Sequence record: MZ311864.1
Reading direction: 5' to 3' (one strand)
Origin: Escherichia phage vB_EcoM_LNA4
DNA: 64,000 nucleotides
Shown here: one piece after another, positions 1 through 64,000 of the stretch
Layout: the number at the start of each line of letters is the position of its first letter
Position numbering within the stretch: position 1 is the stretch's first letter
The notes under the pieces: model-generated
The model's input: only the letters and a program-made list of their open reading frames with translations
Told to the model about the DNA's origin: nothing
The model's database searches: none
Translations under genes and position numbers: made by a program

Positions 1-284
1 ACCGTATGTTTGTTCACAAGAACGTAACTTACATCGAGGATATCTCCAACTACATCCCTGATGGTGAAGCTTACATTCTGCCGCAAGGAATCGACGACAT
101 GTTCCAGATTCACTATGCACCAGCAGATGACGTTCGTGAAGCGAACACTCCTGCACAGGAACTGTACCTGTGGTACAAATCTTCTGCATACCTGCGTGAA
201 GAAAAGGTTGAGTCCGAAACTTCCTTCCTGACTGTTAACACCCGTCCGGAACTGGTTGTTCGCTCTACTGGTACTTTCGCATAA
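1..284 (+). CDS. structural protein, C-terminal fragment (5' end outside window; possibly major capsid protein)
   Basis: ORF open from window edge, ends 284, followed directly by a strong hairpin terminator; sits upstream of the head/tail module. Confidence 0.4.
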   Translation, partial: RMFVHKNVTYIEDISNYIPDGEAYILPQGIDDMFQIHYAPADDVREANTPAQELYLWYKSSAYLREEKVESETSFLTVNTRPELVVRSTGTFA

Positions 285-306
285 GATAGCGTAACTGCTA
301 CCTCTA

Positions 307-347
307 AGAGGGGGAGGTGATTATTCACCTCTCCCTTTTTCTTTTTC
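307..347 (+). terminator. rho-independent terminator
   Basis: GC-rich inverted repeat (gggggaggtga / tcacctctccc) followed by tttttcttttt. Confidence 0.7.
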
Positions 348-417
348 GTCACCTTAATAATAGCCACTTCATCAATGGTGTCAAGTGGTTTTTACTAAGG
401 TAACCAATGGAGATTTT

Positions 418-942
418 ATGGCTAATCAAAACTATCGTATTTTCCCGAACAAAGTAGAACTGTTCAAATTCTTCGGCACTTATGCTCCGGAACTGAATGT
501 TGGTGTTTCCTCACGTCTTCCTCTGAATGGATTTTGTGTTGGAAAAGAGCATAAGGCTTTCCGCAACTCTGTTGAGTTCTTCAAGGCACTAGCAGAGATC
601 TCTGGCCTAGATGTAGATGCTGAACATTCAACGCTGCGTATGGGTACATACATCGTATTTTTCAACAGTGCTCTTCCAAACCCTAACCGTCGCGGTAAGG
701 CAGTTGAGGCGACTGTGGCTCCGAAGGTTGATGCTCCGGTGGTTGAGGTTAAGTCTGCGAGTTATGAAGCAATCCTAACAGAAGCAGAAGCCCTCAATGA
801 TGAATCTGACAAAAAAGGAAGCAAGGATAAACTTGCTGACCTGGCAGCAACCAAAGGCATCACCCTTGCGAAAAACAAATCTTTCGAAAACATGATGGCT
901 GACTTCAAGGCTGCTCTTGAAGAACTAGAGCCTGCAAAATAA
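418..942 (+). CDS. hypothetical structural protein
   Basis: ORF with GGAG 5 nt upstream of ATG at 418 (preferred over ATG at 385); stop abuts next gene. Confidence 0.55.
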   Translation: MANQNYRIFPNKVELFKFFGTYAPELNVGVSSRLPLNGFCVGKEHKAFRNSVEFFKALAEISGLDVDAEHSTLRMGTYIVFFNSALPNPNRRGKAVEATVAPKVDAPVVEVKSASYEAILTEAEALNDESDKKGSKDKLADLAATKGITLAKNKSFENMMADFKAALEELEPAK

Positions 943-951
943 GGGGTAAAA

Positions 952-3573
952 ATGGCAGATTACAATGATAAGGTCGTTAACGCCGAACTGATCCTCCCAG
1001 AGGGCGGTGCGGGGGAGACCTTTGTTGATGATGGTCAATTCCACACGGAAGACACGACCACCGTCACACTTCTCGGTAATGGTACATCCACTACCCCACT
1101 GAAGGCAACTGTTATTGTAGATCCTGCTTCCGGAAACGCACTTGTAGCTGGCTCTGACGGTCTTTCCGTTGGTGTCAGTACAATCAGTGACAACCTGCTT
1201 GTATTGGCGGGTGGAAAGCTGTATGTTGCTCCTCCTCAGATCGTCATCCCAATTTCTACTAAGACTGGAAACACTCTAGTAGAAGTCACCGACCCAGGTG
1301 AAGAGGGGCTATATGTCCCGCCGGGTGAAAAGGGTGATAAAGGGGATCAGGGGCCGCAAGGTGAACCGGGTGTCGGTATTTACATCCAAGGTATTGTTGG
1401 AGATCCATCCCAACTACCGCCTGCATCAACAATGCAGGAAGGCGATACATACGTTATTGGAACACACTACTGGACTGTTGTAAACCAGCAATGGGTTGAC
1501 CTTGGTGACTTCGCTGGTCCACAGGGACAGGACGGTATCGGCTTGGTAATCAAAGGATCTTTCACCGACACTGCATTCCTTCCGCAAGATGGGAACACCG
1601 AAGGTGATACCTACATCATCCAGGAACAGATGTGGGTTTGGACAGGAAATGAAGACGGCTGGCAACCAGTTGGGCAAGTTGGACCAACAGGCCCACAGGG
1701 TGCTACTGGTGCTACAGGCCCACAGGGTCCTCAAGGTTTAAAAGGCGACAAGGGTGACAAGGGTGACCAAGGCCCTCAAGGTATTCAAGGCCTCACCGGA
1801 GAACAGGGTCCTCAAGGACCTAAAGGTGATAAAGGTGAAGATGCTGCCATTGTTAAACTGAAAGGTACTAAAGCCACTGAAGCTGATCTTCCGGCTTTCG
1901 GTAATGCTGTCGCTGATGCTTGGGTTGTACAGGAAAACAACCACGTATGGGTTTGGACATCAGATGGTGCCTGGGAAGATATTGGCCCTGTACAGGGTCC
2001 GAAGGGTGATCAAGGTGATGTTGGCCCTCAAGGACCACAGGGACAGAAAGGCGACCAAGGTCCAATCGGCCCTGATGGTGCCCCTGGCCCAGCAGGTGCT
2101 GAAGGCCCTCAAGGTATTCAGGGTCCAATCGGCCCTAAAGGTGACAAAGGCGATACAGGTCTAACTGGTCCAGTAGGCCCACAAGGTCCAGTTGGACCAA
2201 AGGGTGACCGTGGCGAAACAGGTTATGGTGCTCGCGTTCTTGGTACTAAAGGCTCAACCGTCGATCTTCCAGCTACAGGAACACCTGGTGACGCATGGAT
2301 CATTGTGCCTAACCTTTACGTCTGGAGTCAGTCTGATGCTCAATGGATCAACGTAGGTCCTTATGTAGGACCGAAGGGTGATAAAGGCGATACTGGGGAT
2401 GTTGGTGCAACAGGCCCTAAAGGTGATACTGGCGCTGATGGGCCGCAGGGTCCACAGGGTGATGTTGGCCCCCAAGGACCAGCAGGTGCTGATGGAGCAC
2501 AAGGACCAGAGGGACCTATGGGTGTTGCTCTTGTTCCGAAAGGTACTGTAGCTAGCCAAGCTGCATTGCCGACAGGTGCATCGCACGGGGATTATTACAC
2601 AACTGATGACACCGGGGAAGGCTTTGCTTTTGATGGTTCCGGTTGGATTAATCTTGGTGTTATGAGAGGTCCTCAAGGGGATCAAGGTCCACAAGGGCTA
2701 CAGGGCGACACGGGGCCACAAGGTCCGAAGGGCGACACAGGACTTACAGGACCAACAGGACCGCAAGGCCCTCAAGGTGAAATGGGTCCTGGTGTAGAGA
2801 TCATCGGCAAACTGGACAACAGTTCTGAACTACCTTCAACAGGTACATTAGGCCAGGGATACCTGATCAATGGTGACTTCTGGGGGTGGACAGGAACAAC
2901 CTACGAAAACCTTGGACCTATTCAAGGACCTCAAGGTGATGTTGGTCCAGCAGGACCAACTGGTCCACAGGGTAGCCAAGGGATTCAGGGTGTTAAGGGA
3001 GACCAAGGTACACTTTGGTTAAACTTTGCACGTAACCCAGGCCCTGCTGATGGTCGTGTTGGGGATTACTTCATTAACAAATCTACACTTGAATATTTCC
3101 AGAAAACCTCTGCTACGGTATGGGCTTCTCTCGGATATATGGGTGGTGGTAACGTTTATGATACCTCCTCTACCACACCACAAGCTCGTACAAGTTCAGG
3201 TTGGGTGGATGTTCCAGTTCTTGAAGCACCTACTGATAGCGGTTATTATGTTCGTGTAAACAGCGCATGGAAGAAGCTTGATCGTTACGATCTTCTTGTT
3301 ACCTCCACGACTGGTGCAATGGACGTTAACGTATCACAAGTGTTCAAAGTCGATGGTACTGCAAACAAGACCATGAGCTTTACAAACCTCCCTGCTGACC
3401 GAGCGATGACAATCGTGATCGTGTTTACTGGTTCCGGTGCGTCACTGACGTGGCCTGGAAACCTTGCATGGTCAAACGGTACGTCAGTAACTCTTGGAAC
3501 AACCCGTACAGTGGTGACTATCCTTTGGGATGGCACAAACCTGACAGGTACTACATCCTTAACGGTTAACTGA
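952..3573 (+). CDS. collagen-like repeat protein (Gly-X-Y tracts), putative fibre/decoration protein
   Basis: 873 aa; long GPQGxxGxKGDxG runs alternating with seven Trp-containing modules; AAGGGG RBS. Confidence 0.85.
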   Translation: MADYNDKVVNAELILPEGGAGETFVDDGQFHTEDTTTVTLLGNGTSTTPLKATVIVDPASGNALVAGSDGLSVGVSTISDNLLVLAGGKLYVAPPQIVIPISTKTGNTLVEVTDPGEEGLYVPPGEKGDKGDQGPQGEPGVGIYIQGIVGDPSQLPPASTMQEGDTYVIGTHYWTVVNQQWVDLGDFAGPQGQDGIGLVIKGSFTDTAFLPQDGNTEGDTYIIQEQMWVWTGNEDGWQPVGQVGPTGPQGATGATGPQGPQGLKGDKGDKGDQGPQGIQGLTGEQGPQGPKGDKGEDAAIVKLKGTKATEADLPAFGNAVADAWVVQENNHVWVWTSDGAWEDIGPVQGPKGDQGDVGPQGPQGQKGDQGPIGPDGAPGPAGAEGPQGIQGPIGPKGDKGDTGLTGPVGPQGPVGPKGDRGETGYGARVLGTKGSTVDLPATGTPGDAWIIVPNLYVWSQSDAQWINVGPYVGPKGDKGDTGDVGATGPKGDTGADGPQGPQGDVGPQGPAGADGAQGPEGPMGVALVPKGTVASQAALPTGASHGDYYTTDDTGEGFAFDGSGWINLGVMRGPQGDQGPQGLQGDTGPQGPKGDTGLTGPTGPQGPQGEMGPGVEIIGKLDNSSELPSTGTLGQGYLINGDFWGWTGTTYENLGPIQGPQGDVGPAGPTGPQGSQGIQGVKGDQGTLWLNFARNPGPADGRVGDYFINKSTLEYFQKTSATVWASLGYMGGGNVYDTSSTTPQARTSSGWVDVPVLEAPTDSGYYVRVNSAWKKLDRYDLLVTSTTGAMDVNVSQVFKVDGTANKTMSFTNLPADRAMTIVIVFTGSGASLTWPGNLAWSNGTSVTLGTTRTVVTILWDGTNLTGTTSLTVN
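1285..3010 (+). repeat. Gly-X-Y codon repeat region inside collagen-like gene
   Basis: Repeated ggtccNcaaggt / aaaggtgataaaggcga units visible at DNA level. Confidence 0.7.
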
Positions 3574-3575
3574 CA

Positions 3576-3597
3576 AAAGGGGCTTCGGCCCCTTCTA
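3576..3597 (+). terminator. GGGGC-UUCG-GCCCC stem-loop, weak terminator or RNA stability element
   Basis: Perfect 5-bp GC stem with UUCG loop after collagen-like gene; short T tract (ttct). Confidence 0.45.
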
Positions 3598-3608
3598 AAG
3601 GAGAACAA

Positions 3609-4253
3609 ATGGTAGTATATTCCTACACACCGATGATCAGGTCTTCTGACGGTAAATACCCAGTATATCTTACTGATTTCAGGGCAGACAACCCTAACGT
3701 CAGCATTGGTACTTGGGTTTACTCAGAGAACATTGCAGAGTTCGGATATTTTCCGGTGATCCCTGTGACACCGCCAACTGGTGATGTTGTCATGGAAGGA
3801 CCTCCTGAATTTAACGACCAAACCCAGCAATGGGAACAGACATGGACATCTCGTGATTTCTTACCTGAAGAAATTGCTGCGAATCTCGAATCTGCAAAGC
3901 AGAGTAAGAAAGCAGAGGCACAGAACGTCCTCTCCCGCGATGTTGATTTAGGTATTCCATACCCGGTTGGTAACGTTGAGTATAAAGTCAGAGTGAAAAG
4001 CTTCGACCTCGCAACCCTTCTTACAATCAAATCGGTGCTGGATTCAGATGGTGACCAAAGCTCTGAAGTATATCCGTTCAGATTCCTTGATGGATATAAA
4101 TCAGACTTTACACACGCTGAAATGAAAGACCTTGTGATTCAGGTTTCTCGTGCTCAGTATGGTTTAATGAAGTCTTACTGGGCGTATCTTGATCAGGTCG
4201 AGCAGGCAACTACTCTACAAAATATCCCTGCACTCCCAGATTCATTCCTGTAA
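3609..4253 (+). CDS. hypothetical structural protein
   Basis: 214 aa ORF with AAGGAG RBS, tightly packed in structural block. Confidence 0.55.
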   Translation: MVVYSYTPMIRSSDGKYPVYLTDFRADNPNVSIGTWVYSENIAEFGYFPVIPVTPPTGDVVMEGPPEFNDQTQQWEQTWTSRDFLPEEIAANLESAKQSKKAEAQNVLSRDVDLGIPYPVGNVEYKVRVKSFDLATLLTIKSVLDSDGDQSSEVYPFRFLDGYKSDFTHAEMKDLVIQVSRAQYGLMKSYWAYLDQVEQATTLQNIPALPDSFL

Positions 4254-4262
4254 GGAGTTGTC

Positions 4263-4814
4263 ATGGTAGCTGCAACAACGGGTGTTGGTGGTATAGTTTA
4301 TGGTAGGACTCTTGTTAGCCAAAAAACTGGCAAGAAAATAGATTTTGATGATATTGGTGTGATGACCAGCAGGGTTAAGTCAGAATGTTATTTCACTGGT
4401 CTTAACCTTGTTATTCAAACAACCCCTGTAAATCTGATAAGTCTTATAAAATCTTTACCGCATACAGGTTCGTTATCCCCATTCTTTAATACAACAACCA
4501 ATAAGTTGAATGTTTTTAATGAGGATGCGACCTGCGACTTCAAATTGAACGTTGCCGGATCTTGGGGAGGCTCTACAGGCAATAGAAGCATGACCGTAGA
4601 TTTCCCACAGACAAACGGCAACTCACTGACAAAGACAAGAGATGCTCAAGTAACCTCTGACATCCTTTCTTTCCCTACCTTCTTCAGTGTTGACAAAGGT
4701 GGTAACATTGCGACTAACGGTACAGACATAACAATAGTCTCTAACGGGTCCAATTTTACGATCACATCGCTGTTGATTATAGCTGAACAAATCATACCGA
4801 CCACAATGGTCTAA
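4263..4814 (+). CDS. hypothetical structural/fibre-like protein
   Basis: 183 aa ORF, RBS AAGGAG, Thr/Asn/Gly-rich. Confidence 0.5.
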   Translation: MVAATTGVGGIVYGRTLVSQKTGKKIDFDDIGVMTSRVKSECYFTGLNLVIQTTPVNLISLIKSLPHTGSLSPFFNTTTNKLNVFNEDATCDFKLNVAGSWGGSTGNRSMTVDFPQTNGNSLTKTRDAQVTSDILSFPTFFSVDKGGNIATNGTDITIVSNGSNFTITSLLIIAEQIIPTTMV

Positions 4815-4834
4815 CCTCTAAAGGAGAAATAAAT

Positions 4835-5134
4835 ATGGCAACTTCTGGTGTAGCTGGTCTGCTTTACGCAACTAAACTCATCGACCTCGGTACTGGACAA
4901 TCCATCAGCGTTGCTGATATTATCTCAGGATCTGGTGGCGGTGGTTCAGTAGCTTGGGCCGACATCACAGGTAAACCAACCACTTTCGCACCTGTGGCAG
5001 CAACCACAAGCGTAGTTGGTGGTGTTAAGATGGCAGCAACCCAGGCAAACAGCACAGCAACTGATGCCGCTGGTCTGGTTACTGACTTCAACGCCTTGCT
5101 TGCAAAACTTAAAGCCGCTGGTATTATGGCGTAA
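4835..5134 (+). CDS. Gly-rich small fibre-like protein
   Basis: 99 aa; AAGGAG RBS; motif WADITGKPTTFAP resembles fibre proteins. Confidence 0.5.
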   Translation: MATSGVAGLLYATKLIDLGTGQSISVADIISGSGGGGSVAWADITGKPTTFAPVAATTSVVGGVKMAATQANSTATDAAGLVTDFNALLAKLKAAGIMA

Positions 5135-5138
5135 TCAA

Positions 5139-5164
5139 GAGGCCCTTCGGGGCCTTTTATTTTA
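5139..5164 (+). terminator. rho-independent terminator (UUCG loop)
   Basis: GGCCC-TTCG-GGGCC followed by ttttatttt. Confidence 0.7.
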
Positions 5165-5561
5165 GGAGTGGCCTAACACCCGCTTCCATGTTCACGTTTA
5201 CCATTGGCTCTTTACCATCTTTGTAATATGTGCAGATGTATGCCCCCTTAAAACCTTGGGTCCCATACAGGATTGCAACATCATTCAAATATTGATACCC
5301 CTCTGTTTGTTCCGTGATTTCATTCATCTCTCCGGTCTGCACTACAGATACACCGGGTTTAAATGCCTTACGAAATGCTTGATCGCAAGAGAGCCGCACA
5401 AGACGATGAATGCTCGCTGTCTTTTCTTCTTTTGATAACCAGCTTGTCTCGATAGATCTTAGGTTGTCTTGGTCTGGGTGCTTCATGATATAGGTGGTAG
5501 TGACCAAAGCTGCAACAACAGCACCAACAACCAATGCAACAATTCCCTTAGTATTCTTCAT
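5157..5561 (-). CDS. membrane-anchored protein encoded opposite to the structural genes (moron-like)
   Basis: 134 aa ORF on minus strand with N-terminal hydrophobic helix (IVALVVGAVVAALV), flanked by terminator and AT-rich promoter region. Confidence 0.5.
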   Translation of the reverse strand: MKNTKGIVALVVGAVVAALVTTTYIMKHPDQDNLRSIETSWLSKEEKTASIHRLVRLSCDQAFRKAFKPGVSVVQTGEMNEITEQTEGYQYLNDVAILYGTQGFKGAYICTYYKDGKEPMVNVNMEAGVRPLLK

Positions 5562-5630
5562 AAAATGTTCTCCTGTATTCGTTAATTACCATTACGATAA
5601 CACGTTAGATCAGTCTGTCAAGCGTTTTTA

Positions 5631-5659
5631 ATGACAAATAGAATCTTTTATGATAAGAT
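5631..5659 (+). promoter_or_regulatory. sigma70-like promoter candidate (ATGACA-N17-TAAGAT with TG extension)
   Basis: -35 TGACA, 17-nt spacer, TGaTAAGAT extended -10, about 40 nt upstream of gene at 5696. Confidence 0.4.
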
Positions 5660-5695
5660 ATTGATTAATAGAAGAGCAATCCAACAGGAGCGAAA

Positions 5696-6214
5696 ATGAC
5701 AGACCAAGAAATTATTGATTACATTCGACTGCTCCTTGGGTCAATTCCTCCAGAGGTCTTGCCTGATGAAACCATTTTGGCATTCCTTGCAATCGAAAAG
5801 GTAAAGGCTAATTGGCCTAACCCTGATGCAACCCCTTGCGACATGTGGCGTGTTATTTATAACACAATGGTCGATGTCGTTCGTTGGTTAATTCTGCAAG
5901 AAGTTAACTCTGGTGAAGCATCTATCACAGAACGTCTGGAAAAGATCGGTGACGAAACAATCCAGGTTAAGGGTGGTTCCACATACCAGAACTGGAAAGA
6001 CTTCCTGGACTGGCTGCAAGCTAACCCTGATTATGTGAATGATTGCCTCAGCGCGGTATCAAGTTTAGTCATTGTTGGCGGTGTCCGTCAAGATGAATAT
6101 CTTCGCGTTAAAAGGAATCCAAACTCAAGAGGTCCTTTCGATGTTGCAGGCATTGTACCCCAGACTGGTGTACCGGGAATCCCTCGTAGATACCCTCACC
6201 GCTGGCCTCGTTAA
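5696..6214 (+). CDS. hypothetical head-tail joining region protein
   Basis: 172 aa ORF, CAGGAG RBS. Confidence 0.55.
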   Translation: MTDQEIIDYIRLLLGSIPPEVLPDETILAFLAIEKVKANWPNPDATPCDMWRVIYNTMVDVVRWLILQEVNSGEASITERLEKIGDETIQVKGGSTYQNWKDFLDWLQANPDYVNDCLSAVSSLVIVGGVRQDEYLRVKRNPNSRGPFDVAGIVPQTGVPGIPRRYPHRWPR

Positions 6215-6232
6215 TTATCCTTCGCTTGATCG

Positions 6233-6261
6233 TTGATTTTGCTAAGATAATGTGGTAAAAT
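6233..6261 (+). promoter_or_regulatory. sigma70-like promoter candidate (TTGATT-N17-TAAAAT, extended -10 TGg)
   Basis: Read directly; lies in the 59-nt gap before the gene at 6274. Confidence 0.45.
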
Positions 6262-6273
6262 ACCTAAACGGAT

Positions 6274-6756
6274 GTGGCTATGAGACCAAAATTCACAAGT
6301 AAGCAAGATCTGAGCCAGTTAGAGAACTTCTTCAAAGCTACCAAAGTGCTTGATTATCGTCAAGTATCATATGGTTACTACGACGACCCTCACTACTCAG
6401 GTCTTAATACTGCGACTCTCGCAGCGATTCACCAAGAGGGCTGGAACGGGCTACCTGCTCGCACATTTATGACCAGCGCCGCAGTTGCTTTCAATAAGGA
6501 ACTGAACAAACTACAACAAGATCTGTTTGCATATCTCGCAATGGGCGGTCAGAACCTGACCCCGATTCTCAACAGGATCGGTAAAGCCGGGGCGAGAAAA
6601 ATCCAATTCGTGATCGATACCGGACTATTCCCTCACAACACAGTATCTGATGCCTGGGCTGATGTCAAGGGATTCAAAGAGGCTATGTTCCACTATGGAG
6701 ACCTCAAAGAGTCCACAACATTCAGAATTTCAAAAGGTAAGGATTCGGGGGTATAA
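6274..6756 (+). CDS. hypothetical protein (head-tail module)
   Basis: 160 aa ORF (GTG at 6274 or ATG at 6280). Confidence 0.55.
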   Translation: MAMRPKFTSKQDLSQLENFFKATKVLDYRQVSYGYYDDPHYSGLNTATLAAIHQEGWNGLPARTFMTSAAVAFNKELNKLQQDLFAYLAMGGQNLTPILNRIGKAGARKIQFVIDTGLFPHNTVSDAWADVKGFKEAMFHYGDLKESTTFRISKGKDSGV

Positions 6757-7190
6757 TGGCAGGTTACAAACTTATTGGTAAGAACAAACTGATCCCACGC
6801 CCAACATTTGTTGGACGACACAGAGAATACGCCAAAGTGGATATGGACAACCCGTTTGAAAACCAAGGCATCCAAATCAACTATGAAGAGTTCGATGTCC
6901 TTGAATGCGTTGTTCAGCCGCTTACTGGTAAGGCCGCACGAGACTATACTTCTCAACTGATGCAGGAAGGTGGGAGACAATATGACTCCTTCACCGTGTA
7001 TTCCTCAGTGATGTTACGTGGCCCGGTAGAGGGTTCTAATGAACTTGCTGACCAAATTAAGCTGATGAATTCCCGTGGGGAAATGGTGTGGTTCACCGTG
7101 ATAAAGTCTGATCCCTATCAGACCACAGGTGTTGCACGTTTCCGCGCTTACGTGGTGTCTGTTCCTGAAGGGACAAACGGAGGAATTTAA
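6756..7190 (+). CDS. hypothetical protein (head-tail module)
   Basis: 144 aa ORF, start overlaps upstream stop. Confidence 0.55.
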   Translation: MAGYKLIGKNKLIPRPTFVGRHREYAKVDMDNPFENQGIQINYEEFDVLECVVQPLTGKAARDYTSQLMQEGGRQYDSFTVYSSVMLRGPVEGSNELADQIKLMNSRGEMVWFTVIKSDPYQTTGVARFRAYVVSVPEGTNGGI

Positions 7191-7720
7191 TGGCAGGATT
7201 CACCAATTCCGATGAGATCTTTGATGCCCTGACAAAAACTGTAGGTTCTTTCTGCAAAGAAACAACAGGCCGAAAAGTTGTACTGGCAGGTGAAGATGAG
7301 ATCCCAAAAATTGATGGTGAATTCATTCTTGTAGACCTTACAGCAGTTGACCAGATTGACTGGCAGGCTGATGAAGGTTTGGATGCTAACGGCAATGCAA
7401 CGACGATTCACAACTATGAGGTTGTGTATACGCTCACAGCATATCGTGGAAAAGCTCCAAGCGCTCTTAGTAGGGTTTTACAGGCGATGAACTTACCATT
7501 CATTTACGATAAATATTTTCCGACCAATTCTCCTTTTGCATACTCATCCTCTTCGACGATTTCTCGTCTGAGAGTGCCTCTGAATGTGCAGAAGTTCGAA
7601 AACCGTGCTGTGGTGCTGATTACGTTCAACGTATGCTTCATCGAAACAGACACCGGAGCTTTCGAGGACCTGGAGAAGATCAACGCTCAACTCGTTTATC
7701 ACTTTCCGGATCAAGACTAA
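7190..7720 (+). CDS. hypothetical protein (neck/tail completion region)
   Basis: 176 aa ORF, start overlaps upstream stop. Confidence 0.55.
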   Translation: MAGFTNSDEIFDALTKTVGSFCKETTGRKVVLAGEDEIPKIDGEFILVDLTAVDQIDWQADEGLDANGNATTIHNYEVVYTLTAYRGKAPSALSRVLQAMNLPFIYDKYFPTNSPFAYSSSSTISRLRVPLNVQKFENRAVVLITFNVCFIETDTGAFEDLEKINAQLVYHFPDQD

Positions 7721-7768
7721 AGAAAACCACTCGGTTATTGATAAGCATTCGCTTATTAGTGATCGTAT

Positions 7769-7788
7769 AAGAGGGCTTCGGCCCTCAT
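7769..7788 (+). other. GAGGGC-UUCG-GCCCUC stem-loop without T tract
   Basis: Perfect hairpin with UUCG loop upstream of sheath gene; no U run, so likely processing/stability element rather than terminator. Confidence 0.4.
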
Positions 7789-7850
7789 AATACAGCACAA
7801 AGAGGTGCTGGTCAATAACTGTATGTACAGAAATAAAGAAGAGGAAACCG

Positions 7851-9263
7851 ATGGCTTATAATGATAAGGTGGTTGACGTTACGGTCACGCTTGGTACTCA
7901 ACCAATCGACACCAAAGGGTTTGAAACCCCGCTGTTCCTGGCTATCCACAACGTCTTCCCTGAACGTTTTCGCGCCTATACCGAACTCGATCAGCTAGTA
8001 GATGATGGATTCGCTCCAGGTTCCCCAGCTTATGTCTTCGCAACAAAAGCATTCGCTGGTACATTCCGTCCTCAGTACCTGATGGTTGGTCGTCAAGGCT
8101 TCACTAATACCATCGTGGACTTCACTGGACAGGTAAATACCGACCCTGAAGCGCCTGTAGCCCTGAACGTAGTTTCCGGTGCTTATCAGACCAGCGTTAT
8201 CGTGGCGGTAACTGGTGCATCCACCCCAACCAGTATTGCTACCGCTCTGGCAGCATCTCTGAATGGTGATGCAACACTGACCACTGTTTTAACTGCAACC
8301 GCCAGCGCAGGTGTGGTAACAATCGCTCCTAAGAATGGTGGTGCATTCAGCGTCGGTCGCGATAGCGGAAACATGACTATCAGCAACACCTCTGGTGAAA
8401 CTGTGTCCTCTGTTCTTCCTCAGATCCTGACTGCAACTGAGAACTGGTACTTCCTGAGCACCGAGTCTCACACCAACGCATCCATCCTGGCTGCTGCTGC
8501 ATTTGCTTCTGCTAACTACAAGCTGCATGTGTATGCAACCGCCGATGAACTGGTTAAAACTGCTGGTAGCAACTCCATTGCTAACCAACTGAAAGCCCTC
8601 CAGTACGATACTTCTATCGGTATGTATGATCCGCTTGCGGATAGCGCATTCTCTGAAGGTGGTATCATCGGTGCAATGGCTTCCAACGATCCTTCTTACG
8701 GTGACTCTATTCACCTGAAGACAATGGAAGGTGTGATTGCTCCTACCCTGAGCGCTACCGACCGTATGACCATTTGGGGACAAAACTTGAACTTCTACCG
8801 TATGATTAACGGTGTTGGTTCCTTCTACGAAGGTAAGTGTGCTTCTGGCAACTACGTAGACGTTGTTCGTTTCGGTCACTGGCTGAAGTTCCGCACAGAA
8901 GAGAGCGTGTTTGGTTACATGTCTCGTCGTTCTAACATGGGTCTCTCCATGAAGATGAGTGATGACGATCTGCCAAACCTGAAGTCCGTGATGATGAACA
9001 ACCCAATCAACGTTGGCATCACCAACGGCTCTATCCTGACGGGATATGATGACGTAAACAAAGTGTTCTACGATCCGGTGATCACAATCCCGCTTCGTGC
9101 AAACATCCCGACTAACGATCTGGCTGCTCGTACTCTGAACAATGTGAAAGTGGAACTTGTGTACAACACACCACTGCACTTCGTTAAGATCCGCATGACC
9201 GTTCTGTTAGATAAAACAGGGTCTAGTTCCGGAAACGGTCAGACTGTAACAGCAGGAGTGTAA
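7851..9263 (+). CDS. tail sheath protein
   Basis: 470 aa ORF first in the order sheath-tube-chaperone-tape measure typical of myoviruses. Confidence 0.6.
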   Translation: MAYNDKVVDVTVTLGTQPIDTKGFETPLFLAIHNVFPERFRAYTELDQLVDDGFAPGSPAYVFATKAFAGTFRPQYLMVGRQGFTNTIVDFTGQVNTDPEAPVALNVVSGAYQTSVIVAVTGASTPTSIATALAASLNGDATLTTVLTATASAGVVTIAPKNGGAFSVGRDSGNMTISNTSGETVSSVLPQILTATENWYFLSTESHTNASILAAAAFASANYKLHVYATADELVKTAGSNSIANQLKALQYDTSIGMYDPLADSAFSEGGIIGAMASNDPSYGDSIHLKTMEGVIAPTLSATDRMTIWGQNLNFYRMINGVGSFYEGKCASGNYVDVVRFGHWLKFRTEESVFGYMSRRSNMGLSMKMSDDDLPNLKSVMMNNPINVGITNGSILTGYDDVNKVFYDPVITIPLRANIPTNDLAARTLNNVKVELVYNTPLHFVKIRMTVLLDKTGSSSGNGQTVTAGV

Positions 9264-9266
9264 TAA

Positions 9267-9740
9267 ATGAATACAGCTATCCTAACACCGTATGCTTACG
9301 ACCCTAAAAAAGTCAAGCTATACCTGATGACTCAGCGTGTTACTGGATTTGCCGCAGATACCAAGATCGTCGTTGCTCGTAACGAAGATAACATCATCCC
9401 CCACATGGGGGTTGATGGTGAGCTATCCGCTGCACTGTCCCGTAACCAATCTGGTGTTATGACAGTTTCCCTCCAGAACACCGCTTCTTGGAACGGAAAC
9501 TTCGCAAACTGGCAGAAACAAGCCTCCATCACCGGGCTGATCTTCTTCCCTGTCCTTCTTGAAGGTTCTCAGGGTATGGGTCTCAGCACTATCGGTTGGA
9601 TTCAGAAACAACCAGACCTGACCTACGGTACAGAAGTGGGCCAGATGGACTGGGAAATCGGTATCCTCGACGCTTGGTTAAGCCCAGATACTCTGTCTTC
9701 CGCAGGCTTCGGTCTTGCTGGTCTTGCAGGTATCGTATAA
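9267..9740 (+). CDS. tail tube protein
   Basis: 157 aa ORF immediately after sheath gene, GGAG RBS. Confidence 0.55.
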   Translation: MNTAILTPYAYDPKKVKLYLMTQRVTGFAADTKIVVARNEDNIIPHMGVDGELSAALSRNQSGVMTVSLQNTASWNGNFANWQKQASITGLIFFPVLLEGSQGMGLSTIGWIQKQPDLTYGTEVGQMDWEIGILDAWLSPDTLSSAGFGLAGLAGIV

Positions 9741-9815
9741 GTGTTTCGTGTGCCACATGGACGTGGCCTTTCACACACGTAAGGATCTCTCAATCTCAAA
9801 GACGCAGGAGCGTAC

Positions 9816-10289
9816 ATGAATATCAGACCAACAACTGAAATCGACCTCGCAGGTCACAACTTTGTTATCACGCACTGGTCTCCTTCCAAGGTTATGAAAA
9901 ACCTTCCGAAGATCGGTCGTTATGTAGCAGTCCCTATGGCAACCATCTCTGGTTCCATGATGACTGGAGGCCAGAACCTATCTGACGCCCTCCCAACTGC
10001 TATTCTATACCTCTTTGAACAGATGGAGCAAGATGATATCGAAAAACTTTTCGCATTGATTCTTGAGGATGTATCCGTTGATGGTATGGCGGGTAAAGTA
10101 GATATTGACGCTCTGTTCCAAGATAAAATGTTAGACCTCATTAAGCTTGTTGCTAAAGTTCTGGAGATTAACTACGGCTGTTTTTTCACGAAAGACGGTT
10201 TCGCAGACCTTCAGGGACTTCTGGGACGCCTGGGACAGACCCATCAAGTGAATACGGTGGATCAGGCGACGGAAGTGGCAGCGGAGTAA
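9816..10289 (+). CDS. tail assembly chaperone (G-like, zero-frame product)
   Basis: 157 aa ORF just upstream of tape measure gene; contains slippery heptamer near 3' end. Confidence 0.6.
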   Translation: MNIRPTTEIDLAGHNFVITHWSPSKVMKNLPKIGRYVAVPMATISGSMMTGGQNLSDALPTAILYLFEQMEQDDIEKLFALILEDVSVDGMAGKVDIDALFQDKMLDLIKLVAKVLEINYGCFFTKDGFADLQGLLGRLGQTHQVNTVDQATEVAAE

Positions 10290-10567
10290 CACCGTCCAAA
10301 ATTTCGAAAGTCGTCCTGAGAGCTATGGAGTATGCAAAGAAAAATAGCTCACTGACTTGGTTCGATTACTTGTGGTGTCGTGCTCTGAAAAATTTCAAAG
10401 GGGAATCTTATATGTCCCTTGAACATGCGGATATGGCCTATCTGCTCAGGCTGAATGAATTTCTTGATGTGGAAGAGTTTGTCAACGATGTCCACGAGAG
10501 AGAGGAAGATAGTAAAGCAAAAGCTGCTCAAGCCGCTAACAAGCCGCGCCGTGGTAGAAGAGGTTAA
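10172..10567 (+). CDS. -1 frame extension of tail assembly chaperone (GT-like fusion product, about 250 aa)
   Basis: Frame is open 150 nt upstream of its first ATG (10325), overlapping the chaperone 3' end; ATG at 10325 lacks a good RBS. Confidence 0.5.
   Translation, partial: LRLFFHERRFRRPSGTSGTPGTDPSSEYGGSGDGSGSGVTPSKISKVVLRAMEYAKKNSSLTWFDYLWCRALKNFKGESYMSLEHADMAYLLRLNEFLDVEEFVNDVHEREEDSKAKAAQAANKPRRGRRG
10181..10187 (+). other. candidate -1 programmed ribosomal frameshift slippery site T_TTT_TTC
   Basis: X_XXY_YYZ heptamer in frame 0 of chaperone gene; -1 frame open from 10172 to 10567. Confidence 0.5.
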
Positions 10568-10570
10568 TCT

Positions 10571-10609
10571 CAAGCCGGGTTCCTTTTCGGGAACCTGGCT
10601 TTTTTATTG
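10571..10609 (+). terminator. rho-independent terminator
   Basis: aagccgggttcc-ttttc-gggaacctggctt hairpin followed by tttttatt. Confidence 0.7.
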
Positions 10610-10620
10610 AGAGGAAATCA

Positions 10621-13014
10621 ATGGCGAACATTATTGTTACCCAGACAGTCAACAAGGTTGTTTGGGATGTTGATAAGACATCCTACGGACGCGCTCTGAA
10701 AGCCGTCAAGTCTTTGAAGACAGAATGGGAAAAAGCTGGTAAGGCGTTCTCTGCCAGCAAGTCCGACCCCGCAGCAGCACTAAAGCGTTCAGCAATGCAA
10801 GCTCGCCTTGTCAACAAAAGACTGCAACAGACTGAACGTGCTGAACAAGCAAAGACCACAGCCCACAATATCGCGATGGCGAAGAAAGAGGCTCGTGCTC
10901 GTGAAGCAATTGATAAGATCCAAAGAGCACGTAGGAAACAAGCTGTAGCCCAGCTTACAGCAAAACGCTCACCAGAGTCTCAGGCTGATTATAATGGACT
11001 AAAAGCTCGTCTGCGTCAAATGGAAAAAACAGGGGGTGGTTACGGTACTAATCCTGCAATTTCCGCTGCACGTCAAGCTGCACTGCAAGAAGAACTGGCT
11101 CGCCGTTCTAAATCAGGAAACGCTTCAGGTATGGTTGGTAGTGGTACTGCCTCTGATCCGGCACTGATTGCTCGTCAAAACCGTGCAATGCAACAGCAGG
11201 TCCAGCGTCAACAGCAGAAAGCATCCAGAGAGCAACTTCGTGCTCGTGAACAAGCTCGTAAGAAACAAGAGGCAGAAGACCTTCGTTACTCTCGTTATCT
11301 TGCAGGTAAAGAATCTACCGTAGCCAACGCTGCTGTACGTCTTCGTGCAAAATATGGTGATAACTACGCAACGAAACTCAAGGGTTTCGACTCCTTGAAA
11401 GAAAGATTCCTTGACAGCAACACAATGAAGTCTTCTAACTTCCGTGCTGAACTTGCTGCTATGGAGACCGGGCTTCGTAAAGCAAATCAGAACACCCTCT
11501 CCCTGACAGATGGGCTGAAGAACCTGCGTAGCACACTAGTCAGTGTCACTGCTGCTTACGGAGCATTCAACGCTGCTGCAAGTGTTGTAAGAACAGGTCA
11601 GTTCTTCCAGGGTATGGAGGCCACTATGTTGATGGTTTCTGATAACTCAGAGGAGGCTGGTAAGCGCATGAAGTTTGTCCGTGACCAGTCCTACCGTTTA
11701 GGTCTTGATCTTAAGGTAGCGGCACAGGGTTACACGCAGATGGCTATCGCTGCTGACGGTGTTCTGAGTAAATCACAGAACGATGAGTTGTTCAAGTCTT
11801 TCTCTGAGTATGCAACAGCCCTACAGGTTGACCCGGTTAAATACCAACGTGGTATTACCGCGATTCAACAGATGATGGGTAAGGGTCAGATCATGGCTGA
11901 AGAACTTAAGCAACAACTTGCGGAAGGTATTCCGGGTTCTTTACAGGTGTTCATTAAGGCTTCTCAAGAAGCATTCAATGACTCCACCATCGACGTAACC
12001 AAGATGCTCGACATGATGCAGAAGGGTGAGTTGAAGGCTGCTAAAGTTCTACCGTTCGTTGCCAAGTATTACTCTCAAGCTGCAAATAAGGGTGGCGCTC
12101 TACAGACCGCTCTGAAAGGTAACCGTGTTGCAATGCAGCGCCTGACGCTGACATGGATGGACTTCCAGAACAAGGTGTTTGCAAGTGGTTTTGGTGACTC
12201 ATTAACTGAAGCTTTCAACGAACTCTCAAAAATTCTTGACTCCAACGGGCCTTTGGCTCAGAATCTGGGTCAATTCTTCAAGGGGTTCACTGATGGGTTC
12301 ATGTTTATGGTCTACACTGTCTACAACACCTTTGTCCTCATCCAGGGGATCATGGAGCGCTACATCCCGATCTTCCGTAAAAACGGTGAAGAACTTTCCT
12401 CTGCATGGAAATGGGTTGGATGGGGTCTTGGTGCTCTGTTCTTTGCTTCTGCACTTTTCCGTGTGTTCAACATTCTATCCAAAATTGCTGGCCTTTCCGG
12501 AGCACTCGGCTTCCTGAAGACCATCTTTGGTGGCCCTGATGATGAGGAAGGCGGTGGCGGCGATGGTAAGAACAAGAATCGTAAAGGCCCTCGTTTCGGT
12601 AAGTTTGGTAAGGCTGCTCGCTGGTTTGGTCTTTACGGACTAATTGCCGGGGAGAGTATGCTTGCTGGTGATTGGGTGTTCGACCAAGCCCAGGACTACA
12701 GCGACAAGACCTACGGAACTGAGACCACCGCAGGTGGTAACCTTAAGAAAAACTCTTGGATGGGTCAGACGTGGGACTTCATCACAGGACAGAGATCAAT
12801 GACTGACCAGCGCAGACTTGATTATCTGAACCAGAATGGTATGGTTCCTGGACCAGCAGGGGCAGCAACACCTCCGATGGTCATTCCGACAGAACCTGTT
12901 AACGGTGAGATTACGATCAAAATCGACGCAGGCGAAATGAAGAACATGATTGACCAGCAGATTGAAGCTGCGAACATGGGTAACATCAACCTAATCCTTG
13001 GTGTTCCTCAATAA
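10621..13014 (+). CDS. tail tape measure protein
   Basis: 797 aa; Ala/Gln/Arg-rich coiled-coil N-terminus, hydrophobic Gly-rich segment, position after chaperone pair. Confidence 0.8.
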   Translation: MANIIVTQTVNKVVWDVDKTSYGRALKAVKSLKTEWEKAGKAFSASKSDPAAALKRSAMQARLVNKRLQQTERAEQAKTTAHNIAMAKKEARAREAIDKIQRARRKQAVAQLTAKRSPESQADYNGLKARLRQMEKTGGGYGTNPAISAARQAALQEELARRSKSGNASGMVGSGTASDPALIARQNRAMQQQVQRQQQKASREQLRAREQARKKQEAEDLRYSRYLAGKESTVANAAVRLRAKYGDNYATKLKGFDSLKERFLDSNTMKSSNFRAELAAMETGLRKANQNTLSLTDGLKNLRSTLVSVTAAYGAFNAAASVVRTGQFFQGMEATMLMVSDNSEEAGKRMKFVRDQSYRLGLDLKVAAQGYTQMAIAADGVLSKSQNDELFKSFSEYATALQVDPVKYQRGITAIQQMMGKGQIMAEELKQQLAEGIPGSLQVFIKASQEAFNDSTIDVTKMLDMMQKGELKAAKVLPFVAKYYSQAANKGGALQTALKGNRVAMQRLTLTWMDFQNKVFASGFGDSLTEAFNELSKILDSNGPLAQNLGQFFKGFTDGFMFMVYTVYNTFVLIQGIMERYIPIFRKNGEELSSAWKWVGWGLGALFFASALFRVFNILSKIAGLSGALGFLKTIFGGPDDEEGGGGDGKNKNRKGPRFGKFGKAARWFGLYGLIAGESMLAGDWVFDQAQDYSDKTYGTETTAGGNLKKNSWMGQTWDFITGQRSMTDQRRLDYLNQNGMVPGPAGAATPPMVIPTEPVNGEITIKIDAGEMKNMIDQQIEAANMGNINLILGVPQ

Positions 13015-13017
13015 TTT

Positions 13018-13043
13018 AAAGGGGCTTCGGCCCCTTTTTTATT
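13018..13043 (+). terminator. rho-independent terminator (GGGGC-UUCG-GCCCC)
   Basis: Perfect hairpin followed by tttttt. Confidence 0.8.
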
Positions 13044-13070
13044 GTTTTATCTCAAGATTTATGATAAAAT
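13043..13070 (+). promoter_or_regulatory. sigma70-like promoter candidate (TTGTTT-N16-TAAAAT with TGa extension)
   Basis: Motif tatgataaaat shared with the promoter candidate at 22299. Confidence 0.45.
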
Positions 13071-13095
13071 CGTAACATGTATAATGGGAGGACTT

Positions 13096-13968
13096 ATGGC
13101 ATTTGTATCCAACAACCAGTCCAAACCGCAACAGGGCAAGGCCACGGCTAACGTCGAGAAAAAGGTCAGTACAGCCCAGGAAGCCAGCGGTGAGGTGCAA
13201 TATACGCTCTTCGCCAGTGGTCTTAACTACGGCGGTAGAAACGTAGAGCTAAAGGACAAAAACTACACCAACGACCTCGCGATCATTTTCGACGTTGTTG
13301 AACAACACTCTTACACACGCACAGTTGATAAGACATCGTATGCTGTTGAAGAAAAGGTAAAATTCAGTGACCACGGTGTTATTGAGGATGGTAAATTCTC
13401 TTTCAGTGCCAGAGTTAACTCATCTCCTGTTTACCTGATCGAAAACAACTACCTTGACAAAGATACTGACGATCAAAACCCGGTTGCATCTCGTCGTCCA
13501 GAGAAGGCTCTGGAGATCCTTGAGAGACTGATTACTGACCGTCAGATTGTTACCCTTGTCACTGAAGACAAAATCATTGAGAACTATATCCTTACCTCGA
13601 TGGAGGCCGCTCGCAGCAACTCTGATGGTGCTGCTCTGGTATTCCAGCTTGAATTTACAGAGTTCCGTACATTCACCCTCGGTAAGACAGCCCTCGCAAC
13701 GGTGTACTCAGACCCTAAAAAGTCTGGTGGTAAGACCAAGCAGAAGGGTTCTCAACAATCTTCAGCAACAGACAACGAGGTTGAAGTAACAGCCCGACGC
13801 ACTAACTTTGCAGGCCCAAACAAAGATGGCTGGCAGAAGATTGCAGAGGGAATGGACTCAGGCAACTTCACCAAACAAGACCAGGTTATCGGCACACTTA
13901 CCCCGGATGGTAAAATCCGTGGTGCTGACGGGTCTATCATGGACTACAACAAAGCAGTGGGGAACTAA
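13096..13968 (+). CDS. tail/baseplate-associated protein
   Basis: ATG at 13096 with GGGAGG RBS preferred over ATG at 13042, which would overlap the promoter. Confidence 0.5.
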   Translation: MAFVSNNQSKPQQGKATANVEKKVSTAQEASGEVQYTLFASGLNYGGRNVELKDKNYTNDLAIIFDVVEQHSYTRTVDKTSYAVEEKVKFSDHGVIEDGKFSFSARVNSSPVYLIENNYLDKDTDDQNPVASRRPEKALEILERLITDRQIVTLVTEDKIIENYILTSMEAARSNSDGAALVFQLEFTEFRTFTLGKTALATVYSDPKKSGGKTKQKGSQQSSATDNEVEVTARRTNFAGPNKDGWQKIAEGMDSGNFTKQDQVIGTLTPDGKIRGADGSIMDYNKAVGN

Positions 13969-14318
13969 TGTCAGCTATTACTTTCTCATGGGACATTGAC
14001 GGGTTCGCTGACCAGACCATGCGTGTGGTTCTGGACAGTCAGACCTATGAAATGCGCTTCCAATGGAACGAGCGAGATGAGTCTTGGCTCGTTTCCTTTG
14101 GTGATGTTGGTCAAACGCCAACAATCTCTTTTAAACTCACAACAATTTTCGACATCTTTGCCCCTTTTAAATATCTGGAGAACATCCCCTCCGGGCAACT
14201 GCGTGTCTTTTCTTTTACACAGTCAACCAAACGCGTTGGTAGATACAATATCGGATTCCTGTCTGACTTGCAACTCCTTTATTCATCTCCTGACGAAGAG
14301 TTAACTGGCGAGGAGTAA
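13968..14318 (+). CDS. hypothetical tail/baseplate protein
   Basis: 116 aa ORF, start overlaps upstream stop. Confidence 0.5.
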   Translation: MSAITFSWDIDGFADQTMRVVLDSQTYEMRFQWNERDESWLVSFGDVGQTPTISFKLTTIFDIFAPFKYLENIPSGQLRVFSFTQSTKRVGRYNIGFLSDLQLLYSSPDEELTGEE

Positions 14319-14320
14319 TC

Positions 14321-15310
14321 ATGCCTTCTTACAGAACACGAACATTCAAACTCACAATCGGCAAGCCCGTGTACATCGGGCAAAAGCCGACTAACATCTC
14401 TGACTACACCAACCAAAACACGAAAGATGCGTATGTCGTTAGTAATGAAACTGGCGCTGCAAACATCGAGTTTGAGGTGAAGAAAGATAACTCAAAAGAC
14501 CCTAACAAGGGGTATGTTACCCTTTACAACCTGTCTGATGAAACAGTAAGTTATCTCGATGCTAACCAGCGTGAGTCAATTGCCATTGTTCTGGAGGCAG
14601 GTTTTGATGGGGAAAACCAGACAATCTTTTCCGGGACAGTTGAATTTGTTCAGGATAAGTGGGATGGTCATACTCGCCAGACGAAGATGATCCTTGGTGA
14701 TGCAACGACCAACATTATGACGGCTAAGACTGCGAGATCTTACAAGAAGGGTACACCTATGGACACGGTGCTTAATGACCTTATTTCCGACTTGAAACTC
14801 CCTATTGGTAAGGTGGTTAAGTTCGGTAATCAAACTCTCCAGCAGTCAATGGCTTTTACCGGGAACGCTGCAAACAACCTTGAACGCTTGGCAAAGAACA
14901 CAGGTTCTACTTTCAGCGTTCAGGACGGTGCTGTGTATTGGACCACACAGGGGAAGCGTTTCCGTAATGCTGTTTTTGAAATCAGCGCGGAATCTGGGAT
15001 GCACGACTCACCAACCCCACAAAACCCGGAACCAGCAAAGCGCCGTCTTGAGAAAAAGAAGAAGTCTAAGAGCAAGCCAAAGACTAATAAGGGTCCTAGC
15101 CGTGCTGAGATCAAGGAAGACGCAGGTCTTGTTGTGGTAACAGAACTGAACGGTGCGATCATTCCTGAAAGCACGATCTATTTAAAAAGCCAGAAGTACA
15201 CAGGCTTCTACAAGGTAGTTTATCTTACCCATAAAGGCCAACTTGAAGGTGGTGATTGGGTGTCTGAAATCGGCCTTGCTGAAACCCGTGGCGGCATTGT
15301 GGAGGAATAA
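14321..15310 (+). CDS. putative baseplate hub protein
   Basis: 329 aa ORF in baseplate block; Lys-rich segment; assignment by position only. Confidence 0.45.
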   Translation: MPSYRTRTFKLTIGKPVYIGQKPTNISDYTNQNTKDAYVVSNETGAANIEFEVKKDNSKDPNKGYVTLYNLSDETVSYLDANQRESIAIVLEAGFDGENQTIFSGTVEFVQDKWDGHTRQTKMILGDATTNIMTAKTARSYKKGTPMDTVLNDLISDLKLPIGKVVKFGNQTLQQSMAFTGNAANNLERLAKNTGSTFSVQDGAVYWTTQGKRFRNAVFEISAESGMHDSPTPQNPEPAKRRLEKKKKSKSKPKTNKGPSRAEIKEDAGLVVVTELNGAIIPESTIYLKSQKYTGFYKVVYLTHKGQLEGGDWVSEIGLAETRGGIVEE

Positions 15311-16011
15311 TGGCATCAATTCAACGTATGGATGCTGCACTAAACCAATGGTTTGCTCGTCAGGCTCGTGATATCCACACAGGCCTGAGAGCCAGGGTTG
15401 TGGATGTGGATTATAATGTACCATCAGCAACCGTACAACCACTGGCTTCAACTAACTTCGATGATGGCACCGTAGACGCTTATCCTGCTGTTTTTGACGT
15501 CCCCCTGTCCATGCCTTCGGCTAACGGGGGAAAGGCTCGCCTGACGCTTCCTGTGAAGCCTGGTGATGTTGTAGGACTATCATTCTCTGAACGTAATGAG
15601 GGTGATGCAAATGACACGACAACCCACGGACTTTTTCCTGGTTGGTCAATCATTGGTGTACACAGTGATGGAAACGCGATGACCATTCACCCGGACAACG
15701 TGGAGTTATGGAACGACACTGTTCATTTCTCAATGACTCCGGAGGGGGACTTTACTTTAACAGGTCCACAAGGGACTTTCAAGGTAGATAAATCTGGTCA
15801 AATGCAATTCACAAACGGTGCTGCAACCTTGACAGCAAAGAGTGATGGGAATATCGAAATGAATGGTGCAAAGATCACCCCTGACGGGAACTTAATCACC
15901 GCCCGTGGTGTTAACATGAACGATTTCTATGATTACTTCATGCGACACACCCACCACTACACCTGGACGGACGGCTCTGGTCAGAGCGATACTGCCCGAC
16001 CTAACGCATAA
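15310..16011 (+). CDS. putative baseplate spike/assembly protein
   Basis: 233 aa ORF preceding the gp25-like gene. Confidence 0.4.
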   Translation: MASIQRMDAALNQWFARQARDIHTGLRARVVDVDYNVPSATVQPLASTNFDDGTVDAYPAVFDVPLSMPSANGGKARLTLPVKPGDVVGLSFSERNEGDANDTTTHGLFPGWSIIGVHSDGNAMTIHPDNVELWNDTVHFSMTPEGDFTLTGPQGTFKVDKSGQMQFTNGAATLTAKSDGNIEMNGAKITPDGNLITARGVNMNDFYDYFMRHTHHYTWTDGSGQSDTARPNA

Positions 16012-16020
16012 GGGGAATAA

Positions 16021-16638
16021 ATGGCAACTCTTTATTCTGACCTTCTAATGGACCCGGTTACTGGAGACCTTGATGTCTCCACGGGTCTTCAGATCATTGA
16101 GTCCAACCAGACAAGCCTCCGTCAAAGACTATGGCTTCGCTTCAACATCTGGGCTGGAAACTGGTATTTCGATGAGACTTTTGGTTTCCCATACCGAACA
16201 TATCTGAGCAAGAAGGTAATGAAAACTGTCCTTGACAACAAGATCAAGGAAGTGACCCGTCTTGAGCCTGACGTGCTTGAGATCACCTCATTCCACTCTT
16301 CAATGGATCGTACAACACGTAGTTACCAGGCCTTCTTCGAAGTAACAACTAAAGAGCAAGAGGTTGTAAGACTTGCTTTCGTAGGGCAGGATGAGTATTA
16401 TTACCCAATCCCTGATGAAGGTGCAACGGTTCTTTGTGACGACGATGGTTGGATTACGTGGGCTAACAAGCTTTACTACCTGATCAACTTCCGTCTGCCT
16501 CGCACTGGCGATGCTACATGGTGGAACACTTGGGCTGGTACGGATATTGATAACCCAATTCCGGTCGGTAGCCTGATGGATGACAAGAACAACGTCATCA
16601 CCACTGAAGATGGCAAGTCCATTAACCGTAACCACTAA
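16021..16638 (+). CDS. baseplate wedge protein (gp25/W-like)
   Basis: N-terminal pattern GDLDVSTGLQIIESNQTSLRQRLWLRFNIWAGNWYFDETFGFPY resembles gp25/W-family baseplate proteins. Confidence 0.5.
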   Translation: MATLYSDLLMDPVTGDLDVSTGLQIIESNQTSLRQRLWLRFNIWAGNWYFDETFGFPYRTYLSKKVMKTVLDNKIKEVTRLEPDVLEITSFHSSMDRTTRSYQAFFEVTTKEQEVVRLAFVGQDEYYYPIPDEGATVLCDDDGWITWANKLYYLINFRLPRTGDATWWNTWAGTDIDNPIPVGSLMDDKNNVITTEDGKSINRNH

Positions 16639-16648
16639 GGGGTAAATA

Positions 16649-17323
16649 ATGGCAGATGTTGCATTTCCAACAGTGAAGGTCTCTGACCTTCCTACTGCCG
16701 TCACCGTTTCCGGTGGCGATTTTGTTGTTACCGATCAGTCAGACACAACCAGAAAAGCTTCGCTGGACACAATTGTTTCCAAAATGAGCTTGACAAGAGT
16801 TGTGTTTTTTGCTGAGGGGGGTTATCTTGAGTCCAAAAAAGACCTCGCCTTCTTCGCAACTGATGGAAAATATTACACATGGAATGGGACTTACCCGAAG
16901 ACAATTCCAATGTCTTCATCCCCTGCGACAACCGGGGGAATTAGTTCTAATGCTTGGCAAGAGTTTGGTGCAAGTGGTGGAGGTAGCTCTACAGGTAAGG
17001 TTGTTAATTTAGGGAGCGTCCAGGGGACTGCAACCTGTAACCTTTCTCTTGGAGATACTTTCGTTGCTAATCTTACCTCCGGGCAGTGTGTGGTTGGTAT
17101 CACCAACCCATCTACCGCCCAAGGTATTTCCCAGACTTTCCAGTTATCTTTGACCCAAGGGACAGGTGCAAATCTCGTTTCATGGCCTAGTAACATTAAG
17201 TGGAACTATGGGCGAGAGCCAGTTCTTTCATACAAAACCGGAGTACGAGACATCTTCCAGTTCGTCACCTATGACGGGGGGAATACGTGGTTCGGCTCCC
17301 TCATTATGGCAGGAGTTGAGTAA
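16649..17323 (+). CDS. tailspike N-terminal anchor-domain protein
   Basis: First ~100 aa homologous to N-terminus of the 20122 tailspike (PTVKVSDLPTA...GDFVVTDQSD.TRK...WNGTYPK). Confidence 0.55.
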   Translation: MADVAFPTVKVSDLPTAVTVSGGDFVVTDQSDTTRKASLDTIVSKMSLTRVVFFAEGGYLESKKDLAFFATDGKYYTWNGTYPKTIPMSSSPATTGGISSNAWQEFGASGGGSSTGKVVNLGSVQGTATCNLSLGDTFVANLTSGQCVVGITNPSTAQGISQTFQLSLTQGTGANLVSWPSNIKWNYGREPVLSYKTGVRDIFQFVTYDGGNTWFGSLIMAGVE

Positions 17324-20112
17324 TGGCAAAGTTAAGCCACAACATTGATAATGTGTTTCAGTTGATCGACGGACACATTCAGTTTCTTCAGAGAAACACC
17401 GGAGAGACAATCGATCCTACGGTTCAGCACTATATCCTGAACTTACAAAATGTTCTGGCTAACAACCGCCACTTCATCAACTGGACGGCGCAGGAAGCCC
17501 AACCAAATGGTGACGCAACAACCGAGGGTCAGTCAGTGCTGATCCTCGGCTGTGCTTATGCGTATCTCGCGTCTAATGACCCGAAATACCTTGAACTCGC
17601 AGAGGCCTATTGGCAGGCATATATCGACTGGTTCTTTGCGGGTCAGCCAATTCCTGATCCCCCTGCGGTATATCGCCCTAACTGGATCATTAATGGAAAA
17701 GAACCCCGCCTTGCTCACTACCCTCTTACCGATGATGGGTATCCAACCCACGGTGGTTTTAAGGGAAGTGTAATGTCATGGACAAACGGAAGAACCCTGA
17801 TCCCGCATGGCGCTCCTAATTGGGGTGAGTACCTTGACAAAGCTTGGTTTGCTTTTGACGGCAACCTTGGGTGGAACTCTGTCAACGCCACGGTGTATAA
17901 AGAAAACCCAGATGGAAGCACCAACTGGAATGAGTACGGTTCACAGTGGGATGTAGACTGGATCATTGATCGTCTGGGACGCAAGGTTGACTGGGATGGT
18001 AACATTCTCGAAGAGGGTCTTCCTGAATCCCAGTGGGGAACTGTTCAACTGAAGGATACCACAATCACGGGCAATTACAAGTTCAACTATGCGACATGTA
18101 ACCCTGTTGAGCATGGTGGATATCTGATGGGTAGAAATACCATGTGGCACAACCGCCCGGTTAACGTACCTATTGAAATGGGCTTCCAGGATAATGCCTC
18201 TGACGCAGAAACTTGGTGGTGCGATGCAAACTACGTGATGTATCAGATCACCGGGGAAAGAAAATACTGGCTTTGCTGGCAGTCTTCACTAATCGTCTGT
18301 GATAACTATTCAGATATCGACCGTTTTGACAAGTTCTTCCGTAAGTCAACATTCGCGACAATCCCATTCACCGACGGGATCAGTTATGACTACTCATATC
18401 CGTCAACGGCAATTCCTCAGTATTCTCGTGATTCTGATGGGTATATCGGTATTCGCCAAACTGTAGCAGCGCAAACTACCCTTGAGCAACAGGCAATCTG
18501 GTTCCGTGTTGACGGCACTTCAAAGCTCCGTGTTCAGTTCTCAGGGAAAGATGATGCTGGCAATGGGCTGCTATTCAGGCCAGAGCTTGATCTTAATAAA
18601 ACAAAATCTGAAACCGGAAGAGTAACCTATCGTTGTGGTCTTCCACGCGGTACAGACTCTATCGTTTCTATGGATATCCCCCTCTCAAACTTCGTGAGAC
18701 TAACCCCTCCGGGGGGCGGCAGTTACATTGTAGCAGACCCGCGTATTGTTGTTGATTGGGGATCTAACACGGTTATTGACTTCCAGTACCAGACAGGTAT
18801 CCTTGGAAGAATCAATGACCAAGCTTGTACGCTTGTGACCGATGCAGATGGTGGATGCACTATTGGTTTCTGGTTAACAGATACCGAGACCGCCGATCTT
18901 TCAGCGTTCACATACCGTTCTTATGCAGACAATTTTAACATTACCATCACCGACGACAACCTGTGGAGATGGTGGGCTATGGTTCCTGCGACCAACGGGG
19001 ATTGGACAACGCTCCAGTTGTCTCCGTCAAACTTTGTACTCAGCAGTTACCAACCCGACCACCCGGAAACAGATCCTAAACCAAACCAGATCAGTCTTCA
19101 CAATCTGAAGCAGATCAACTTGGCACCGGACACAGATCCGGTTGATGGTGTTAGCGCGAAGATCGACTGGTACTGTATCAACGCAGTTCCTGAGTTATAC
19201 ACCTCCACAGGTGGTGATGACTACACGATGTATTTCCGTATCACCGTGTCCGGGGACAACGCGTACAATGCTAAACTGGGCGACTGCACGATCATCGACT
19301 ACAAGACTAACAGCCTGTATTACACCCCAGGGTTGATTCCATTCTCTAACATTAGTGACCCTAACACGGCACTTTATGATGGGTGGCGAGGTCTTCCATA
19401 CCCAGGATATCAGTACCCAACCCTGTACTGCTTCAAAGGCCAGAATATCGACTGGACAAGGTTGAATAGTACGATTGATTTCCTGTACGACTCACAGATG
19501 TGGTTTTATAACACATTCCACCCTGTTATGCCGGGGCCTATGGCACAGGCATTTGTATGGGATCGATGGGATGCCCGTAAATATGGTCAACCAAACACCT
19601 TCACCATGAAACACTGGAACGAGAAGGCTTGGGACGGCTATGAGGCTCGTGCTTTCTTCTGTGTGTGTCGTTGCATCTATGAACTCTCTCAGCGTGGTGA
19701 GTCCATTCCTAGCAAGCTATTTACTGTTGCGAAGAACTGGGTTGATTATCTGAAGTGGTTCCAAGACAACAACGAGGGCCGTACCCCAACAATCTTTAAC
19801 CCTGACGGTACTGTTCTGGCACCAGAGGATGACTTTACAAGCCACATGTCAGCGTTGTTCATGGGTGGTTGCTCCATCCTCGGAATGGCGGGGATGCGTA
19901 ACCGTATTCCTAATATTGACATTGTGGCGGAGCGTTGTTTCAGTCTGATCCAAGAGAACTACATCATTCTTACTGCCAATCACCCTATGAATGGTAGCTG
20001 GTCTGTTGCCCCTCGTGCAGATACTGACAATGGGATGTTCTTTGGCTTCCATGCTGGGGAACTGTTACGAGGATTTGGACTGTATGCTATGTACAGAAAC
20101 CTTACAAGATAA
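17323..20112 (+). CDS. large tail-associated protein, possible polysaccharide-degrading receptor-binding protein
   Basis: 929 aa; ATG overlaps stop of anchor-domain gene (TAATG); Trp/Tyr-rich. Confidence 0.55.
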   Translation: MAKLSHNIDNVFQLIDGHIQFLQRNTGETIDPTVQHYILNLQNVLANNRHFINWTAQEAQPNGDATTEGQSVLILGCAYAYLASNDPKYLELAEAYWQAYIDWFFAGQPIPDPPAVYRPNWIINGKEPRLAHYPLTDDGYPTHGGFKGSVMSWTNGRTLIPHGAPNWGEYLDKAWFAFDGNLGWNSVNATVYKENPDGSTNWNEYGSQWDVDWIIDRLGRKVDWDGNILEEGLPESQWGTVQLKDTTITGNYKFNYATCNPVEHGGYLMGRNTMWHNRPVNVPIEMGFQDNASDAETWWCDANYVMYQITGERKYWLCWQSSLIVCDNYSDIDRFDKFFRKSTFATIPFTDGISYDYSYPSTAIPQYSRDSDGYIGIRQTVAAQTTLEQQAIWFRVDGTSKLRVQFSGKDDAGNGLLFRPELDLNKTKSETGRVTYRCGLPRGTDSIVSMDIPLSNFVRLTPPGGGSYIVADPRIVVDWGSNTVIDFQYQTGILGRINDQACTLVTDADGGCTIGFWLTDTETADLSAFTYRSYADNFNITITDDNLWRWWAMVPATNGDWTTLQLSPSNFVLSSYQPDHPETDPKPNQISLHNLKQINLAPDTDPVDGVSAKIDWYCINAVPELYTSTGGDDYTMYFRITVSGDNAYNAKLGDCTIIDYKTNSLYYTPGLIPFSNISDPNTALYDGWRGLPYPGYQYPTLYCFKGQNIDWTRLNSTIDFLYDSQMWFYNTFHPVMPGPMAQAFVWDRWDARKYGQPNTFTMKHWNEKAWDGYEARAFFCVCRCIYELSQRGESIPSKLFTVAKNWVDYLKWFQDNNEGRTPTIFNPDGTVLAPEDDFTSHMSALFMGGCSILGMAGMRNRIPNIDIVAERCFSLIQENYIILTANHPMNGSWSVAPRADTDNGMFFGFHAGELLRGFGLYAMYRNLTR

Positions 20113-20121
20113 GAGGAATTA

Positions 20122-22260
20122 ATGGCAGAACTATTACCTACCGTCAAGATTTCGGACCTGCCGACTGCGACGGATTCTTTCGAGGGAGATTTTCTGGTTG
20201 TTGACCAATCGGATGCTACACGTAAATCCACATGGTCAAGCCTGTTTTCCCGCTTCGGTGTTATGCGTATGTTCTCATTCCAGGATGGTGGTACGCTGAC
20301 CTCCGCTAAGGACCAGGTAATTGACCGAACAACCAACAAGGTATACCAGTGGACGGGGACTTACCCTAAGCTGGTCCCTGCTAACTCAACCCCGGAAAGC
20401 ACCGGGGGTGTTGGCACCGGAGGGTGGTCAGTTAACGATCCTTCTCTCCGTGGAGACCTTGCCGGGATCAACGGATCAACCTACGTTGGTGGCCCTGCGG
20501 GTACGGTGGCACAATCCCTTGATGGGTTTGTAACACCCTCTCAGTTTGTTGGGAAATACCCATCAACAAGTGAAGCAGTAACTGCAATGGTTGCTTATGC
20601 GAAAACCAACAAGAAAGCTATTCTGGCTTGGGGCTGGGAACTGACACTAGAGACAAGTGTTTACATCGACGGTGTAGAGTGGTATGGTGGTGCATTCAAC
20701 CAGTCCGGCGGTAACCGCTATATGTACTTGTCAAACAGTACATTCCGTTGGACTACCTTTACTGGGGTTTGTACCCGCCACTACGGTGGGCGACTGATCA
20801 TCACTGATTCTGCTTGGTTAAACAACACAAACACAGCAGCAATGCTGATTCAGGCACTCCCTGTTGATGGTACAATTGACATTCTTGACAGTGATTTCCG
20901 TGGGTGTAAATACGGTATCCTGCAACAAGGTACTGGCGCTCTGATCACCCGTGCTCGTTTTGCTCGACTGAACTTCAATGATTTGACAGGCGATGCGATT
21001 GAGTGTAACGTTGTTAACCGTCACTACAAAGCGGGTGGTTTGACAATCGAAGATATCAACATTGACAATATCAACAACACAGACAACTCTCCTAACTGGG
21101 GTATCGGTATCGGTGTTGCTGGTCAGGGTCCATACGGTGCCAACGCTTCCGATGACCAGTACGTCAGTGGGATCATCATTCGTAACGTCAAGATGCGCCG
21201 TGTACGTCAGTGTATCCACTTCGAACTTTGCCGAGATTTCAAGGTAGAGAACGTAGAGGTTTACCCGGACGCTTCCGTTTCTAACGGTACACTTCTGGCA
21301 TCGGGCGGTGTTGTTTGCTACGGCTCTAAAGACTTCATCATTGATGGTGTTCGTGGAGAGATGGTTAATGGTGCAACACGCTTCATTTACTTTGGTTGGG
21401 GTGTTAACGCCGGAACATATGCTGCTCCGTGTCGTGACTTTACGTTGAGAAACGTTAGAACCCACACTGGGCTGGTAGACATCCCTGTGAGTGCCAGAGA
21501 TGACTGGACTAACACTGTGACGGTTGAGGATGTCGAGTGCGACACCTTCAAATACCGTGGTCTTGTTTCACGTCTTCGTCTTGCAGACATCCGTTGCAAT
21601 CTCTTTGATGGTATCGGTGACTACGAGGCAGGCCAAGGTGAGGCAGGTGGGGCTATGAAACGCTGGGCTTGGTGTTCTGCCGAGATCCTGAATATCAACA
21701 GCCTTGATGCTAACGGTGTTGCGAACGGTAGTTTTGGACAGGTTGGCTTCGACCATGTTACGACATACGGTTGTAACTTTGACGTAGTTCAACACTCCAA
21801 GACAAATGGTAACCGTGGTGTTACACTGTTGAACGCTGGGAACATTTACATCGCTGATAACGACCTTTTCCCACAAGGTAAAGAGTTCGTGAAAGGTGAC
21901 ATCATTCTTAAAAAGACTGGTGGTTTATTCGTTGTTGAAACTGGAGGTTCCTACATTGAAGCAAATGACTTTATCCGTGCTACAACAGTCGGATCTAAGA
22001 CCATTCAATGTGCTGCCGATTCCGGAGTAAGTCAGCCTTGGGCGACTCGTGCGTTTAAATCCGCAGGTCTCCAGTTGACCATCCCAGGAGCAGGCGCTGG
22101 AGGTACAGACCTGAAGACAACCGTCATTCGCGCTCCATATCAAAACGGGGCCTGGACAACACCGTTCTATCTGGATATTGCTGATCCTATTCAGACAGCC
22201 ACTCCTGATAATACGGCTCTTGTTTCAACAAACCCGGTAGTATACAGCGAAAGGACTTAA
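20122..22260 (+). CDS. tailspike protein with beta-helix-type repeats
   Basis: 712 aa; conserved N-terminal anchor domain then Asn/Gly/Val-rich repeats typical of parallel beta-helix depolymerases. Confidence 0.65.
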   Translation: MAELLPTVKISDLPTATDSFEGDFLVVDQSDATRKSTWSSLFSRFGVMRMFSFQDGGTLTSAKDQVIDRTTNKVYQWTGTYPKLVPANSTPESTGGVGTGGWSVNDPSLRGDLAGINGSTYVGGPAGTVAQSLDGFVTPSQFVGKYPSTSEAVTAMVAYAKTNKKAILAWGWELTLETSVYIDGVEWYGGAFNQSGGNRYMYLSNSTFRWTTFTGVCTRHYGGRLIITDSAWLNNTNTAAMLIQALPVDGTIDILDSDFRGCKYGILQQGTGALITRARFARLNFNDLTGDAIECNVVNRHYKAGGLTIEDINIDNINNTDNSPNWGIGIGVAGQGPYGANASDDQYVSGIIIRNVKMRRVRQCIHFELCRDFKVENVEVYPDASVSNGTLLASGGVVCYGSKDFIIDGVRGEMVNGATRFIYFGWGVNAGTYAAPCRDFTLRNVRTHTGLVDIPVSARDDWTNTVTVEDVECDTFKYRGLVSRLRLADIRCNLFDGIGDYEAGQGEAGGAMKRWAWCSAEILNINSLDANGVANGSFGQVGFDHVTTYGCNFDVVQHSKTNGNRGVTLLNAGNIYIADNDLFPQGKEFVKGDIILKKTGGLFVVETGGSYIEANDFIRATTVGSKTIQCAADSGVSQPWATRAFKSAGLQLTIPGAGAGGTDLKTTVIRAPYQNGAWTTPFYLDIADPIQTATPDNTALVSTNPVVYSERT

Positions 22261-22263
22261 ATA

Positions 22264-22288
22264 ACAAGGGGCTTCGGCCCCTTTTCTC
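22264..22288 (+). terminator. rho-independent terminator (GGGGC-UUCG-GCCCC)
   Basis: Hairpin followed by ttttctc. Confidence 0.75.
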
Positions 22289-22298
22289 ATTATAAGCC

Positions 22299-22327
22299 TT
22301 TATAATTAAATCACAATATGATAAAAT
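22299..22327 (+). promoter_or_regulatory. sigma70-like promoter candidate (TATAAT and TGaTAAAAT -10-like elements)
   Basis: AT-rich region between terminator and GTG-start gene. Confidence 0.4.
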
Positions 22328-22368
22328 AGCAACATCTTAGAGCAAAAATCTAGCAAGAGGAGGCGTTC

Positions 22369-23862
22369 GTGGCTGCTCAATATGGATTAAACGACTACGG
22401 CTTTGCGATCCCATCCCTTGATGATCTAATCGCAGATACAAAGCAGTCACTAATCCGAACTTTCGGTGAGAACTTCAACACACAGTCAAACACTATTGTT
22501 GATAAGCTTACCACAATTTTGAATGAAAGGGAGTACCAGTTAATCCTTCTGGCTGCGGCTGTGTATTCTGCACAGACCCTTGCAGGTGCTGAAGGTATTT
22601 ACCTGGATGAACTGCTTGGTCGTCGTGGTATTTATCGTCGTGGGAAAACAAGAGGCTCCGGTACGGTACAGATGGTTGTAAACAACACTGTGCCATACAA
22701 CATGATCTACAGTGCTGCAACATATAGCATCGACAGTGGCAACTTCGTACTTAACCAAGACACCCCGGTAGCTGGTAATATCCTTGCACAGCAAATCCTG
22801 AACCCGGACTGGGTGCTTGGTAACTACACCTTCCAGATGATGAACCAGAATGATGGTACAACTAAGACAATGGCCCTGACCCTGAGCAACAAAACGCCTA
22901 ACAGCGCTCAGATGAATGCCTTTATGTCTTCCATCAAAGACTTTATCATCCAGAACACCACGCAGTTAAACGAAGACAGAATCTTCATTGATTCTGCCAA
23001 CGGTGCTCTGTATATTGGTTATGATGCCAACAAAAAAATGATCGGTCTTAACAGCCGTGTTGATTTTCGTTCCTCCCCAGTTATCGGGCAGAGAACGATC
23101 ACGATGGATGTTATTGCCGCTGAAGCTGGTGAGATCTCTCGTGAAGCAAACACCGTAACAAACATCAGCCCAACCCCAAGTGGCTTTATCAGTATGACGA
23201 ACATGGCTGCATTTAACGATGGGTCAGACGTTGAAACCGATACAGACTACAAGGTCCGTGCTGCTAACAGTACAGCCGCTGGCGCTGCTGCTACCCGTCC
23301 TGCTGTCATCTCTGCTGTTCTTAACGTAGAGGGTGTCAGCAAGGTCCGTGTGTTCTCTAACAACACCGGATCAACGGATCAGTATGGTGTGCCTGCATAT
23401 AAGTTCGAAACTGTTGTGTATGGTGGTTCAACTGAGGATATCAGTCAAGCGCTTTATAACACAATTGCATTATCCAACGCAACCTATGGTAATGTCTTCT
23501 ATGATATCACCACAGAGGATGATCAGACAGAACGAATTTTCCACAGTAAGGCTCAGGCCCGTGAACTCGCACTTCGCGTTCGTTACAAAGGGAAACTTCT
23601 CTCAGTCACAGAGCAAAACACAATCAAAGATGCTTTGAAGGCAGTTGTTGATCCTTTAAACATCGCAGACACCCTGTACAACATTCAGTTGGTATCTGCG
23701 GTAGGTTCTTCAATCTCTCCTGGTCGATTCACTCAACTGTTTGTTGATGTAAAGAATGTTGGTCAACCAGACAGTTCCTACACAAACAGCGATGTGGTGG
23801 CCGGGATGACACAAGTCTTCGCACTGGATACAGACGACATCACCTTCCAGCAAATCATCTAA
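22369..23862 (+). CDS. baseplate J-like protein (gp6/gpJ family)
   Basis: GTG start with AGGAGG RBS; segment AEGIYLDELLGRRGIYRRGKTRGSGTVQMVV matches baseplate J-type pattern. Confidence 0.55.
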   Translation: MAAQYGLNDYGFAIPSLDDLIADTKQSLIRTFGENFNTQSNTIVDKLTTILNEREYQLILLAAAVYSAQTLAGAEGIYLDELLGRRGIYRRGKTRGSGTVQMVVNNTVPYNMIYSAATYSIDSGNFVLNQDTPVAGNILAQQILNPDWVLGNYTFQMMNQNDGTTKTMALTLSNKTPNSAQMNAFMSSIKDFIIQNTTQLNEDRIFIDSANGALYIGYDANKKMIGLNSRVDFRSSPVIGQRTITMDVIAAEAGEISREANTVTNISPTPSGFISMTNMAAFNDGSDVETDTDYKVRAANSTAAGAAATRPAVISAVLNVEGVSKVRVFSNNTGSTDQYGVPAYKFETVVYGGSTEDISQALYNTIALSNATYGNVFYDITTEDDQTERIFHSKAQARELALRVRYKGKLLSVTEQNTIKDALKAVVDPLNIADTLYNIQLVSAVGSSISPGRFTQLFVDVKNVGQPDSSYTNSDVVAGMTQVFALDTDDITFQQII

Positions 23863-23872
23863 CGAGGTAAGC

Positions 23873-24505
23873 ATGGCAGATTATCTAAAGGATGTCAACC
23901 ACATCCATACTCTGCCAGATTTCGTACAGGGTGGTATTGATTACCTCCCTGGCGATTTTCTGAAAGAGAAAGAAAACCTTGTCAAGTTCATGACGGTATA
24001 TCTCGAAAGACTTAAAGCAATTGACGAAATGTGGGTCAATCTGTCTGAAGGTAGATTACTGAAGAATGCAACTGGTGTCAACCTCGATGAGATTGGCAAG
24101 CAGGTGGGGATTGAGCGTAACGGTCTTAGCGATATGAACTATCGTGCGATCATCATCATCCTCCTTGCGAGTGCTGCGAAGCACGGTACAAGACCAGAGG
24201 TTATTGACACACTTGACCAACTGTTCGGGACAGGAAATTTCACCACGTATAAGGGTGACAACTACCGTTTCGACATTAACATTTCAAAGACGTGTTTTGA
24301 ATTGGAGACAGCCCTCCAGGAAATCCAAGACATGTTGCCTATGCCTACCCACCTGAGACTCACAGAGTCCAGCGGTACGGCTTTTGGTTTCTCAGGCGAT
24401 AAGTATGCACTTGGGTTTGGTTCAGTCCACTCAGGTGGTCGTACAGGTGAAGGTGGCCTTGCACACCTGACATATACGTCTGATGAAGAGAATACCTTGA
24501 TTTAA
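23873..24505 (+). CDS. putative baseplate wedge protein (P2 gpI-like position)
   Basis: 210 aa ORF between baseplate J-like gene and tail fibre gene. Confidence 0.4.
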   Translation: MADYLKDVNHIHTLPDFVQGGIDYLPGDFLKEKENLVKFMTVYLERLKAIDEMWVNLSEGRLLKNATGVNLDEIGKQVGIERNGLSDMNYRAIIIILLASAAKHGTRPEVIDTLDQLFGTGNFTTYKGDNYRFDINISKTCFELETALQEIQDMLPMPTHLRLTESSGTAFGFSGDKYALGFGSVHSGGRTGEGGLAHLTYTSDEENTLI

Positions 24506-24516
24506 GGGAGATAGCA

Positions 24517-25629
24517 ATGGCAGCGCCAACAGTACCTATTGAAATTTGGGCCTATGGGAACATTGTCCTCCCTAATACCCACGAGTTAAACAAATCCCGT
24601 CCTATTGATGACCTTTGGAACAAAGGTTGGGACATGGGTGAAAAACCTTCTTGCGAAGAGTTCAACTATGTGCTAAACATGGTTACGGCATGGGCCAAGT
24701 ACATCACTGGTGAACAGATCCCCGCTCTTGATAGCCGATTCCTACGTGTTACTCAGAACTTGGCTGATGTACCCAACAAGGCCACTGCTCGTACAAACCT
24801 CGATGTGTGGAGCAAGGGAGAGTCCGACACGCGTTATGTGAATGTGTCTGGTGACACCATGACCGGGAACCTTTCTGTTCCTCGTTTAGATTTGCAGGCA
24901 TCTTCTTCTGACTTTGCCTACATCACCACAACTAACCCAGCATCTGACTGGACATACTTTGATTTTGTTCTTGGTGATAATCCAGGGACGGCAGGGTCTT
25001 CCGGTGTTGATACAATGCGTTTCCGCTTCACACCTTCTGGTGGCAGCATCTTTAACATGATGGAGCTGAACGCTATCAGCGCCACTGCTGCCCTGTGTCG
25101 TGTAACAGGTAACATCATCGCGAGCGGAAGTATTCAGGGTTCTTCAATGACAGCAACCTCTGCAACTTTCACGAACGGTACAGTAAGCAACACCTGGACG
25201 GTAAACACCCTCCAGTCAACAACAACCCGTGCGACCAACGTTGTGGCTACAAACAACGTATCCACCGGGACACTGAACGTAAGCTCAACAACCACAACTG
25301 CTAACCTTGTTGTCCAGAACAACAGTGCAACGGTTGGTGGTCGTCACGTTGTCCGTGCTGTGAACGGTAACACTGCTGATGGTAACGGTAACGTAACAAT
25401 CTCCCTGCCTCCGCAAGGTGTTCAGGATGTTCGTCTGGGTTCAGAGATCTCTACGAACCGTTATTCTCTTGGTGGTGAATCCTTTGTGTATCGTGCGCCT
25501 GGGGGATGTGTTGTGACAGGTTTCAACATCTGGTCAAAATCTGGTAACAACGATGAATTCCGCGATATGTATTCTCGCCCAATCCAGAAGTATATCAACG
25601 GCGGTTGGTACACAATCGGACAGCTCTAA
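24517..25629 (+). CDS. tail fibre protein
   Basis: 370 aa; N-terminal fibre-type motif (DDLWNKGWDMGEKP...EEFNYVLNMVTAWAKYI), Thr/Asn/Val-rich shaft. Confidence 0.6.
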   Translation: MAAPTVPIEIWAYGNIVLPNTHELNKSRPIDDLWNKGWDMGEKPSCEEFNYVLNMVTAWAKYITGEQIPALDSRFLRVTQNLADVPNKATARTNLDVWSKGESDTRYVNVSGDTMTGNLSVPRLDLQASSSDFAYITTTNPASDWTYFDFVLGDNPGTAGSSGVDTMRFRFTPSGGSIFNMMELNAISATAALCRVTGNIIASGSIQGSSMTATSATFTNGTVSNTWTVNTLQSTTTRATNVVATNNVSTGTLNVSSTTTTANLVVQNNSATVGGRHVVRAVNGNTADGNGNVTISLPPQGVQDVRLGSEISTNRYSLGGESFVYRAPGGCVVTGFNIWSKSGNNDEFRDMYSRPIQKYINGGWYTIGQL

Positions 25630-25640
25630 CAGGAGGCTAA

Positions 25641-26156
25641 ATGGTACACCTTAAGAATGTGGAGATCTATACTCCTGAGAAAGTACCTGAAGAACTCGCA
25701 ACCTACGGGGTGATGTTCTTTAGATCTGAGGATGGTCAGGATTTCTACGAGGCCATCAAAGACATGAAAGAAGACACAATGAAGGTCTTATACGCAGATG
25801 GTATTGTAACAGGGTTTTCCCTTGATGCAAGCTCTCTGTATCCACCGGGTGCCTCTCTCGTTGAGGTCCCTCTGGATAAAGTCCCTGCGGATCTTGAACT
25901 TGGTCGGAAATATCTCTTTGATGCAAAGACTCTCAAATTCAAAGTCAACCCTGACTTCTTGACAAGAGATCTTGACATCCAGAAGCAAAACCTACTGGCG
26001 CTGGCGAACGATAAGATCGCCCAGTATCAGGATAAGGTGGATCTGGAGACCGCTACCAAGGGAGAGGTAACCGCCCTTAAGAACTGGAAAGCCTATAGAA
26101 TCAAAGTTCGTGAAGCGACTGACGTGGGTTCTCTACCAAAACAACCACGCGTGTAA
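25641..26156 (+). CDS. tail fibre assembly protein (Tfa-like)
   Basis: 171 aa after fibre gene; C-terminal pattern ALKNWKAYRIKVREATDVGSLPKQP typical of Tfa chaperones. Confidence 0.6.
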   Translation: MVHLKNVEIYTPEKVPEELATYGVMFFRSEDGQDFYEAIKDMKEDTMKVLYADGIVTGFSLDASSLYPPGASLVEVPLDKVPADLELGRKYLFDAKTLKFKVNPDFLTRDLDIQKQNLLALANDKIAQYQDKVDLETATKGEVTALKNWKAYRIKVREATDVGSLPKQPRV

Positions 26157-26165
26157 GGAGCTACC

Positions 26166-26480
26166 ATGTCCATTGATCTATTTGCTATCCTGAAAGCTGT
26201 CTGGGGCGTTGTCACGTTTGTCCTGATTGGTGTCCTTAGAATCACATACTCCGATTACAAAAAAACGCAAGAACGCCTTGATGAACTTGATAAAGATATC
26301 ATAAGGATTAAGGCAGAGATGGTCACAAAAGAGAAACTGGATGAGATTCTGGATAAGAAACTCAAGACTGTTCGTGATGACGTTTCAGAATTGCGTAAGG
26401 ACATCAAAGAAGACGTGGGTGATCTGAGAGCAGACCTGAGCAATCAGTTTAAAATGCTCATGGAGCGTCAACTTAGATGA
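26166..26480 (+). CDS. membrane protein with coiled-coil domain
   Basis: 104 aa; N-terminal helix LFAILKAVWGVVTFVLIGVL then charged coiled coil. Confidence 0.5.
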   Translation: MSIDLFAILKAVWGVVTFVLIGVLRITYSDYKKTQERLDELDKDIIRIKAEMVTKEKLDEILDKKLKTVRDDVSELRKDIKEDVGDLRADLSNQFKMLMERQLR

Positions 26481-26950
26481 TAAGTTCAGCACTGTATTTT
26501 ATTTGCTTTGCAGTGCTGCTGCTTAACGCTGACAAGGGAATACGGATCATGTCGATTTTTGGTATGATCCATATTCTTTTAGAGAATGCACTGTACTGGT
26601 GGTTCTCTGCTCACGGCGTTTATTTTGATTTGTCGTTGTATATGACCCTGTGTTGGTTGCTCGACATCGCCCTTTTATTCGGTACAGCGTGTGTATTGTC
26701 GGGATGGAAGAAGAAGTTGACACTTTCAGTGTCAGTTCCGATACTCTTCTGCCAGATAATAGTCATGCAATTTCCATTCCTCTTACCCTTTGCATTGAAC
26801 TTTGTCATCAACTCGTCATATCAGTCCTTAATGGAAGTGCTGATCCTTTGCGCCTCTTTCAAGGATAACACAATCAAAGAGTGGATAAAAACTGCAACAG
26901 TGGTAAGCCTCGTGGTTCTTGCAAGGTTCCTACCCATGTTAGTTCATTGA
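26477..26950 (+). CDS. polytopic membrane protein
   Basis: 157 aa with 4-5 hydrophobic segments; ATGA overlap with upstream gene. Confidence 0.5.
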   Translation: MISSALYFICFAVLLLNADKGIRIMSIFGMIHILLENALYWWFSAHGVYFDLSLYMTLCWLLDIALLFGTACVLSGWKKKLTLSVSVPILFCQIIVMQFPFLLPFALNFVINSSYQSLMEVLILCASFKDNTIKEWIKTATVVSLVVLARFLPMLVH

Positions 26951-26965
26951 GAATCTTGAGGAAAT

Positions 26966-27235
26966 ATGTTAAAATCAATAATGAAATTTTTGAAGGATCT
27001 CGTTAGGTCACCAGTTGATCCGGCGAAGGCCTCACACACAAAGTTCTGGAGCAATATCGGCCTGGCATCTATGACCGCAGTATTCCTCTATTGGGGATTC
27101 AAAGGCACGTTGACAGAGTGGTACATGTGGGTTTATGCACCCACTGTTGCTGCACCGCAACTTATCAGCAAACTCATCTCTCTCCGCTGGGGCGTAACAG
27201 AAGCCCAGCGCGAAGATCAAAAGTCAGACCAATAA
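26966..27235 (+). CDS. small membrane protein
   Basis: 89 aa with hydrophobic segments. Confidence 0.45.
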   Translation: MLKSIMKFLKDLVRSPVDPAKASHTKFWSNIGLASMTAVFLYWGFKGTLTEWYMWVYAPTVAAPQLISKLISLRWGVTEAQREDQKSDQ

Positions 27236-27245
27236 GGAGACTCTT

Positions 27246-29054
27246 GTGGCAGATATGACTCAATTTGAACAGGCTGTTGATCAGGTCATCGAAGACTCTG
27301 AACGCCTGCACAAAGTTGTCAACGGAACGGCTTCTGAAACTGTTGTTACTGAAGATGGTAGCACCATCCCAACAGTTCGTAAAGCACTTCTCGACAACTT
27401 ATTTTTCAAGACACCGCCTATTCCTTGGGTAGCCGGGTCTCAGGCAACGGTCTTTAACCAGCTTTACGCATTCAACGGTACAAATGGTATCCAGTGGTGG
27501 TATGCACCTGGTGCAACAGCAACCACCCCTGTAACCCTGCCTGCAAACCCATCTACCAGTGTAAGCTGGAGACTGTATAATGATGCGGCTGCGATGGCTT
27601 CCATCTATGCCCCTATCAACAGCCCGATCCTGACTGGTAACCCGCAGGCACCTACCCCTGCTGCTAACAGCAACAGCACCACGATTGCAACAACAGCCTT
27701 TGTGACAACAGCAATTGCAAGCGCACTGTCCAGCATCTCTGGTGGTAGCGTTACTTTTGCAAACGTAACTGTCTCTGGGGCAACAACACTGAATACCCTT
27801 ACCGTCAACGGCACAACTACGTTAAACGGTCCGGTGAACGCAGACAACTCTACGGGTCGTTTCCAGAACCTGATCTTGACTAAGCAGGCCTCCAGCCTGA
27901 CATTTGTCTACACAGATGCTGCTAACCCGACATTCTTCAAGACACGTCTTGATCCTTACGCGATCCAGACCCATAACCTGCAAACAGACATTATTGTCAA
28001 CGGTACAGTTTCCGCTGATGACACCACAATGTCAATGACGGGTGTTGGTAACAACGTCTTCGATTATGTTTATATTCGCGGTAATAACGCGAAAGATATC
28101 TCTGCTCCACGACTGAAAGTTTCAGGGATGACTGAGGTAGAGAACCTTCACATCACAGGCTCTGTAACTGGTTTAAGCTTCAGTGTAAATGGCTTAGATA
28201 TCAGCCCTAACTCTGTAACAACCACAGCAGGTATCACCGTAGGTTCCGATCTGCAAGTGAACGGGTCTGCAACGCTGGGGAACACCACGGTTTCAAGTCT
28301 TGAAGTGATCAATACCCTGAAGGTAGATGGTTCTACAACGCTTGTTGACTTCACAGCTTCAAGTGGTACAATCACAGGGCCTTTCACTGTCGGGGGACTA
28401 AGCAACCTGAATGGTGGTTTCACTACAGGATCAGCCAACGGTACAATCGGCGGCAACCTTTCTGTAACCGGATCAACAGAGCTTCTTTCTGGTCTGAATG
28501 TAACTGGCGATGTTGCGATCACTGGTAACCTATCAGCGACTGGCGATGTCAACCTGAATAACGGTTCCGGAACAACAACTGTCAACAACCTTGTGATCCA
28601 AGGTACTGTGACAGGGCTTACTGTTGACCTGACCGGACAATCCATCAGTGTGGCATCCTTGACCGCAACAGGATCTGTGACGACAGCAACACTGACTGTT
28701 CAGGATAGTGCAGACCTTCCTAATGCCCGTGTTGGATTCTTGACGCTGGTTGCGGAAGATGTTGAGAGTTCCACTGCGAACTGGACCCCAAGCGGGACAT
28801 CCAACATCTATACGGTTCTGGTTGACGCAGACCTGACAATCGGTGCATGGCCTTCTCCACCTAACGCATTCTCTGCAATGATTTACCTGACGCAGGATGC
28901 AACCGGAGGACACACGGTAACACTCGACCCTAACTATCTGGTGCTTAACAGCGAAACAATTAACCAGACAGCAGGGTCTGTGACTATTCTTCAACTTACC
29001 TACAACGGGGTTGAAGATGGGGTTATCGACACAGTGATTGTTCGTCGTCCATAA
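27246..29054 (+). CDS. long tail fibre protein
   Basis: 602 aa; GTG start with AAGGAG RBS; fibre repeat motif SPILTGNPQAPTPAANSNSTTIATTAFV; Thr/Asn/Gly-rich. Confidence 0.7.
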   Translation: MADMTQFEQAVDQVIEDSERLHKVVNGTASETVVTEDGSTIPTVRKALLDNLFFKTPPIPWVAGSQATVFNQLYAFNGTNGIQWWYAPGATATTPVTLPANPSTSVSWRLYNDAAAMASIYAPINSPILTGNPQAPTPAANSNSTTIATTAFVTTAIASALSSISGGSVTFANVTVSGATTLNTLTVNGTTTLNGPVNADNSTGRFQNLILTKQASSLTFVYTDAANPTFFKTRLDPYAIQTHNLQTDIIVNGTVSADDTTMSMTGVGNNVFDYVYIRGNNAKDISAPRLKVSGMTEVENLHITGSVTGLSFSVNGLDISPNSVTTTAGITVGSDLQVNGSATLGNTTVSSLEVINTLKVDGSTTLVDFTASSGTITGPFTVGGLSNLNGGFTTGSANGTIGGNLSVTGSTELLSGLNVTGDVAITGNLSATGDVNLNNGSGTTTVNNLVIQGTVTGLTVDLTGQSISVASLTATGSVTTATLTVQDSADLPNARVGFLTLVAEDVESSTANWTPSGTSNIYTVLVDADLTIGAWPSPPNAFSAMIYLTQDATGGHTVTLDPNYLVLNSETINQTAGSVTILQLTYNGVEDGVIDTVIVRRP

Positions 29055-29057
29055 TAT

Positions 29058-29088
29058 CAGGGGCTGTCTTCGGACAGCCTTTTCTTTA
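29058..29088 (+). terminator. rho-independent terminator (UUCG loop)
   Basis: GGCTGTC-TTCG-GACAGCC followed by ttttcttt. Confidence 0.75.
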
Positions 29089-29098
29089 GGAGGTTTTA

Positions 29099-30802
29099 AT
29101 GTTTCCTATTCCAAGCCTGTTCCTGCTAATGGCGGGTGGTGGTACAACACCCCTACCTCCTGGCGGGGTGAAAAAGATCGCTTTCTCCAGAGAACAAACA
29201 ACTGGTGTAAAAAGGTCTATGGCTATTCTTCTAACAGACGGAAGACTATACACCCAAGGTGATAACGCGTGGGGTGAATGTGCAGACGGAACAACAAGCC
29301 CGTTCTACGACCACTGGAAACTCGCTGCAAGTAATGTAGCAGATGTTTTCGGTGTTGGGAAGGCTTTTGTAGTAAAATATAATAATGGTGGCTGGCAGTA
29401 TGCGGGGGACCAAGGACAATTTACAGGTGTCACCTCTAACATGATGGCGTGGACAAGTTTCCCATCCTCAATCACAGGGACTGTGAACCTTGCAAACCTC
29501 TCCAGTGTTATTGGTGGGGGTGGTAACACGTTGTGGTTGATGAACAATGGAACGCTGTATGGTAGCGGGTCCAATGCGAATGGGTGCCTTGGGTCAGGAA
29601 ACAGTAACTCAATCTCTATCCCAAGAACCATCAGCACCTCTTGTGTCAGGGCATACGGTCTACAGGCCTGTACTACATACCTCAACAACGTCGGTGTTCC
29701 TCGTGTCTGCGGTTCTCCATACGGGATCAATGGCTCGTTTGTTGCTATTATGAGTTATGCAAACGTAACGTTCCCAGGTGCCACAGGAACAATCTACGCA
29801 AAAGAGTGGATGTGTAACGAATCAAACACCATCGCCATTGCCTCCACCGGGGCATCAGACACAGATCACTATCTGTATACTCGTGGTATCACAACCAGTA
29901 ATGGTGCATACGAGAAAGTTGCCGGGTTTGGGCCTTTCACAACCTTCCGTGTGATCGAGGGCGGTCAGTCAAGATTCTTTATCGCTGATGATGTTTTATA
30001 TGCTCTTGGTGATTCACAGCGTACCCTTGGGCTTGGAGACACCACAACAGCGGTAACTGTGCCGACTGTTATCCCTGTGCCTACCGGGGCAGATTGGGAC
30101 CTTAGCAAGCTGACTTACGTGGCTGACATGAAAGGCGATAACCTGTCACAAGGTGGGACTATCGGGCACTGGATAGTTTATGATGGGAACCTATTCTACA
30201 CTGGGAGCGCAAAAGGATTCTTCGGGACCACAACCTCTGTCGGTAAGTTCACCAACGTTCCAGAGAACTCTTTCGAGGGTATCCGTGCCGACTCTATCAC
30301 AACAGGATCAATTGGCGTGGCGATTGTTGGTACTACGAAACAGCTTACGTGGTCTATTGATCCACCGGGGGCTGAAATCTATGACCTACAGTTTAGCTCA
30401 AGTCATCCAGAGTTTGCAACAATTGATGCGAATGGGCTTATGACCTTCGTTGCTGAGGGGGGTTTTGACATCACCATGACGGCGAAGACAGGGACAAGCG
30501 CAACAACCTTGACAGATACTTCAGGGGGTTATGCTTCAACACTTGGAATGGCTACTGATAGCCTTTCTGCGATGACTGTCGGTGAGACAAAACAGCTTGT
30601 TTATACGGTAACACCAGCGGGTGTTGAGAACCTTGACGGGTACTCTATCTCCTTCTCCAGTGAAGACCCAACGGTTGCGACAGTAAGCTCTACCGGGCTG
30701 ATCACAGCAGTTGCTGATGGTGGGACTCGTATCCATGCGACGGCAGCGGTCCAGACCGTAACAGCAGACGATAGCTCTTATCTGTCAGTGAACGCACCAT
30801 AA
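29099..30802 (+). CDS. RCC1-like repeat protein with two C-terminal Ig-like (Big_2-type) domains
   Basis: 567 aa; repeats like YTQGDNAWGECADG and LYGSGSNANGCLGSG; two similar Ig-like modules at C-terminus; AGGAGG RBS. Confidence 0.55.
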   Translation: MFPIPSLFLLMAGGGTTPLPPGGVKKIAFSREQTTGVKRSMAILLTDGRLYTQGDNAWGECADGTTSPFYDHWKLAASNVADVFGVGKAFVVKYNNGGWQYAGDQGQFTGVTSNMMAWTSFPSSITGTVNLANLSSVIGGGGNTLWLMNNGTLYGSGSNANGCLGSGNSNSISIPRTISTSCVRAYGLQACTTYLNNVGVPRVCGSPYGINGSFVAIMSYANVTFPGATGTIYAKEWMCNESNTIAIASTGASDTDHYLYTRGITTSNGAYEKVAGFGPFTTFRVIEGGQSRFFIADDVLYALGDSQRTLGLGDTTTAVTVPTVIPVPTGADWDLSKLTYVADMKGDNLSQGGTIGHWIVYDGNLFYTGSAKGFFGTTTSVGKFTNVPENSFEGIRADSITTGSIGVAIVGTTKQLTWSIDPPGAEIYDLQFSSSHPEFATIDANGLMTFVAEGGFDITMTAKTGTSATTLTDTSGGYASTLGMATDSLSAMTVGETKQLVYTVTPAGVENLDGYSISFSSEDPTVATVSSTGLITAVADGGTRIHATAAVQTVTADDSSYLSVNAP

Positions 30803-30836
30803 CAAAAAGGCTCCCAATCGGGAGCCTTTCTTTTTA
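30803..30836. terminator. bidirectional rho-independent terminator
   Basis: aaaaa-GGCTCCC-aatc-GGGAGCC-tttctttttat between converging + and - transcription units. Confidence 0.8.
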
Positions 30837-31265
30837 TACAGCGTTCTTTGCTTCGCCGTGTTGCCTGTGCCACTCTTCATGATGAATAGGGCATAGCCAC
30901 ATAACCTCTAAAGGTTTATCATAATCACAATGATGAGCCTGTACATCTTCACTTCCGCAAACCCCACAGGGCTGTTTTAATAGCTTGCCGTCACGGATTG
31001 CGTTACCTGTTTTTATATGCACAGATCTCTTCTTCGGATTCTTCTCAATATACTTCCGTTTTGCACGAGTCGCAGCCTCTTTCCCGATACCTTTAACGTA
31101 TCGCTCTTTCATTGCTTTACGCTCAGGATTTTGGTCCCTTACCCGATCACGCTCTCTGAGACAAACCCTACACGAAGCGGTTAAGCCATCTCTCGATGCT
31201 GCCCTTTTTCCAAACTCTTGCGGGGATTTAAGCTCCCCGCAATTGCTACAATGCTTATAAGTCAT
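30834..31265 (-). CDS. HNH endonuclease
   Basis: 143 aa; Cys pairs and HH motif (CGVCGS...AHHCDYD...WLCPIHHEEWH). Confidence 0.75.
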   Translation of the reverse strand: MTYKHCSNCGELKSPQEFGKRAASRDGLTASCRVCLRERDRVRDQNPERKAMKERYVKGIGKEAATRAKRKYIEKNPKKRSVHIKTGNAIRDGKLLKQPCGVCGSEDVQAHHCDYDKPLEVMWLCPIHHEEWHRQHGEAKNAV

Positions 31266-31270
31266 TGATT

Positions 31271-32407
31271 CTAAAAGGGAATATCGTCATCGAAGTCCAT
31301 TGGGGGAGTGTCGTCGAAGTCAACAGGCGGTGCCTGAACTGTACCGCTCAGAGGCTCCTGTACGGGCTGTGACGGCTTCTGACCTTCTTCCTGTGCAGTT
31401 GCACTAGCATAGGCATAGAACGTCGCTGCAAGGGCATACGCTTCGCGTGTTGCCTTCTCAAGTTCATCTGCGTCGATAGTCTTGCCTTTAACAGCAATTG
31501 TCGTTACAGCAAACTTAACCGCATTGCCAACTGTCTGGCCTACATCCTTACCTTCAACCTCTGACAGTTCTTTAATCAGCTTGGTTGTGACATCATGTAC
31601 CACCTTACCAGCAGCCTCTACATCACCTTTAAAGCCGGAAAGCTTCAGGTTAACGAGGGCATTCATGGCATGACCAGCAGACACACCGACAGGATCATAA
31701 GGTGTACGCTTACCTTTTCCCCCTGCTCCACCACCCTGACCAGCAGGGCCATAGGCCTTGAAGCTGTTGATGATGTTACCAGTTCCCAGATCAACGAATG
31801 CCGCCAGACGACCACCTACAGATACCTCTGCCAGTTGCTCATCAGAGAGAACTACACGACCCTCACCTTGTTTCTCATCGTTCACAACTGCAACGTTGCC
31901 TTCGATAGACAGGATTTCGCCGTAGATCTTAGCACCCTTTCCACCACCAACCTGTGCAGGAGCACTTGACTGCGGAGGTGCGGCATCTGCCGGGGCATCA
32001 ACCAGGATCTTGATGTCCTTCTTCTTACCCTGATAAGAGGTATTGGTTTTGCCGTCTTTCTCATAGGTCTGTTTCTGGACCGGGTAGATGGAGATCTCCG
32101 CACCCGGTAACAGGTCTTTATAGCTACCGTCAGCCTGCTTCACCTGGAACTGGTTTTCGTATTTCAGGTTCTTAACTTCACCTTCACCGAAAGACACAAA
32201 CTCATCAACGCCACCTGCGGTAAGCAGGATAGAGTAACGGTGAGTTGAGGAAATAGTTTTCCCCGCATTAGGACCCTTGTTGATGTGGGTAACCTTGGCA
32301 GAACCATCAGCGTTGATACGCTTGATGAATACACGCTTGATCACGCCTTTAGCTTTCAGTGCAACGGAATCATCAGCCGGGTTCACTACTTCAGTAATTA
32401 CGCTCAT
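31271..32407 (-). CDS. SSB-like replication protein with host-SSB-type acidic C-terminal tail
   Basis: ATG at 32407 with AAGGAG RBS; Gly-rich linker; C-terminus ...VDFDDTPPMDFDDDIPF. Confidence 0.6.
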   Translation of the reverse strand: MSVITEVVNPADDSVALKAKGVIKRVFIKRINADGSAKVTHINKGPNAGKTISSTHRYSILLTAGGVDEFVSFGEGEVKNLKYENQFQVKQADGSYKDLLPGAEISIYPVQKQTYEKDGKTNTSYQGKKKDIKILVDAPADAAPPQSSAPAQVGGGKGAKIYGEILSIEGNVAVVNDEKQGEGRVVLSDEQLAEVSVGGRLAAFVDLGTGNIINSFKAYGPAGQGGGAGGKGKRTPYDPVGVSAGHAMNALVNLKLSGFKGDVEAAGKVVHDVTTKLIKELSEVEGKDVGQTVGNAVKFAVTTIAVKGKTIDADELEKATREAYALAATFYAYASATAQEEGQKPSQPVQEPLSGTVQAPPVDFDDTPPMDFDDDIPF

Positions 32408-32420
32408 TCTCTCTCCTTTA

Positions 32421-32768
32421 TTACTTAGTTTCTTCAGTCTGGGTTTCAGCATTCACACCCAGAAGTCTATCAACAATCAGGTCTTCAACCTGGCTCAACA
32501 GGTTCATCGCGAAGGACGATGCACCGTTCAGTTGCAGCAGGTTGTTACGATGACCACGAACCCATGCTAAAGCCTCTTCAACAGTGCCGTACTGACCACT
32601 GTTGATAACTTTTAGCATTTCATCACGCATACGATCAGACCCGATGAATTGGCTCATCTGAGCGCCAGCGCTTGAAAGGAATACAACAGTTCCAAACTGA
32701 GCCTCATCGAGGTCAAGGAAGTGTAGTTGTTCAGGTTGTTTGTCGATAGGGGTTACTTCTTCAGTCAT
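32421..32768 (-). CDS. hypothetical protein
   Basis: ATG at 32768 with GGAGG RBS; acidic 115 aa. Confidence 0.5.
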   Translation of the reverse strand: MTEEVTPIDKQPEQLHFLDLDEAQFGTVVFLSSAGAQMSQFIGSDRMRDEMLKVINSGQYGTVEEALAWVRGHRNNLLQLNGASSFAMNLLSQVEDLIVDRLLGVNAETQTEETK

Positions 32769-32830
32769 CAATCCTCCATTTATGAGTGAACGGGTATCTT
32801 ACCCGTTTACACTCGGTATGTCAATAGCTT

Positions 32831-33037
32831 TTAGCGATTTTTCTTCAGCTTTTCAATGATGCTCGAAACACCAGCCACCCCAAAAACACCAAGGATGAAG
32901 AGCACGATCACACCAACAATAAAGGCAATACCGAAATAGAGCGGTAGAAGAACAAGCCACCAAGACCAGGTGATCACACCACACAGTTTTAGTGTGATGA
33001 ATACCAGCGCTAATAGCGCCATAAAACCAATTTTCAT
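32831..33037 (-). CDS. small membrane protein (two hydrophobic helices)
   Basis: 68 aa, strongly hydrophobic. Confidence 0.45.
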   Translation of the reverse strand: MKIGFMALLALVFITLKLCGVITWSWWLVLLPLYFGIAFIVGVIVLFILGVFGVAGVSSIIEKLKKNR

Positions 33038-33052
33038 TTTATCTCCCGTAGG

Positions 33053-33274
33053 TTATGAGTGCATCCACGATGGTATGGCTGAAGAGCCACCCATGAATAC
33101 AGTGCCTGAAGCAGCAAATGTGTCCAGTGTGCTATCGAGGCCGTTATCAAAATCAACAGCCTGTGGCTTATGCGTCGTCGCTGGAAGCCCACAACATGAG
33201 CATTCAAGTGTTGATACATAGCCCTCAACCACAGCGTCTGTCTTATGTCCGTGAGGACACCAGAACGATGTCAT
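33053..33274 (-). CDS. small Cys-rich protein
   Basis: ATG at 33274 chosen to avoid overlap; CxxH and CSCCG motifs. Confidence 0.3.
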   Translation of the reverse strand: MTSFWCPHGHKTDAVVEGYVSTLECSCCGLPATTHKPQAVDFDNGLDSTLDTFAASGTVFMGGSSAIPSWMHS

Positions 33275-33279
33275 CTGTT

Positions 33280-33786
33280 TCAATCGCAACTCCCACTGAA
33301 AGAAGAGCTTGAATCGCAAGACGAATACGAGTCGTGACTACTTGATGAATGACTCGGTGTATGATGGGAATACGTGTCGCTGATCGTTGTTGTGTTGATG
33401 AACACAGCATCATCATTTCGACGACGATAACTATCATCATCAGAAACAACACGACTCCGTGGTGGTGCCGGAGGAGCAGGTGGTCGGCTCTTAGACGCAG
33501 TTACTGCCCTCTTCAACTCTTCTGCCTTCAATGGCTTTGCATTGGGTCCAGGAGATGTCTTCGCAGGTGATCGTTCCACAGCAATAGCTTTGGTAACGAT
33601 CTTCTGTTCTGCAACAGTATTCACGGCTTTTGTTGCAATCTCCGAGATCTCTTCCTTTGTCAGGGGAGGGATCTTTGTGACCGTTGTGGTTGTTTGCGAA
33701 ACAAACGTTGTGTTGCCGTTACCGACAGTTACAACCGTGTTGTCGGAAGAAAACAGACTCGCCAACCATTTGAAAAATTTACGCAT
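33280..33786 (-). CDS. hypothetical protein with Ser/Pro-rich low-complexity tail
   Basis: 168 aa ORF. Confidence 0.4.
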   Translation of the reverse strand: MRKFFKWLASLFSSDNTVVTVGNGNTTFVSQTTTTVTKIPPLTKEEISEIATKAVNTVAEQKIVTKAIAVERSPAKTSPGPNAKPLKAEELKRAVTASKSRPPAPPAPPRSRVVSDDDSYRRRNDDAVFINTTTISDTYSHHTPSHSSSSHDSYSSCDSSSSFSGSCD

Positions 33787-34057
33787 AAAATTCCTCCAGT
33801 ACCTTCCAGATTGTGTTCAGTTCCCCGCCAGACATCAGGCTCCAGATCACCATGTCCTGATAACCCTTTCGGCAAACATCCGTCTGACGGAATGCTTTGT
33901 GGAAGCTCGTTGGATTATCCCAATCAACCGGGAGATCGTCAACGTTCTTTTTGAAATAAGAGAGAACGAGTTTCTCTTCCATGTTTGGATTTTCACCCAA
34001 ACTCGCTTCGTACATCTCTACAAACTTCTGCCCGGTACGTTCTGACTTCATAACCAT
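33779..34057 (-). CDS. hypothetical protein
   Basis: 92 aa ORF. Confidence 0.45.
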   Translation of the reverse strand: MVMKSERTGQKFVEMYEASLGENPNMEEKLVLSYFKKNVDDLPVDWDNPTSFHKAFRQTDVCRKGYQDMVIWSLMSGGELNTIWKVLEEFYA

Positions 34058-34419
34058 TCGCCAGTCTCCATTTGTTTTGGTGTCAGGGTTTTAACCTGGT
34101 TGTCGTCAACTGGTGCGAACCCAACCACAGGTTTGAAGCAACGCTCTTTCTGTGCATCGAACACATAGAACGCCTCTACCGCCGCTGGCTTGGTACACGT
34201 TGTCCAGTGACGCTTATACATCCCGTACCCGTCAAGGTATGTTGAAAGGTAGTTAAATAGCGTACCGCCACCACCAACCATAAGTGCAATAGCGATCACA
34301 TAGGTCTTCCATGAAGATCTGAAAGAAATAACCAGCGCCCAGATCAACATCATTACATACATCATAACCGCTGGAACCCAGTTATTGTGCATGGTAAGCC
34401 ATTCCCAAAATCCAATCAT
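34048..34419 (-). CDS. membrane protein
   Basis: 123 aa with 2-3 hydrophobic segments. Confidence 0.45.
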   Translation of the reverse strand: MIGFWEWLTMHNNWVPAVMMYVMMLIWALVISFRSSWKTYVIAIALMVGGGGTLFNYLSTYLDGYGMYKRHWTTCTKPAAVEAFYVFDAQKERCFKPVVGFAPVDDNQVKTLTPKQMETGEWL

Positions 34420-34422
34420 TCC

Positions 34423-34992
34423 TTACCCTCCAAAAGATGAGCGACTGCTCACAGAGCTACCAAAACCACCACGAGAAGATGTGGTGCTACGAGAAACCGT
34501 TGTACGAGGAGACTGCACTGTCGGCTTTGCAGCAGAGCTTGTCACCTTGAACGTTTGACCAGGACGTGCATTGTAGCTACGGAACTTATTGTCCATATAC
34601 TGCCCTGAACGATCCTGATACAGCGGTGCTGAATGATAACCGGAGTTCATGCTGTTACCCATCATGTACCCCATCATCAACGGCATCCATGAAGAACCGC
34701 TGTCTGAACTGCTTGGGTTGTGTCGGCACTGATCACCGAACTCAGCGTAGCAGTCAGAGTAAGTAGCATAGCGTGGCGCTGTTTCATTTGCAACCTTTTC
34801 TGCTTCCTGTCTTGCTGCACGACACTGATCTGGTTTGTGCGTATCTGCAATACACTCATCAACATTTTTGTACATCTTCATGTCGATGTCTGCTTGCTCA
34901 CAACCTGCAACTGTGATTGCTACCGCAAAAGGCAGGGCATAGCGCCCCACCTTCCGGAAAGCATTCTTATTGATATGCTTTGTTCTTTTCAC
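34423..34992 (-). CDS. lipoprotein, YgiB/DUF1190-like
   Basis: Signal peptide with lipobox TVAGC; motifs APRYATYSDCYAEFGDQC, SWMPLMMGYMMG, RGGFGSSV. Confidence 0.45.
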   Translation of the reverse strand: MKRTKHINKNAFRKVGRYALPFAVAITVAGCEQADIDMKMYKNVDECIADTHKPDQCRAARQEAEKVANETAPRYATYSDCYAEFGDQCRHNPSSSDSGSSWMPLMMGYMMGNSMNSGYHSAPLYQDRSGQYMDNKFRSYNARPGQTFKVTSSAAKPTVQSPRTTVSRSTTSSRGGFGSSVSSRSSFGG

Positions 34993-35182
34993 TTATCCAC
35001 CTTTACCTAAACTAACGAGGGCATCACTGCAACCAGTGCGCCTGCGACCATCCCGATAAACATTCCGCCACCAACTAACCAACCAAAATCCCCTGTTCCA
35101 AACTTGAGGCCACCGCAAAATGCTGTAAGCACAGAACAGACAGTGATTAAAAGAAATACACTTATGAATACCAGTACCTGTT

Positions 35183-35890
35183 TCATTTTGATTCCTCTTT
35201 ACGCCACTTGTAAGCACCATACACAGAGTTTAGCAGGAAAGTGACCCACATTGCAAGGTTTGCTGCTCCAGCACCTTCGTGGTGTAACGTCAGGTTAACC
35301 CACATACCTACCGCAACGATATTCACAATGATCCACACATACCACTGTTCAGCATAACGAGTCATCATTAAGTATGTTGCCAGTACAGACAGGATAGCTG
35401 TCGCTGCATCTGGACCTGGAAGTGAGCCTTTCAGCAGGGAGATCCCTTCGGCATACAAACCAATCACAATCAGTGTACTAATACCCACCAACCAACGTTG
35501 TTTTGTGGTCAGATAGTTCTTGATGACATCTGCACGTTCACCGTCAGCAGAAACGTTCAGCTTACGCGCCCAGATAATACCACCAATGACCTGCATAGGG
35601 GTGAATAGGACGGTGTACATGATCGTTTCGCCATACAGTTTATATGTGAATGACACATACGCATACAGCACTGTCGCGATGAAGCCCCAATAGTAGCTGG
35701 AAAGTTTACCTTTCGCAACCAAAATTGCACCGACGATACCTGTCACGGAAGAGATAAACTCCACCATAGTACCACCAGTGACGATAGAAACTGTCGCGAT
35801 GGATGCGGAACAGATCAGAAGCCAGAGGTATTCGAGTTTTGTCCAACCATAGAAGTCTGTCCAGGTTGTTTTTACGTATAGATTCATCAT
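35183..35890 (-). CDS. pnuC: nicotinamide riboside transporter PnuC-like
   Basis: 235 aa polytopic membrane protein; C-terminal LMMTRYAEQWYVWIIVNIVAVGMWV matches PnuC signature region. Confidence 0.75.
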   Translation of the reverse strand: MMNLYVKTTWTDFYGWTKLEYLWLLICSASIATVSIVTGGTMVEFISSVTGIVGAILVAKGKLSSYYWGFIATVLYAYVSFTYKLYGETIMYTVLFTPMQVIGGIIWARKLNVSADGERADVIKNYLTTKQRWLVGISTLIVIGLYAEGISLLKGSLPGPDAATAILSVLATYLMMTRYAEQWYVWIIVNIVAVGMWVNLTLHHEGAGAANLAMWVTFLLNSVYGAYKWRKEESK

Positions 35891-35914
35891 GTAATCTTTT
35901 CTCCTGTGCCTAAT

Positions 35915-36142
35915 TTATAAGGTTACTTGCTCTAACGTTAAAGAGGTTAACCCATATTTTTCTGGTTGTCCAGCAAATTCTTCTTCTGTGTAAGAAAAAG
36001 ACCAGGAACTCCCACGAGCGTCAAACATATCGAACCGTGCAGTGTTCATGTCCGGTGCTTCGATGCAGACGTAGAAGTTGCCGAGAGACATTCCATCCTT
36101 CGTCTGTTGGTTCATCCCGAAGGTGAAGTAGTATTTGTTCAT
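35915..36142 (-). CDS. hypothetical protein
   Basis: 75 aa ORF. Confidence 0.4.
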   Translation of the reverse strand: MNKYYFTFGMNQQTKDGMSLGNFYVCIEAPDMNTARFDMFDARGSSWSFSYTEEEFAGQPEKYGLTSLTLEQVTL

Positions 36143-36387
36143 AGAATGCTCTCCAGCCTTTTCAGAAGCACTTCGATCTTTGGATTCGCTGCACCGTTAC
36201 CGTACAACTTATACTTAAGATCCAGTACAGCGTCAAGCAATTCTGGTGCTGCTGCGATCAGTTTTGCATTTGCACGGGCCTCTTCGTAATCCGTCCCGTA
36301 ACACTTAGCAACCTTCACATCATGCAGAATACCAGTCCCGACTTCTGTGCCGTCATTAGTCCAAGGACCAGGGGAATATTTAACCAT
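36139..36387 (-). CDS. Ead/Ea22-like small protein
   Basis: Motifs SPGPW and ANAKLIAAAPELLDAV. Confidence 0.4.
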   Translation of the reverse strand: MVKYSPGPWTNDGTEVGTGILHDVKVAKCYGTDYEEARANAKLIAAAPELLDAVLDLKYKLYGNGAANPKIEVLLKRLESIL

Positions 36388-36718
36388 TTTGGCTCCTTTG
36401 TTTAGCCCATTCAATTGCCGCAAGTATCACATCGCAATGACATGCTACTTCTTTGTTCGGCTGTTTACAAAAGCATACAAGGTCTTTACCGTCCAAGTCA
36501 AGCAGATCTTGAATAGTTATTTTGCCTGCGCGGATCTGTTGCCATAACCAGACACGATATCTTTCAATTGTGGCCCCACGAGGCTCATCCTTCGACAACT
36601 TATATGGGTTAGCGAATTTAGACTGCTTCAGACCAAGGTGGGGCATTGCTCGCCCCATGTACTCAGCATTCTCAGGTATCACTTTACCGATGTGGTAGAA
36701 GTTGAGCACCTTAGCCAT
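36380..36718 (-). CDS. DUF4326-like protein
   Basis: 112 aa; pattern FYHIGKV...YMGR...NPY...ERYRVWL...GKDLVCFC...CHCDV. Confidence 0.45.
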   Translation of the reverse strand: MAKVLNFYHIGKVIPENAEYMGRAMPHLGLKQSKFANPYKLSKDEPRGATIERYRVWLWQQIRAGKITIQDLLDLDGKDLVCFCKQPNKEVACHCDVILAAIEWAKQRSQNG

Positions 36719-37143
36719 TAGAAATCCATCCTACTATGAAGCTCCGCTGACATCTCCTTCACCCACTGGGTGATTGGAATATCCTCGTAAACATCGTCGA
36801 GCAAAGAGTCCGTCAGCAACCAAATGATCGCATTGCGAAGATGCTCATCCGACATGCGGGTGATCCGGACAACATTACCTTCCTGTGTTTTCCAGACGAG
36901 AATCTGCTCTTTCTTTTCAGGCCTTGGAAGCATATCATACCCAGCAGGAGCAATCATAATACCATTACAACCGCACAGGCAACGTGTGATCATCTTTTCC
37001 CGTTCTAGGAACATCAGGGCATTATCAACCACGTCAGTGCTTAGGTTCAACGCCTCTTCGATCACGTAGTGAAAGGTCCATGCCTCAGTTCTCTCCAAAT
37101 CCTCACTCAGGAACTGTAGGATTGCCAGATTAGTTTGATCCAT
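36718..37143 (-). CDS. hypothetical protein
   Basis: 141 aa ORF, start overlaps upstream stop. Confidence 0.45.
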   Translation of the reverse strand: MDQTNLAILQFLSEDLERTEAWTFHYVIEEALNLSTDVVDNALMFLEREKMITRCLCGCNGIMIAPAGYDMLPRPEKKEQILVWKTQEGNVVRITRMSDEHLRNAIIWLLTDSLLDDVYEDIPITQWVKEMSAELHSRMDF

Positions 37144-37495
37144 CTTTATCCCCTTTCAGGTACGAGATAATCCAGTCTGCCGCCTCTTCGTACTTCTCAT
37201 AACCAAAGTATTTACGACGAGAAAAATATGTGTCGTCATCAGGAACATTGGTCTGATAGTTGAAGTTCCCTGGTTGTCCCCAGTACACATTGATCTGGTC
37301 ACTGTTACGGCATTCAGAGAAAGAAACTTGCTTCGAAAGATCATTCTCACAACTGTGATTCCATTTGGTGATGGAGAACCCTTGTTCACGACAGTTTGCG
37401 TATGCCTGAAGTCCTTCTGATAACTCTGGGGCCTTTTCCAGAATAACCTTCAAGATTCCAAAAGCCTGCTTCATGCTTGAATTACTTACGTTCAT
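37130..37495 (-). CDS. hypothetical protein
   Basis: 121 aa ORF. Confidence 0.45.
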   Translation of the reverse strand: MNVSNSSMKQAFGILKVILEKAPELSEGLQAYANCREQGFSITKWNHSCENDLSKQVSFSECRNSDQINVYWGQPGNFNYQTNVPDDDTYFSRRKYFGYEKYEEAADWIISYLKGDKDGSN

Positions 37496-37496
37496 C

Positions 37497-38570
37497 TTAT
37501 TCTCCTTTGATATTCAGCAAGTTACGGACAGCTTCTTCGGCCTTTTGAATACGATCTTCGTAATCACTGCCGGAGATAACCACCACCTTGCTTGTATCGT
37601 AAGATGCTCTGATCATTGTGTCAAGCAAAGAATGTGTTTCTTTACGCTTTTCTGGAGTATCCTGCAAGCGAAGAGGATCAGCAACCCACGGAACCTCTGG
37701 GGTGAGGAACAAGAACAAGTCATAGAAATTGTAGCCCTCTTCACGGCTCAGTGTCCGGAACAGCAGATCTGAGTAATCGATCTTGTCTGCACAAACACCA
37801 GAGAAGTGTGTGATCAGATTTGTGGTGTCGGAGAACATTACCCCACGGTCACCCCAACCTGCCACCTCCATCTCCTTCAGGCGGTGCTCCATTGCAATAC
37901 GCAGGTAATCCTCACGGGTCATTGCAAACTCGCTTGAATGATACTCACGCTCACAGATCAGCCTTCCGATCTCAGGAATCCAGGCAGCACCGAACGTGTG
38001 TGCCAAGTGTTCGGTCATGGTCGTTTTTCCTGTGCTCTCTACACCAATGATAGCCACCTTCTTAATGAAGCGCTTACGTGCAGGCCACGACAAGTGGTAG
38101 AAATTCTTGTACGGGTCATTACGGATCATTGTGGCTGAGACAGGAACAGCTTTACGTTCTGCGTCGATAACAACATGCTTCGCTTCAGGGAAGAACTCAC
38201 TGAAGTAAGACTCGTACTCCGGCTCAGAAGAGAAAGCAAAGTCGTACTTAACGAAAGGTTGTTTTTCACGGATCAGTTTTGCATAAGCAGCACCGCCTTC
38301 AGGGTATCCGGGGATATTCGACTCATCAACGTAGTCAACCTTCACGTTATCCAGACCCTCATCGGCAATAACATCCAGCAGGTCACGATAGCGGTCAGCA
38401 AGGCCCAACTTTGGACGAATCCACTCTGGTTGAGCGTCAACAAATTTCTGGTCATACGACAGGAACAGATACAGGCAACTTACCTGCGAGGCCGCCTGGC
38501 GAATGAACTCAATATGCCCGTTGGTCAGCGGTGCAAATTTTCCGAAGATAAGGCCGCGAGTCATAGTCAT
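37497..38570 (-). CDS. nadR: NadR-like bifunctional NMN adenylyltransferase / ribosylnicotinamide kinase
   Basis: ATG at 38570 with AGAAGG RBS; nucleotidyltransferase motif GKFAPLTNGHIEFI; P-loop IGVESTGKTT in C-terminal half. Confidence 0.75.
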   Translation of the reverse strand: MTMTRGLIFGKFAPLTNGHIEFIRQAASQVSCLYLFLSYDQKFVDAQPEWIRPKLGLADRYRDLLDVIADEGLDNVKVDYVDESNIPGYPEGGAAYAKLIREKQPFVKYDFAFSSEPEYESYFSEFFPEAKHVVIDAERKAVPVSATMIRNDPYKNFYHLSWPARKRFIKKVAIIGVESTGKTTMTEHLAHTFGAAWIPEIGRLICEREYHSSEFAMTREDYLRIAMEHRLKEMEVAGWGDRGVMFSDTTNLITHFSGVCADKIDYSDLLFRTLSREEGYNFYDLFLFLTPEVPWVADPLRLQDTPEKRKETHSLLDTMIRASYDTSKVVVISGSDYEDRIQKAEEAVRNLLNIKGE

Positions 38571-38571
38571 A

Positions 38572-38892
38572 TTATTGATCCTTCTGGCATTTGTAGACTT
38601 GTGACACACGGGTCACAGACTTTTTGGTTGGGTTGATAGATGACCCCTGATACCAGCGAGACTCTTCGCTCAGAACATTCCCCACCTGAGCATCCTTTTT
38701 AGGGATCACTGTGTCGATGCAGGTCTCACCCATACTATCCTTCATATGGGACCAAATGCTCAGAGAAAAACGCTCGATCTTGTTGCACACCTCGACCTTG
38801 CACATAGGTTCGGTCTGGAAATCATCATCTTCTTCCGCATGGGCGGCTCCAACAAAAGCCATAGCCAGCAGAGCAATCGTTAATTTTTTCAT
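38572..38892 (-). CDS. secreted small protein
   Basis: Signal peptide MKKLTIALLAMAFVGAAHA; several Cys. Confidence 0.5.
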   Translation of the reverse strand: MKKLTIALLAMAFVGAAHAEEDDDFQTEPMCKVEVCNKIERFSLSIWSHMKDSMGETCIDTVIPKKDAQVGNVLSEESRWYQGSSINPTKKSVTRVSQVYKCQKDQ

Positions 38893-38925
38893 TTGAATCT
38901 CCTCTTGAGATTATTTGTTCAGGAT

Positions 38926-39132
38926 TTAGTAACGAGACCACTTCACGCGACCACCGTCGCAGATCAGTTTGTTCTCAACGACAACACCATCAGCACTGTT
39001 TGCGAGGCGTTGTTCACCGTTAGGCTTACAATTATGGGTGACGGTATCTGCGATGTCAACAACAATAAACACCGCAACAACAATTATTCCGACAACCACC
39101 AAGGGTTTAATCCAAGGCATGTGACCACGCAT
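38926..39132 (-). CDS. small membrane protein
   Basis: ATG at 39132 with GGAGA RBS; one hydrophobic helix. Confidence 0.4.
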   Translation of the reverse strand: MRGHMPWIKPLVVVGIIVVAVFIVVDIADTVTHNCKPNGEQRLANSADGVVVENKLICDGGRVKWSRY

Positions 39133-39142
39133 TTTATTCTCC

Positions 39143-39337
39143 TTACCAGTTTGAGGCATCAACAATCATTGCACCGAAAATCAGCACAAAGACTTCAAAC
39201 ATGAACATACACAATCCGCCGCCCAGAATGTCGTTAGTTTGTTGCTGGTAGTCTGCTGTATAAGCAAGACCAAGCGTGGTGAGCATTGTCAGTGCCATAA
39301 GGCACAGGACGGCACAAATAAAGTGCGAAAGTTTCAT
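39143..39337 (-). CDS. small membrane protein
   Basis: ATG at 39337 with GGAGG RBS; two hydrophobic helices. Confidence 0.4.
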   Translation of the reverse strand: MKLSHFICAVLCLMALTMLTTLGLAYTADYQQQTNDILGGGLCMFMFEVFVLIFGAMIVDASNW

Positions 39338-39403
39338 AGGTCCTCCGTTATTAACTCCCATAACAATAAAGCCCCTCAACCGTGAAGTCAAGGGGCTTTA
39401 AAA

Positions 39404-39802
39404 TTATTTTTTCAATCCAACAATCCAAGTTAACACGTTGTCTGGTAATTTGGTGATGGTTTTGTACATCTTCACTTCGTCCTTAGTGAGGACACGGATA
39501 TTCTCATCAACACCCACATTATTGTGGTAATCGAAATCAGCATCTCTCTCAATTAAGGTTAGATAATTCCCCTCGCCGGACTCTGGAACATTTCGATGAT
39601 GTTTAGACCAGTAGCGTTCAGCGATAAATAGATCCCCTTTTCGATCCCCCGCTAACTTGACGATAAACTTATTCATAAGCTTATCACGAAGAATTATAGA
39701 CAGGGCATGGGGGTCCAAACTATCAGCCACCCGGAGGACCTCAGCATCGCCCAGCTCCACATCCACGGTTTGCACCGTGGTTTGTGTGCCTTTTACCTTC
39801 AT
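39404..39802 (-). CDS. hypothetical protein
   Basis: 132 aa ORF. Confidence 0.45.
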   Translation of the reverse strand: MKVKGTQTTVQTVDVELGDAEVLRVADSLDPHALSIILRDKLMNKFIVKLAGDRKGDLFIAERYWSKHHRNVPESGEGNYLTLIERDADFDYHNNVGVDENIRVLTKDEVKMYKTITKLPDNVLTWIVGLKK

Positions 39803-39999
39803 GCCTTATCTCCAAGCAGACCTGGGGGGACAGGAAGGTCCTGCCAGTGTGTGACTGTGAGATTATTTCTGAAATCCCCATCATCCCAGCGTCCATCTTC
39901 TGAGCGGAAGGCGATCCACAGGTTCTCACCATCAGTGACCAGAACGTATTTACCCACTGAAGGCAACCAAACTTTGCATGAAACCCAATCAGTAAACAT
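39799..39999 (-). CDS. hypothetical small protein
   Basis: 66 aa, start overlaps upstream stop. Confidence 0.35.
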   Translation of the reverse strand: MFTDWVSCKVWLPSVGKYVLVTDGENLWIAFRSEDGRWDDGDFRNNLTVTHWQDLPVPPGLLGDKA

Positions 40000-40001
40000 A
40001 A

Positions 40002-40475
40002 TTAAATCCTCGCTTTGTTATTTACAATAGTGGAGATAACCGACTGATTAACTCCGTATAACCTTGCTAACGCTCTCGTTCCACGATCCCTTGAATACGG
40101 AACATATGCATCTCTGATCTCAGCCACTTGTAAATCTGTAAGCTTATGATGAGGATGCTCCTCATTCTTAACAGGCTTCAAAAGTCCGGTCTCTGAGGCA
40201 TGTTCCATATTCTCTTTTACGGTTGACCATTCGAGATTATCAACATGGTTGTTCTCTTTGTTACCGTCCTTGTGATTAACAAAGGGTTTGTCATCAGGGT
40301 TGGGAATATACTGCATTGCTACCAGTCTGTGAACAAGAAAGTTCCTAATCTTCCCATCTATAGTTGTATGAACCTTCATGTACCCATTTTTAAGACGGGT
40401 TTGTTTTATGACATTGCCCGTCTTTACCCTGGTAACAACCTTTCCGTCAACACTAACAACGAACAGGCTGTTCAT
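40002..40475 (-). CDS. HNH homing endonuclease (HNH_3-type)
   Basis: HRLVAMQYIPNPDDKPFVNHKDGNKENNHVDNLEWSTVKEN; C-terminal HTH-like region; AAGGAG RBS. Confidence 0.75.
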   Translation of the reverse strand: MNSLFVVSVDGKVVTRVKTGNVIKQTRLKNGYMKVHTTIDGKIRNFLVHRLVAMQYIPNPDDKPFVNHKDGNKENNHVDNLEWSTVKENMEHASETGLLKPVKNEEHPHHKLTDLQVAEIRDAYVPYSRDRGTRALARLYGVNQSVISTIVNNKARI

Positions 40476-40501
40476 AAAACTCCTTATAAATCAATAACCT
40501 G

Positions 40502-43216
40502 TTAATGGCACTCGGCCCAGTTGCGGCCTGTTAAGTAAGCCCCAGTAATCATGACCGGAGAACCCATCATCTTAGCGGCTTTCTCGACACATTTCACAAC
40601 CATCTCACCAACAGGGCAATACTGGATCTTGATCTTGCCGTCTTCACCAAAGATACCTTCGTAAACGGTGTTGCCTTCAGCATCTTTGACCTTTTCCCCA
40701 TTCTCATCCTTGACAGCTTTTCTCCACTCGTGACCGTCGAATACACGGCCCTTTGCTTCCCACTCTGTGACAAAGGCGGTAGCCTCTTCAAGAGTATCGA
40801 ACTTCCATTTCTTCAGGTACTTTTTAGGGACCTGAAGCTGGTATTCATCGTGGTAGTAAATCAGGCGACGAACATCGTCATCATACCATCCACGCTTGAT
40901 CAGTTCCCAGTGCAGCAGGATACCAACCAAGTCGAACAGAGAAGCACCACCATTCTGCTGGTAAGCATTCAGAAGTGAGTGCTTGGAGCGGGTCCAGATT
41001 TTACGACCATCTAAACCAGGAATGTAACGTTTTCCGGTTGCTTCCCAGAAGTTTTCAAGCCACTCTTTACGACCTTTCAACCCAAAGTTACTATCCCAGA
41101 AAGCATCAATTACCGCCTGTGCTTTGTCAAGCGAGATGTTCAGCATTGCTGCAATCTTCGCTGCCTGAGCACCGTACATGATACCGTATGTTACACCCTT
41201 ACCACCGTTACGAGTAACGAGAGTTCCGGACGCTTTGGTGTACGCCTCGGCGTTTCGTGCGTGAGCATCTCCACTTTCCATGATGCGGAGATATTCACCG
41301 CCGTCAAATTGATATGCACCCCATGCGGCGATCATACCTTCCAGGTTGGAACCGTCAATACCTACCTGATAGTATTCATCGGTGACACCCCAAAGCCCTC
41401 GCATCTCTTTACCCAGCAACACCTTAGGATCAGGTTTAGGCATGTTTGCACAAATGGTGTGCTTACAGCGGCCTGTGTTCGTGATCCCAGAGAACCTTGC
41501 TGGAAGTTTACCATCAATCGCCAGGCGAGGGTGGTTCAACAATCCAGTGTCGTTCTTATCCTCGTCGATAGGGTCGAGAACAGAGCGACGGTTACGCAGT
41601 GACAGCCACTTAACAATCTGTTTAGCCAAGTGAACATCAATGCGTTCAAGGTTCGGACATAGCTTACCAAAGTTATCCTTCAACTGTGGTGAGGTAGGCA
41701 ACTGTCGTGCCTTACGTCTGAACTTCTTGAATACCTCAGCATAACCCTTATCAGAGGCATGACGCAAGTCAAATTTTCGCTCAGAGATATTAAATTTTTC
41801 ATCAGAGTTATTCAAGTGCTCAAGGATCAAAGACTTGTACTCAGATTCAGCAAGCTCTTCGATGTATTTACGAACTAGTTCATCCTGTTCCTCATCAGAA
41901 CGGGCTTTTTTGAACTGGTCCTTGGACACATCCTTCACACGCCACAGCGTAGGCTTCCAGCCTGCGTCCCTGATCAGGTATTTCTTGATGTCGTCCTGGT
42001 TAGAGATCTTCATCGGAACCATCAGGTCAGGCATCTTCCCGTTTCGCAAATCCTCTTTAGCCTTCTCCATCAGGTCAGGAGGCAACGGAACAAGGGTGTT
42101 TTCCTTGTTAAGTTGAGACCGGATGAAGTCTGCAAAGTGCATAGGGTCTTCAACACCATTTGCAATGCAGTAGCGCTCTCCCGCTGCACTCACTTCTCCG
42201 TTGGTCTTAAAGGCGGTCTTAGGTGGTCCTTTGAACTCCAAAGCTTCACGATTTACCGGATAACCCAACTTGAATTCTAGCCAGTTCCAGCCGTGGTGTG
42301 AGATGTTTCCTGCACCATCAAACGGGTTAGCTGGGAACTTTGGCTGTTGAGATTTTGTCATCTCTTTCATAGGAAGTAAAGGTTCAACCTCCTCTTCGAT
42401 CTCGTGCATCATAACATCAATGCGATCACGAAGTTTCTCAGCCTCATGCTTGTTGAACGGAACACCCTGAATCTCTTGCTCAATCATCAGGTAATCCGTC
42501 AGCATACGGCGACGAAGAGCGTTTTTCCAGTTAATCTGACGCATACCTTCGGGTTTATCCGTATACATAAACTGCTTATCATCAGGCCAACGAGCACCAG
42601 TGGATTCATCAATCAATGCTTTCCACGTCAGTTCGTTGATCAGAACGTCTTCCCACACACGGTTAACGTACTCCCAGAGTGGTTGGTTACGCCAGTCATC
42701 AATCTGAACTTTCTTGTTCGCTACACGATAACCCCATGCAAGTAAGCCATGCGGCCCCACACGGTCACGCTTCCCTGTCACAGGGTTCAGTACAGAATCA
42801 GGACAACCATTTGGTAACGGGCGGTCTGGGTACAGAACACGACTCATTGACAACGTATCGTACAGGTTGACCTGGGTGTCCCCGATAGTCCCCAGGCACT
42901 TAGGGTCTTTGAACATATCGTATTCAATGCCGGACAGCTTCTTCCAGAGGCGCAGGTCGTAACCAAAGAGGTTATGACACGCAATCCCACGGCAAGTTTT
43001 AAGGAACGCCTCAAGCTCGTCATAAGAGCGGATCGTGAGATTGGCTTCCGTCTTGCTTCGTGCGTATGTTACCGCACTTTCGTACTCTGGGTGTGCAGGA
43101 TCTAAAAACAGATTCCAGTTGTTAACACCATACTCCTTTAACAGGGTGCAGTGGTACTTCGTTACCTCTTCTAACAGGCCATCGGCCTCGTTATCGAGTA
43201 TAAATAAACCTTTTAT
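40502..43216 (-). CDS. DNA polymerase, family A, T7 gp5-like with 3'-5' exonuclease domain (non-canonical start)
   Basis: Motif A DGSNLE, motif B RNGGKGVTYGIMYG, motif C YHDEYQ; frame open upstream of first ATG (42916) and encodes ILDNEADGLLEEVTKYHC Exo I region after an AGGAGG RBS. Confidence 0.8.
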   Translation of the reverse strand: MKGLFILDNEADGLLEEVTKYHCTLLKEYGVNNWNLFLDPAHPEYESAVTYARSKTEANLTIRSYDELEAFLKTCRGIACHNLFGYDLRLWKKLSGIEYDMFKDPKCLGTIGDTQVNLYDTLSMSRVLYPDRPLPNGCPDSVLNPVTGKRDRVGPHGLLAWGYRVANKKVQIDDWRNQPLWEYVNRVWEDVLINELTWKALIDESTGARWPDDKQFMYTDKPEGMRQINWKNALRRRMLTDYLMIEQEIQGVPFNKHEAEKLRDRIDVMMHEIEEEVEPLLPMKEMTKSQQPKFPANPFDGAGNISHHGWNWLEFKLGYPVNREALEFKGPPKTAFKTNGEVSAAGERYCIANGVEDPMHFADFIRSQLNKENTLVPLPPDLMEKAKEDLRNGKMPDLMVPMKISNQDDIKKYLIRDAGWKPTLWRVKDVSKDQFKKARSDEEQDELVRKYIEELAESEYKSLILEHLNNSDEKFNISERKFDLRHASDKGYAEVFKKFRRKARQLPTSPQLKDNFGKLCPNLERIDVHLAKQIVKWLSLRNRRSVLDPIDEDKNDTGLLNHPRLAIDGKLPARFSGITNTGRCKHTICANMPKPDPKVLLGKEMRGLWGVTDEYYQVGIDGSNLEGMIAAWGAYQFDGGEYLRIMESGDAHARNAEAYTKASGTLVTRNGGKGVTYGIMYGAQAAKIAAMLNISLDKAQAVIDAFWDSNFGLKGRKEWLENFWEATGKRYIPGLDGRKIWTRSKHSLLNAYQQNGGASLFDLVGILLHWELIKRGWYDDDVRRLIYYHDEYQLQVPKKYLKKWKFDTLEEATAFVTEWEAKGRVFDGHEWRKAVKDENGEKVKDAEGNTVYEGIFGEDGKIKIQYCPVGEMVVKCVEKAAKMMGSPVMITGAYLTGRNWAECH

Positions 43217-43242
43217 GATTCCTCCTATGCAAGGCTGCTTGA

Positions 43243-43866
43243 CTATACTGTCGCAGCGTCTTGTCTCATTTTATAAGCAATGCCTTTTAATCTCGCAACA
43301 AGATCGGGATTGGCATAATCCTTCTCTTCGTATTCCTCAACCATCTCGGCCAGCAATTTAGATTTTGCTAGCAACCATGCTTTATGGGCCTCCAACGCAG
43401 TCGAAAATCTACCCAGTGTTTTGGAAGATATCTGTGCTCGATAAAGCCCCCTATCTAAAGAAACACCCATTGGCAATCCATTCTTACTTATGGAACAGTT
43501 AACCAATAAGGAATTTAGTTTTTTAGGGACAAAGACACAAGTATCTGGACCATAGACCTTGTTTCCCTCCACCAAGAGGTCTTTATCAAGGTCTAATCCT
43601 TCTCCGTTGAGCCATGCCTCGTGGCATGGTTGTAACTGGACCCACTTTTTAAAACGCGAAAATACTAACCACTCTTCACAGACATAGACATCGGCATATG
43701 TTTTCCTCCTGGTTTTGAATTTTTTAGAAATACCCCTTTCCAACATACTCCTCCAAAGAGTGTGGTACGGGCATCTCCACAAGGTTACCTTTTTTCCCTC
43801 TATTGTTACTGATTTGGTAACGGGATAGTCAGCATCGTTTATACCCATGCCACACTTATTGGTCAT
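43243..43866 (-). CDS. AP2-domain protein, putative homing endonuclease
   Basis: AP2-like segment GVSLDRGLYRAQISSKTLGRFSTALEAHKAW; lies between primase-helicase and polymerase genes. Confidence 0.5.
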   Translation of the reverse strand: MTNKCGMGINDADYPVTKSVTIEGKKVTLWRCPYHTLWRSMLERGISKKFKTRRKTYADVYVCEEWLVFSRFKKWVQLQPCHEAWLNGEGLDLDKDLLVEGNKVYGPDTCVFVPKKLNSLLVNCSISKNGLPMGVSLDRGLYRAQISSKTLGRFSTALEAHKAWLLAKSKLLAEMVEEYEEKDYANPDLVARLKGIAYKMRQDAATV

Positions 43867-43877
43867 AATAATCGTCC

Positions 43878-45893
43878 TTAGAACGGGGTATCATTCTCGA
43901 ATTCTGCGGGGTTAGGAAGCTGAACAGGAGAATCCATAACAGGCGCTGGCACGTTGACCTTGCCTACCGGAGTCTCAAGTTGCAGAGATTGAATCATACC
44001 TTCAGGGCGGAGCATAACCACCCCATCAAGTTTGAACATCCCGTCTTCCCATACCCAACCAGACGCATCAGTGAATTGTCCGTTTTCATCCATGATCATA
44101 GTGTCAGCAACACCAAGTTTTTTGTGTGGGCGGTTCTTCATTACAACCACACGCACACGTCCACGAGAACGGTCTGGCAGTTCTTCTGGTTCAACACCTA
44201 ATACAATCCAGGATAATTGCTCCAGTGCAGCAGAACCACGCAGGTCTTCTTTACGTACAGGATACCAGAAAGGCAACATGTTGCCGTCTTTGTCCTTCGG
44301 TAGCTGAAGTTCCTTACGCTTCATGTGGCTAATGCTGAGAATGAACACATCGTACTGCTTACAGAATGCCGCAAGCTCGGTCATGATGTTGTCCAGATCT
44401 CGACGTTCGTTATCCGACTTAAGGCCAGAGATAACCATGCTGAGGTGGTCAAGGATAATCCACTTACAACCATCCAGGAATACCATCTGCTTCAGCTTCT
44501 GAATCAACTGGTCCGTAGGGATAGAGCCGAAGTGATCAAAGATCTTGATCTTGTCTTCCTTAATCCATCGTTGGTGAATCTCCAGGTGCTGCTCTTCGGT
44601 CAGGAACTGCTCAGGGTCTGCCACGAAAGCTTTAGGGTCAACCTTCAACTCCTCAGCGTACAAGCTGTTTACAGATTCTTCCTCGTCCTCTTCCAGACGG
44701 ATGATCGCAACCTTTTCATGTTCAGTCCAACCATCAAGACGAGGGATGCTCATATCTCGAAGGTAGTTCACAATGGCATACTCGATCTTACGTGAGATTG
44801 TTGACTTACCACCACCAGAAGGGCCAGTTAGTGTCCACAACTCACCAGTACGAGGACCTTTTGTTAACTCATAAAGACGAGGCATACCAGGTAACGGGAC
44901 ACCATCTTTCTTCTTCTTGCGAAGGTTTTCGATGGTAATGTTGCTCAGGCTGATCAGTTTGTCAGGGACATAGCGATCTTCTGCCTTGGAGAACATGTTC
45001 CAGATCTCACGACCCTTACCCGCATCGTACATGTCACGAACGTCTTTAACCCCGGAAGGATCATTTCGTTCATTGGGGTAACGTGCCACAAAGATGTTGT
45101 CTGTCAGCAGGAATGCTGCCACATCGTCTGTTGCTTCTTTACCTTTCTTGACCTTACGTTCCTTTTCCAGAGCGGTTGCTTCATCGTTATCAAAACCGAG
45201 AACAACCTTCTCATAGCCACGAATGAACTTCTCGTTATTGGCAAAGGTATCTACTGCGTTGGCTGTGCCACAGTTTAATCCGACAAACGGTAATGTCGGA
45301 ACACCTGCAATCTCTTCACCGTTCTGAATAGAGGCGATACCTTTCAGAACGCTTGCAGCCCAATCCTTAACACCCTTCGGTGCATTAGGGCTTGCTTGCA
45401 GAGCTTTCACGAACTCAAAACCTGCCTGCCAACCAGCGGTAACATCCCCCTCGCCCTCTACAATGAAGATCTGTTTACGACCTGCGCCCATAGCGGCTTC
45501 GTGTTGACCGAAGAACTGTGAAGCGGCCTTAACAGTCCCCACAACAGAAAAGTGACCTTTCTTCTCTTTCGGCAGGGTCCAGTCACGTTTTTTATATCCA
45601 GTCAGCTTACCGTACTTGTCGTAATATGGCAAATAGGTGGCTGTGATCGTCACACCGTCACTTGGGGATACGGATGAACGGATCTTAAAATACTTTGCTG
45701 CGTCGAGAGAGAGGCTCATTTCAGGAACTGGCAGAATGCGGGTGCCATTGACTACAGATTCCAGGGTCTCTTCTTCACGTTGCTGATAACTCACTCTTCC
45801 TCCACGATTGCCTTTACTTCCAAAATTCTGCGCTTTCGGGTTCTCCTGTCCACCTTGTCGGTAAGCAGCCCAATCCGGACCATTTCCCATCAT
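43878..45893 (-). CDS. DNA primase/helicase (TOPRIM + DnaB-like, T7 gp4-like)
   Basis: TOPRIM IFIVEGEGD and GFDNDEA; Walker A TGPSGGGKST; Walker B WIILDHLS; C-terminal ...EFENDTPF. Confidence 0.85.
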   Translation of the reverse strand: MMGNGPDWAAYRQGGQENPKAQNFGSKGNRGGRVSYQQREEETLESVVNGTRILPVPEMSLSLDAAKYFKIRSSVSPSDGVTITATYLPYYDKYGKLTGYKKRDWTLPKEKKGHFSVVGTVKAASQFFGQHEAAMGAGRKQIFIVEGEGDVTAGWQAGFEFVKALQASPNAPKGVKDWAASVLKGIASIQNGEEIAGVPTLPFVGLNCGTANAVDTFANNEKFIRGYEKVVLGFDNDEATALEKERKVKKGKEATDDVAAFLLTDNIFVARYPNERNDPSGVKDVRDMYDAGKGREIWNMFSKAEDRYVPDKLISLSNITIENLRKKKKDGVPLPGMPRLYELTKGPRTGELWTLTGPSGGGKSTISRKIEYAIVNYLRDMSIPRLDGWTEHEKVAIIRLEEDEEESVNSLYAEELKVDPKAFVADPEQFLTEEQHLEIHQRWIKEDKIKIFDHFGSIPTDQLIQKLKQMVFLDGCKWIILDHLSMVISGLKSDNERRDLDNIMTELAAFCKQYDVFILSISHMKRKELQLPKDKDGNMLPFWYPVRKEDLRGSAALEQLSWIVLGVEPEELPDRSRGRVRVVVMKNRPHKKLGVADTMIMDENGQFTDASGWVWEDGMFKLDGVVMLRPEGMIQSLQLETPVGKVNVPAPVMDSPVQLPNPAEFENDTPF

Positions 45894-46054
45894 CTCTCCT
45901 TAAAATGGCTTAACTACCACAGCTACATACCAATTACCGTCAACGGTGATTCCACCACTAATGTGGTAACCCTTTTCAAAATAGGCATTCAGTCGGTCTT
46001 CAAGATCCTTGATGTCACGACACTGAAGGATTTGTACATTTTTCAACTACCCTC

Positions 46055-46747
46055 CTACTTGTTTTCTTGATAGAAAGCCTCTGCAAAACCACGAGGCGTA
46101 CAGCTACGGATGTTCTTAGTCTTGATAGACTTGCCACCACACTTCTTCCATCCGGGATTATCTTTGTGCAATTCCTTCACAGGAAGCTTTGTGGGCTGTT
46201 TTGCACCATTACCCATCCAAATACACGTCTTCTTGTTGTAAGCGTCTTGTGGAGGGTATACATGCGGATACAGAGGGTGTACGTCATCAGGAGGAAGATA
46301 CCCGCCGTAATCCTTTGGATCAAACATGTAATCTGGTTTGCGATACATCGACGAGAGAACTCCAACCGGGTTCTCAAAAGCCCAAGGAACGCCGCATTCA
46401 TTACCCAATTTCTCTACCAGCAGGCATAACTCCATCGCTTCCTTCTGGAAGTTAGGGTTAGCGGCGCGTTTTTTAGCCCAATGTCTTGAACCTGCATTGG
46501 TTAGGTGAGTACACTCTGGGAAGCCAAAGACGAGGTGAACACCTTCACCAACCATCTCTGCGATCTCTGATGCTTGTTCGTTGGTTTTGTCATGGAAAAA
46601 CCACATACCAACCTTAACCAGATTCCCTTCCCGGTGAATGCCGGGGGAATGCTGACCATCAAATGTCCAGACTTCATAGCCAGCCCTTAACCAGGGCTGT
46701 GCCATTACAGAGGTGTAATCATAAAGAATTATGATCTTCTTTGTCAA
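46055..46747 (-). CDS. C5-cytosine methyltransferase-like protein (divergent, function uncertain)
   Basis: GFPEC (cf. motif IV GFPCQ) and AFENPVG (cf. motif VI ENV) at MTase-like spacing; no glycine-rich motif I. Confidence 0.35.
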   Translation of the reverse strand: MTKKIIILYDYTSVMAQPWLRAGYEVWTFDGQHSPGIHREGNLVKVGMWFFHDKTNEQASEIAEMVGEGVHLVFGFPECTHLTNAGSRHWAKKRAANPNFQKEAMELCLLVEKLGNECGVPWAFENPVGVLSSMYRKPDYMFDPKDYGGYLPPDDVHPLYPHVYPPQDAYNKKTCIWMGNGAKQPTKLPVKELHKDNPGWKKCGGKSIKTKNIRSCTPRGFAEAFYQENK

Positions 46748-46757
46748 TCAACCTCCA

Positions 46758-47021
46758 TCAATGAAGAACTCGGACAACAGTCCCGTTCTCAATTTTATAT
46801 TTTGCCTCTGCGGTAACCTGATGGTCTGGCTCGCCATTGATCATCATCGCGATGTTATGGGTTGTTCTGACTAGGGTGTAGTTCAGATACCCGTCTGCTT
46901 CATGCTGTGATACGATGGTAAAACCTTCGTCCAGCAGTTCAGCCAATTCTGATTCGATATCCGCTTTTTCTCGCTCACTGATCTTGAACTCAACCAGACG
47001 GACAGTGTTCTTTCCAGCCAT
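46758..47021 (-). CDS. hypothetical protein
   Basis: 87 aa ORF. Confidence 0.45.
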   Translation of the reverse strand: MAGKNTVRLVEFKISEREKADIESELAELLDEGFTIVSQHEADGYLNYTLVRTTHNIAMMINGEPDHQVTAEAKYKIENGTVVRVLH

Positions 47022-47302
47022 TAAAAGCTCTCCTCTCGTTCAAAGCAACCTTCAATTTCTGCATTACGCAGATGTTCACGTAGGTGATGGTACAGGACAT
47101 CATTTGGAATGTCAACGTAGATCTGGGCGGTGCTTTTGAATACAGCATAATACTCTAAATCCTGAAAACCGTTATAGTCCCAGTCGCTCTCTTTACTGTA
47201 GAAATCTGGCTTCTGAACAGTATAAAGTGCTTCGACCACCACAGCACCGTGATCAGGATGATCGTACTCAAACTCAATCTCTACTTTCTGTGGTTTAATC
47301 AT
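47021..47302 (-). CDS. hypothetical protein
   Basis: 93 aa ORF, start overlaps upstream stop. Confidence 0.45.
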   Translation of the reverse strand: MIKPQKVEIEFEYDHPDHGAVVVEALYTVQKPDFYSKESDWDYNGFQDLEYYAVFKSTAQIYVDIPNDVLYHHLREHLRNAEIEGCFEREESF

Positions 47303-47796
47303 ATTGCCATCTCCAGATCTGACTTCAGTTGCTCATTCTCTTCAATCAGTGCCTTGATGAAGTAAATCAGGTGAGTTGCTGCACTGTTGCAACCATCCCG
47401 GTTAAGCTCGTCGCTTACTCGTTCTTTTACTTCCTTCCCGTATCCGCTGAGGTCTTCCTTTAAATAGGTACTCACAGCCTTCCACGCATTGCTTTGGCTA
47501 ACGCGAGAGTCTAACTCTTTCAGCAAACGCAAGATATTCTCAGGACAAGCCGTGGCGATGTAGGTTGCATCAACATCGTTATTCCACTGGGACAGATTAC
47601 CTGTGCTCGCATGACGTACAGCAGGCCCCATGTTCGGATCAGTAATGAAGACAGTCTCCATATTCTTATCATCGGAGAAAGCCACCATTGAATGACCGTG
47701 CGAATCGATCCACCACTGCCCCGGTGTTGCATCCTTTGCCAGACGCTCAAGGTCTTCACGGAGCTTCTCGATTGAACGTTCCTTATTCATTATCAA
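47299..47796 (-). CDS. Ead/Ea22-like protein
   Basis: N-terminal coiled coil then ATPGQWW motif. Confidence 0.4.
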   Translation of the reverse strand: MIMNKERSIEKLREDLERLAKDATPGQWWIDSHGHSMVAFSDDKNMETVFITDPNMGPAVRHASTGNLSQWNNDVDATYIATACPENILRLLKELDSRVSQSNAWKAVSTYLKEDLSGYGKEVKERVSDELNRDGCNSAATHLIYFIKALIEENEQLKSDLEMAI

Positions 47797-48106
47797 CGCC
47801 CTCGTAACGGGACATCGTTAATTGTGTGATGCCAAGAGCCACAGGCTCAGTAGTATCCACCACGAAGGTAACAGTCAGGTTATCTGTAGATTTAGAATCA
47901 CTCAGATCCACAACGATAAAGTCACCCACTTCCGGTGCGTCAGCGCCCATGTCGAGGAAAACAACAGCCTCAGCATATTCACCATCACCGATCACACGGA
48001 GCGTGATATCGTTACCAGGCCCACGGGTGGTAAAGTCGTATACACGCACCTGCTTAGGCGCTTCATCTTCTTTGGCAAACAGCCAGTTAAACAGCTTTTT
48101 CAGCAT
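47783..48106 (-). CDS. hypothetical protein
   Basis: 107 aa acidic ORF. Confidence 0.45.
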   Translation of the reverse strand: MLKKLFNWLFAKEDEAPKQVRVYDFTTRGPGNDITLRVIGDGEYAEAVVFLDMGADAPEVGDFIVVDLSDSKSTDNLTVTFVVDTTEPVALGITQLTMSRYEGVDNE

Positions 48107-48267
48107 TCTTCCGCTCCTTCAGTTCATTCTCGATATCGTTCAAACGATTCCATGCCTCAAGCTCTGCCTGTTGCATCTCGTCGTGATAATCGCGAGCAAC
48201 GTCACGCAGTTTTAATAGCTTCTCTGTGGAAACCTTGCTCAGGTCAGTAAAGTCTTCAACCTGCATT

Positions 48268-48777
48268 TTATTCTCCTTCTTTGTTTACAAGACCATCATC
48301 AAATGGAATACCGAAGTATTCACTATTCAGGTCATCGCAGAATTCTACCCATTTCTTCTGGGATTTAATACCGCTACCATCGTTGCCCCATTTCTTGTCA
48401 CGCTGGATAGCGACTTGCTGGACAATGCGGTTAGTCAAGGCGAACGCCATACGATTGCTCATACGACGAAGTGGGTTGCCACGATAATCACCAGCATTGT
48501 GCATATGCACCGCATCTTCCAAGGAAAAGTGCATCGGAAGAGAGGTGATATCGTTGTTGAATGCACGGACGTAGCCGAAACGACCATCGGTGATGTTTGG
48601 GTACTCAGGCAAGCGACGAGGGACGTAACCAAAGGCAGACATCATCTCGTCAAGAGAGGCCATTTGGATGTGAACGGTGTCCATTGCCTTTTCTGCACGG
48701 AGACCGGACATTGAGTTCCAGTCTTCAATTTCCTTACGGAATTTTTTAGCCAACTCTAAACGAGAAAATGATGCCAT
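48268..48777 (-). CDS. hypothetical protein
   Basis: 169 aa ORF. Confidence 0.5.
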   Translation of the reverse strand: MASFSRLELAKKFRKEIEDWNSMSGLRAEKAMDTVHIQMASLDEMMSAFGYVPRRLPEYPNITDGRFGYVRAFNNDITSLPMHFSLEDAVHMHNAGDYRGNPLRRMSNRMAFALTNRIVQQVAIQRDKKWGNDGSGIKSQKKWVEFCDDLNSEYFGIPFDDGLVNKEGE

Positions 48778-48788
48778 GATTTTATCTC

Positions 48789-50096
48789 CTATTTGCCAGG
48801 GAAAGTTCTTTCGTAGAAGTCTACAATACGTTGGTCAACAATGATATCTTTTTCTTTGACCTTACGCAAGAGTCTTAAACCGTTTGCAGTCGTAGCACGG
48901 CTAAAGGCGACGTATGCCATACCGGGTGCGAATGCTCCATACCCAAAGTCTACATTAAGGAGCGGCAATGTCAAGCCCTGTGCCTTATGAATTGTCACCG
49001 CCCATCCTAAACGGATAGGGAGTGCTCGATATTCACCAATGGTGATCTTCTCAAGCTCTTCGGTGATAGTCCCATCAGTATTACGGACCTTGATCGGGTT
49101 GTACTCAACGTTCTCCCACACATGCGGTTCAACATCAACAACTTTACCACACTCAAGGCGCACCTTAACACTCTCTTTTCCAAGCTCAATCACCTCACCG
49201 CGCGAGCCGTTAACATACTCTGGCTCTTCAAACCCCTTCGGGTCGTTCACGGTGATCATTACCTTGGCACCCTCCTTCAGATATAACTCCTCCGGGACAG
49301 GTTTTTGGGTGAAATCGCCAGTCTTTTTCGCAGAATAAAGCACAGGAAGTCCCGGAATTTCTTCAAAGCGCTTCTTGTTTACCTTATCCGCAGCAGCGTT
49401 GGTGGATGTGATCGTAATCGCATCTGGGATTGCCTGACCACCACGGTAACAGACACCGTTAAGTTCCCTCACAATATCAGGAATACGCTGTCCACGACGA
49501 AGACAGTTAAGCAACCCTGAGAAACGCGTGCTGTTCTGGCGATAAACCTTCTCAAGAATAACCGGGTAAGGGTTAAGCTCTTGCCACGTATCGGAGAAGC
49601 AACACAATTCCGTTGGGTGGAACTGGAAGTACATTTCCTTTTCCGCCTCTGTGAGGACAGGTGGGTTCTGGAAGAAGTCCCCAAACATGCAAATCTGCAA
49701 ACCACCGAAAGGTTTGTTTGGTTCTCTACGTGCAATACGGCACTTCATATCCATTTCCCAAAGCTTATCAGCACGAAACATACTGATCTCATCAATGATT
49801 ATGATCTTTAATGCTTTGCTTTTCAAAAGTTTTTTTACTTTAGGCTTTAATTCTTCCGCTTCTTTCTTTGTCGCAACACCCATTGATAATCTAAACGCAC
49901 GGTGAGCCGTCATACCATCAACGTTAATGGCAGCAGCCCCCGTAGGGGCTACAGTTAGAACGGAACCTGCGTAAAGAGATTGGATGGTCTTAATGGTGTA
50001 GCTTTTGCCACTACCTCCGGGACCCGTAACGAATACGTTGTCACCGGACATGATAGCACCAAGGGCTGCTTCAACGCCCACGCCAAAATCAGACAT
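48789..50096 (-). CDS. SF1 DNA helicase, Dda/RecD-like
   Basis: Walker A VTGPGGSGKS; Walker B IIIDEISM; GDFFQNPPV; motif VI TIHKAQGLT; ATG at 50096 with GGAGG RBS. Confidence 0.8.
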   Translation of the reverse strand: MSDFGVGVEAALGAIMSGDNVFVTGPGGSGKSYTIKTIQSLYAGSVLTVAPTGAAAINVDGMTAHRAFRLSMGVATKKEAEELKPKVKKLLKSKALKIIIIDEISMFRADKLWEMDMKCRIARREPNKPFGGLQICMFGDFFQNPPVLTEAEKEMYFQFHPTELCCFSDTWQELNPYPVILEKVYRQNSTRFSGLLNCLRRGQRIPDIVRELNGVCYRGGQAIPDAITITSTNAAADKVNKKRFEEIPGLPVLYSAKKTGDFTQKPVPEELYLKEGAKVMITVNDPKGFEEPEYVNGSRGEVIELGKESVKVRLECGKVVDVEPHVWENVEYNPIKVRNTDGTITEELEKITIGEYRALPIRLGWAVTIHKAQGLTLPLLNVDFGYGAFAPGMAYVAFSRATTANGLRLLRKVKEKDIIVDQRIVDFYERTFPGK

Positions 50097-51376
50097 CAAT
50101 CCTCCTTAGTTTCTTCTTCCAGGTAGATTTGTTCCAAGATTTCACCTGCTGCACCAATTACCAGAATATCTGGTGCGCCCACTGGCTTGTCCACACCCGT
50201 CAACACCTCATAACGACAGCAACGGCACTTCTGCTGGTTGTAGTCGTAAGGAACACTTACAACGTCAGCCGGGTTAACAGCTACCTCGATAAGGCTGTTA
50301 CCAACAAAGCCGCCTGCGTATTCCAGAGAGGCAATGTGCAGACCTTGGCTACAGGAGACACTTGGATTATCTTCAACCATGTTTCGTGGCATAGAAATAA
50401 TCTGGCCTTTGTAGTTTGGAACCTTCTTGGTGCGGGTATCGCGAGGACCATCAGCAGTGTTGGTGATCTTCTTGTACGCCTTAACGTCACCATTTTCAAG
50501 GATCTCAAGGTCGTTGTGCTGAATAAAATCATACAGCATCTTCACAGAGGCATAAGACGGGTTGTGCATCAGCTTCTGCATGAACTTCACATAACGCTCA
50601 TCGAAAGTATCATTGTTGATATCGTTGAGGATACGTTTTGCAAGAGTGGTCTCTTGCTTCTGCCCGTGCCAGTACAGAACACCATCCAATAGCTTCAGGT
50701 CTGGACCGAGATCAACGACCTTCTCTGCCTTCGCTTCCTTCCCTGCTTCGATCAGGGCGATAGCCCCATCAATGTCGCCCTCAATCAACAGCAGACCGAC
50801 ATCCGGGAAGATATCGTTGTCACGGTTAATCGTGTGCTGAGTACCATCAGGCATAGAGATGCAGACGTTACCGGGAGTCATGATGACCACAGGGTCTTTC
50901 TTCTCGGTGACCTCTTCGTCGAAATATGTTTTCGGTGCAGACTCTTCAACAACCACACTCACAGGGACCTTGTAAGGCTCCGGCAATAGTGTGACCGTTG
51001 CTTCGATATGCAGGTCGGTTACTTCGAAAGTGACTTCCCAGCGTTTTCCCTGCTTACCAAGATCCTTAACAACACCGTAGTTTACCCCCCGGTCACCCTG
51101 GGCGTGGTCAATAATCTTAGCATTCTTTTTGCCCTTTGCAAAGTCACGGGCCTCACCACGACTTCCGAAGAACATAGAAGACCGAGCAGGAACGGCTTCA
51201 GAGGTGAAGCTCATGTCAACTTCTGGGGGCTTAGAAGCCCCTTGACTATCTTTTGGTACAACCATCCAACGGCCTTCTGCCAGCACCGCTGGTGATACAC
51301 CACGGTCTACAACCTTCATACCGTTGAGGGATGCGTACTCACGCGCCTTACTGCGGGATTCAAAAAGATTACTCAT
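50096..51376 (-). CDS. rIIB: rIIB-like protein (tentative)
   Basis: 426 aa ORF translationally coupled (ATGA) downstream of the rIIA-like gene; assignment by synteny only. Confidence 0.4.
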   Translation of the reverse strand: MSNLFESRSKAREYASLNGMKVVDRGVSPAVLAEGRWMVVPKDSQGASKPPEVDMSFTSEAVPARSSMFFGSRGEARDFAKGKKNAKIIDHAQGDRGVNYGVVKDLGKQGKRWEVTFEVTDLHIEATVTLLPEPYKVPVSVVVEESAPKTYFDEEVTEKKDPVVIMTPGNVCISMPDGTQHTINRDNDIFPDVGLLLIEGDIDGAIALIEAGKEAKAEKVVDLGPDLKLLDGVLYWHGQKQETTLAKRILNDINNDTFDERYVKFMQKLMHNPSYASVKMLYDFIQHNDLEILENGDVKAYKKITNTADGPRDTRTKKVPNYKGQIISMPRNMVEDNPSVSCSQGLHIASLEYAGGFVGNSLIEVAVNPADVVSVPYDYNQQKCRCCRYEVLTGVDKPVGAPDILVIGAAGEILEQIYLEEETKED

Positions 51377-53367
51377 TTATTTTCTCCTTTGCTATCAATA
51401 AGTTGTCTATACTCAACCATCTCTGGTGAGTTAAAGTACTTCAGGTCAATGTATTTCAGAAGAGGATATTTTGCCTTTTTAGCAGCAAGCAAATTCTTCC
51501 CGATTCGCATACGTGCCTTGACGATGCGCTCCGCTTTTCTTTCAATATCATAGTAACCCATGATGTTAGAGAGGGCTGAAGACATATTGACCTTTTGTAC
51601 ATATTCAGGGTCTTCTTTCACTCCAATCCCAAAGACAGCAAGACAACTTACCATGTACCGATAATCAGTTGTCTTAGTAAATTGTTTGAGATGATACTCC
51701 ATAAGATTTGTTTTAGCAAGCTCATAAAGGTCATCACGGTCAATGATTCGCGTTTCTTCTGGCAACCAACCTGAACGATTCAATGGAACGATGTACAGTT
51801 TTCCTGTTACACCAAGTTCTTTCAGGAAGGTTTCAGACTGTGTATAGCGATGAGTCAGCGAGGAAACAGACCCCAGTGGACAATCACCTTTCACCTGACC
51901 ACCGCTGTAAATCATAGCTGCGTCAATGTCATCAAACTGAGCACGAGAAATCCTTGTTTTGTGGACAGACCCATCTTGTTCAATAATCCAAACAGCGTGA
52001 CCAGGCTCATACAGGCTGTAGCCACCATACTTTCTATCACCCTTCTCTACAGGCCGTTTTTCAAGCTCTGATAACTTAAAGACCATTCCCTCGAAGAAGG
52101 GATCTTTCAGAATATCTAAGGCTTCATAGCGTTCAGTAACAAATACACGCATATTTCTTTTTTCAGACAACCACTGACACTTAGACCGGATGCACCTATG
52201 ATCATCATCATAAACCAAAGGGTATCCGTTCATAAGCTCAGAATAGCCGTAATTTTGTTCTTTTAGCCGTTTGCTACCTTTTCCACCAAAGGTGATGCAG
52301 TCTTCTATTCTGAATGTTCCAAAATGCTCTTTGAACTTGTCAGCGATGAAACCAGAACCAAATCGGTTAGAGAAATATCCGCCGACACGGTTCATATAAT
52401 CCAAAACTTCTTTTAGGGTCGTGAATTGTTGAAGTTCTTTAACCACCTGTTCCCCACGCTTTTCAATTGCCTGGGTAACAAATCTCTCAAGGCGGTCACG
52501 AAATCCGCGATCATTCTTACCTTCAATAGTCCATTCACGCCCAGGGTTTACGTCACAATCCCCAATAGGAATGGAAACCATCATCATAGGCCATTCTTTG
52601 TTAGTGGACAGGAAATTAGACAGATAAGGTTGTTGCCCCATAACCACAACGCTGTCGGAGTTTTTGGATACAGACCCATACATTTCCAGCAGCCAACCAC
52701 TATCTTTATCTTCATAACGGTACTGCACCGGGTAGGTACGGTCGTTAAGTTCAGACGTGACGAATGGGTCATTGATCTCAAACGGAAACTTAGCGTAACG
52801 CAGGCATTTTACAATGGCCTGACGATATTTGTAAGTCTCAGAAGGATCGACGTTGAATTTGATTTCAACACCATTTTCTTCTTCTGTTTGTGATTCGTGC
52901 AGAGGAACAACCTCCGGGATACCCTCGTTTTTGTGGACAGAGTAAACAGTTTTAATTCCGTCCTTAATCGACGTGACCGTAAACATATCCGTCACAGTAA
53001 ACGGGGCTTTAGACCCGATACCTTTTGCGCCAATCAGATCGTTAGAATCACGCTTGGTGGAAGACCCCAACATCATAAAGGTCTGGGTGACCATATTGAA
53101 ATCCATACCAAGCCCTGAATCACGCACAGAATACCACGGTTCGAGATCGGTTGGAGAGTGGATGACAATCGCTTTCTCACGGCACCCAGCCTCCGTGTGT
53201 GAGTCTACAGCGTTGAACAGCGGTTCACGCACCGCAGCCAGAACTTTATCATTGTAAATACCGTCGATCAGGATGCTGAAAGTCTCAGCATTGATTGCGA
53301 TCCCTGCCTGATAGCGCTGTACGCTACCCGTTACCTGGACCTTCTCTTCGGCACGTTGGATTATCAT
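51373..53367 (-). CDS. rIIA: rIIA-like protein with GHKL-type ATPase domain
   Basis: 664 aa; N-box AVREPLFNAVDSH, G1 VRDSGLGMD, G2 GAKGIGSKA; no TOPRIM; followed by coupled second gene. Confidence 0.55.
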   Translation of the reverse strand: MIIQRAEEKVQVTGSVQRYQAGIAINAETFSILIDGIYNDKVLAAVREPLFNAVDSHTEAGCREKAIVIHSPTDLEPWYSVRDSGLGMDFNMVTQTFMMLGSSTKRDSNDLIGAKGIGSKAPFTVTDMFTVTSIKDGIKTVYSVHKNEGIPEVVPLHESQTEEENGVEIKFNVDPSETYKYRQAIVKCLRYAKFPFEINDPFVTSELNDRTYPVQYRYEDKDSGWLLEMYGSVSKNSDSVVVMGQQPYLSNFLSTNKEWPMMMVSIPIGDCDVNPGREWTIEGKNDRGFRDRLERFVTQAIEKRGEQVVKELQQFTTLKEVLDYMNRVGGYFSNRFGSGFIADKFKEHFGTFRIEDCITFGGKGSKRLKEQNYGYSELMNGYPLVYDDDHRCIRSKCQWLSEKRNMRVFVTERYEALDILKDPFFEGMVFKLSELEKRPVEKGDRKYGGYSLYEPGHAVWIIEQDGSVHKTRISRAQFDDIDAAMIYSGGQVKGDCPLGSVSSLTHRYTQSETFLKELGVTGKLYIVPLNRSGWLPEETRIIDRDDLYELAKTNLMEYHLKQFTKTTDYRYMVSCLAVFGIGVKEDPEYVQKVNMSSALSNIMGYYDIERKAERIVKARMRIGKNLLAAKKAKYPLLKYIDLKYFNSPEMVEYRQLIDSKGENK

Positions 53368-53378
53368 CCGTTTCTCCT

Positions 53379-53552
53379 CTATTTGCAGTTATTTATGGGG
53401 TTTCTTTTGCGAGCCTTCCGCACGATGTAGATACCTGCCAGCAGGCCAAGAGCGTAAGCTCCAGACACTTGCTCCCAGAACATCCATTGAGTTAAAGACA
53501 GTATCACAAGATATGGGATAATGCAAACACAAAGTAGCAAAATACTCTTCAT
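53379..53552 (-). CDS. small membrane protein
   Basis: ATG at 53552 with AGGGAG RBS; hydrophobic. Confidence 0.35.
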   Translation of the reverse strand: MKSILLLCVCIIPYLVILSLTQWMFWEQVSGAYALGLLAGIYIVRKARKRNPINNCK

Positions 53553-53556
53553 ACGT

Positions 53557-54087
53557 TCAGGCTCCCTGGGATTCAGGCTTTTCTTTGTAGAAAATGTGGT
53601 TATCAATCCTTACAGTGCGAATCATAACTTTCGTCCAGTATGGCTTAACCTTCTTTGAGTGATAATACGTAGAACCCTTAGTGATGTCAAGGGCATCGTA
53701 AACAATTTTATTGGTCGTGTGGACTTTGATCAGAAATGAGGCGAACTCCTTTGCCTTTTCCCAGCGTTCCTTTTCATACACTTTGAAAGAAGAACTTCCG
53801 GATGTCCAGGAGAATTGTCCAGACTGATAAACGATCTTCTTCACGGTGTGTGGGAACTTATCGTTGTCCTTGCGGTTCAGGGTAACAAAGGCGATAGACA
53901 TCATCCCAGAGTCGCTCTCACCACGGGCTTCACGATACATATTACATGCCAAGATATTTACCGCTGAGTCATCTTTTTTGCAGAGATGAATCACCTTGGG
54001 CTTCTTTGCGTTGTCTTTAGCCAGTACAGGCGTGGTGGCTAGAGAAAAAGCACAGGCGGTTGCCAGAATAAGGTTCTTTACTTTCAA
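53557..54087 (-). CDS. secreted SleB/CwlJ-like cell wall hydrolase (candidate endolysin)
   Basis: TTG start at 54087 with GGAG RBS; signal peptide KVKNLILATACAFSLATTPVLA; motif NMYREARGE...MMSIAFVTLNR...YQSGQFSWTSG. Confidence 0.65.
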   Translation of the reverse strand: MKVKNLILATACAFSLATTPVLAKDNAKKPKVIHLCKKDDSAVNILACNMYREARGESDSGMMSIAFVTLNRKDNDKFPHTVKKIVYQSGQFSWTSGSSSFKVYEKERWEKAKEFASFLIKVHTTNKIVYDALDITKGSTYYHSKKVKPYWTKVMIRTVRIDNHIFYKEKPESQGA

Positions 54088-54101
54088 ATTACGCTCCAAA
54101 T

Positions 54102-54124
54102 TAAAAAGCCCCAGGGTAGGGGCT
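54102..54124 (-). terminator. rho-independent terminator (minus strand)
   Basis: AGCCCC-tacccu-GGGGCU followed by UUUUU on the minus-strand transcript. Confidence 0.6.
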
Positions 54125-54129
54125 ATCAA

Positions 54130-54486
54130 TTAACGGCGGGAGATGTCGCCTGAGACAGTTTTTACATTGCCTTCTATTGTTTTTGCAAGTACATCTCCGG
54201 ACACAGTGGTAACGTCACCAAGTGCGCCGTTTTCGACATGAACATCACCAGAGGTGGTTTTGATATTACCAGCTACTGTGCCGTATACGTTGACATCGCC
54301 AGATACCGTGCTGACCCCTTTAACGTCGCCGTTAATCACGACAGTGATGTTCTTTTCTTGTGTGGTGTGGATGATCTGTCCGTTAAGGATAATGTTATCC
54401 CCGTCAGACGTGATATGAACATCCCCGGCCACAATACTACCATTGAGAATCTTGCCGTTAATGGTAATAACATTAGAGTTTACCAT
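54130..54486 (-). CDS. bactofilin-like beta-helix repeat protein
   Basis: ATG at 54486 with AGAGGAG RBS; periodic SGDV.V.G / V.G.V repeats across about 110 aa. Confidence 0.45.
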   Translation of the reverse strand: MVNSNVITINGKILNGSIVAGDVHITSDGDNIILNGQIIHTTQEKNITVVINGDVKGVSTVSGDVNVYGTVAGNIKTTSGDVHVENGALGDVTTVSGDVLAKTIEGNVKTVSGDISRR

Positions 54487-54514
54487 ATTTTCTCCTCTTA
54501 ATAAATCCTTAAGC

Positions 54515-54694
54515 TTATCCACGCATCGGAACAATTGGCTCTAAATCCTCTTCTGGGTACAACCGCCAGCCCAGCATATCAAAAGAATAACACCAACCAT
54601 CTTGCCATTGCACATCGGTGATTCTCATAACCCTGCCAGTGTGTTTGTCACGAACAAAGTGATTAACTTCGAACTTCGGTTGTGTCTGCTGCAT
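54515..54694 (-). CDS. hypothetical small protein
   Basis: ATG at 54694 with GAGGA RBS. Confidence 0.35.
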   Translation of the reverse strand: MQQTQPKFEVNHFVRDKHTGRVMRITDVQWQDGWCYSFDMLGWRLYPEEDLEPIVPMRG

Positions 54695-54848
54695 GAATGA
54701 TCCTCGCTTTTTGAACTGAGAAGACAAACGTACCATGTTCCTCTACGTATTGTCTACCCATTTCTTCATCTTCGAAGATAAGAGTATCAACCTCAGACTT
54801 CACTGGCCTGTCCTTAACAGGCCGTGAGGTGCATACGATTAGCGCCAT
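54663..54848 (-). CDS. hypothetical small protein
   Basis: ATG overlaps RNA ligase stop (TAATG coupling). Confidence 0.35.
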   Translation of the reverse strand: MALIVCTSRPVKDRPVKSEVDTLIFEDEEMGRQYVEEHGTFVFSVQKARIIHAADTTEVRS

Positions 54849-55894
54849 TACAGAGGACTCTCGTTCAGCTTCTGCATGTACCAACCACGAGATTTGTTGC
54901 TGATGAACTTCGCAACATCCTTCATGGTCAGGGAGTTAGCTTCCAGAACATCGCCTTCTTCCTTGTTGATGTCACGGCTAACCCAGGCAATGAACTCACC
55001 GATCTTAGATTGGTCGAGACCAACTTCACCAAGAGCCTGCTCAAGGCGGTTCTCAGTCACAGCGTACTCAACGAACTCACGCATGTTCTGGAGCCGTACC
55101 GGGTCAACCTCTGCCAGGGTTTTAACCTTGGATACAGAGTGCTTCTCACCCTTCACTTTGAACCACAGGCCGGAGTCTTTAGCCAGTTCTGGTTGCAGCG
55201 GGGACCAAACGATACCCTCACCTACACCCTCAACACCAAAGTGTTTACCAACCGGGCAGGATGCTTCCACCTGCATCGTCAGGGTTGTCAGATCGTTCTG
55301 TACCTGCTCAGGTTCATTGAACGGAATATTCACGGACCAGAAACCAAAGTCAAGAACACTGAAGATCCGCTCTTGTGGCAGGCCAATGCCGTACTGGAAG
55401 TTTGGTGGCATCCAGTTCAGGGCGTTGCCCTCTTCATTGCGACCAACAGCAACACGGAAGATCGTGAAGAAAGGTTCAACCTCACTTACAGCCACACCTT
55501 TCTGGATACCACGACCAGCCCACTCACCAGCGATCTCAACCGGGAAGGAGAACGGTGTGCCGTTGCATTCGCATAGGTATTTAACCTGCTCCAGAAGTTC
55601 TTTGGTATCTTTACGCACCATGAACGCAGCAAAGCCGTTGTTGTCGTCACCGACTTGGACGATACGTTCTTTGGACTGGAAAACAACCTCATCTTCAGAG
55701 TGGAAGACAATGCTGCCATTGGTCCCGTGGATCTTAACCGTACCAATGTACGGGATCAGGTACTGATCCGGCGCAACAACCTTACGCTTGATGTTACCAT
55801 TCTCATCAATCCCGTCAAAGGTCAGACGATCATGGATTGCCTTAATCACTTGGCGGAACTGGTGAGTGCTTGGGTATTTAATAGGTTTAGTCAA
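54848..55894 (-). CDS. ATP-dependent RNA ligase, Rnl2 family
   Basis: Motif I KIHGTN, motif FGEWAGRGIQKGV, motif V WFKVKGEKH; TTG start at 55894 with AAGGAG RBS 7 nt upstream. Confidence 0.75.
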   Translation of the reverse strand: MTKPIKYPSTHQFRQVIKAIHDRLTFDGIDENGNIKRKVVAPDQYLIPYIGTVKIHGTNGSIVFHSEDEVVFQSKERIVQVGDDNNGFAAFMVRKDTKELLEQVKYLCECNGTPFSFPVEIAGEWAGRGIQKGVAVSEVEPFFTIFRVAVGRNEEGNALNWMPPNFQYGIGLPQERIFSVLDFGFWSVNIPFNEPEQVQNDLTTLTMQVEASCPVGKHFGVEGVGEGIVWSPLQPELAKDSGLWFKVKGEKHSVSKVKTLAEVDPVRLQNMREFVEYAVTENRLEQALGEVGLDQSKIGEFIAWVSRDINKEEGDVLEANSLTMKDVAKFISNKSRGWYMQKLNESPL

Positions 55895-56276
55895 CTTTAG
55901 ACTCCTTTTTAGGTGCAATCGCTTGTGTGATCAGGTTGTCGATGTCGTCAACCCACTCTGGGGTGCGTAGGAACAGCATCAGATTCATTGTCTGAAGCAA
56001 ATACGCACTGTTTTGTGTGATCGCATAGATATCGTAACCATCTACCAGCAGTCGTTCAACTGTCGATGTACGGATGGGCTTATTATCAAAGCCACGGCCT
56101 TGATGATCACGACCATCTAAAAAACCACAAATACAACGAGGCCAGACCTCTACGTGGGGACGGGCATTAACCACCACCCCAGCAAAGAGCTTACCACCGA
56201 TGAATTTTGGTTCAGGAACAGTCTGTGCCAGACGAATTGGATCACCAACACCAACCTCAGATTTACTCATTGTCAT
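55887..56276 (-). CDS. hypothetical protein
   Basis: ATG at 56276 with GAGGGG RBS. Confidence 0.4.
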   Translation of the reverse strand: MTMSKSEVGVGDPIRLAQTVPEPKFIGGKLFAGVVVNARPHVEVWPRCICGFLDGRDHQGRGFDNKPIRTSTVERLLVDGYDIYAITQNSAYLLQTMNLMLFLRTPEWVDDIDNLITQAIAPKKESKVD

Positions 56277-56535
56277 TACTTTTCCCCTCAAATATGTATC
56301 GTACAAGAAGTTCACTAATCTGAACTATGACATAACGCGTTTGTTCATCGAACTTAACCTTCACCGGGCGATCCCCGTTATTCGGATCATAGACAGTCTT
56401 GGAGCAAAGATTCCATGCGTTCTTAGCCGCCCCGGTGGTGACCCACCCAATCTTTGTACCGTTCGAGTTCCAAAGCTTACCCTCTTGAGTATCGTATATG
56501 ACGAATACTGAGTCAAGGTGTTTTTTAGACTTCAT
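56263..56535 (-). CDS. small protein, paralog A of tandem pair
   Basis: Shares ...G.AK.A......KF.EQTR..IV... pattern with adjacent ORF. Confidence 0.4.
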   Translation of the reverse strand: MKSKKHLDSVFVIYDTQEGKLWNSNGTKIGWVTTGAAKNAWNLCSKTVYDPNNGDRPVKVKFDEQTRYVIVQISELLVRYIFEGKSNDNE

Positions 56536-56767
56536 GAGCAACAATTCCGTCTGGTGTGATCGCCACCCGGACAATCTTAAAGCGTGTTTGCTCACCGAAC
56601 TTACAGCGAAGCGGATTCTTCGCACTGGAAGAAAATGCGGTCTTAGCAATCCCAGAGGATGAATATGCTACACGGTTCATACCAGAGAACCAGAAAGAGT
56701 TGCTTTCAGTATCAAGAATAGCAAATAGCTCTTTCTGTTGCTCTGCGGATTTATGCTTGTAGTACAT
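56525..56767 (-). CDS. small protein, paralog B of tandem pair
   Basis: 80 aa; similar to paralog A. Confidence 0.4.
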   Translation of the reverse strand: MYYKHKSAEQQKELFAILDTESNSFWFSGMNRVAYSSSGIAKTAFSSSAKNPLRCKFGEQTRFKIVRVAITPDGIVAHEV

Positions 56768-56967
56768 TATTCCTCCAGTTTCCAGCCGCGTTTATTAAGC
56801 CACTCGTCGATTTGAATCCCGTTGCCATCACCACTTGGCTTCTCAGCACCAAGCAATAACACAACAAAACTCTGTCCACGAGGGGCTGTATATGAGAACA
56901 CTGTGTTCCCAACATGAAGATCGATCTTTTTGGTATGTGCAACCATACCGTCTTTTAGTTCAATCAT
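56767..56967 (-). CDS. hypothetical small protein
   Basis: ATG at 56967 overlaps upstream stop (ATGA). Confidence 0.35.
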   Translation of the reverse strand: MIELKDGMVAHTKKIDLHVGNTVFSYTAPRGQSFVVLLLGAEKPSGDGNGIQIDEWLNKRGWKLEE

Positions 56968-57149
56968 TTCCAGTTCCCATTGAAAAGCCGCAGCACCAAG
57001 AGGTTCATGAAGTACAGGGGCCAAAGCAGGCCCATGAACACACCACCAAGAAGATCCATAGTGTCTAATCTCCAGAATTGCTGCGCTCTTTTCATGAAGA
57101 TATAAAACCCTACAAATGCGAACAGAAGATAGGTAATCCCAACCATCAC
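56964..57149 (-). CDS. small membrane protein
   Basis: 61 aa, two hydrophobic helices. Confidence 0.35.
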   Translation of the reverse strand: MMVGITYLLFAFVGFYIFMKRAQQFWRLDTMDLLGGVFMGLLWPLYFMNLLVLRLFNGNWK

Positions 57150-57637
57150 TTTTTCTCCGGAAGGATATAAACTGTTACATCACAATCCCAGAAAACAGAT
57201 TTGATCATCGCTTCAATGACGTTCCAGTCACCACCTGCAAGACCAGCACCGATTTTCGGGAAGCCGATTTTGTAGTCAGCCATAGAGCCGTCTGTAAAGC
57301 TCTGTAAGGCCTTCTTCATCTGATCCAACGAATCATACAGGGCATTGTAATCGAGGTCACGTAGGCCCTGTTTACGGCGATTATAACCATATTGCGAATA
57401 CAGATTAAATCCTGCGAGAGATCCGTCCTTCATGAAGGCCACAGTGAAGGTCCCAAGTTTGGCTTTATCACCTTTCTCGGTCTTCAGATCCGCAGCGTAC
57501 ATTTTAGGGAACGCTTCTTTGATCAGTGGAGCTATACCGCTACCCATTGTGCAATAACAATTGCAGCCATGCGCAAAAACATTAACCTCACCAGATTTCA
57601 CAGCCTCAATTAGGTCGCCTACTTTATACTTAAGCAT
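57146..57637 (-). CDS. macrodomain protein, TARG1/DarG-like ADP-ribosyl hydrolase family
   Basis: NVFAHGCNCYCTMGSGIAPLIKEAFP and KIGFPKIGAGLAGGDWNVIEAMIKSVF resemble TARG1-type macrodomain core motifs; GGAGGA RBS. Confidence 0.6.
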   Translation of the reverse strand: MLKYKVGDLIEAVKSGEVNVFAHGCNCYCTMGSGIAPLIKEAFPKMYAADLKTEKGDKAKLGTFTVAFMKDGSLAGFNLYSQYGYNRRKQGLRDLDYNALYDSLDQMKKALQSFTDGSMADYKIGFPKIGAGLAGGDWNVIEAMIKSVFWDCDVTVYILPEKK

Positions 57638-58140
57638 CAGTCCTCCACTATAATATCATGAATCGTTTTTACGTATGCTTGATAACATTCACTCGCTTCC
57701 TCAGCGGAGTCGAATGTTCCAAGGTGGATCTTACTATACACAGCATGGTATCTTAACCTAGTCCACCTTTTGTCTACGAATACACCACGGAATCCTGTTT
57801 GGTTCTTCTTTCCTCTGCTGTAATTGTAGACGTTTACAAACTTCTGGACATCCCTGAGGTTAGTAATACGATTGTTATCTTTTTGTCTGTCCTTGTGGTC
57901 AATAAAATAAGTGGGCCACACGCCGTAATAAAAAGCCCAGGCCACTCTGTGTGCCAAGAAGTAAAAACCTTTACCTTCAATCTTAACACCAAGCCTTACG
58001 TAACCGTCTTTTCTTTTTGTGCCTGCAACCTTTCCAAAATGACGACGAGCGAGAGGATTGATACACGTAAACAAACCTGTCTCAGGGTCATATGAGAAGG
58101 AAGATTTAAGCGCCTGTAATGCCTCTTCACTCTCCTTCAT
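57637..58140 (-). CDS. HNH endonuclease with AP2 domain
   Basis: LAHRVAWAFYYGVWPTYFIDHKDRQKDNNRITNL plus AP2-like GFRGVFVDKRWTRLRYHAVYSKIHLGTFDSAEEA. Confidence 0.75.
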   Translation of the reverse strand: MKESEEALQALKSSFSYDPETGLFTCINPLARRHFGKVAGTKRKDGYVRLGVKIEGKGFYFLAHRVAWAFYYGVWPTYFIDHKDRQKDNNRITNLRDVQKFVNVYNYSRGKKNQTGFRGVFVDKRWTRLRYHAVYSKIHLGTFDSAEEASECYQAYVKTIHDIIVED

Positions 58141-58358
58141 CAGTAATCCTCTTTCAGTATACTCATGATAGGCTCGATAAGATATTGAGCCTTAACCTTT
58201 TTATAACCACCAGGGTCAGGAACCTTCATTGTGATAACGTGATGTTCGCCAATGATCTCTATATCAAAGTCATCACATGAGAATGTTGCAACCCGCCCAA
58301 CAACTGTCAGGATTGATACCTGTTTTGGTCTTGAATCATCAAGAATCGTCATGCACAA
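58140..58358 (-). CDS. hypothetical small protein
   Basis: 72 aa ORF, start overlaps upstream stop. Confidence 0.4.
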   Translation of the reverse strand: MCMTILDDSRPKQVSILTVVGRVATFSCDDFDIEIIGEHHVITMKVPDPGGYKKVKAQYLIEPIMSILKEDY

Positions 58359-58579
58359 CTCCTTTCTATGAAAGCAGTCATGCTCTCACGAGCTTCTGCT
58401 TTGGTTTTAGCACAGACAACGAACACTCGATGCCCTTTATAGGTGTATCCTCCCATAACAATGTTGGCGGTGTCAAGCCACCAACGCTCGTTTAGTTCAG
58501 ATTTTGGGAATTTAAACTTAGCCATTAGCGATTGTACCATGCAACATGTGTGGCCCACTCTGGACGTGGTTTCCAGCAA
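58349..58579 (-). CDS. hypothetical small protein
   Basis: 76 aa ORF. Confidence 0.4.
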   Translation of the reverse strand: MLETTSRVGHTCCMVQSLMAKFKFPKSELNERWWLDTANIVMGGYTYKGHRVFVVCAKTKAEARESMTAFIERSCA

Positions 58580-58722
58580 CTTAGGTTCGACTCATACTTG
58601 TCGTTTTTGCACCAGTAACCGTCCCCATCGTCAGGGATGAATGCCCCGACCCTAACACAGTTTGTCCAGTCCTCCACGGACATAACATCAGCATAGTCCG
58701 GGATGGGTTTGAATTCTACCAT
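58525..58722 (-). CDS. hypothetical small Trp-rich protein
   Basis: 65 aa ORF. Confidence 0.35.
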   Translation of the reverse strand: MVEFKPIPDYADVMSVEDWTNCVRVGAFIPDDGDGYWCKNDKYESNLSCWKPRPEWATHVAWYNR

Positions 58723-59009
58723 AACTCCCCCTTCATTAAGACAATATGGTTGCGTTGAGCAAAGTCACGAACAAAGTGAACATACTCTTTGTCGTGTTCA
58801 GAAATCTTAGCCAGAATCGCCCCGGCAGATTCACCAGCAGTCCAAGAAGACTGGCAGAAACCACTGTCTTCTCGAATGTGACAGTTCTTTGCATCAGGAC
58901 CGTACTGGTCTTTCACGTAGTCGATATCGAGGGAGCCAAGACGAACAAGGCGATCATCGCCCTCTTTATCAACGATGTAAATATAACCGAAACCAGGTCT
59001 ACGACTCAT
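58716..59009 (-). CDS. hypothetical protein
   Basis: 97 aa ORF. Confidence 0.4.
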   Translation of the reverse strand: MSRRPGFGYIYIVDKEGDDRLVRLGSLDIDYVKDQYGPDAKNCHIREDSGFCQSSWTAGESAGAILAKISEHDKEYVHFVRDFAQRNHIVLMKGELW

Positions 59010-59154
59010 GCTTTGCTCTCCACGTAATATGGTAGGCGTCTGATCAGGTCTTCAGGAGCACCGTTCTCTGTCCAGGTAAGGCCCTGGTCACCAGACACAT
59101 AGCCTTTCCCGTTGACAAACTTGCGCCAGACATTGCGGAACTGGTTTTTGTAGA

Positions 59155-59376
59155 TCATTCGATCACGCTCCAGCCTTCATCCTGCCAGGATTCTCCACGA
59201 TACCAACCTGCCATAGGGCAACCGTCTTCTGCGTAGATACGACCACCAACCATTTCAAACCACTCATCACTGGTGAAATATTGGTTGCGTACACGCTTAC
59301 CTTCGCGCATGGCCTGCTGTGCTTCTTTCCAGGTTAATTTAGACACGGAATTGCCCCTTCTTGTTCTTGAAGCCAT
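59155..59376 (-). CDS. DUF2829-like small protein (possible Tad2-type sponge; tentative)
   Basis: 73 aa; pattern LTWKEAQQAMREGKRVRNQYF...GWYRGESWQDEGWSVIE recalled as resembling DUF2829. Confidence 0.35.
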   Translation of the reverse strand: MASRTRRGNSVSKLTWKEAQQAMREGKRVRNQYFTSDEWFEMVGGRIYAEDGCPMAGWYRGESWQDEGWSVIE

Positions 59377-59680
59377 TAGAGATCTTCTGACCAGCCAAGA
59401 ATTTCGGATTTGTCAGACGAGATTCAAAAGACTGACGGACCTTGTGTGCCAGCTTAGAGCAGTAATCCACATCGGACAGTGCTTCTTGGTTCGCTTTAAC
59501 ACGGATACGCTTCACACTCGGAACGATGGTCAGACCACCAAAGCCGTCAACGTAATAGAACTCGACCTCATAACCGTCAGTGGTCAGTTCGTTGAAGATT
59601 GGGAATGTCTGTTGCAGTGCCTCTTTATGTGCAAGAGACATCAGACGTTGTTGGTCGTTCAAAGTTTCAGTGATTTGCAT
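59339..59680 (-). CDS. hypothetical protein
   Basis: ATG at 59680 with GAGGA RBS. Confidence 0.4.
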   Translation of the reverse strand: MQITETLNDQQRLMSLAHKEALQQTFPIFNELTTDGYEVEFYYVDGFGGLTIVPSVKRIRVKANQEALSDVDYCSKLAHKVRQSFESRLTNPKFLAGQKISNGFKNKKGQFRV

Positions 59681-59738
59681 TGAGTTTATCCTCGTTTTGT
59701 TTGGTATGCACAAAGATTAACAGCCTCCGAAGAGGCTG

Positions 59739-60428
59739 TCAAATGTTTTTCGCAGGTTTTTTAGATGATCCTCGGTTGTAGGGTATTCCTCCCCACTCCA
59801 TGTTCTCAATTATATATCCATTGAAGCATGTCTCATCCCCACACTCGTGCTGTGTTTTTGTCAGGAATGTTATGTAATTTCGATCTTCTGTTACCATGTG
59901 TACACTGTACATTTCCCTGAACCTGTCACATCGCAAGATAGTTCCGGGGATGCTTACCTTATCCCTTGAAGGTTTGTAATAATTAGCCCGATCCTGGATA
60001 GACAGGTACGCACCAAGACAGGCGGCCTTCAGAGAGCAAGAGACCTTCAGATTATCAAAATCACCCCCGCTGATATACCACAGCAGGAGGGGTGGAGGAC
60101 AATCCTCAAACGCAACACCCGCCCATTCACCGAAGGGGAATATTCCCCTTTCGATAAAATTGAGGTGCCTGCGCTGTGTGTCTGTCTCCACATCAACATA
60201 ACTTCTTTTCTGCTTCAGGTCTATGCTTCTGTCGTAACTCTCCTCTCCCAACAAAGGTAAAGACCTTTTAAAGTAGTCTTCAGCAGCAAATTCAGGACTG
60301 TAGCTCTCCGAACCAAGGGAGATAACAGAGGCATAAGCCCATTCATCTCCACTGTTGATGCAGAGTTTAAGCTCATAAAACCCAAGCTCATGTTGTTGAC
60401 GATACAGAATCCAGCGATCTACAGACAC
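59739..60428 (-). CDS. hypothetical protein
   Basis: 229 aa ORF immediately downstream of AAA+ ATPase gene. Confidence 0.5.
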   Translation of the reverse strand: MSVDRWILYRQQHELGFYELKLCINSGDEWAYASVISLGSESYSPEFAAEDYFKRSLPLLGEESYDRSIDLKQKRSYVDVETDTQRRHLNFIERGIFPFGEWAGVAFEDCPPPLLLWYISGGDFDNLKVSCSLKAACLGAYLSIQDRANYYKPSRDKVSIPGTILRCDRFREMYSVHMVTEDRNYITFLTKTQHECGDETCFNGYIIENMEWGGIPYNRGSSKKPAKNI

Positions 60429-60437
60429 AAAGCCCCC

Positions 60438-61646
60438 TTAGTTCACGATTGCATCAACACCATCAGAGAAGTTCTTACGGTATTCTGTGATGATCTCCAT
60501 GACAACCGGGTATTTCTGGAGCAGTTTAGCAGGTAAACGCTCACGGTTCCCGGACATTAAGATCGCTTTACCGAAGGAGTTCTCCTGGATGAACGACATG
60601 AACACAGAACTAACGAAGTCGCGGTTGGATGCCGTATCATGCTGACCGAAGTTATCATACATATACTTCAGGAAGTTCGCAGCGAACGCGATTACCTCAT
60701 CGTCGGTATACTCTTTGTTCTGGATCGCCTTGCGTAACCAGATAGACCCCTGAGAGCCTAGAGTCCACAGGATATCCGAAGAGTCAGCACCCGTATGTTT
60801 GGTGAGTTTGCCACTCATAACATCTTGGATAGAGACCATTTTGGAGATACGGGTATGGTATTCCCACAGTTCGTTAGCCAGAGGCTTACCGATACTGCCC
60901 TGCAACGATGCCAGAGCCAGACGAGCAGACAACAGGCCAGCGTCATAATCGTACAGAATATCACTTGCCGTTACCCAGGTGCGTGGTGTGGCGTATGAAG
61001 GGGAGTTAATCTCCAGCATCTCTTCATAGTTCTCAATCTTACCTGGGTTTGCGCTCACAAAACCAACAACCGATGGATGGACATCGTTGTGCATGGCGTA
61101 GTCCTGCAACCAGACAGTCGTGTCGTAATCCAGTTCGACGAGGATCATACGGTTAGCTAGCGGAGCTTCCAGCATACTTACCGCAGTACCATCACCAGGG
61201 CGGTTGCCTGCACCTGCAAACACCGCACCTGCCGGGAATTTGTATGTACCGATCTTGTGATCAAGCATGATCTGATAGGCAACTTTCTGGAGATATGGTT
61301 CCGCGTGTAGCAATTCATCCAGGAATACAATACCCTTCCAGTTCGGGTCATCAGGCCAGAAGCTTGGAATAGCATACACAGTGCGTGTAATACCATTGTC
61401 GTCGGTTACGGGGATCTGCACCCCAACAACGTCAGACGGTTCTTTATCCGCAAGACGGAAGTCGATCAGGTTATCGTCGCGGTCACCAAACATCATGTTG
61501 GCTACCTGCTTCATTGCCTGGCTCTTGCCAAGACCTGCACCGCCAAACATCATCAGGGCGCGTCCACGACGCTGACAGAACTTCATCAGATCAGGCACAT
61601 CCCGAAGCGTGATACGGTTCTCGTCAAAAATGTTACGACTCGACAT
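60438..61646 (-). CDS. AAA+ ATPase (MoxR/AAA_5-like)
   Basis: Walker A MMFGGAGLGKSQ; Walker B IVFLDELLHA; ATG at 61646 with AAGGAG RBS. Confidence 0.6.
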   Translation of the reverse strand: MSSRNIFDENRITLRDVPDLMKFCQRRGRALMMFGGAGLGKSQAMKQVANMMFGDRDDNLIDFRLADKEPSDVVGVQIPVTDDNGITRTVYAIPSFWPDDPNWKGIVFLDELLHAEPYLQKVAYQIMLDHKIGTYKFPAGAVFAGAGNRPGDGTAVSMLEAPLANRMILVELDYDTTVWLQDYAMHNDVHPSVVGFVSANPGKIENYEEMLEINSPSYATPRTWVTASDILYDYDAGLLSARLALASLQGSIGKPLANELWEYHTRISKMVSIQDVMSGKLTKHTGADSSDILWTLGSQGSIWLRKAIQNKEYTDDEVIAFAANFLKYMYDNFGQHDTASNRDFVSSVFMSFIQENSFGKAILMSGNRERLPAKLLQKYPVVMEIITEYRKNFSDGVDAIVN

Positions 61647-61875
61647 TAGTTTGTCTCCTTTGTTCAAGATAGTTTTCGATTATCCCCTCTACATCTCCGG
61701 GGTCGATATCATTGTATAGGGTATGGATTCTCTCTGCAAGGTCTTTCGGCAATAACTTATCTGTTTGATGCACCCTACCAGCACCAAAAACCACATACCA
61801 TGCACGACGACTCAGGCGGTGCCGTTGACGAGGAACGTCCCTGTTAAAATCTAAAGGCTTCACTTCTCCACCCAT
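61633..61875 (-). CDS. hypothetical small protein
   Basis: 80 aa ORF. Confidence 0.35.
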   Translation of the reverse strand: MGGEVKPLDFNRDVPRQRHRLSRRAWYVVFGAGRVHQTDKLLPKDLAERIHTLYNDIDPGDVEGIIENYLEQRRQTNVES

Positions 61876-62231
61876 ACTCGATTCTCATCACACCAGTTGT
61901 AAAGATCTTTCATGATGTCGTTGAACTCCCGCATCGGTGTATAATGCCGGATCGGATCTGCATCATGCCCCTCTGCCTCACATTCCGCAATGGAAGCCTG
62001 CCACTCAAGATATGTAGGGACATCCCGGAAATAGATTATAATATCAACAAGGTCTGCATCACACTGAACGCTGTCGTAGCTTGCCTTGTTCGGGAATTTA
62101 AATTCCAGACGACGAGCAATCTCTTTCGCAAGCTCATGAACTGTTTTATCAGTCCAATCTTCAGGGCCACACTCGCCGTTTCGCTTTCTCCACACATCAT
62201 CAATGCGGAGGGTTTGTTTCCACTCAGCCAT
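61860..62231 (-). CDS. hypothetical protein
   Basis: 123 aa acidic ORF. Confidence 0.45.
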   Translation of the reverse strand: MAEWKQTLRIDDVWRKRNGECGPEDWTDKTVHELAKEIARRLEFKFPNKASYDSVQCDADLVDIIIYFRDVPTYLEWQASIAECEAEGHDADPIRHYTPMREFNDIMKDLYNWCDENRVWVEK

Positions 62232-62712
62232 TGGTTATTTTCCTCAATTCAAATTCGTCACCATACCCGATCATATGCCCTTTGGCAGTGATCACCTTTT
62301 CTCCGAACACGCTGCCAGTGCATTTACCAATGAAAACTTCCGGCATATCTTCCTCAGACAGGAGAATATCTACCTTGAACTTGCCTTGATAATGTCTAGC
62401 ATTGTAATGTGGCCCTTTATCATCTGTCTTGTGCCAGCATTTGCCGTTCCAGCGATATTTATTGTGCTTGTACCATGTATATGATACCCAGTTATCCTGC
62501 GCTATATGGTCCACCTGAACAGTAATCAGTCGTCCTGTGCTGCGAAGTAGATCGTCATATTGCTTTTCGTATAACTTCGCACGATTTTTCATATCGTTGT
62601 AATACTGTTGATAGCGATCCGCCCTGTTGACCATAACCTTGAGGATACTCTCGATTGGTGTGCCTTTCTCAAGATGTTCTTCATAAAGCTGTTTGCTTGA
62701 TTTGATATTCAT
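62224..62712 (-). CDS. hypothetical protein
   Basis: 162 aa; AAGGAG RBS. Confidence 0.5.
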   Translation of the reverse strand: MNIKSSKQLYEEHLEKGTPIESILKVMVNRADRYQQYYNDMKNRAKLYEKQYDDLLRSTGRLITVQVDHIAQDNWVSYTWYKHNKYRWNGKCWHKTDDKGPHYNARHYQGKFKVDILLSEEDMPEVFIGKCTGSVFGEKVITAKGHMIGYGDEFELRKITNG

Positions 62713-62921
62713 TTAAGCTCCTTAATGGATTCCAGGTCAAGGTAGTCATCACCACCCACCACTTTCCCGTCAGTTTTGCGATACTTTACGACTTTTCCGG
62801 TCTCTGAATGCTGGTAAGACATCCAGTAACGAGGCGTTTCGCGAAGTTTCTCAGTCCACGCCCAGCCGAGGCGGGGTTTTTTGACTGTACCTTTGTGGGT
62901 GTAACCTTGATTTCTGGACAT
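62709..62921 (-). CDS. hypothetical small basic protein
   Basis: 70 aa; AGGAG RBS; stop overlaps downstream start (ATGA). Confidence 0.45.
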   Translation of the reverse strand: MSRNQGYTHKGTVKKPRLGWAWTEKLRETPRYWMSYQHSETGKVVKYRKTDGKVVGGDDYLDLESIKELK

Positions 62922-63142
62922 TCTTTGCTCCTGTATAGAGTCACTTTGTAAAGATTCTGATCGTAAATCAAAAAAGGCCTTGACACCGGACCGACAGACC
63001 TGTATCTACGATTCACCTGAATGTAGCCGCGCTCCTCCAACTTGAGAACGAGCTTACTTACTTTCCATGAAGGAATTCCCAGCAGGAACCCCATCTGTTT
63101 CTGAGTATACTTGTTTGTGCGGAGCAGTGTCAATAGATTCAT
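62786..63142 (-). CDS. putative HTH DNA-binding protein (3' extent uncertain)
   Basis: N-terminal helix-turn-helix-like segment LRTNKYTQKQMGFLLGIPSWKVSKLVLKLEERGYI; C-terminal half overlaps another ORF. Confidence 0.35.
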   Translation of the reverse strand: MNLLTLLRTNKYTQKQMGFLLGIPSWKVSKLVLKLEERGYIQVNRRYRSVGPVSRPFLIYDQNLYKVTLYRSKECPEIKVTPTKVQSKNPASAGRGLRNFAKRLVTGCLTSIQRPEKS

Positions 63143-63648
63143 AATTGCGACAGCATGTTGATTGCTTCGTGATGTTCTTTCATCTTTGTCAGACGAAGAT
63201 ACATGTCATGGTACTTACGAATACGAAGCAAGTCTTTATCGCTAAGTCCTTTCAGACGACGAACATCAGAGTTGTGTCGCAGGTCTGCGAGCTTAACACG
63301 GATTGCATCGTAGTTTCTTGCAATACCCTGGAAATACTCCTCCGGTGTCTGATTTGGTGTTTTCGTCAAAAGAACCACAGCATCTTTAACACGATTAGAG
63401 AAGCCCAACAGCACTAGGTCAGCAGCCGTCACATCGGTATCTTCCACCACATCGTGAAGAGCCGCGATAGCCATAAGCTGAAAATCATCGCTCTTCAGGT
63501 AGTGCATCACCTTTAGCGGGTGGAGGATGTAGGGGTTACCACCCTTATCTTTCTGATTCAGGTGTCCTTCTGCTGCAATCTTGATAGCCAGGGCAAGTTC
63601 TTGCGCCGGGGTTAAAACTGGAATCGTGGAATTGTAAGTTCGTACCAT
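63139..63648 (-). CDS. HD-domain small alarmone hydrolase (SpoT/Mesh1-like (p)ppGpp hydrolase family)
   Basis: EGHLNQKDKGGNPYILHPLKV...AIAALHDVVEDTDVT matches HD-domain ppGpp hydrolase pattern; GGAG RBS. Confidence 0.65.
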   Translation of the reverse strand: MVRTYNSTIPVLTPAQELALAIKIAAEGHLNQKDKGGNPYILHPLKVMHYLKSDDFQLMAIAALHDVVEDTDVTAADLVLLGFSNRVKDAVVLLTKTPNQTPEEYFQGIARNYDAIRVKLADLRHNSDVRRLKGLSDKDLLRIRKYHDMYLRLTKMKEHHEAINMLSQL

Positions 63649-63986
63649 CTTTGTTGCTCCATCATGTTAAAAGGTTTGATCTTGAGTGTATCAAAACCAT
63701 CAATGTTGTCAAGCCAGAATTCATCTTTATATCCAGCCATTTCCATCATCATTAACTCTTCCGGGCTGGGTGTCTCCCCTGCCATCATGTTTCTGAGTCT
63801 TTCATCCCAGCGGAAAGTGAATAATGTCTCATTTTTATTGCAAATTAATAGTGCTTCACGGGCATTTTTAATCTTAACACTACGATCACGTAGATGAAAC
63901 ACACTGTGACCAATGTGATTACACTGGACATCAAAGTTATCCCTGTCTCTGAAGTCACAAAACACCAGGAGATCACCGATAGACAA
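63612..63986 (-). CDS. hypothetical protein (start uncertain)
   Basis: 124 aa ORF overlapping start of hydrolase gene. Confidence 0.35.
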   Translation of the reverse strand: MSIGDLLVFCDFRDRDNFDVQCNHIGHSVFHLRDRSVKIKNAREALLICNKNETLFTFRWDERLRNMMAGETPSPEELMMMEMAGYKDEFWLDNIDGFDTLKIKPFNMMEQQRWYELTIPRFQF

Positions 63987-64000
63987 GGATATACCGAGAA

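Follow-up and report, generated by a model that had tools for sequence, protein, structure and literature searches.

A leftward membrane-protein gene with a putative early-type promoter in the structural module of a Seunavirus and its relatives

The structural module of Escherichia phage vB_EcoM_LNA4 carries, on the opposite strand, a gene for a predicted inner-membrane protein with a periplasmic domain. The gene is not a mobile moron but a long-resident, vertically inherited, clade-specific accessory located in a cargo slot. The role tentatively preferred for its product, at a confidence short of even, is that of an early-made periplasmic binder protecting the infected cell in the manner of exclusion or immunity proteins. 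The original prediction, which had described a moron-like gene for an N-terminally anchored protein, is partly supported. The gene had already been annotated and is uncharacterised; new here are the comparative support for its promoter and for the class of that promoter, the predicted fold and topology of the protein, and the phylogenetic distribution of the family.

Gene and genomic setting

The window (the whole stretch of DNA analysed, 64,000 nt of record MZ311864.1) is part of the genome of a Seunavirus, subfamily Vequintavirinae, a myovirus of the Cronobacter/Enterobacter type. In the region 4000–7000, its DNA is about 92% identical to that of Cronobacter phage GAP31, Enterobacter phage EC152 and Escherichia phage 4MG, and about 80% identical to that of Salmonella phage PVP-SE1. 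Relatives of the phage are described as lytic. According to the list of open reading frames (ORFs), the only credible minus-strand gene between 385 and 30802 occupies 5157–5561, just where a single opposite-strand ORF among plus-strand structural genes had been predicted. It begins with ATG and encodes 134 amino acids, as previously described, with a TAA stop codon at 5157–5159; the remaining minus-strand ORFs of this interval are all nested in plus-strand genes. The membrane gene runs leftward amid about 30 kb of rightward virion genes (385 to about 30800), which encode a collagen-like fibre, an Sf6-type needle-knob protein, a head-fibre protein, an adaptor, and neck, sheath, tube and tape measure proteins. 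A ribosome-binding site, AGGAG, can be read directly from the sequence at 5570–5574 (minus strand), 8 nt before the ATG, and a GGAG-type site is kept in relatives. The base composition (G+C 0.432, GC3 0.422) is ordinary and lies within the range of the neighbouring genes.

Family identity and selection

The coding sequence is supported by the ORF list, by a protein family match, by identity with a GAP31 protein and by dN/dS. The protein is a member of phrog_11434, the family of PVP-SE1 gp66, with a full-length profile match (residues 1–134 on positions 1–134 of 134, E 5.1e-72). The family is annotated as ‘(putative) membrane protein’ in GAP31 (gp206), 4MG and PVP-SE1 (gene 66), and in these three phages it occupies the same slot in the same orientation. 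GAP31_206 (gp206) shares 99.3% of its protein sequence but only 92.5% of its DNA sequence with the gene, so that a nucleotide difference of about 7.5% is accompanied by a single amino-acid change (dN/dS 0.008). Protein identity falls to 90% for 4MG, 72% for PVP-SE1 and 41–51% for the homologues from Mydovirus and Avunavirus, with dN/dS values of 0.19–0.26 in comparisons with other genera. An alignment of 10 homologues contains 44 invariant columns, both cysteines included, and the ORF is intact (at least 80% coverage) in 57 of 65 records. Although its small size, and the C-terminally shortened 121-aa variant found in some Klebsiella phages, might suggest a chance ORF or a decaying antisense remnant in an intergenic gap, the dN/dS values effectively refute a chance ORF, and these values, the intact records, the invariant columns and a confident fold prediction from only 10 sequences leave a non-functional ORF with a negligible probability.

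The protein diverges, in terms of dN, three to four times faster than the products of the adjacent structural genes. The dN to PVP-SE1 is 0.18, compared with 0.035–0.09 for the neighbours, and the dN to Mydovirus and Avunavirus is 0.45–0.54, compared with 0.10–0.21. Such a rate is as expected for a protein engaged with a changing partner.

The shortened variant occurs in Klebsiella phage vB_Kpn_K54_rec2 and related records (1444–1809 of locus L014), where only residues 24–115 align. Several homologues of the membrane protein carry the labels ‘adenosine deaminase’ or ‘putative portal protein’, which are evidently annotation errors; they are found in OK181858, OK136180, OK181861, ON075799 (TH18 group), KR296684 (Salmonella phage 19) and MW006477 (GEC_vB_MG).

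Predicted architecture of the protein

The structural model and hydropathy predict a bitopic inner-membrane protein in which a single transmembrane helix joins a cytoplasmic tip of 5 residues to a periplasmic domain. The codons of the transmembrane helix (approximately residues 6–26) are located at 5484–5546 (minus strand), as indicated by a Kyte–Doolittle mean of 2.38 over residues 7–25, an AlphaFold2 helix spanning residues 2–27 and the alignment of homologues, in agreement with the N-terminal anchor originally predicted. This stretch is freely variable among the homologues, yet it is always hydrophobic. Lys2 and Lys5 precede the helix, and the flank that follows it has no net charge. The two invariant cysteines are Cys59 (codon 5385–5387), located in a helix, and Cys110 (5232–5234), located in a central strand of the sheet. 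Two lysines before the transmembrane helix, the lack of net charge after it and the pair of invariant cysteines suggest an N-in/C-out orientation and a periplasmic domain that is probably stabilised by a C59–C110 disulfide.

The predicted periplasmic domain (residues 27–134, codons 5160–5483, minus strand) is cystatin/NTF2-like and comprises about 105 residues. It starts with a juxtamembrane KHP motif and an SSWLS motif, both of them invariant linker motifs, followed by a helix (residues 44–64) and a five-stranded antiparallel sheet. The AlphaFold2 model, built from the 10-sequence alignment, has a mean pLDDT of 87.1 and contains the helix packed on a curved antiparallel sheet that is a feature of the cystatin superfamily. 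The cystatin/NTF2-like fold is generic and is found in enzymes, inhibitors and scaffolds alike, so the fold does not imply a function; as predicted, it would say ‘binding module’, no more.

Scans of the 134-aa protein against Pfam, NCBIfam and PADLOC gave no match, and a profile search against PDB sequences returned only noise (E > 0.4). A Foldseek comparison of the model with the PDB produced no significant match and none below E 0.06, and a comparison with BFVD found only the protein’s own family. Searches against Pfam, NCBIfam, PADLOC and PDB sequences showed no homology to Imm, Sp, SieA/B, gp15, Llp, Cor or Ltp, and the only PHROG match was to the protein’s own family.

Promoter region

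The 134-bp gap upstream of the gene (5562–5695) has a G+C content of 31%, compared with 47% for the window. The AT-rich, promoter-like region that had been predicted on this side contains a recognisable TTGACA-16 nt-TATCGT arrangement: a promoter scan located a putative leftward sigma70-type promoter at 5594–5629 (minus strand), with 10 of 12 matches and a TG. It consists of an A-tract, AAAAAC (5629–5624), a −35 element, TTGACA (5621–5616), and an extended −10 element, TGtTATCGT (5602–5594). The whole, AAAAAC-GC-TTGACA-16 nt-(TGt)TATCGT, lies about 20 nt ahead of the ribosome-binding site, and the predicted transcription start is near 5587. In an alignment of seven phages, representing three genera and two divergent metagenomic relatives, the A-tract, the entire −35 element, the G of TG and positions 1, 2 and 6 of the −10 element are invariant, while the other bases of the spacer and the −10 element vary. 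Synonymous sites are saturated at such distances. Since the critical bases are invariant while the neighbouring ones vary, the site reads as the footprint of a working sigma70 promoter.

Five sites in the 64-kb window fit the pattern A4-N1-5-TTGAC-N16-20-TAnnnT, compared with 0.26 expected from shuffled sequences, and all five are on the minus strand. Besides the membrane gene promoter (5594–5629), the sites include one at 32832, which precedes an operon with an SSB-like gene, one at 59750, which precedes small non-structural ORFs, and one at 393–357, which faces the capsid gene; the one site located inside a coding sequence probably occurs there by chance. A similar consensus has been described as a putative early promoter in the sister genus Certrevirus (PMC7344957). 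The pattern thus points to an early-type class for the leftward promoter, with the qualification that late promoters here are partly sigma70-like too and that promoter class is an indirect guide to timing. Judged by its promoter sequence, the membrane gene would be transcribed early by the host polymerase in its unmodified form, with no need for late gene activation.

A divergent, rightward promoter of the putative late type was located by a motif scan at 5631–5660 (plus strand), upstream of the adaptor gene. It has the form ATGACA-17 nt-TAAGAT, with TGATAAGATA at 5651–5660. This promoter belongs to the flanking late operon and has its control region in common with the membrane gene cassette; the reverse complement of its motif, TATCTTATCA, is kept in relatives. 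Sites of the form TGnTAARATA are located at 5651, 6240, 6253 and 22319 (plus strand), in rightward intergenic gaps of the structural module, and match the late-gene motif TggTAaAAtA reported for rV5 (PMC3606486).

The leftward −35 element and the rightward −35-like ATGACA stand back to back within a near-invariant 23-bp block at 5616–5638 (plus strand TGTCAAGCGTTTTTAATGACAAA), which has three variable positions in the seven phages. The sequence TGTCAA(G/T), equivalent to TTGACA on the other strand, is also present upstream of the adaptor gene in Hena1 (about 3425–3431 of locus L008) and CR3 (about 3440–3446 of locus L007), both of which lack the membrane gene; there it directly follows a terminator hairpin and has no minus-strand −10 element downstream. 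Either it is left over from a lost cassette or it serves the rightward operon. With TTGACA kept in these two phages, the conserved block may in part, or even solely, work for the rightward operon. Against a sole use of that kind, the distance from the block to a rightward −10 element varies (32, 33 and 22 nt, with about 12 nt at the site at 379), while the leftward −10 signature is conserved at a fixed spacing. Klebsiella phage vB_Kpn_K54_rec2 and related records have an additional small annotated ORF in the divergent promoter gap.

Terminator between the convergent genes

On the other side, the membrane gene converges with the head-fibre gene; the 22 nt that separate their stop codons are taken up by a hairpin at 5137–5158, common to the plus-strand head-fibre gene and the minus-strand membrane gene. 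The hairpin, AAGAGGCCC-UUCG-GGGCCUUUU, has a folding energy of −18.3 kcal/mol and is followed by a U-tract at 5155–5163, the whole element occupying 5137–5163. For the head-fibre gene this is a textbook example of a strong intrinsic terminator. Its U-tract overlaps the last codons of the membrane gene (Leu-Leu-Lys-stop). The minus-strand tail serving the membrane gene is weak here (CUCUUGAUU); in most relatives it is U-rich (UUUUUAUUA). The hairpin is kept in seven phages, with one compensatory change of a G-C to an A-T pair, in keeping with the terminator originally predicted on this side, and the PVP-SE1 record annotates it as a terminator on both strands. A simple terminator scan did not report the hairpin, presumably because extension of the stem consumes the T-run. 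A scan of positions 1–12000 against Rfam found no RNA family.

Distribution and genomic slot

A tblastn search found the gene in 65 phage records belonging to Seunavirus, Mydovirus, Avunavirus and TH18-like phages. The adjacent adaptor-type gene was found in 256 records, of which 64 have at least 80% identity and belong to the same clade and 192 are more distant. With 65 records carrying the membrane gene against 64 with an adaptor gene at this level of identity, the gene is essentially universal in one clade composed of Seunavirus, Mydovirus, Avunavirus and metagenomic relatives. In GAP31, PVP-SE1, KB57, Av-05, TH18 and two metagenomic lineages it is located on the opposite strand in the same slot, flanked by the adaptor gene and the short head-fibre gene; the most divergent homologues, which are metagenomic, are no exception. 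When 1.8 billion protein representatives were searched exhaustively with a profile, four true clusters emerged, all of the protein’s own type, and none in other phages or bacteria. Long repetitive cadherin, Ig and propeller proteins that appeared in this search were rejected after a Pfam scan as artefacts of summed repeats.

The gene is absent from three sister genera. In rV5 the slot is taken up by two rightward ORFs of unknown function, in CR3 by a gene for a collagen-like fibre and in Hena1 by one for an EPS depolymerase; none of the three has a leftward gene there, which is at odds with a universally conserved gene of structural function. The slot is a variable junction between the fibre genes and the head–tail adaptor gene. 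The moron-like label of the original prediction holds as regards the gene’s own signals, its opposite strand and its presence or absence at the level of genera; mobility and an atypical base composition are not found. The mobile reading is not supported because the gene occupies one slot in one clade and is present in about every member, and recent horizontal acquisition was rejected in view of the normal composition and the fixed slot.

The convergent region upstream differs from that of GAP31 in an extra Sf6-type needle-knob ORF and a different head-fibre gene. In the window, an ORF of 183 aa at 4263–4814 (plus strand) encodes an Sf6-type tail needle-knob domain (PF16532, E 1e-39) and is followed by a 99-aa head-fibre-like ORF at 4835–5134 (plus strand); the equivalent of 4263–5134 in GAP31 is a single 129-aa ‘head fiber’ gene. 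The recombination boundary falls directly beside the membrane gene. The collagen-repeat fibre encoded at 952–3573 (plus strand) is variable in length, with 873 aa in the window, 585 in GAP31, 918 in PVP-SE1 and 872 in a metagenomic relative.

Comparison with known systems

The membrane protein lies outside the characterised exclusion, immunity, spanin, holin and lipoprotein families, since the defining features that were looked for are absent. By analogy with such proteins, it may nonetheless work like an immunity or exclusion protein. The small early envelope proteins Sp and Imm of T4, a virulent myovirus, block wall penetration or DNA entry by a later phage; Sp is secreted and helical, and Imm has two membrane spans. 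The role proposed here would be parallel to theirs, with no similarity of sequence or fold found. T5 Llp and the Cor-type proteins are receptor-blocking outer-membrane lipoproteins with a lipobox cysteine, and llp is an early-expressed gene of opposite direction located beside host-recognition genes. They resemble the present case as accessory genes beside host-recognition genes, but differ in that the membrane protein has a full-length transmembrane helix and no cysteine before residue 59. A lipoprotein blocker of the Llp or Cor type was rejected, the protein having no lipobox and its first cysteine being residue 59. A spanin was rejected too: the domain is mostly β-sheet, it has no coiled coil, and there is no second minus-strand ORF within or adjacent to the gene.

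The colicin M immunity protein Cmi (PDB 2xgl) offers a parallel architecture, a tethered periplasmic domain with a disulfide, and is not homologous; the profile search against PDB sequences gave no match to the colicin M immunity family at E up to 10, and the context here is a phage structural module, not a colicin gene. Comparisons of the model with the periplasmic domains of VirB8, TraE and DotI and with cystatin and latexin inhibitors gave a sequence identity of only 5–17%. Relative to VirB8, the domain is about 40 residues shorter and has no secretion-system context. The inhibitory loops of cystatins (QxVxG, PW) are not conserved: residue 75 is Q, A, P or S depending on the homologue, and a PW motif is lacking.

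As in morons, a single gene is enclosed by its own promoter and terminator, at the level of sequence and comparison. The morons of temperate phages, such as that encoding HK97 gp15, are alike in these signals, in having an inner-membrane product and in that the flanking genes are adjacent in some relatives. They differ from the present gene, which belongs to a virulent phage with no expression from a prophage, has a typical composition and is fixed in a whole clade in one context only. The family belongs to the accessory envelope proteins of virulent phages.

Possible function

An early-made periplasmic binder with an exclusion- or immunity-type role is ranked first among the possible functions, tentatively, for several reasons. 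The promoter is of the putative early type, and the product would be a tethered binding domain facing the periplasm with a probable disulfide; sister genera dispense with the gene, and the protein evolves fast. There is also an analogy with T5 llp and with cor, protective genes that adjoin receptor-recognition genes: llp is linked with the receptor-binding gene oad, and cor is linked with tail-fibre genes. The membrane gene itself adjoins host-interaction cargo comprising fibres, a needle-knob domain and, in Hena1, a depolymerase. If the preferred reading is correct, host RNA polymerase would transcribe the gene early, the protein would insert in the N-in/C-out orientation, and DsbA would form the C59–C110 disulfide. 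The tethered domain would then bind or block its partners where the inner membrane faces the periplasm and would shield the infected cell from agents arriving via the periplasm, for example by keeping superinfecting related phages from penetrating the wall or delivering their genome, or by blocking lysis from without.

A more specific form of this proposal, at present doubtful, is that the family consists of tethered, disulfide-locked periplasmic blockers of cystatin fold that virulent Seuna-, Mydo- and Avunaviruses switch on early, from a host-type promoter set back to back with a late one within the virion operon, and that exclude later-arriving phage. The target of such a blocker may be a tail-borne wall-degrading or membrane-penetrating component, and by analogy it may be functionally like T4 Spackle, with an unrelated fold. 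The literature searched contained no data on transcripts, timing, localisation or phenotype for any member of the family, and nothing specific was found in the literature on transcriptomics or exclusion in Vequintavirinae.

Less probably, the tethered domain could inhibit or redirect a periplasmic or inner-membrane enzyme of the host for the phage’s own cycle, in a takeover of the host envelope unrelated to other phages. Candidate targets would be proteases, enzymes that hydrolyse or synthesise peptidoglycan, and components of the divisome, but no particular one can be named. The inhibitory motifs of cystatins are absent, Q75 of ‘VVQTG’ not being conserved and the PW loop missing, and the elevated dN better fits a fast-evolving partner, though hosts differ across the clade.

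A regulator of lysis timing is unlikely. Such a protein, a periplasmic sensor or antiholin, would bind a holin, a pinholin or a SAR endolysin and delay lysis, in a role like that of T4 RI. The size and layout are indeed like those of RI, with about 100–130 aa, an N-terminal hydrophobic segment (Gly, Ala, Val, Thr) and a periplasmic domain. A Mydovirus relative reportedly uses a SAR endolysin with a pinholin (PMC9902359), and in such a system periplasmic regulators are plausible.

It is more improbable still that the protein is a morphogenesis helper or a minor virion component assisting the assembly or attachment of the neighbouring head or tail fibres. The position of the gene among the structural genes, where it invariably converges with the short head-fibre gene, and its universality within the clade would accord with such a role. 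The opposite strand, a promoter of the early rather than the late type, and a periplasmic domain that cannot reach cytoplasmic assembly intermediates all argue against it, as does Hena1, which has a capsid-fibre gene without such a partner. A virion band of KP12 has been listed as a ‘12 kDa putative membrane protein’, on the strength of its size only (PMC9902359); without mass spectrometry, and with a homologue expected at about 15 kDa, the band was given no weight. The probability left over beyond the preferred exclusion- or immunity-type role and the four rivals, the non-functional ORF included, belongs to ‘something else’.

Seunaviruses such as PVP-SE1 and the Klebsiella Mydoviruses are popular candidates for biocontrol and therapy, and studies of this kind are among the records and papers retrieved. 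If the protein excludes phages or alters the envelope of the infected cell, it would bear on the combination of phages in cocktails and on competition in co-infection. Periplasmic exclusion and immunity proteins that are understood are few, and a true role of this type would bring a new fold among them. The control region is of interest as a compact arrangement, in the middle of a late operon, of early-type and late-type promoters placed back to back and insulated by a bidirectional terminator. If the role turns out to be housekeeping or minor, the finding amounts to a correctly noticed, already annotated hypothetical gene.

Other leftward sites in the window

A second leftward promoter-like site of the early type is located at 357–393 (minus strand), in the gap 285–417 between the end of the major capsid gene and the next rightward gene. 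It has the form AAAAACCAC-TTGACA-16 nt-TATTAT and is kept in GAP31 and PVP-SE1, and in Mydovirus KB57 as TTGACA plus TAATCT. The site points into the terminator hairpin and the 3′ end of the capsid gene, and no credible ORF follows it. An antisense RNA could arise from it, and it hints that early antisense transcription into the late module may be a designed feature of these phages.

Near the promoter at 32832, an ORF of 68 aa (phrog_1374, unknown function), predicted to span the membrane twice, is located at 32831–33037 (minus strand) and ends exactly where this promoter begins. Downstream of the same promoter, at 31271–32452 (minus strand), a 393-aa protein with an SSB-like acidic C-terminal tail, DDDIPF, is encoded. 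In the early-type promoter at 59713–59750 (minus strand), the spacer holds a perfect hairpin, AGCCTC-TTCG-GAGGCT, which places a terminator-like stem between the −35 and −10 elements.

Follow-up and report, generated by a model that had tools for sequence, protein, structure and literature searches.

A conserved slippery heptamer and a start-less -1 reading frame point to programmed frameshifting in the tail assembly chaperone gene of Escherichia phage vB_EcoM_LNA4

RESULTS

Genes and features of the locus

The DNA analyzed, here called the window, is a stretch of 64,000 nucleotides (nt) from Escherichia phage vB_EcoM_LNA4 (MZ311864.1); all positions are counted from its first nt. Between positions 7800 and 13100 the sequence is 92 to 93% identical to the sequences of Enterobacter phage EC152, Cronobacter phage GAP31, and Escherichia phage 4MG. 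These three belong to the genus Seunavirus in the subfamily Vequintavirinae and are lytic myoviruses of ∼148 kb. The gene order in the window is tail sheath, tail tube, tail assembly chaperone (TAC), an open reading frame (ORF) in the -1 frame that ends at 10567, and tape measure. The features used in this analysis are the following.

7851 to 9263, + strand: tail sheath gene, 470 aa; so annotated in GAP31 and PVP-SE1
9267 to 9740, + strand: tail tube gene, 157 aa; Pfam PF11681 KPP10_Orf10, 6.9e-07
9806 to 9810, + strand: Shine-Dalgarno sequence AGGAG of the chaperone gene, 5 nt before the ATG; read from the sequence
9816 to 10289, + strand: zero-frame ORF for the short chaperone, TAC-N, 157 aa, 17.25 kDa; Pfam and PHROG matches
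10169 to 10171, + strand: TAA, the last -1-frame stop, 9 nt before the heptamer and the 5' limit of any productive shift
10181 to 10187, + strand: slippery heptamer T_TTT_TTC (P-site UUU, F123; A-site UUC, F124) in the X_XXY_YYZ register
10187 to 10300, + strand: -1-frame linker HERRFRRPSG...GVTPSK, rich in Gly, Ser, Thr, and Pro; overlaps the TAC-N tail up to 10289
10199 to 10202, + strand: secondary candidate slip site U_UUC, inside a GGTTTCG block that is nucleotide-invariant in nearly all lineages
10287 to 10289, + strand: zero-frame stop TAA of TAC-N; read from the sequence
10301 to 10567, + strand: conserved C-terminal domain of the predicted long product, TAC-NC, with its stop (ISKVVLRA...KPRRGRRG); dN/dS and alignments
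10572 to 10607, + strand: terminator-like hairpin (13-bp stem, 10572 to 10601) and T-run between the TAC-NC stop and the tape measure start
10621 to 13014, + strand: tape measure protein gene, 797 aa; Pfam PF20155 TMP_3, 3.5e-14

By homology, the first ORF is a tail assembly chaperone. TAC-N matches Pfam PF21822 Phage_TAC_15 at 3.3e-27 (96 bits; the cut-off is 22) and PHROG 3840, 'tail assembly chaperone,' at 1.2e-71, and its homologue is labeled as a TAC in the RefSeq records of GAP31 and PVP-SE1. The upstream tube gene appears in the records of relatives as tail tube or virion structural protein. The TAC gene and the -1 ORF therefore occupy the position of a G/GT-type chaperone, between the tube gene and the tape measure gene. 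No second copy of TAC-N or of the C-terminal domain was found in the window. The terminator-like hairpin is kept in relatives with different stem sequences, and the record of phage Murica annotates the corresponding hairpin as a terminator.

The heptamer and the open -1 frame

The sequence at 10180 to 10189 is gTTTTTTCac. The initial annotation had proposed that a T_TTT_TTC heptamer lies here in frame 0, and this reading is correct: the zero-frame codons TGT (10179), TTT (10182), and TTC (10185), which are C122, F123, and F124 of the 157-aa ORF, place the heptamer in the X_XXY_YYZ register. It is thus a canonical in-register heptamer inside the overlap of the two ORFs, as is expected of a G/GT-type slip site. 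It had also been described as near the end of the chaperone gene. It does fall in the 3' part of the gene, but 100 nt (33 codons) separate it from the TAC-N stop.

The -1 frame is open from 10172, directly after the TAA at 10169 to 10171, to the stop at 10565 to 10567, which bears out the limits first given for it. These 131 codons overlap the 3' end of TAC-N over positions 10172 to 10289. Upstream of the heptamer the -1 frame has 12 stops in 121 codons; after the heptamer it has none. A +1 frameshift was considered and rejected, as the +1 frame is closed, being open only from 10252 to 10347.

An in-frame X_XXY_YYZ heptamer has a chance of about 1/256 per codon, or ∼0.15 in the 38-codon overlap of a single genome, and the ORFs of at least 100 codons in the window contain 60 such heptamers in register. 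Because of these numbers, the presence of the heptamer in one genome is not beyond chance; it is the comparative data given below that raise the finding far above chance. TTTTTTC is under-represented in the window, with 6 copies found versus 15.1 ± 4.2 expected, and the copy at 10181 to 10187 is the only one to occupy the proper register of a real gene and to open into a long start-less -1 ORF. Two other in-register heptamers of the window that have -1 extensions were set aside as ordinary. The one at 23587 to 23596 belongs to a spurious ORF nested within a 497-aa gene, and the -1 extension from the one at 48798 to 48804 enters a neighboring gene that has its own ATG. The sequence U_UU.U_UU.C falls into the most efficient class of heptamers in E. 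coli (H_HH.U_UU.Y), gives more than 0.1% shifting without stimulators, and is used by insertion sequence (IS) elements (PMC4066793).

The -1 frame encodes a conserved domain

The two parts of the -1 frame downstream of the heptamer evolve differently. In the linker, pN and pS are similar, although the frame never contains a stop; the linker is predicted, with low confidence, to be disordered. The C-terminal domain has dN/dS values of 0.09 to 0.21 where dS is unsaturated, and in every pair pN is much lower than pS. These dN/dS values indicate that the domain is expressed. Its alignments contain 24 invariant residues, and it matches PHROGs 10409, 8811, and 16039, all of 'unknown function.' Searches of Pfam and NCBIfam with the linker plus C-terminal domain (10187 to 10567) returned no family.

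We looked for relatives in which the N- and C-terminal parts are fused in a single ORF ('Rosetta-stone' proteins) and found none among 38 and 24 homologue clusters. One 130-aa match, from contigs of ≤850 bp, was rejected as a fusion; it aligns from the heptamer region onward and is probably the -1-frame ORF called at a contig end.

Conservation among relatives

Three sets of relatives were compared. The GenBank set consisted of 9 genomes from five Vequintavirinae genera (Seunavirus, Mydovirus, Vequintavirus, Avunavirus, and Henunavirus), and the IMG/VR set consisted of 25 contigs with TAC identities down to 46%. A distant set, obtained with tblastn, held phAPEC8-like and phi92-like Stephanstirmvirinae plus four single phages (Serratia phage Kashira, Aeromonas phage 2L372X, Rheinheimera phage Barba19A, and Vibrio phage 249E41-1).

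In ∼40 loci, down to ∼36% chaperone identity, the heptamer T_TTT_TTC occurs unchanged and in register; the exceptions are the two most distant relatives. It is present at all 9 GenBank loci, across the five genera, and at all 25 IMG/VR loci, and it is kept in the phAPEC8-like and phi92-like phages, Kashira, and 2L372X at 33 to 43% chaperone identity. The groups that carry it are the Vequintavirinae, the Stephanstirmvirinae, Plateaulakevirus, and presumed CR3/phiTE-like phages. The codon that precedes the heptamer can be TGT, CCT, or AGT; the residue thus varies (Cys, Pro, or Ser), but the codon's last base, the T that serves as X of the heptamer, is constant. At about the same place, Barba19A has G_GGA_AAG and 249E41-1 has A_AAT_TTT, both in register. 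Such alternative heptamers are to be expected if a ribosomal slip site is under selection. Both the slip site and the arrangement in two frames are thus conserved despite divergence, as is expected of a G/GT-type locus.

The -1 frame behaves in the same way in every lineage. Before the site it contains 6 to 17 stops in ∼120 codons (8.8% of codons), and after the site it contains 0 stops in 93 to 128 codons, in 18 of 18 lineages. In each of these lineages, 20 to 36 of the open codons fall within the overlap with the chaperone gene. If stops were as frequent as they are upstream, 40 open codons would have a probability of ∼0.025 per independent lineage.

Synonymous variation in the chaperone gene reaches its minimum at the site. 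The pairwise synonymous difference is 0.57 over codons 1 to 118 versus 0.108 at codons 122 to 130; no other 9-codon window of the gene has a lower value (median, 0.541). Five degenerate residues are fully conserved, and of these only F123 (TTT) and F124 (TTC) are also invariant at the codon level. Protein constraint in two overlapping frames explains part of the conservation of the F-F dipeptide and of GGTTTCG.

Search for stimulatory elements

A downstream stimulatory structure was among the features that the initial annotation suggested looking for, and none was found. A single-sequence fold of 10181 to 10300 was no better than those of shuffled sequences (MFE z = -0.68), the RNAalifold consensus fold of 15 lineages had 0 pairs, and an Rfam scan of 9700 to 10700 gave no match. 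A conserved stimulatory RNA structure 5 to 9 nt downstream, of the kind that characterizes dnaX/IS3-type sites, was thus not detected. A CGAAA/TTTCG hairpin seen by eye was rejected; it begins 1 nt past the heptamer and is not shared by Vequintavirus. Upstream, where sites of that type can have a Shine-Dalgarno-like element at a distance of ∼10 to 14 nt, GGAG is present at 10163 to 10166, 14 nt before the heptamer, in this phage and in several genera, but it is not conserved; Mydovirus, CR3-like, and other lineages have GAAG, TAAA, or TGAA in its place.

Alternative explanations

Polymerase slippage would produce the same TAC-NC. If RNA polymerase added one U on the T6 run (10181 to 10186), the slipped mRNA would read TGT TTT TTT CAC... 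and would encode 250 aa containing ...CFFHER..., a protein identical to the one predicted from a ribosomal shift. Mass spectrometry of the junction would prove that a fusion exists but could therefore not separate the two mechanisms. In keeping with transcriptional slippage, the site is a homopolymer run, no RNA stimulator of a ribosomal shift was found, and related families share a GTTTTT motif and not the full heptamer (PMC12846349). However, productive runs in bacteria are ∼9 A or T residues (PMC5009743), and a conserved run of that length is absent here: the run is exactly T6, and never longer, in ∼40 sequences. The distant relatives, moreover, carry the non-homopolymeric G_GGA_AAG and A_AAT_TTT in the X_XXY_YYZ register, and such in-register replacements are sensible only under ribosomal slippage. 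We consider transcriptional slippage quite unlikely. It is very unlikely that there is no recoding at all and that the C-terminal domain is a separate small gene, translated independently or by reinitiation from the ATG at 10325 (80 aa) or the ATT at 10301 (88 aa). The public records would seem to favor a separate gene, since GenBank and RefSeq give a separate hypothetical protein and gene callers report ORFs of 68 to 86 aa; the ATG at 10325 is present in both Seunavirus and Avunavirus, and some T4-like phages, as described in PMC10885494, make their chaperone forms without frameshifting. But the annotations disagree on the start (ATT, ATA, or ATG) or split or miss the ORF, and the ATG is not conserved: other genera encode Ile, Ser, Leu, or Val in place of the Met. 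The conserved stretch ISKVV.RA precedes this position. The 80-aa ORF that had been taken as the unit consequently does not stand, as the conserved domain begins at ∼10301, upstream of an ATG that other genera lack. In 7 of 19 lineages the first 60 -1-frame codons include neither ATG, GTG, nor TTG, and none of the candidate starts is preceded by a Shine-Dalgarno sequence. In vB_EcoM_LNA4 the sole purine-rich stretch is GAGAG, only 2 nt from the ATG at 10325, whereas the chaperone and tape measure starts both have good Shine-Dalgarno sequences (AGGAG and AGAGGA, respectively) with 5-nt spacers; the downstream ORF, as first reported, has no convincing ribosome-binding site. Like the second ORF of a G/GT-type locus, it lacks a conserved start codon as well. 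A separate gene would also leave unexplained both the invariant heptamer and the -1 frame that is open through the 20 to 36 overlap codons in all 18 lineages.

A different slip site would give a different junction. A -1 shift at the U_UUC tetramer of GGT_TTC (10199 to 10202), instead of or beside the heptamer, would yield the junction ...CFFTKDGF|RRPSG... and the predicted peptides VLEINYGCFFTK plus DGFR. Among the tetramers of E. coli, U_UUC ranks second in its tendency to shift (PMC4066793), GGTTTCG is nearly always nucleotide-invariant, and G128 and F129 have zero synonymous variation. Dual coding (G-F in frame 0 and R-F-R in frame -1) can, however, account for GGTTTCG, and a shift at the tetramer does not account for the codon-level invariance of codons 122 to 124. 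Tetramers were ∼10-fold weaker than the best heptamers and needed a pseudoknot (PMC4066793), but no RNA structure was found at the vB_EcoM_LNA4 site. In addition, Aeromonas phage 2L372X lacks GGTTTC but keeps T_TTT_TTC. We regard a shift at the tetramer as highly improbable, though conceivable at a minor second site.

Proposed mechanism and products

A programmed -1 ribosomal frameshift of the lambda G/GT (P2 E/E+E') type is the probable, and on the sequence evidence well-favored, interpretation of the locus. The conserved G/GT-type chaperone frameshift that the initial annotation placed before the tape measure gene agrees with what was found for position, protein family, conserved heptamer, and start-less -1 ORF. 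The anatomy of the site and its conservation are observed directly; we infer that the shift occurs, how efficient it is, and what the two domains do.

Translation would start at the ATG at 9816, and most ribosomes would stop at the TAA at 10287 to 10289, giving the 157-aa TAC-N. A minority would shift when the P site holds UUU (F123) and the A site holds UUC (F124); the two tRNA-Phe molecules would then re-pair one base back, on UUU_UUU (10181 to 10186), and decoding would resume in the -1 frame at C10187 (CAC, His) and continue to the TAA at 10565 to 10567. The predicted product, TAC-NC, has 250 aa and a mass of 27.9 kDa. It would consist of residues 1 to 124 as the N-terminal domain, a linker of ∼38 aa, and a helical C-terminal domain of ∼88 aa with the basic tail KPRRGRRG. 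A shift at the heptamer predicts the junction peptide VLEINYGCFFHER, and the unshifted product alone predicts the peptides VLEINYGCFFTK and DGFADLQGLLGR. By analogy with lambda, the N-terminal domain would coat the tape measure protein, the C-terminal domain would recruit the tube protein, and neither TAC-N nor TAC-NC would end up in the virion. As a G/GT-type pair, the two products would be made at a fixed ratio, and tail assembly would require both. Since the shift needs no RNA stimulator and none is evident, its frequency is probably low, in the range of a few percent.

The AlphaFold model of TAC-N is of moderate confidence (pLDDT 68.8). In it, the last core helix (residues 105 to 124) ends at the shift site, and residues 139 to 157 are disordered, which would agree with a shared N-terminal domain that carries either of two alternative tails. 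A Foldseek search of the PDB with this model gave nothing significant (top match, 5ir0; E = 0.54), and a sequence-profile search of the PDB with TAC-N found no relative. The structure model of the linker plus C-terminal domain was unusable (pLDDT 51).

How the ratio of the two products might be fixed is a matter for speculation. The peptide before the shift point, N-Y-G-(C/P/S)-F-F, is invariant, and the U_UUC tetramer in GGUUUCG lies 12 nt past the heptamer. It is conceivable, though unlikely, that the ratio is set without RNA structure, either by this nascent peptide in the exit tunnel or by the heptamer and U_UUC acting in tandem. If true, such control would be an unusual structure-independent way to fix the TAC-N:TAC-NC ratio, and one that is kept across several myovirus (sub)families.

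DISCUSSION

Annotation and significance

None of the 21 annotated public records that we examined has a joined coding sequence (CDS) or marks recoding at this locus. These records span the Vequintavirinae, the Stephanstirmvirinae, Barbavirus, Plateaulakevirus, and one Vibrio phage; among the other matches listed, no feature name points to recoding. The C-terminal domain is started at ATT, ATA, or ATG, truncated, split in two, or omitted; it is spread over three PHROG families, and the records label it as a separate hypothetical protein. The main value of the finding is for annotation. Recognizing one TAC-NC protein of 250 aa would correct several hundred genome records, including those of therapeutic and biocontrol phages (PVP-SE1, rV5, and phi92 relatives), and would give the 'orphan' ORF a function.

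The frameshift as such is ordinary and expected in long-tailed phages, and it will not surprise a specialist. It would add another large myovirus lineage to the near-universal G/GT rule, unlike the T4-like phages. An invariant heptamer over deep divergence, its replacement in the outliers, and the lack of an RNA stimulator make a clean natural series, and the locus could serve as a simple model of structure-independent, low-level frameshifting.

Comparison with known systems

The -1 frameshift of lambda gpG/gpGT (Levin et al. 1993; Xu, Hendrix and Duda 2004, 2013, and 2014) is summarized in PMC5009743. The gpG:gpGT ratio is ∼30:1; the G part binds the tape measure protein and the T part binds the tube protein (PMC5009743). 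Lambda and vB_EcoM_LNA4 both have two overlapping ORFs immediately 5' of the tape measure gene, the second of them in the -1 frame and without its own start, and neither has a known strong RNA stimulator. Both would make a short major and a long minor product, which in vB_EcoM_LNA4 is a prediction. The differences are several. The heptamer is T_TTT_TTC here and G_GGA_AAG in lambda, and TAC-N (Phage_TAC_15) has no detectable sequence similarity to gpG or gpT. The present phage is of the Seunavirus type, a lytic myovirus with a large genome (∼148 kb) in which the sheath and tube genes precede the chaperone unit, and a terminator-like hairpin separates this unit from the tape measure gene. Because the shift would take place 33 codons before the TAC-N stop, the C termini of the two isoforms would be sizeable and different, unlike those of lambda.

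Another parallel is phage P2. Its gpE/gpE+E', reportedly described by Christie et al. in 2002, is a myovirus tail chaperone frameshift at T_TTT_TTG with products of 91 and 142 aa. The P2 system shares with vB_EcoM_LNA4 a contractile tail, the order sheath, tube, chaperone, and tape measure, and a poly-U -1 site that uses tRNA-Phe. The proteins, however, are unrelated in sequence, the seventh base of the heptamer is C here and G in P2, and the chaperone is longer here (157/250 aa versus 91/142 aa in P2).

In 2025, a -1 frameshift with a GTTTTT motif was proposed for the TAC loci of the Vandenendeviridae (Pakpunavirus) and Andersonviridae, and the same report links both families to the Vequintavirinae (PMC12846349); the virion modules are related. 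The loci of these families resemble the one described here in having a conserved T-run near the 3' end of TAC-N, a -1 frame that is uninterrupted in all genomes, and a downstream ORF that is routinely annotated as a hypothetical protein. They differ in that here the full X_XXY_YYZ heptamer is invariant and relatives with alternative heptamers were found. PMC12846349 analyzed other families and does not report the Vequintavirinae TAC locus, and the word 'frameshift' does not occur in the rV5 genome paper (PMC3606486). Among the papers that we searched, none describes a chaperone frameshift for the Vequintavirinae or their Stephanstirmvirinae relatives, including rV5, PVP-SE1, phi92, and phAPEC8, and none gives protein, reporter, or genetic data on the two products.

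The T4-like phages achieve a similar outcome by other means. According to Vladimirov, Gautam and Davidson 2022, as described in PMC10885494, their TACs are encoded by separate short and fused long genes, with no frameshift. Like vB_EcoM_LNA4, they are large lytic myoviruses with short and long chaperone isoforms (predicted, in the present case), but vB_EcoM_LNA4 has a single TAC copy in the window and an overlapping -1 ORF. Overall, the closest parallels are P2 E/E+E' and the 2025 GTTTTT proposal, and the locus appears, with good support in silico, to be an instance of the conserved tail-chaperone frameshift of Xu, Hendrix and Duda 2004.

Sequence elements downstream of the heptamer

The features downstream of the slippery heptamer (T_TTT_TTC, 10181-10187) were as follows.

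10197-10203: GGTTTCG, a nucleotide-invariant block 9 nt 3′ of the heptamer
10572-10607: strong terminator-like hairpin with a 13-bp stem and a T-run

Frame 0 reads GGTTTCG as G-F and frame −1 reads it as R-F-R, with the Phe in both frames drawn from one common T-run. Its conservation is probably explained by this dual coding. The block also contains a U_UUC tetramer, and a second slip site there is a less likely alternative.

The hairpin lies immediately 3′ of the −1 ORF stop and 14 nt 5′ of the start of the tape-measure gene. In 13 relatives this position likewise carries a hairpin; the stem sequences differ, and the changes among them look compensatory. In the phage Murica record this hairpin is annotated as a terminator. 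phAPEC8-like and phi92-like phages have no hairpin at this position. The hairpin may attenuate expression of the tape-measure gene relative to the chaperone.

Slippery motifs across the window

Counting both strands, the whole 64-kb window has 6 copies of TTTTTTC versus 15.1 ± 4.2 expected from dinucleotide shuffles, and all of the 100 shuffles had at least 6 occurrences. This rarity is consistent with a general avoidance of this slippery or indel-prone motif. Another heptamer was considered as a candidate recoding site.

48798-48804, minus strand: T_TTC_CCT, three codons before the end of the ORF at 48789-50099

The −1 frame from this heptamer runs into the next gene (48268-48777), which has its own ATG. 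Rather than recoding, the site most likely marks a normal junction between two genes.

Annotation of the locus in related phages

Homologues of the C-domain, the conserved C-terminal part of the predicted frameshift product (10301-10567), fall into PHROGs 10409 (82 aa), 8811 (60 aa), and 16039 (72 aa), all labeled "unknown function"; these appear to be one domain whose gene calls were truncated differently. In GenBank the start codon assigned to it varies: ATT in GAP31 and PVP-SE1, ATA in Murica, or else ATG. The MiataMamis record splits the ORF, and those of VLCpiM5a, VIK251, Hena1, and nieznany leave it out. In Rheinheimera phage Barba19A (1128-1766 of its locus sequence), the C-domain ORF and the tape-measure gene are separated by an inserted HNH endonuclease gene that is encoded on the other strand.

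About 20 GenBank MG0656xx records titled "Campylobacter phage" (e.g., MG065653, MG065646, and MG065672) match the window's chaperone locus (∼64% nucleotide and 54.9% chaperone protein identity). Their identity and coverage equal those of E. coli rV5-like Vequintavirus records, each group having been compared with the window's locus alone. The "Campylobacter" host labels look doubtful.

Structural comparison of the chaperone

A Foldseek search of the PDB with the predicted structure of the zero-frame chaperone (9816-10286) gave no significant match. The best, 5ir0 (probability 0.82, E = 0.54, TM 0.41/0.57), is ORF19 of a Vibrio cholerae PICI-like element, and this nonsignificant match to a model might hint at a chaperone-like protein in that satellite.

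What the first reader, a model, noticed from the sequence alone, without database searches (positions are those of the whole stretch)
16649..22260. Two receptor-binding proteins share one N-terminal anchor domain; one is split into anchor and enzyme ORFs
The first roughly 100 residues of the 224-aa protein (16649) and the 712-aa tailspike (20122) are clearly homologous (TVKVSDLPTA...GDF.V.DQSD.TRK...W.GTYPK). The 224-aa protein is followed, with TAATG overlap, by a 929-aa large protein. This suggests either a two-component tailspike (adaptor plus enzyme) or a once-fused gene now split, alongside a second complete tailspike.
Basis: seen in the sequence. Interest (0 to 1): 0.5.

Follow-up and report, generated by a model that had tools for sequence, protein, structure and literature searches.

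The report
Phage tail adaptor, glycosidase-like partner, colanidase spike
In this Cronobacter/Salmonella-type myophage, a small tail protein and a colanic-acid-degrading tailspike share one attachment domain; the small protein is probably the adaptor for the large sugar-cleaving-type protein encoded next to it, and this gene pair is old and found in hundreds of phages.

Summary
The 224-aa (16649-17323) and 712-aa (20122-22260) proteins share 47% identity over their first 103 residues (E 8e-28). The 929-aa gene starts on the 224-aa stop codon (TAATG).

The window is a Seunavirus, 94% identical to Cronobacter phage GAP31. The three genes are orthologues of phi92 gp140, gp141 and a gp143-type anchor carrying a gp150 colanidase body, and of rV5 gp43, gp42 and gp41.

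"Adaptor plus enzyme" is supported indirectly:
- The 224-aa protein is not only an anchor. Residues 118-224 form a conserved beta-sandwich ("C-dom").
- C-dom ends the gene immediately upstream of every complete, unfused ~940-aa homologue examined: 77 of 77 loci, plus 26 of 39 bacterial-genome loci.
- The adaptor's N-terminal module changes with the virion type.

"Recently split gene" is not supported, because the split form is ancestral and widespread. Fusions are rare: to P2 gpI in 18 loci, and to C-dom in one prophage.

Binding, enzymatic activity and substrate remain untested. I rate it a new member of a known kind, of moderate interest.

The parts
16021..16638 (+). Context gene: 205-aa sheath-initiator / gp25-like baseplate protein (homologue of phi92 gp139). 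The three-gene module begins 10 nt after it.
   Evidence: phrog_4233 and phrog_120 'baseplate wedge subunit'. Position matches GAP31_220, PVP-SE1 gp052 and phi92 gp139. phi92 gp139 is assigned as sheath initiator by cryo-EM (PMC13450770).
16649..17323 (+). 224-aa adaptor protein (orthologue of phi92 gp140, rV5 gp43, PVP-SE1 gp051).
   Evidence: ORF. phrog_7760 'tail fiber protein', E 2e-112. 45% identity to rV5 gp43 over 219 aa. C-terminal half 51% identical to phi92 gp140.
16649..16783 (+). Residues 1-45 of the adaptor: the N-terminal anchor peptide plus a helix (33-45). This is the core of the shared attachment element.
   Evidence: An HMM of this 48-aa segment finds only the 224- and 712-aa proteins in the window, gp43 and gp41 in rV5, and gp140 and gp143 (E 7e-9) in phi92. 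Low pLDDT in the monomer model, helix at 33-45.
16784..16972 (+). Residues 46-108 of the adaptor: PF18668 Tail_spike_N globular domain.
17000..17320 (+). Residues 118-224 of the adaptor: 'C-dom', a beta-sandwich that follows a Gly/Ser linker (residues 105-117). Proposed docking domain for the 929-aa protein.
   Evidence: pLDDT above 90. Present at the extreme C-terminus of the gene immediately upstream of every complete, unfused 940-aa homologue. Found in 4506 representative protein clusters, and C-terminal in 135 of the 148 examined.
17311..17325 (+). Shine-Dalgarno AGGAG (17311-17315), the stop codon of the 224-aa gene (17321-17323) and the overlapping ATG of the 929-aa gene (17323-17325): a translational-coupling junction.
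   Evidence: Read directly from the sequence. The same kind of overlap occurs in distant loci, for example CACTAATGATT in L003.
17323..20112 (+). 929-aa (alpha/alpha)6-barrel, glycoside-hydrolase-like virion protein (orthologue of phi92 gp141, rV5 gp42, PVP-SE1 gp050).
18328..19392 (+). Residues 336-690 of the 929-aa protein: beta-sandwich insert, the least conserved part. A second, well conserved beta insert lies at residues 122-290 (nt 17686-18192).
   Evidence: Secondary structure of the model. Conservation over 73 homologues: 14% of positions are at least 90% conserved here, against 25-31% in the N- and C-terminal barrel segments (20% in 291-335) and 30% in insert A.
20122..22260 (+). 712-aa tailspike: a paralogous anchor (residues 1-102, nt 20122-20427) joined to a colanidase-like beta-helix body (residues 113-708, nt 20458-22245).
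   Evidence: BLASTP against the 224-aa protein. PF18668 57.9 bits. 6E0V phi92 gp150, E 1e-109. 36% identity to gp150 residues 208-798. phrog_6117 'colanic acid degradation'. WcaM-like region well below the curated cut-off.
22266..22283 (+). Terminator-like GC-rich hairpin (AAGGGGCTTCGGCCCCTT followed by a T-rich tail), 6 nt after the 712-aa stop codon. It closes the three-gene block.
   Evidence: In phage phiTE, which lacks the three genes, an annotated terminator directly follows the sheath-initiator gene.
22369..23862 (+). Context gene: 497-aa baseplate wedge protein (Baseplate_J; homologue of phi92 gp145). A candidate docking partner for the anchors.
   Evidence: PF04865 and phrog_6. In phi92, fibre I attaches to the C-terminal domain of gp145 (PMC13450770).

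Best explanation
The block 16649-22260 encodes two side appendages of the baseplate that use paralogous N-terminal anchors.

(1) A two-protein appendage. The 224-aa protein is a short adaptor, presumably trimeric. Its anchor (peptide and helix, then a PF18668 domain) plugs into the baseplate periphery. Its C-terminal beta-sandwich (C-dom) holds the 929-aa protein. That protein is an (alpha/alpha)6-barrel with beta-sandwich inserts, most likely a glycan hydrolase acting on a conserved surface or matrix polysaccharide. The two genes are translationally coupled.

(2) A one-protein tailspike. The 712-aa protein joins the same type of anchor to a phi92-gp150-type colanidase beta-helix.

The adaptor + 940-aa pair is an old, portable cassette. 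Phages re-target it to their own virion by exchanging only the adaptor's N-terminal module.

Shown here: the homologies, the predicted folds, the synteny, and virion association of the homologues. Inferred: adaptor-enzyme binding, oligomeric states, the docking site on the baseplate, catalysis and substrate.
For: Anchor paralogy:
- E 8e-28 in the window.
- The same pairing occurs in rV5 (gp43 and gp41, E 5e-18) and in phi92 (gp140 and gp143).
- Orthologues (50% identity) are slightly closer than paralogues (35-46%), so the duplication is old.

Cassette:
- C-dom lies at the end of the gene immediately upstream of all 77 complete, unfused 940-aa loci in my set.
- It also does so in 26 of 39 bacterial-genome loci. 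The rest are 9 gpI fusions, 2 loci cut by contig ends, 1 in-frame fusion and 1 lone gene.
- Adaptor lengths run from 107 to 563 aa with unrelated N-terminal modules.
- In the sipho-type Enterobacter prophage L003, the adaptor's N-terminal part (tested as its first 154 aa) and the protein encoded just after the 940-aa gene both match the major-tail-protein family phrog_158. Across the Enterobacter/E. coli prophage loci the two are paralogous at E 1e-11 to 1e-17.
- In P2-like prophages the 940-aa body is fused directly to the baseplate protein gpI (PF09684), and no C-dom gene is present.
- One Scandinavium prophage has C-dom and the 940-aa body in a single 1512-aa ORF, a Rosetta-stone-type fusion.

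Enzyme-like nature:
- Invariant acidic and aromatic motifs sit just before the helices of the predicted barrel: D64/E68, D294/E296, D750, D837, E913.

Virion association:
- rV5 gp41, gp42 and gp43 were detected by mass spectrometry (PMC3606486).
- phi92 gp141 is listed as a virion 'glycosidase' after Schwarzer 2012 (PMC5380687).

The module is accessory: phiTE, a related Vequintavirinae phage, has the sheath-initiator gene followed directly by the wedge gene.
Against: - No direct evidence of a 224-929 complex. Strict synteny and coupling also fit co-assembly without contact.
- C-dom is a widespread fibre-end domain and is not exclusive to this partner. Of five sampled C-dom proteins, three are not followed by a 940-aa gene. 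The window itself has a second C-dom-like domain at the end of an 873-aa collagen-like fibre.
- The 929-aa family matches no CAZy-type sequence family. The best PDB profile hit is GH76 at E 0.035.
- Its 43-57% identity across hosts is unusual for a receptor-specific depolymerase.
- Where the anchors dock is unknown. The 2026 phi92 cryo-EM study could not assign the arm of fibre I or fibre II and did not consider gp141.
Confidence: 0.6

Rival explanations
1. Recent gene fission: the 224-aa and 929-aa ORFs are the two halves of a once-continuous tailspike (anchor + enzyme), split by a mutation in this lineage.
For: The 224-aa N-terminus is the same module that heads the intact 712-aa tailspike. 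The ORFs abut with a 1-nt overlap. One distant prophage (L131) does have C-dom and the 940-aa body in a single ORF.
Against: The split arrangement is present in all 77 complete, unfused loci and in 531 phage records spanning myo-, podo-, sipho-type and jumbo genomes. The 224-aa protein has its own folded, conserved C-terminal domain. The 929-aa gene has its own Shine-Dalgarno sequence. No fusion was found among 120 homologues of the 929-aa protein or 148 C-dom representatives. The single fused form is divergent (39% identity) and isolated.
Confidence: 0.03
2. The 929-aa protein is a conserved structural or assembly component of the tail periphery. Its (alpha/alpha)6 barrel is non-catalytic (a scaffold or lectin-like binder), and the 224-aa protein is its assembly partner rather than an adaptor for an enzyme.
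For: Its high conservation across hosts of different orders (43-57% identity) is atypical for depolymerases. It is fused to the baseplate wedge protein gpI in P2-like prophages. Sources name it 'tail formation protein' or 'tail protein I'. Some homologues carry 500-700-aa C-terminal extensions, as a scaffold might. There is no sequence match to any GH family. The phi92 cryo-EM study describes an unassigned 'arm-like scaffold' in fibre I.
Confidence: 0.22
3. The 224-aa protein is an independent short fibre whose C-dom is itself the receptor-binding tip. The 929-aa protein attaches to the virion by other means, and the adjacency reflects co-regulation only.
Against: Some partners are only 107 aa, essentially C-dom alone with no virion anchor, yet still overlap the start of the 940-aa gene (L007, L086). 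C-dom is dispensable exactly where the 940-aa body is covalently fused to gpI. There is one in-frame C-dom-to-940 fusion. The 929-aa protein has no recognisable anchor of its own.
Confidence: 0.13

Closest known systems
phi92 gp140-gp141-(gp142)-gp143 and gp150; rV5 gp43-gp42-gp41; PVP-SE1 gp051-gp050-gp049; GAP31_221-223
   Same: Orthologous genes in the same place, between the sheath-initiator and wedge genes. The 929-aa protein is 78% identical to phi92 gp141. C-dom is 51% identical to that of gp140. The same 'small adaptor and neighbouring spike share an N-terminus' pattern occurs in all of them.
   Different: The distal body on the second anchor differs: colanidase-like here and in PVP-SE1, endosialidase in phi92, a 1272-aa fibre in rV5. 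phi92 gp140 lacks the PF18668 domain. In phi92 the colanidase sits on a different anchor, and that anchor here heads the 602-aa protein at 27246-29054.
Branched receptor-binding complexes of Ackermannviridae (CBA120 TSP1-4) and of phage G7C (gp66/gp63.1)
   Same: Both use the PF18668 domain just after the attachment region. In both, one protein carries another, so several glycan-active proteins hang from one baseplate site.
K1E / K1-5 / SP6 adaptor (gp37-type) plus tailspike
   Same: A small separate adaptor protein links an enzymatic spike to the tail. The phi92 cryo-EM authors draw the same analogy for fibre I.
   Different: No sequence or detected fold relationship. Those phages are podoviruses with beta-propeller or beta-helix enzymes.
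(alpha/alpha)6-barrel glycoside hydrolases (GH8, GH76, GH105, GH88, GH48) and AGE-type epimerases
   Different: 8-13% identity and no family-level sequence match. The barrel is interrupted by two large beta inserts (residues 122-290 and 336-690). Catalytic residues are not established.
phi92 gp150 colanidase tailspike (PDB 6E0V/6E0W)
   Same: Residues 113-708 of the 712-aa protein align end to end, E 1e-109, at 36% identity.
   Different: The N-terminal attachment region is replaced: gp143/gp140-type here, against gp150's own type.

Membership tests
PF18668 Tail_spike_N (TSP1/Gp66 N-terminal domain) | Score above Pfam's curated gathering cut-off (25 bits) | tested here: met
phi92 gp150-type colanidase tailspike | Full-length homology of the beta-helix body to the solved gp150 structure | tested here: met
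   6E0V, E 1.1e-109, query residues 113-708 against chain residues 30-620. phrog_6117, E 4e-293.
phi92 gp150-type colanidase tailspike | Colanic-acid-cleaving activity or conserved catalytic residues | not testable with these tools
   No catalytic-residue annotation was available. Activity needs an assay on colanic acid.
phi92 gp140/gp141-type adaptor + 940-aa cassette | A ~940-aa homologue immediately preceded, on the same strand with abutting or overlapping ends, by a gene that ends in C-dom | tested here: met
   Window: C-dom E 6e-46, and the 940-family profile matches the 929-aa protein over its full length. 78% identity to gp141 and 51% (C-dom) to gp140.
(alpha/alpha)6-barrel glycoside hydrolase (GH8 / GH76 / GH105 / GH88-like) | (alpha/alpha)6 barrel fold | tested here: met
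(alpha/alpha)6-barrel glycoside hydrolase (GH8 / GH76 / GH105 / GH88-like) | Sequence membership in a curated GH family | tested here: not met
   No Pfam or NCBIfam hit at E up to 0.1. The PDB profile search gives only GH76 at E 0.035 over 28 residues.
(alpha/alpha)6-barrel glycoside hydrolase (GH8 / GH76 / GH105 / GH88-like) | Catalytic acid/base residues in the equivalent positions | tested here: inconclusive
   Invariant D64, D294, D750 and E913, and nearly invariant E68, E296 and D837, lie just before the barrel helices. No superposition on a characterised active site was possible.
T4 gp10-like (XD-domain) branching adaptors, as in CBA120 TSP2/TSP4 and G7C gp66 | gp10-like XD docking domain in the adaptor | tested here: inconclusive

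The most novel reading that the evidence does not exclude
The C-dom adaptor and the ~940-aa (alpha/alpha)6 protein form a universal plug-in module. C-dom is a dedicated docking domain. The adaptor's N-terminal part is repeatedly replaced by a copy of whatever assembly domain the recipient virion already uses: a tailspike anchor in Vequintavirinae, a tail-tube protein in sipho-type prophages, and direct fusion to gpI in P2-like phages. The enzyme cleaves a glycan common to many Gammaproteobacteria. In phi92-like phages this complex would account for the still unassigned arm of fibre I or for fibre II.
Probability: 0.35. Interest if true: 0.55.

Novelty: new member of a known kind. Interest (0 to 1): 0.35.

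Why it matters
rV5-, phi92- and PVP-SE1-like phages are used as broad-host-range biocontrol and therapy agents. It is still unclear which genes build which side fibre (PMC8594841; PMC13450770).

Reading gp140-type proteins as adaptors for gp141-type glycosidase-like proteins gives a concrete, testable assignment for unassigned baseplate density.

It also suggests two handles for engineering. The shared anchor could be used to swap spike bodies. The C-dom/940-aa pair could be used to mount a conserved enzyme on other virions.

The 940-aa family is large: 531 phage records, plus prophages of many Gammaproteobacteria. It is unnamed in Pfam and has no solved structure.

Tried and rejected
- Sequence-family searches of the 929-aa protein found nothing usable: Pfam, NCBIfam, and PDB by single sequence and by profile.
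- The word-indexed homologue search with the 224-aa protein gave only 12 hits. An exhaustive search with C-dom alone replaced it.
- I looked for a paralogous anchor in the P2-like Pseudomonas prophage (173-aa adaptor against the gpH-like fibre) and found none.
- I tested whether phiTE's structurally resolved long-fibre attachment (the 'rip-cord bundle' with the sheath initiator) explains this anchor. It does not. phiTE lacks the three genes, and its long fibre corresponds to the window's 602-aa protein.
- My first, narrow C-dom HMM missed the divergent fused copy in L131. A broader HMM built from 181 segments found it.
- Schwarzer et al. 2012 (PMC3457257) is not held in the library, so its statements are cited only second-hand.
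- Literature searches for an explicit description of the adaptor-enzyme pairing found none.
- A complex prediction of the 224-aa and 929-aa proteins was not possible, because the tool folds single chains only.
Full report
**Identity of the window.** Positions 16000-23000 are 94% identical over their whole length to Cronobacter phage vB_CsaM_GAP31 (Seunavirus, Vequintavirinae). They are 81-89% identical to phages 4MG, PVP-SE1 and SSE121. The finding lies in the baseplate and fibre module. In GAP31 the gene order is spike, gp25-like protein, 'tail fiber protein' (223 aa), 'tail protein' (929 aa), 'colanic acid degradation' (712 aa), then the baseplate wedge.

**Observation.**
- The three ORFs are as described.
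- The 224-aa and 712-aa proteins align over residues 1-103 and 1-102 at 47% identity, E 8e-28. No other ORF in the window has this N-terminus.
- The 929-aa ATG shares its A with the TAA of the 224-aa gene. It is preceded by AGGAG at the right distance for a ribosome-binding site.

**What the shared region is.**
- Residues ~52-107 of both proteins match Pfam PF18668 (Tail_spike_N) above the curated threshold.
- The first ~45 residues are a separate element, with a helix at 33-45 in the model. A profile of this segment recovers exactly two proteins per genome: the 224- and 712-aa proteins here, gp43 and gp41 in rV5, and gp140 and endosialidase gp143 in phi92. phi92 gp140 lacks the PF18668 domain.
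- Orthologous adaptors (50% identity between this phage and rV5) are a little closer than paralogues within one genome (35-46%). The duplication is therefore old, and both copies stay under a common constraint. This fits binding to the same kind of site.

**The 712-aa protein.** Residues 113-708 align end to end with the phi92 gp150 colanidase crystal structure (E 1e-109), at 36% identity. In phi92 the colanidase body carries a different N-terminus. That N-terminus is found here on the 602-aa protein at 27246-29054. This is ordinary module shuffling among receptor-binding proteins.

**The 224-aa protein is more than an anchor.**
- After a Gly/Ser linker, residues 118-224 form a confidently predicted beta-sandwich with pLDDT above 90. 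I call it C-dom.
- An exhaustive search finds C-dom in 4506 representative clusters. It is at the extreme C-terminus in 135 of the 148 examined, and sometimes occurs in tandem.

**The 929-aa protein.**
- It matches nothing in Pfam, NCBIfam or PDB sequences.
- It belongs to a large, strongly conserved family of ~940-aa proteins, with 43-57% identity in Enterobacter, E. coli and Pseudomonas prophages.
- The family occurs in 531 phage records, including myoviruses, ~40-kb podovirus-type genomes and jumbo phages. It also occurs in prophages of many Gammaproteobacteria.
- The barrel is interrupted by two beta inserts.
- Invariant acidic and aromatic motifs lie immediately before the barrel helices. 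The large beta insert is the least conserved part.
- This points to a conserved sugar-binding or catalytic site. Neither activity nor substrate is shown.

**The pair is a conserved cassette.**
- In a set of 91 loci, all 77 complete, unfused 940-aa genes are directly preceded by a same-strand gene that abuts or overlaps their start and ends in C-dom.
- The other 14 loci are 9 proteins of ~1070-1097 aa, in which the P2 gpI baseplate domain (PF09684) is fused to the 940-aa body, and 5 loci cut by contig ends.
- An independent scan of bacterial genomes gave 39 loci:

| Class | Loci |
|---|---|
| C-dom gene immediately upstream | 26 |
| gpI fusion | 9 |
| Cut by a contig end | 2 |
| Lone gene, no upstream ORF | 1 |
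| C-dom and 940-aa body in one 1512-aa ORF (Scandinavium prophage) | 1 |

- The Scandinavium fusion was confirmed with a broader C-dom HMM and by ORF listing.
- Adaptor lengths range from 107 aa (C-dom alone) to 563 aa, with unrelated N-terminal parts.
- In the sipho-type Enterobacter prophage L003, the adaptor's N-terminal part (tested as its first 154 aa) and the protein encoded just after the 940-aa gene both match the major-tail-protein family phrog_158. Across the Enterobacter and E. coli prophage loci, the two are paralogous at E 1e-11 to 1e-17.
- Together, the adaptor's N-terminal module copies a resident assembly domain, and C-dom plus the 940-aa protein travel as a unit.
- No C-dom-to-940 fusion was found among 120 + 148 representative proteins.
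- This supports 'adaptor plus cargo' and rejects 'recent split'.

**Caveats.**
- C-dom is not exclusive to this partner. Three of five sampled C-dom proteins have other neighbours, one of them a Laminin_G_3 protein.
- The window's 873-aa collagen-like fibre (952-3573) ends in a related domain.
- Binding is inferred from synteny, translational coupling, the 107-aa C-dom-only partners, the gpI fusions that dispense with C-dom, and the single in-frame fusion.

**Virion context.**
- rV5 gp41, gp42 and gp43 were detected in virions by mass spectrometry (PMC3606486).
- phi92 gp141 is listed as a predicted glycosidase of the adsorption apparatus (PMC5380687).
- The 2026 phi92 cryo-EM study could not assign the arm of fibre I or fibre II, and does not discuss gp141 (PMC13450770).
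- The BASEL study states that it is unclear which genes build which fibre (PMC8594841).
- Phage phiTE, a relative with a solved baseplate, lacks all three genes. Its sheath-initiator gene is followed by a terminator and then the wedge gene. The three-gene block is therefore an accessory insertion.
- Here a terminator-like hairpin follows the 712-aa gene.

**Verdict.** The anchor-sharing and adaptor-plus-enzyme reading is reasonable and is now backed by comparative evidence. The split-gene reading is wrong. The genes are orthologues of annotated genes in well-known phages, and shared anchors and adaptor-mounted enzymes are established principles. I therefore rate this a new member of a known kind. 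The breadth and portability of the C-dom/940-aa cassette, and the (alpha/alpha)6 fold of the cargo, are the parts worth following up.

Noticed in passing
window 952-3573 (+): An 873-aa collagen-like repeat fibre encoded upstream of the tail-sheath gene. Its C-terminal part (residues ~608-872, phrog_19200 'virion structural protein') contains a C-dom-like domain (residues 787-860, E 1.5e-8 with the broad C-dom HMM). It is followed by a 214-aa ORF, not by a 940-aa gene.
   Followed up: partly
window 27246-29054 (+) and 29099-30802 (+): Residues 5-111 of the 602-aa fibre are 51% identical to the phi92 gp150 N-terminus, while its C-terminus resembles that of phi92 gp151. The colanidase body and its phi92 anchor have therefore been separated in this phage. 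The 567-aa neighbour matches RCC1-like ('regulator of chromosome condensation') and Ig-domain PHROG families.
   Followed up: partly
window 22266-22283 (+): A GC-rich hairpin with a UUCG loop and a T-rich tail, 6 nt after the 712-aa gene, followed by an AT-rich 85-nt spacer before the wedge gene. It is probably the terminator that in phiTE sits directly after the sheath-initiator gene.
   Followed up: partly
L131 1673-6211 (Scandinavium hiltneri prophage): A single 1512-aa ORF combining an N-terminal module, a divergent C-dom (residues ~158-252 of the open frame) and a 940-aa-family body with insertions. It is the only in-frame C-dom-to-940 fusion seen.
   Followed up: partly
L006, L080-L090 (IMG/VR) and L109, L111-L118 (Serratia and Pseudomonas lundensis genomes): P2-like prophages encode proteins of ~1070-1097 aa in which the baseplate protein gpI (PF09684) is fused to the 940-aa body. 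The gene sits directly after the gpJ gene, with no C-dom gene.
   Followed up: partly
L007 7001-11863, L086 4001-8839: Homologues of the 940-aa protein that are 1612-1635 aa long, with 500-700-aa C-terminal extensions (weak PF21722 Gly_rich_2 hit). They are preceded by a 107-aa protein that is essentially C-dom alone.
   Followed up: no
L095 880-2300: A 242-aa C-dom protein with collagen repeats overlaps by 4 nt a 231-aa Laminin_G_3 protein. This suggests C-dom can pair with cargo other than the 940-aa family.
   Followed up: no
one search hit list: Several records named 'Campylobacter phage' (A13b, C11, D1, C3; 58-146 kb) carry rV5-like or phi92-like versions of these genes at the same identity as E. 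coli phages. Their host labels look doubtful.
   Followed up: no
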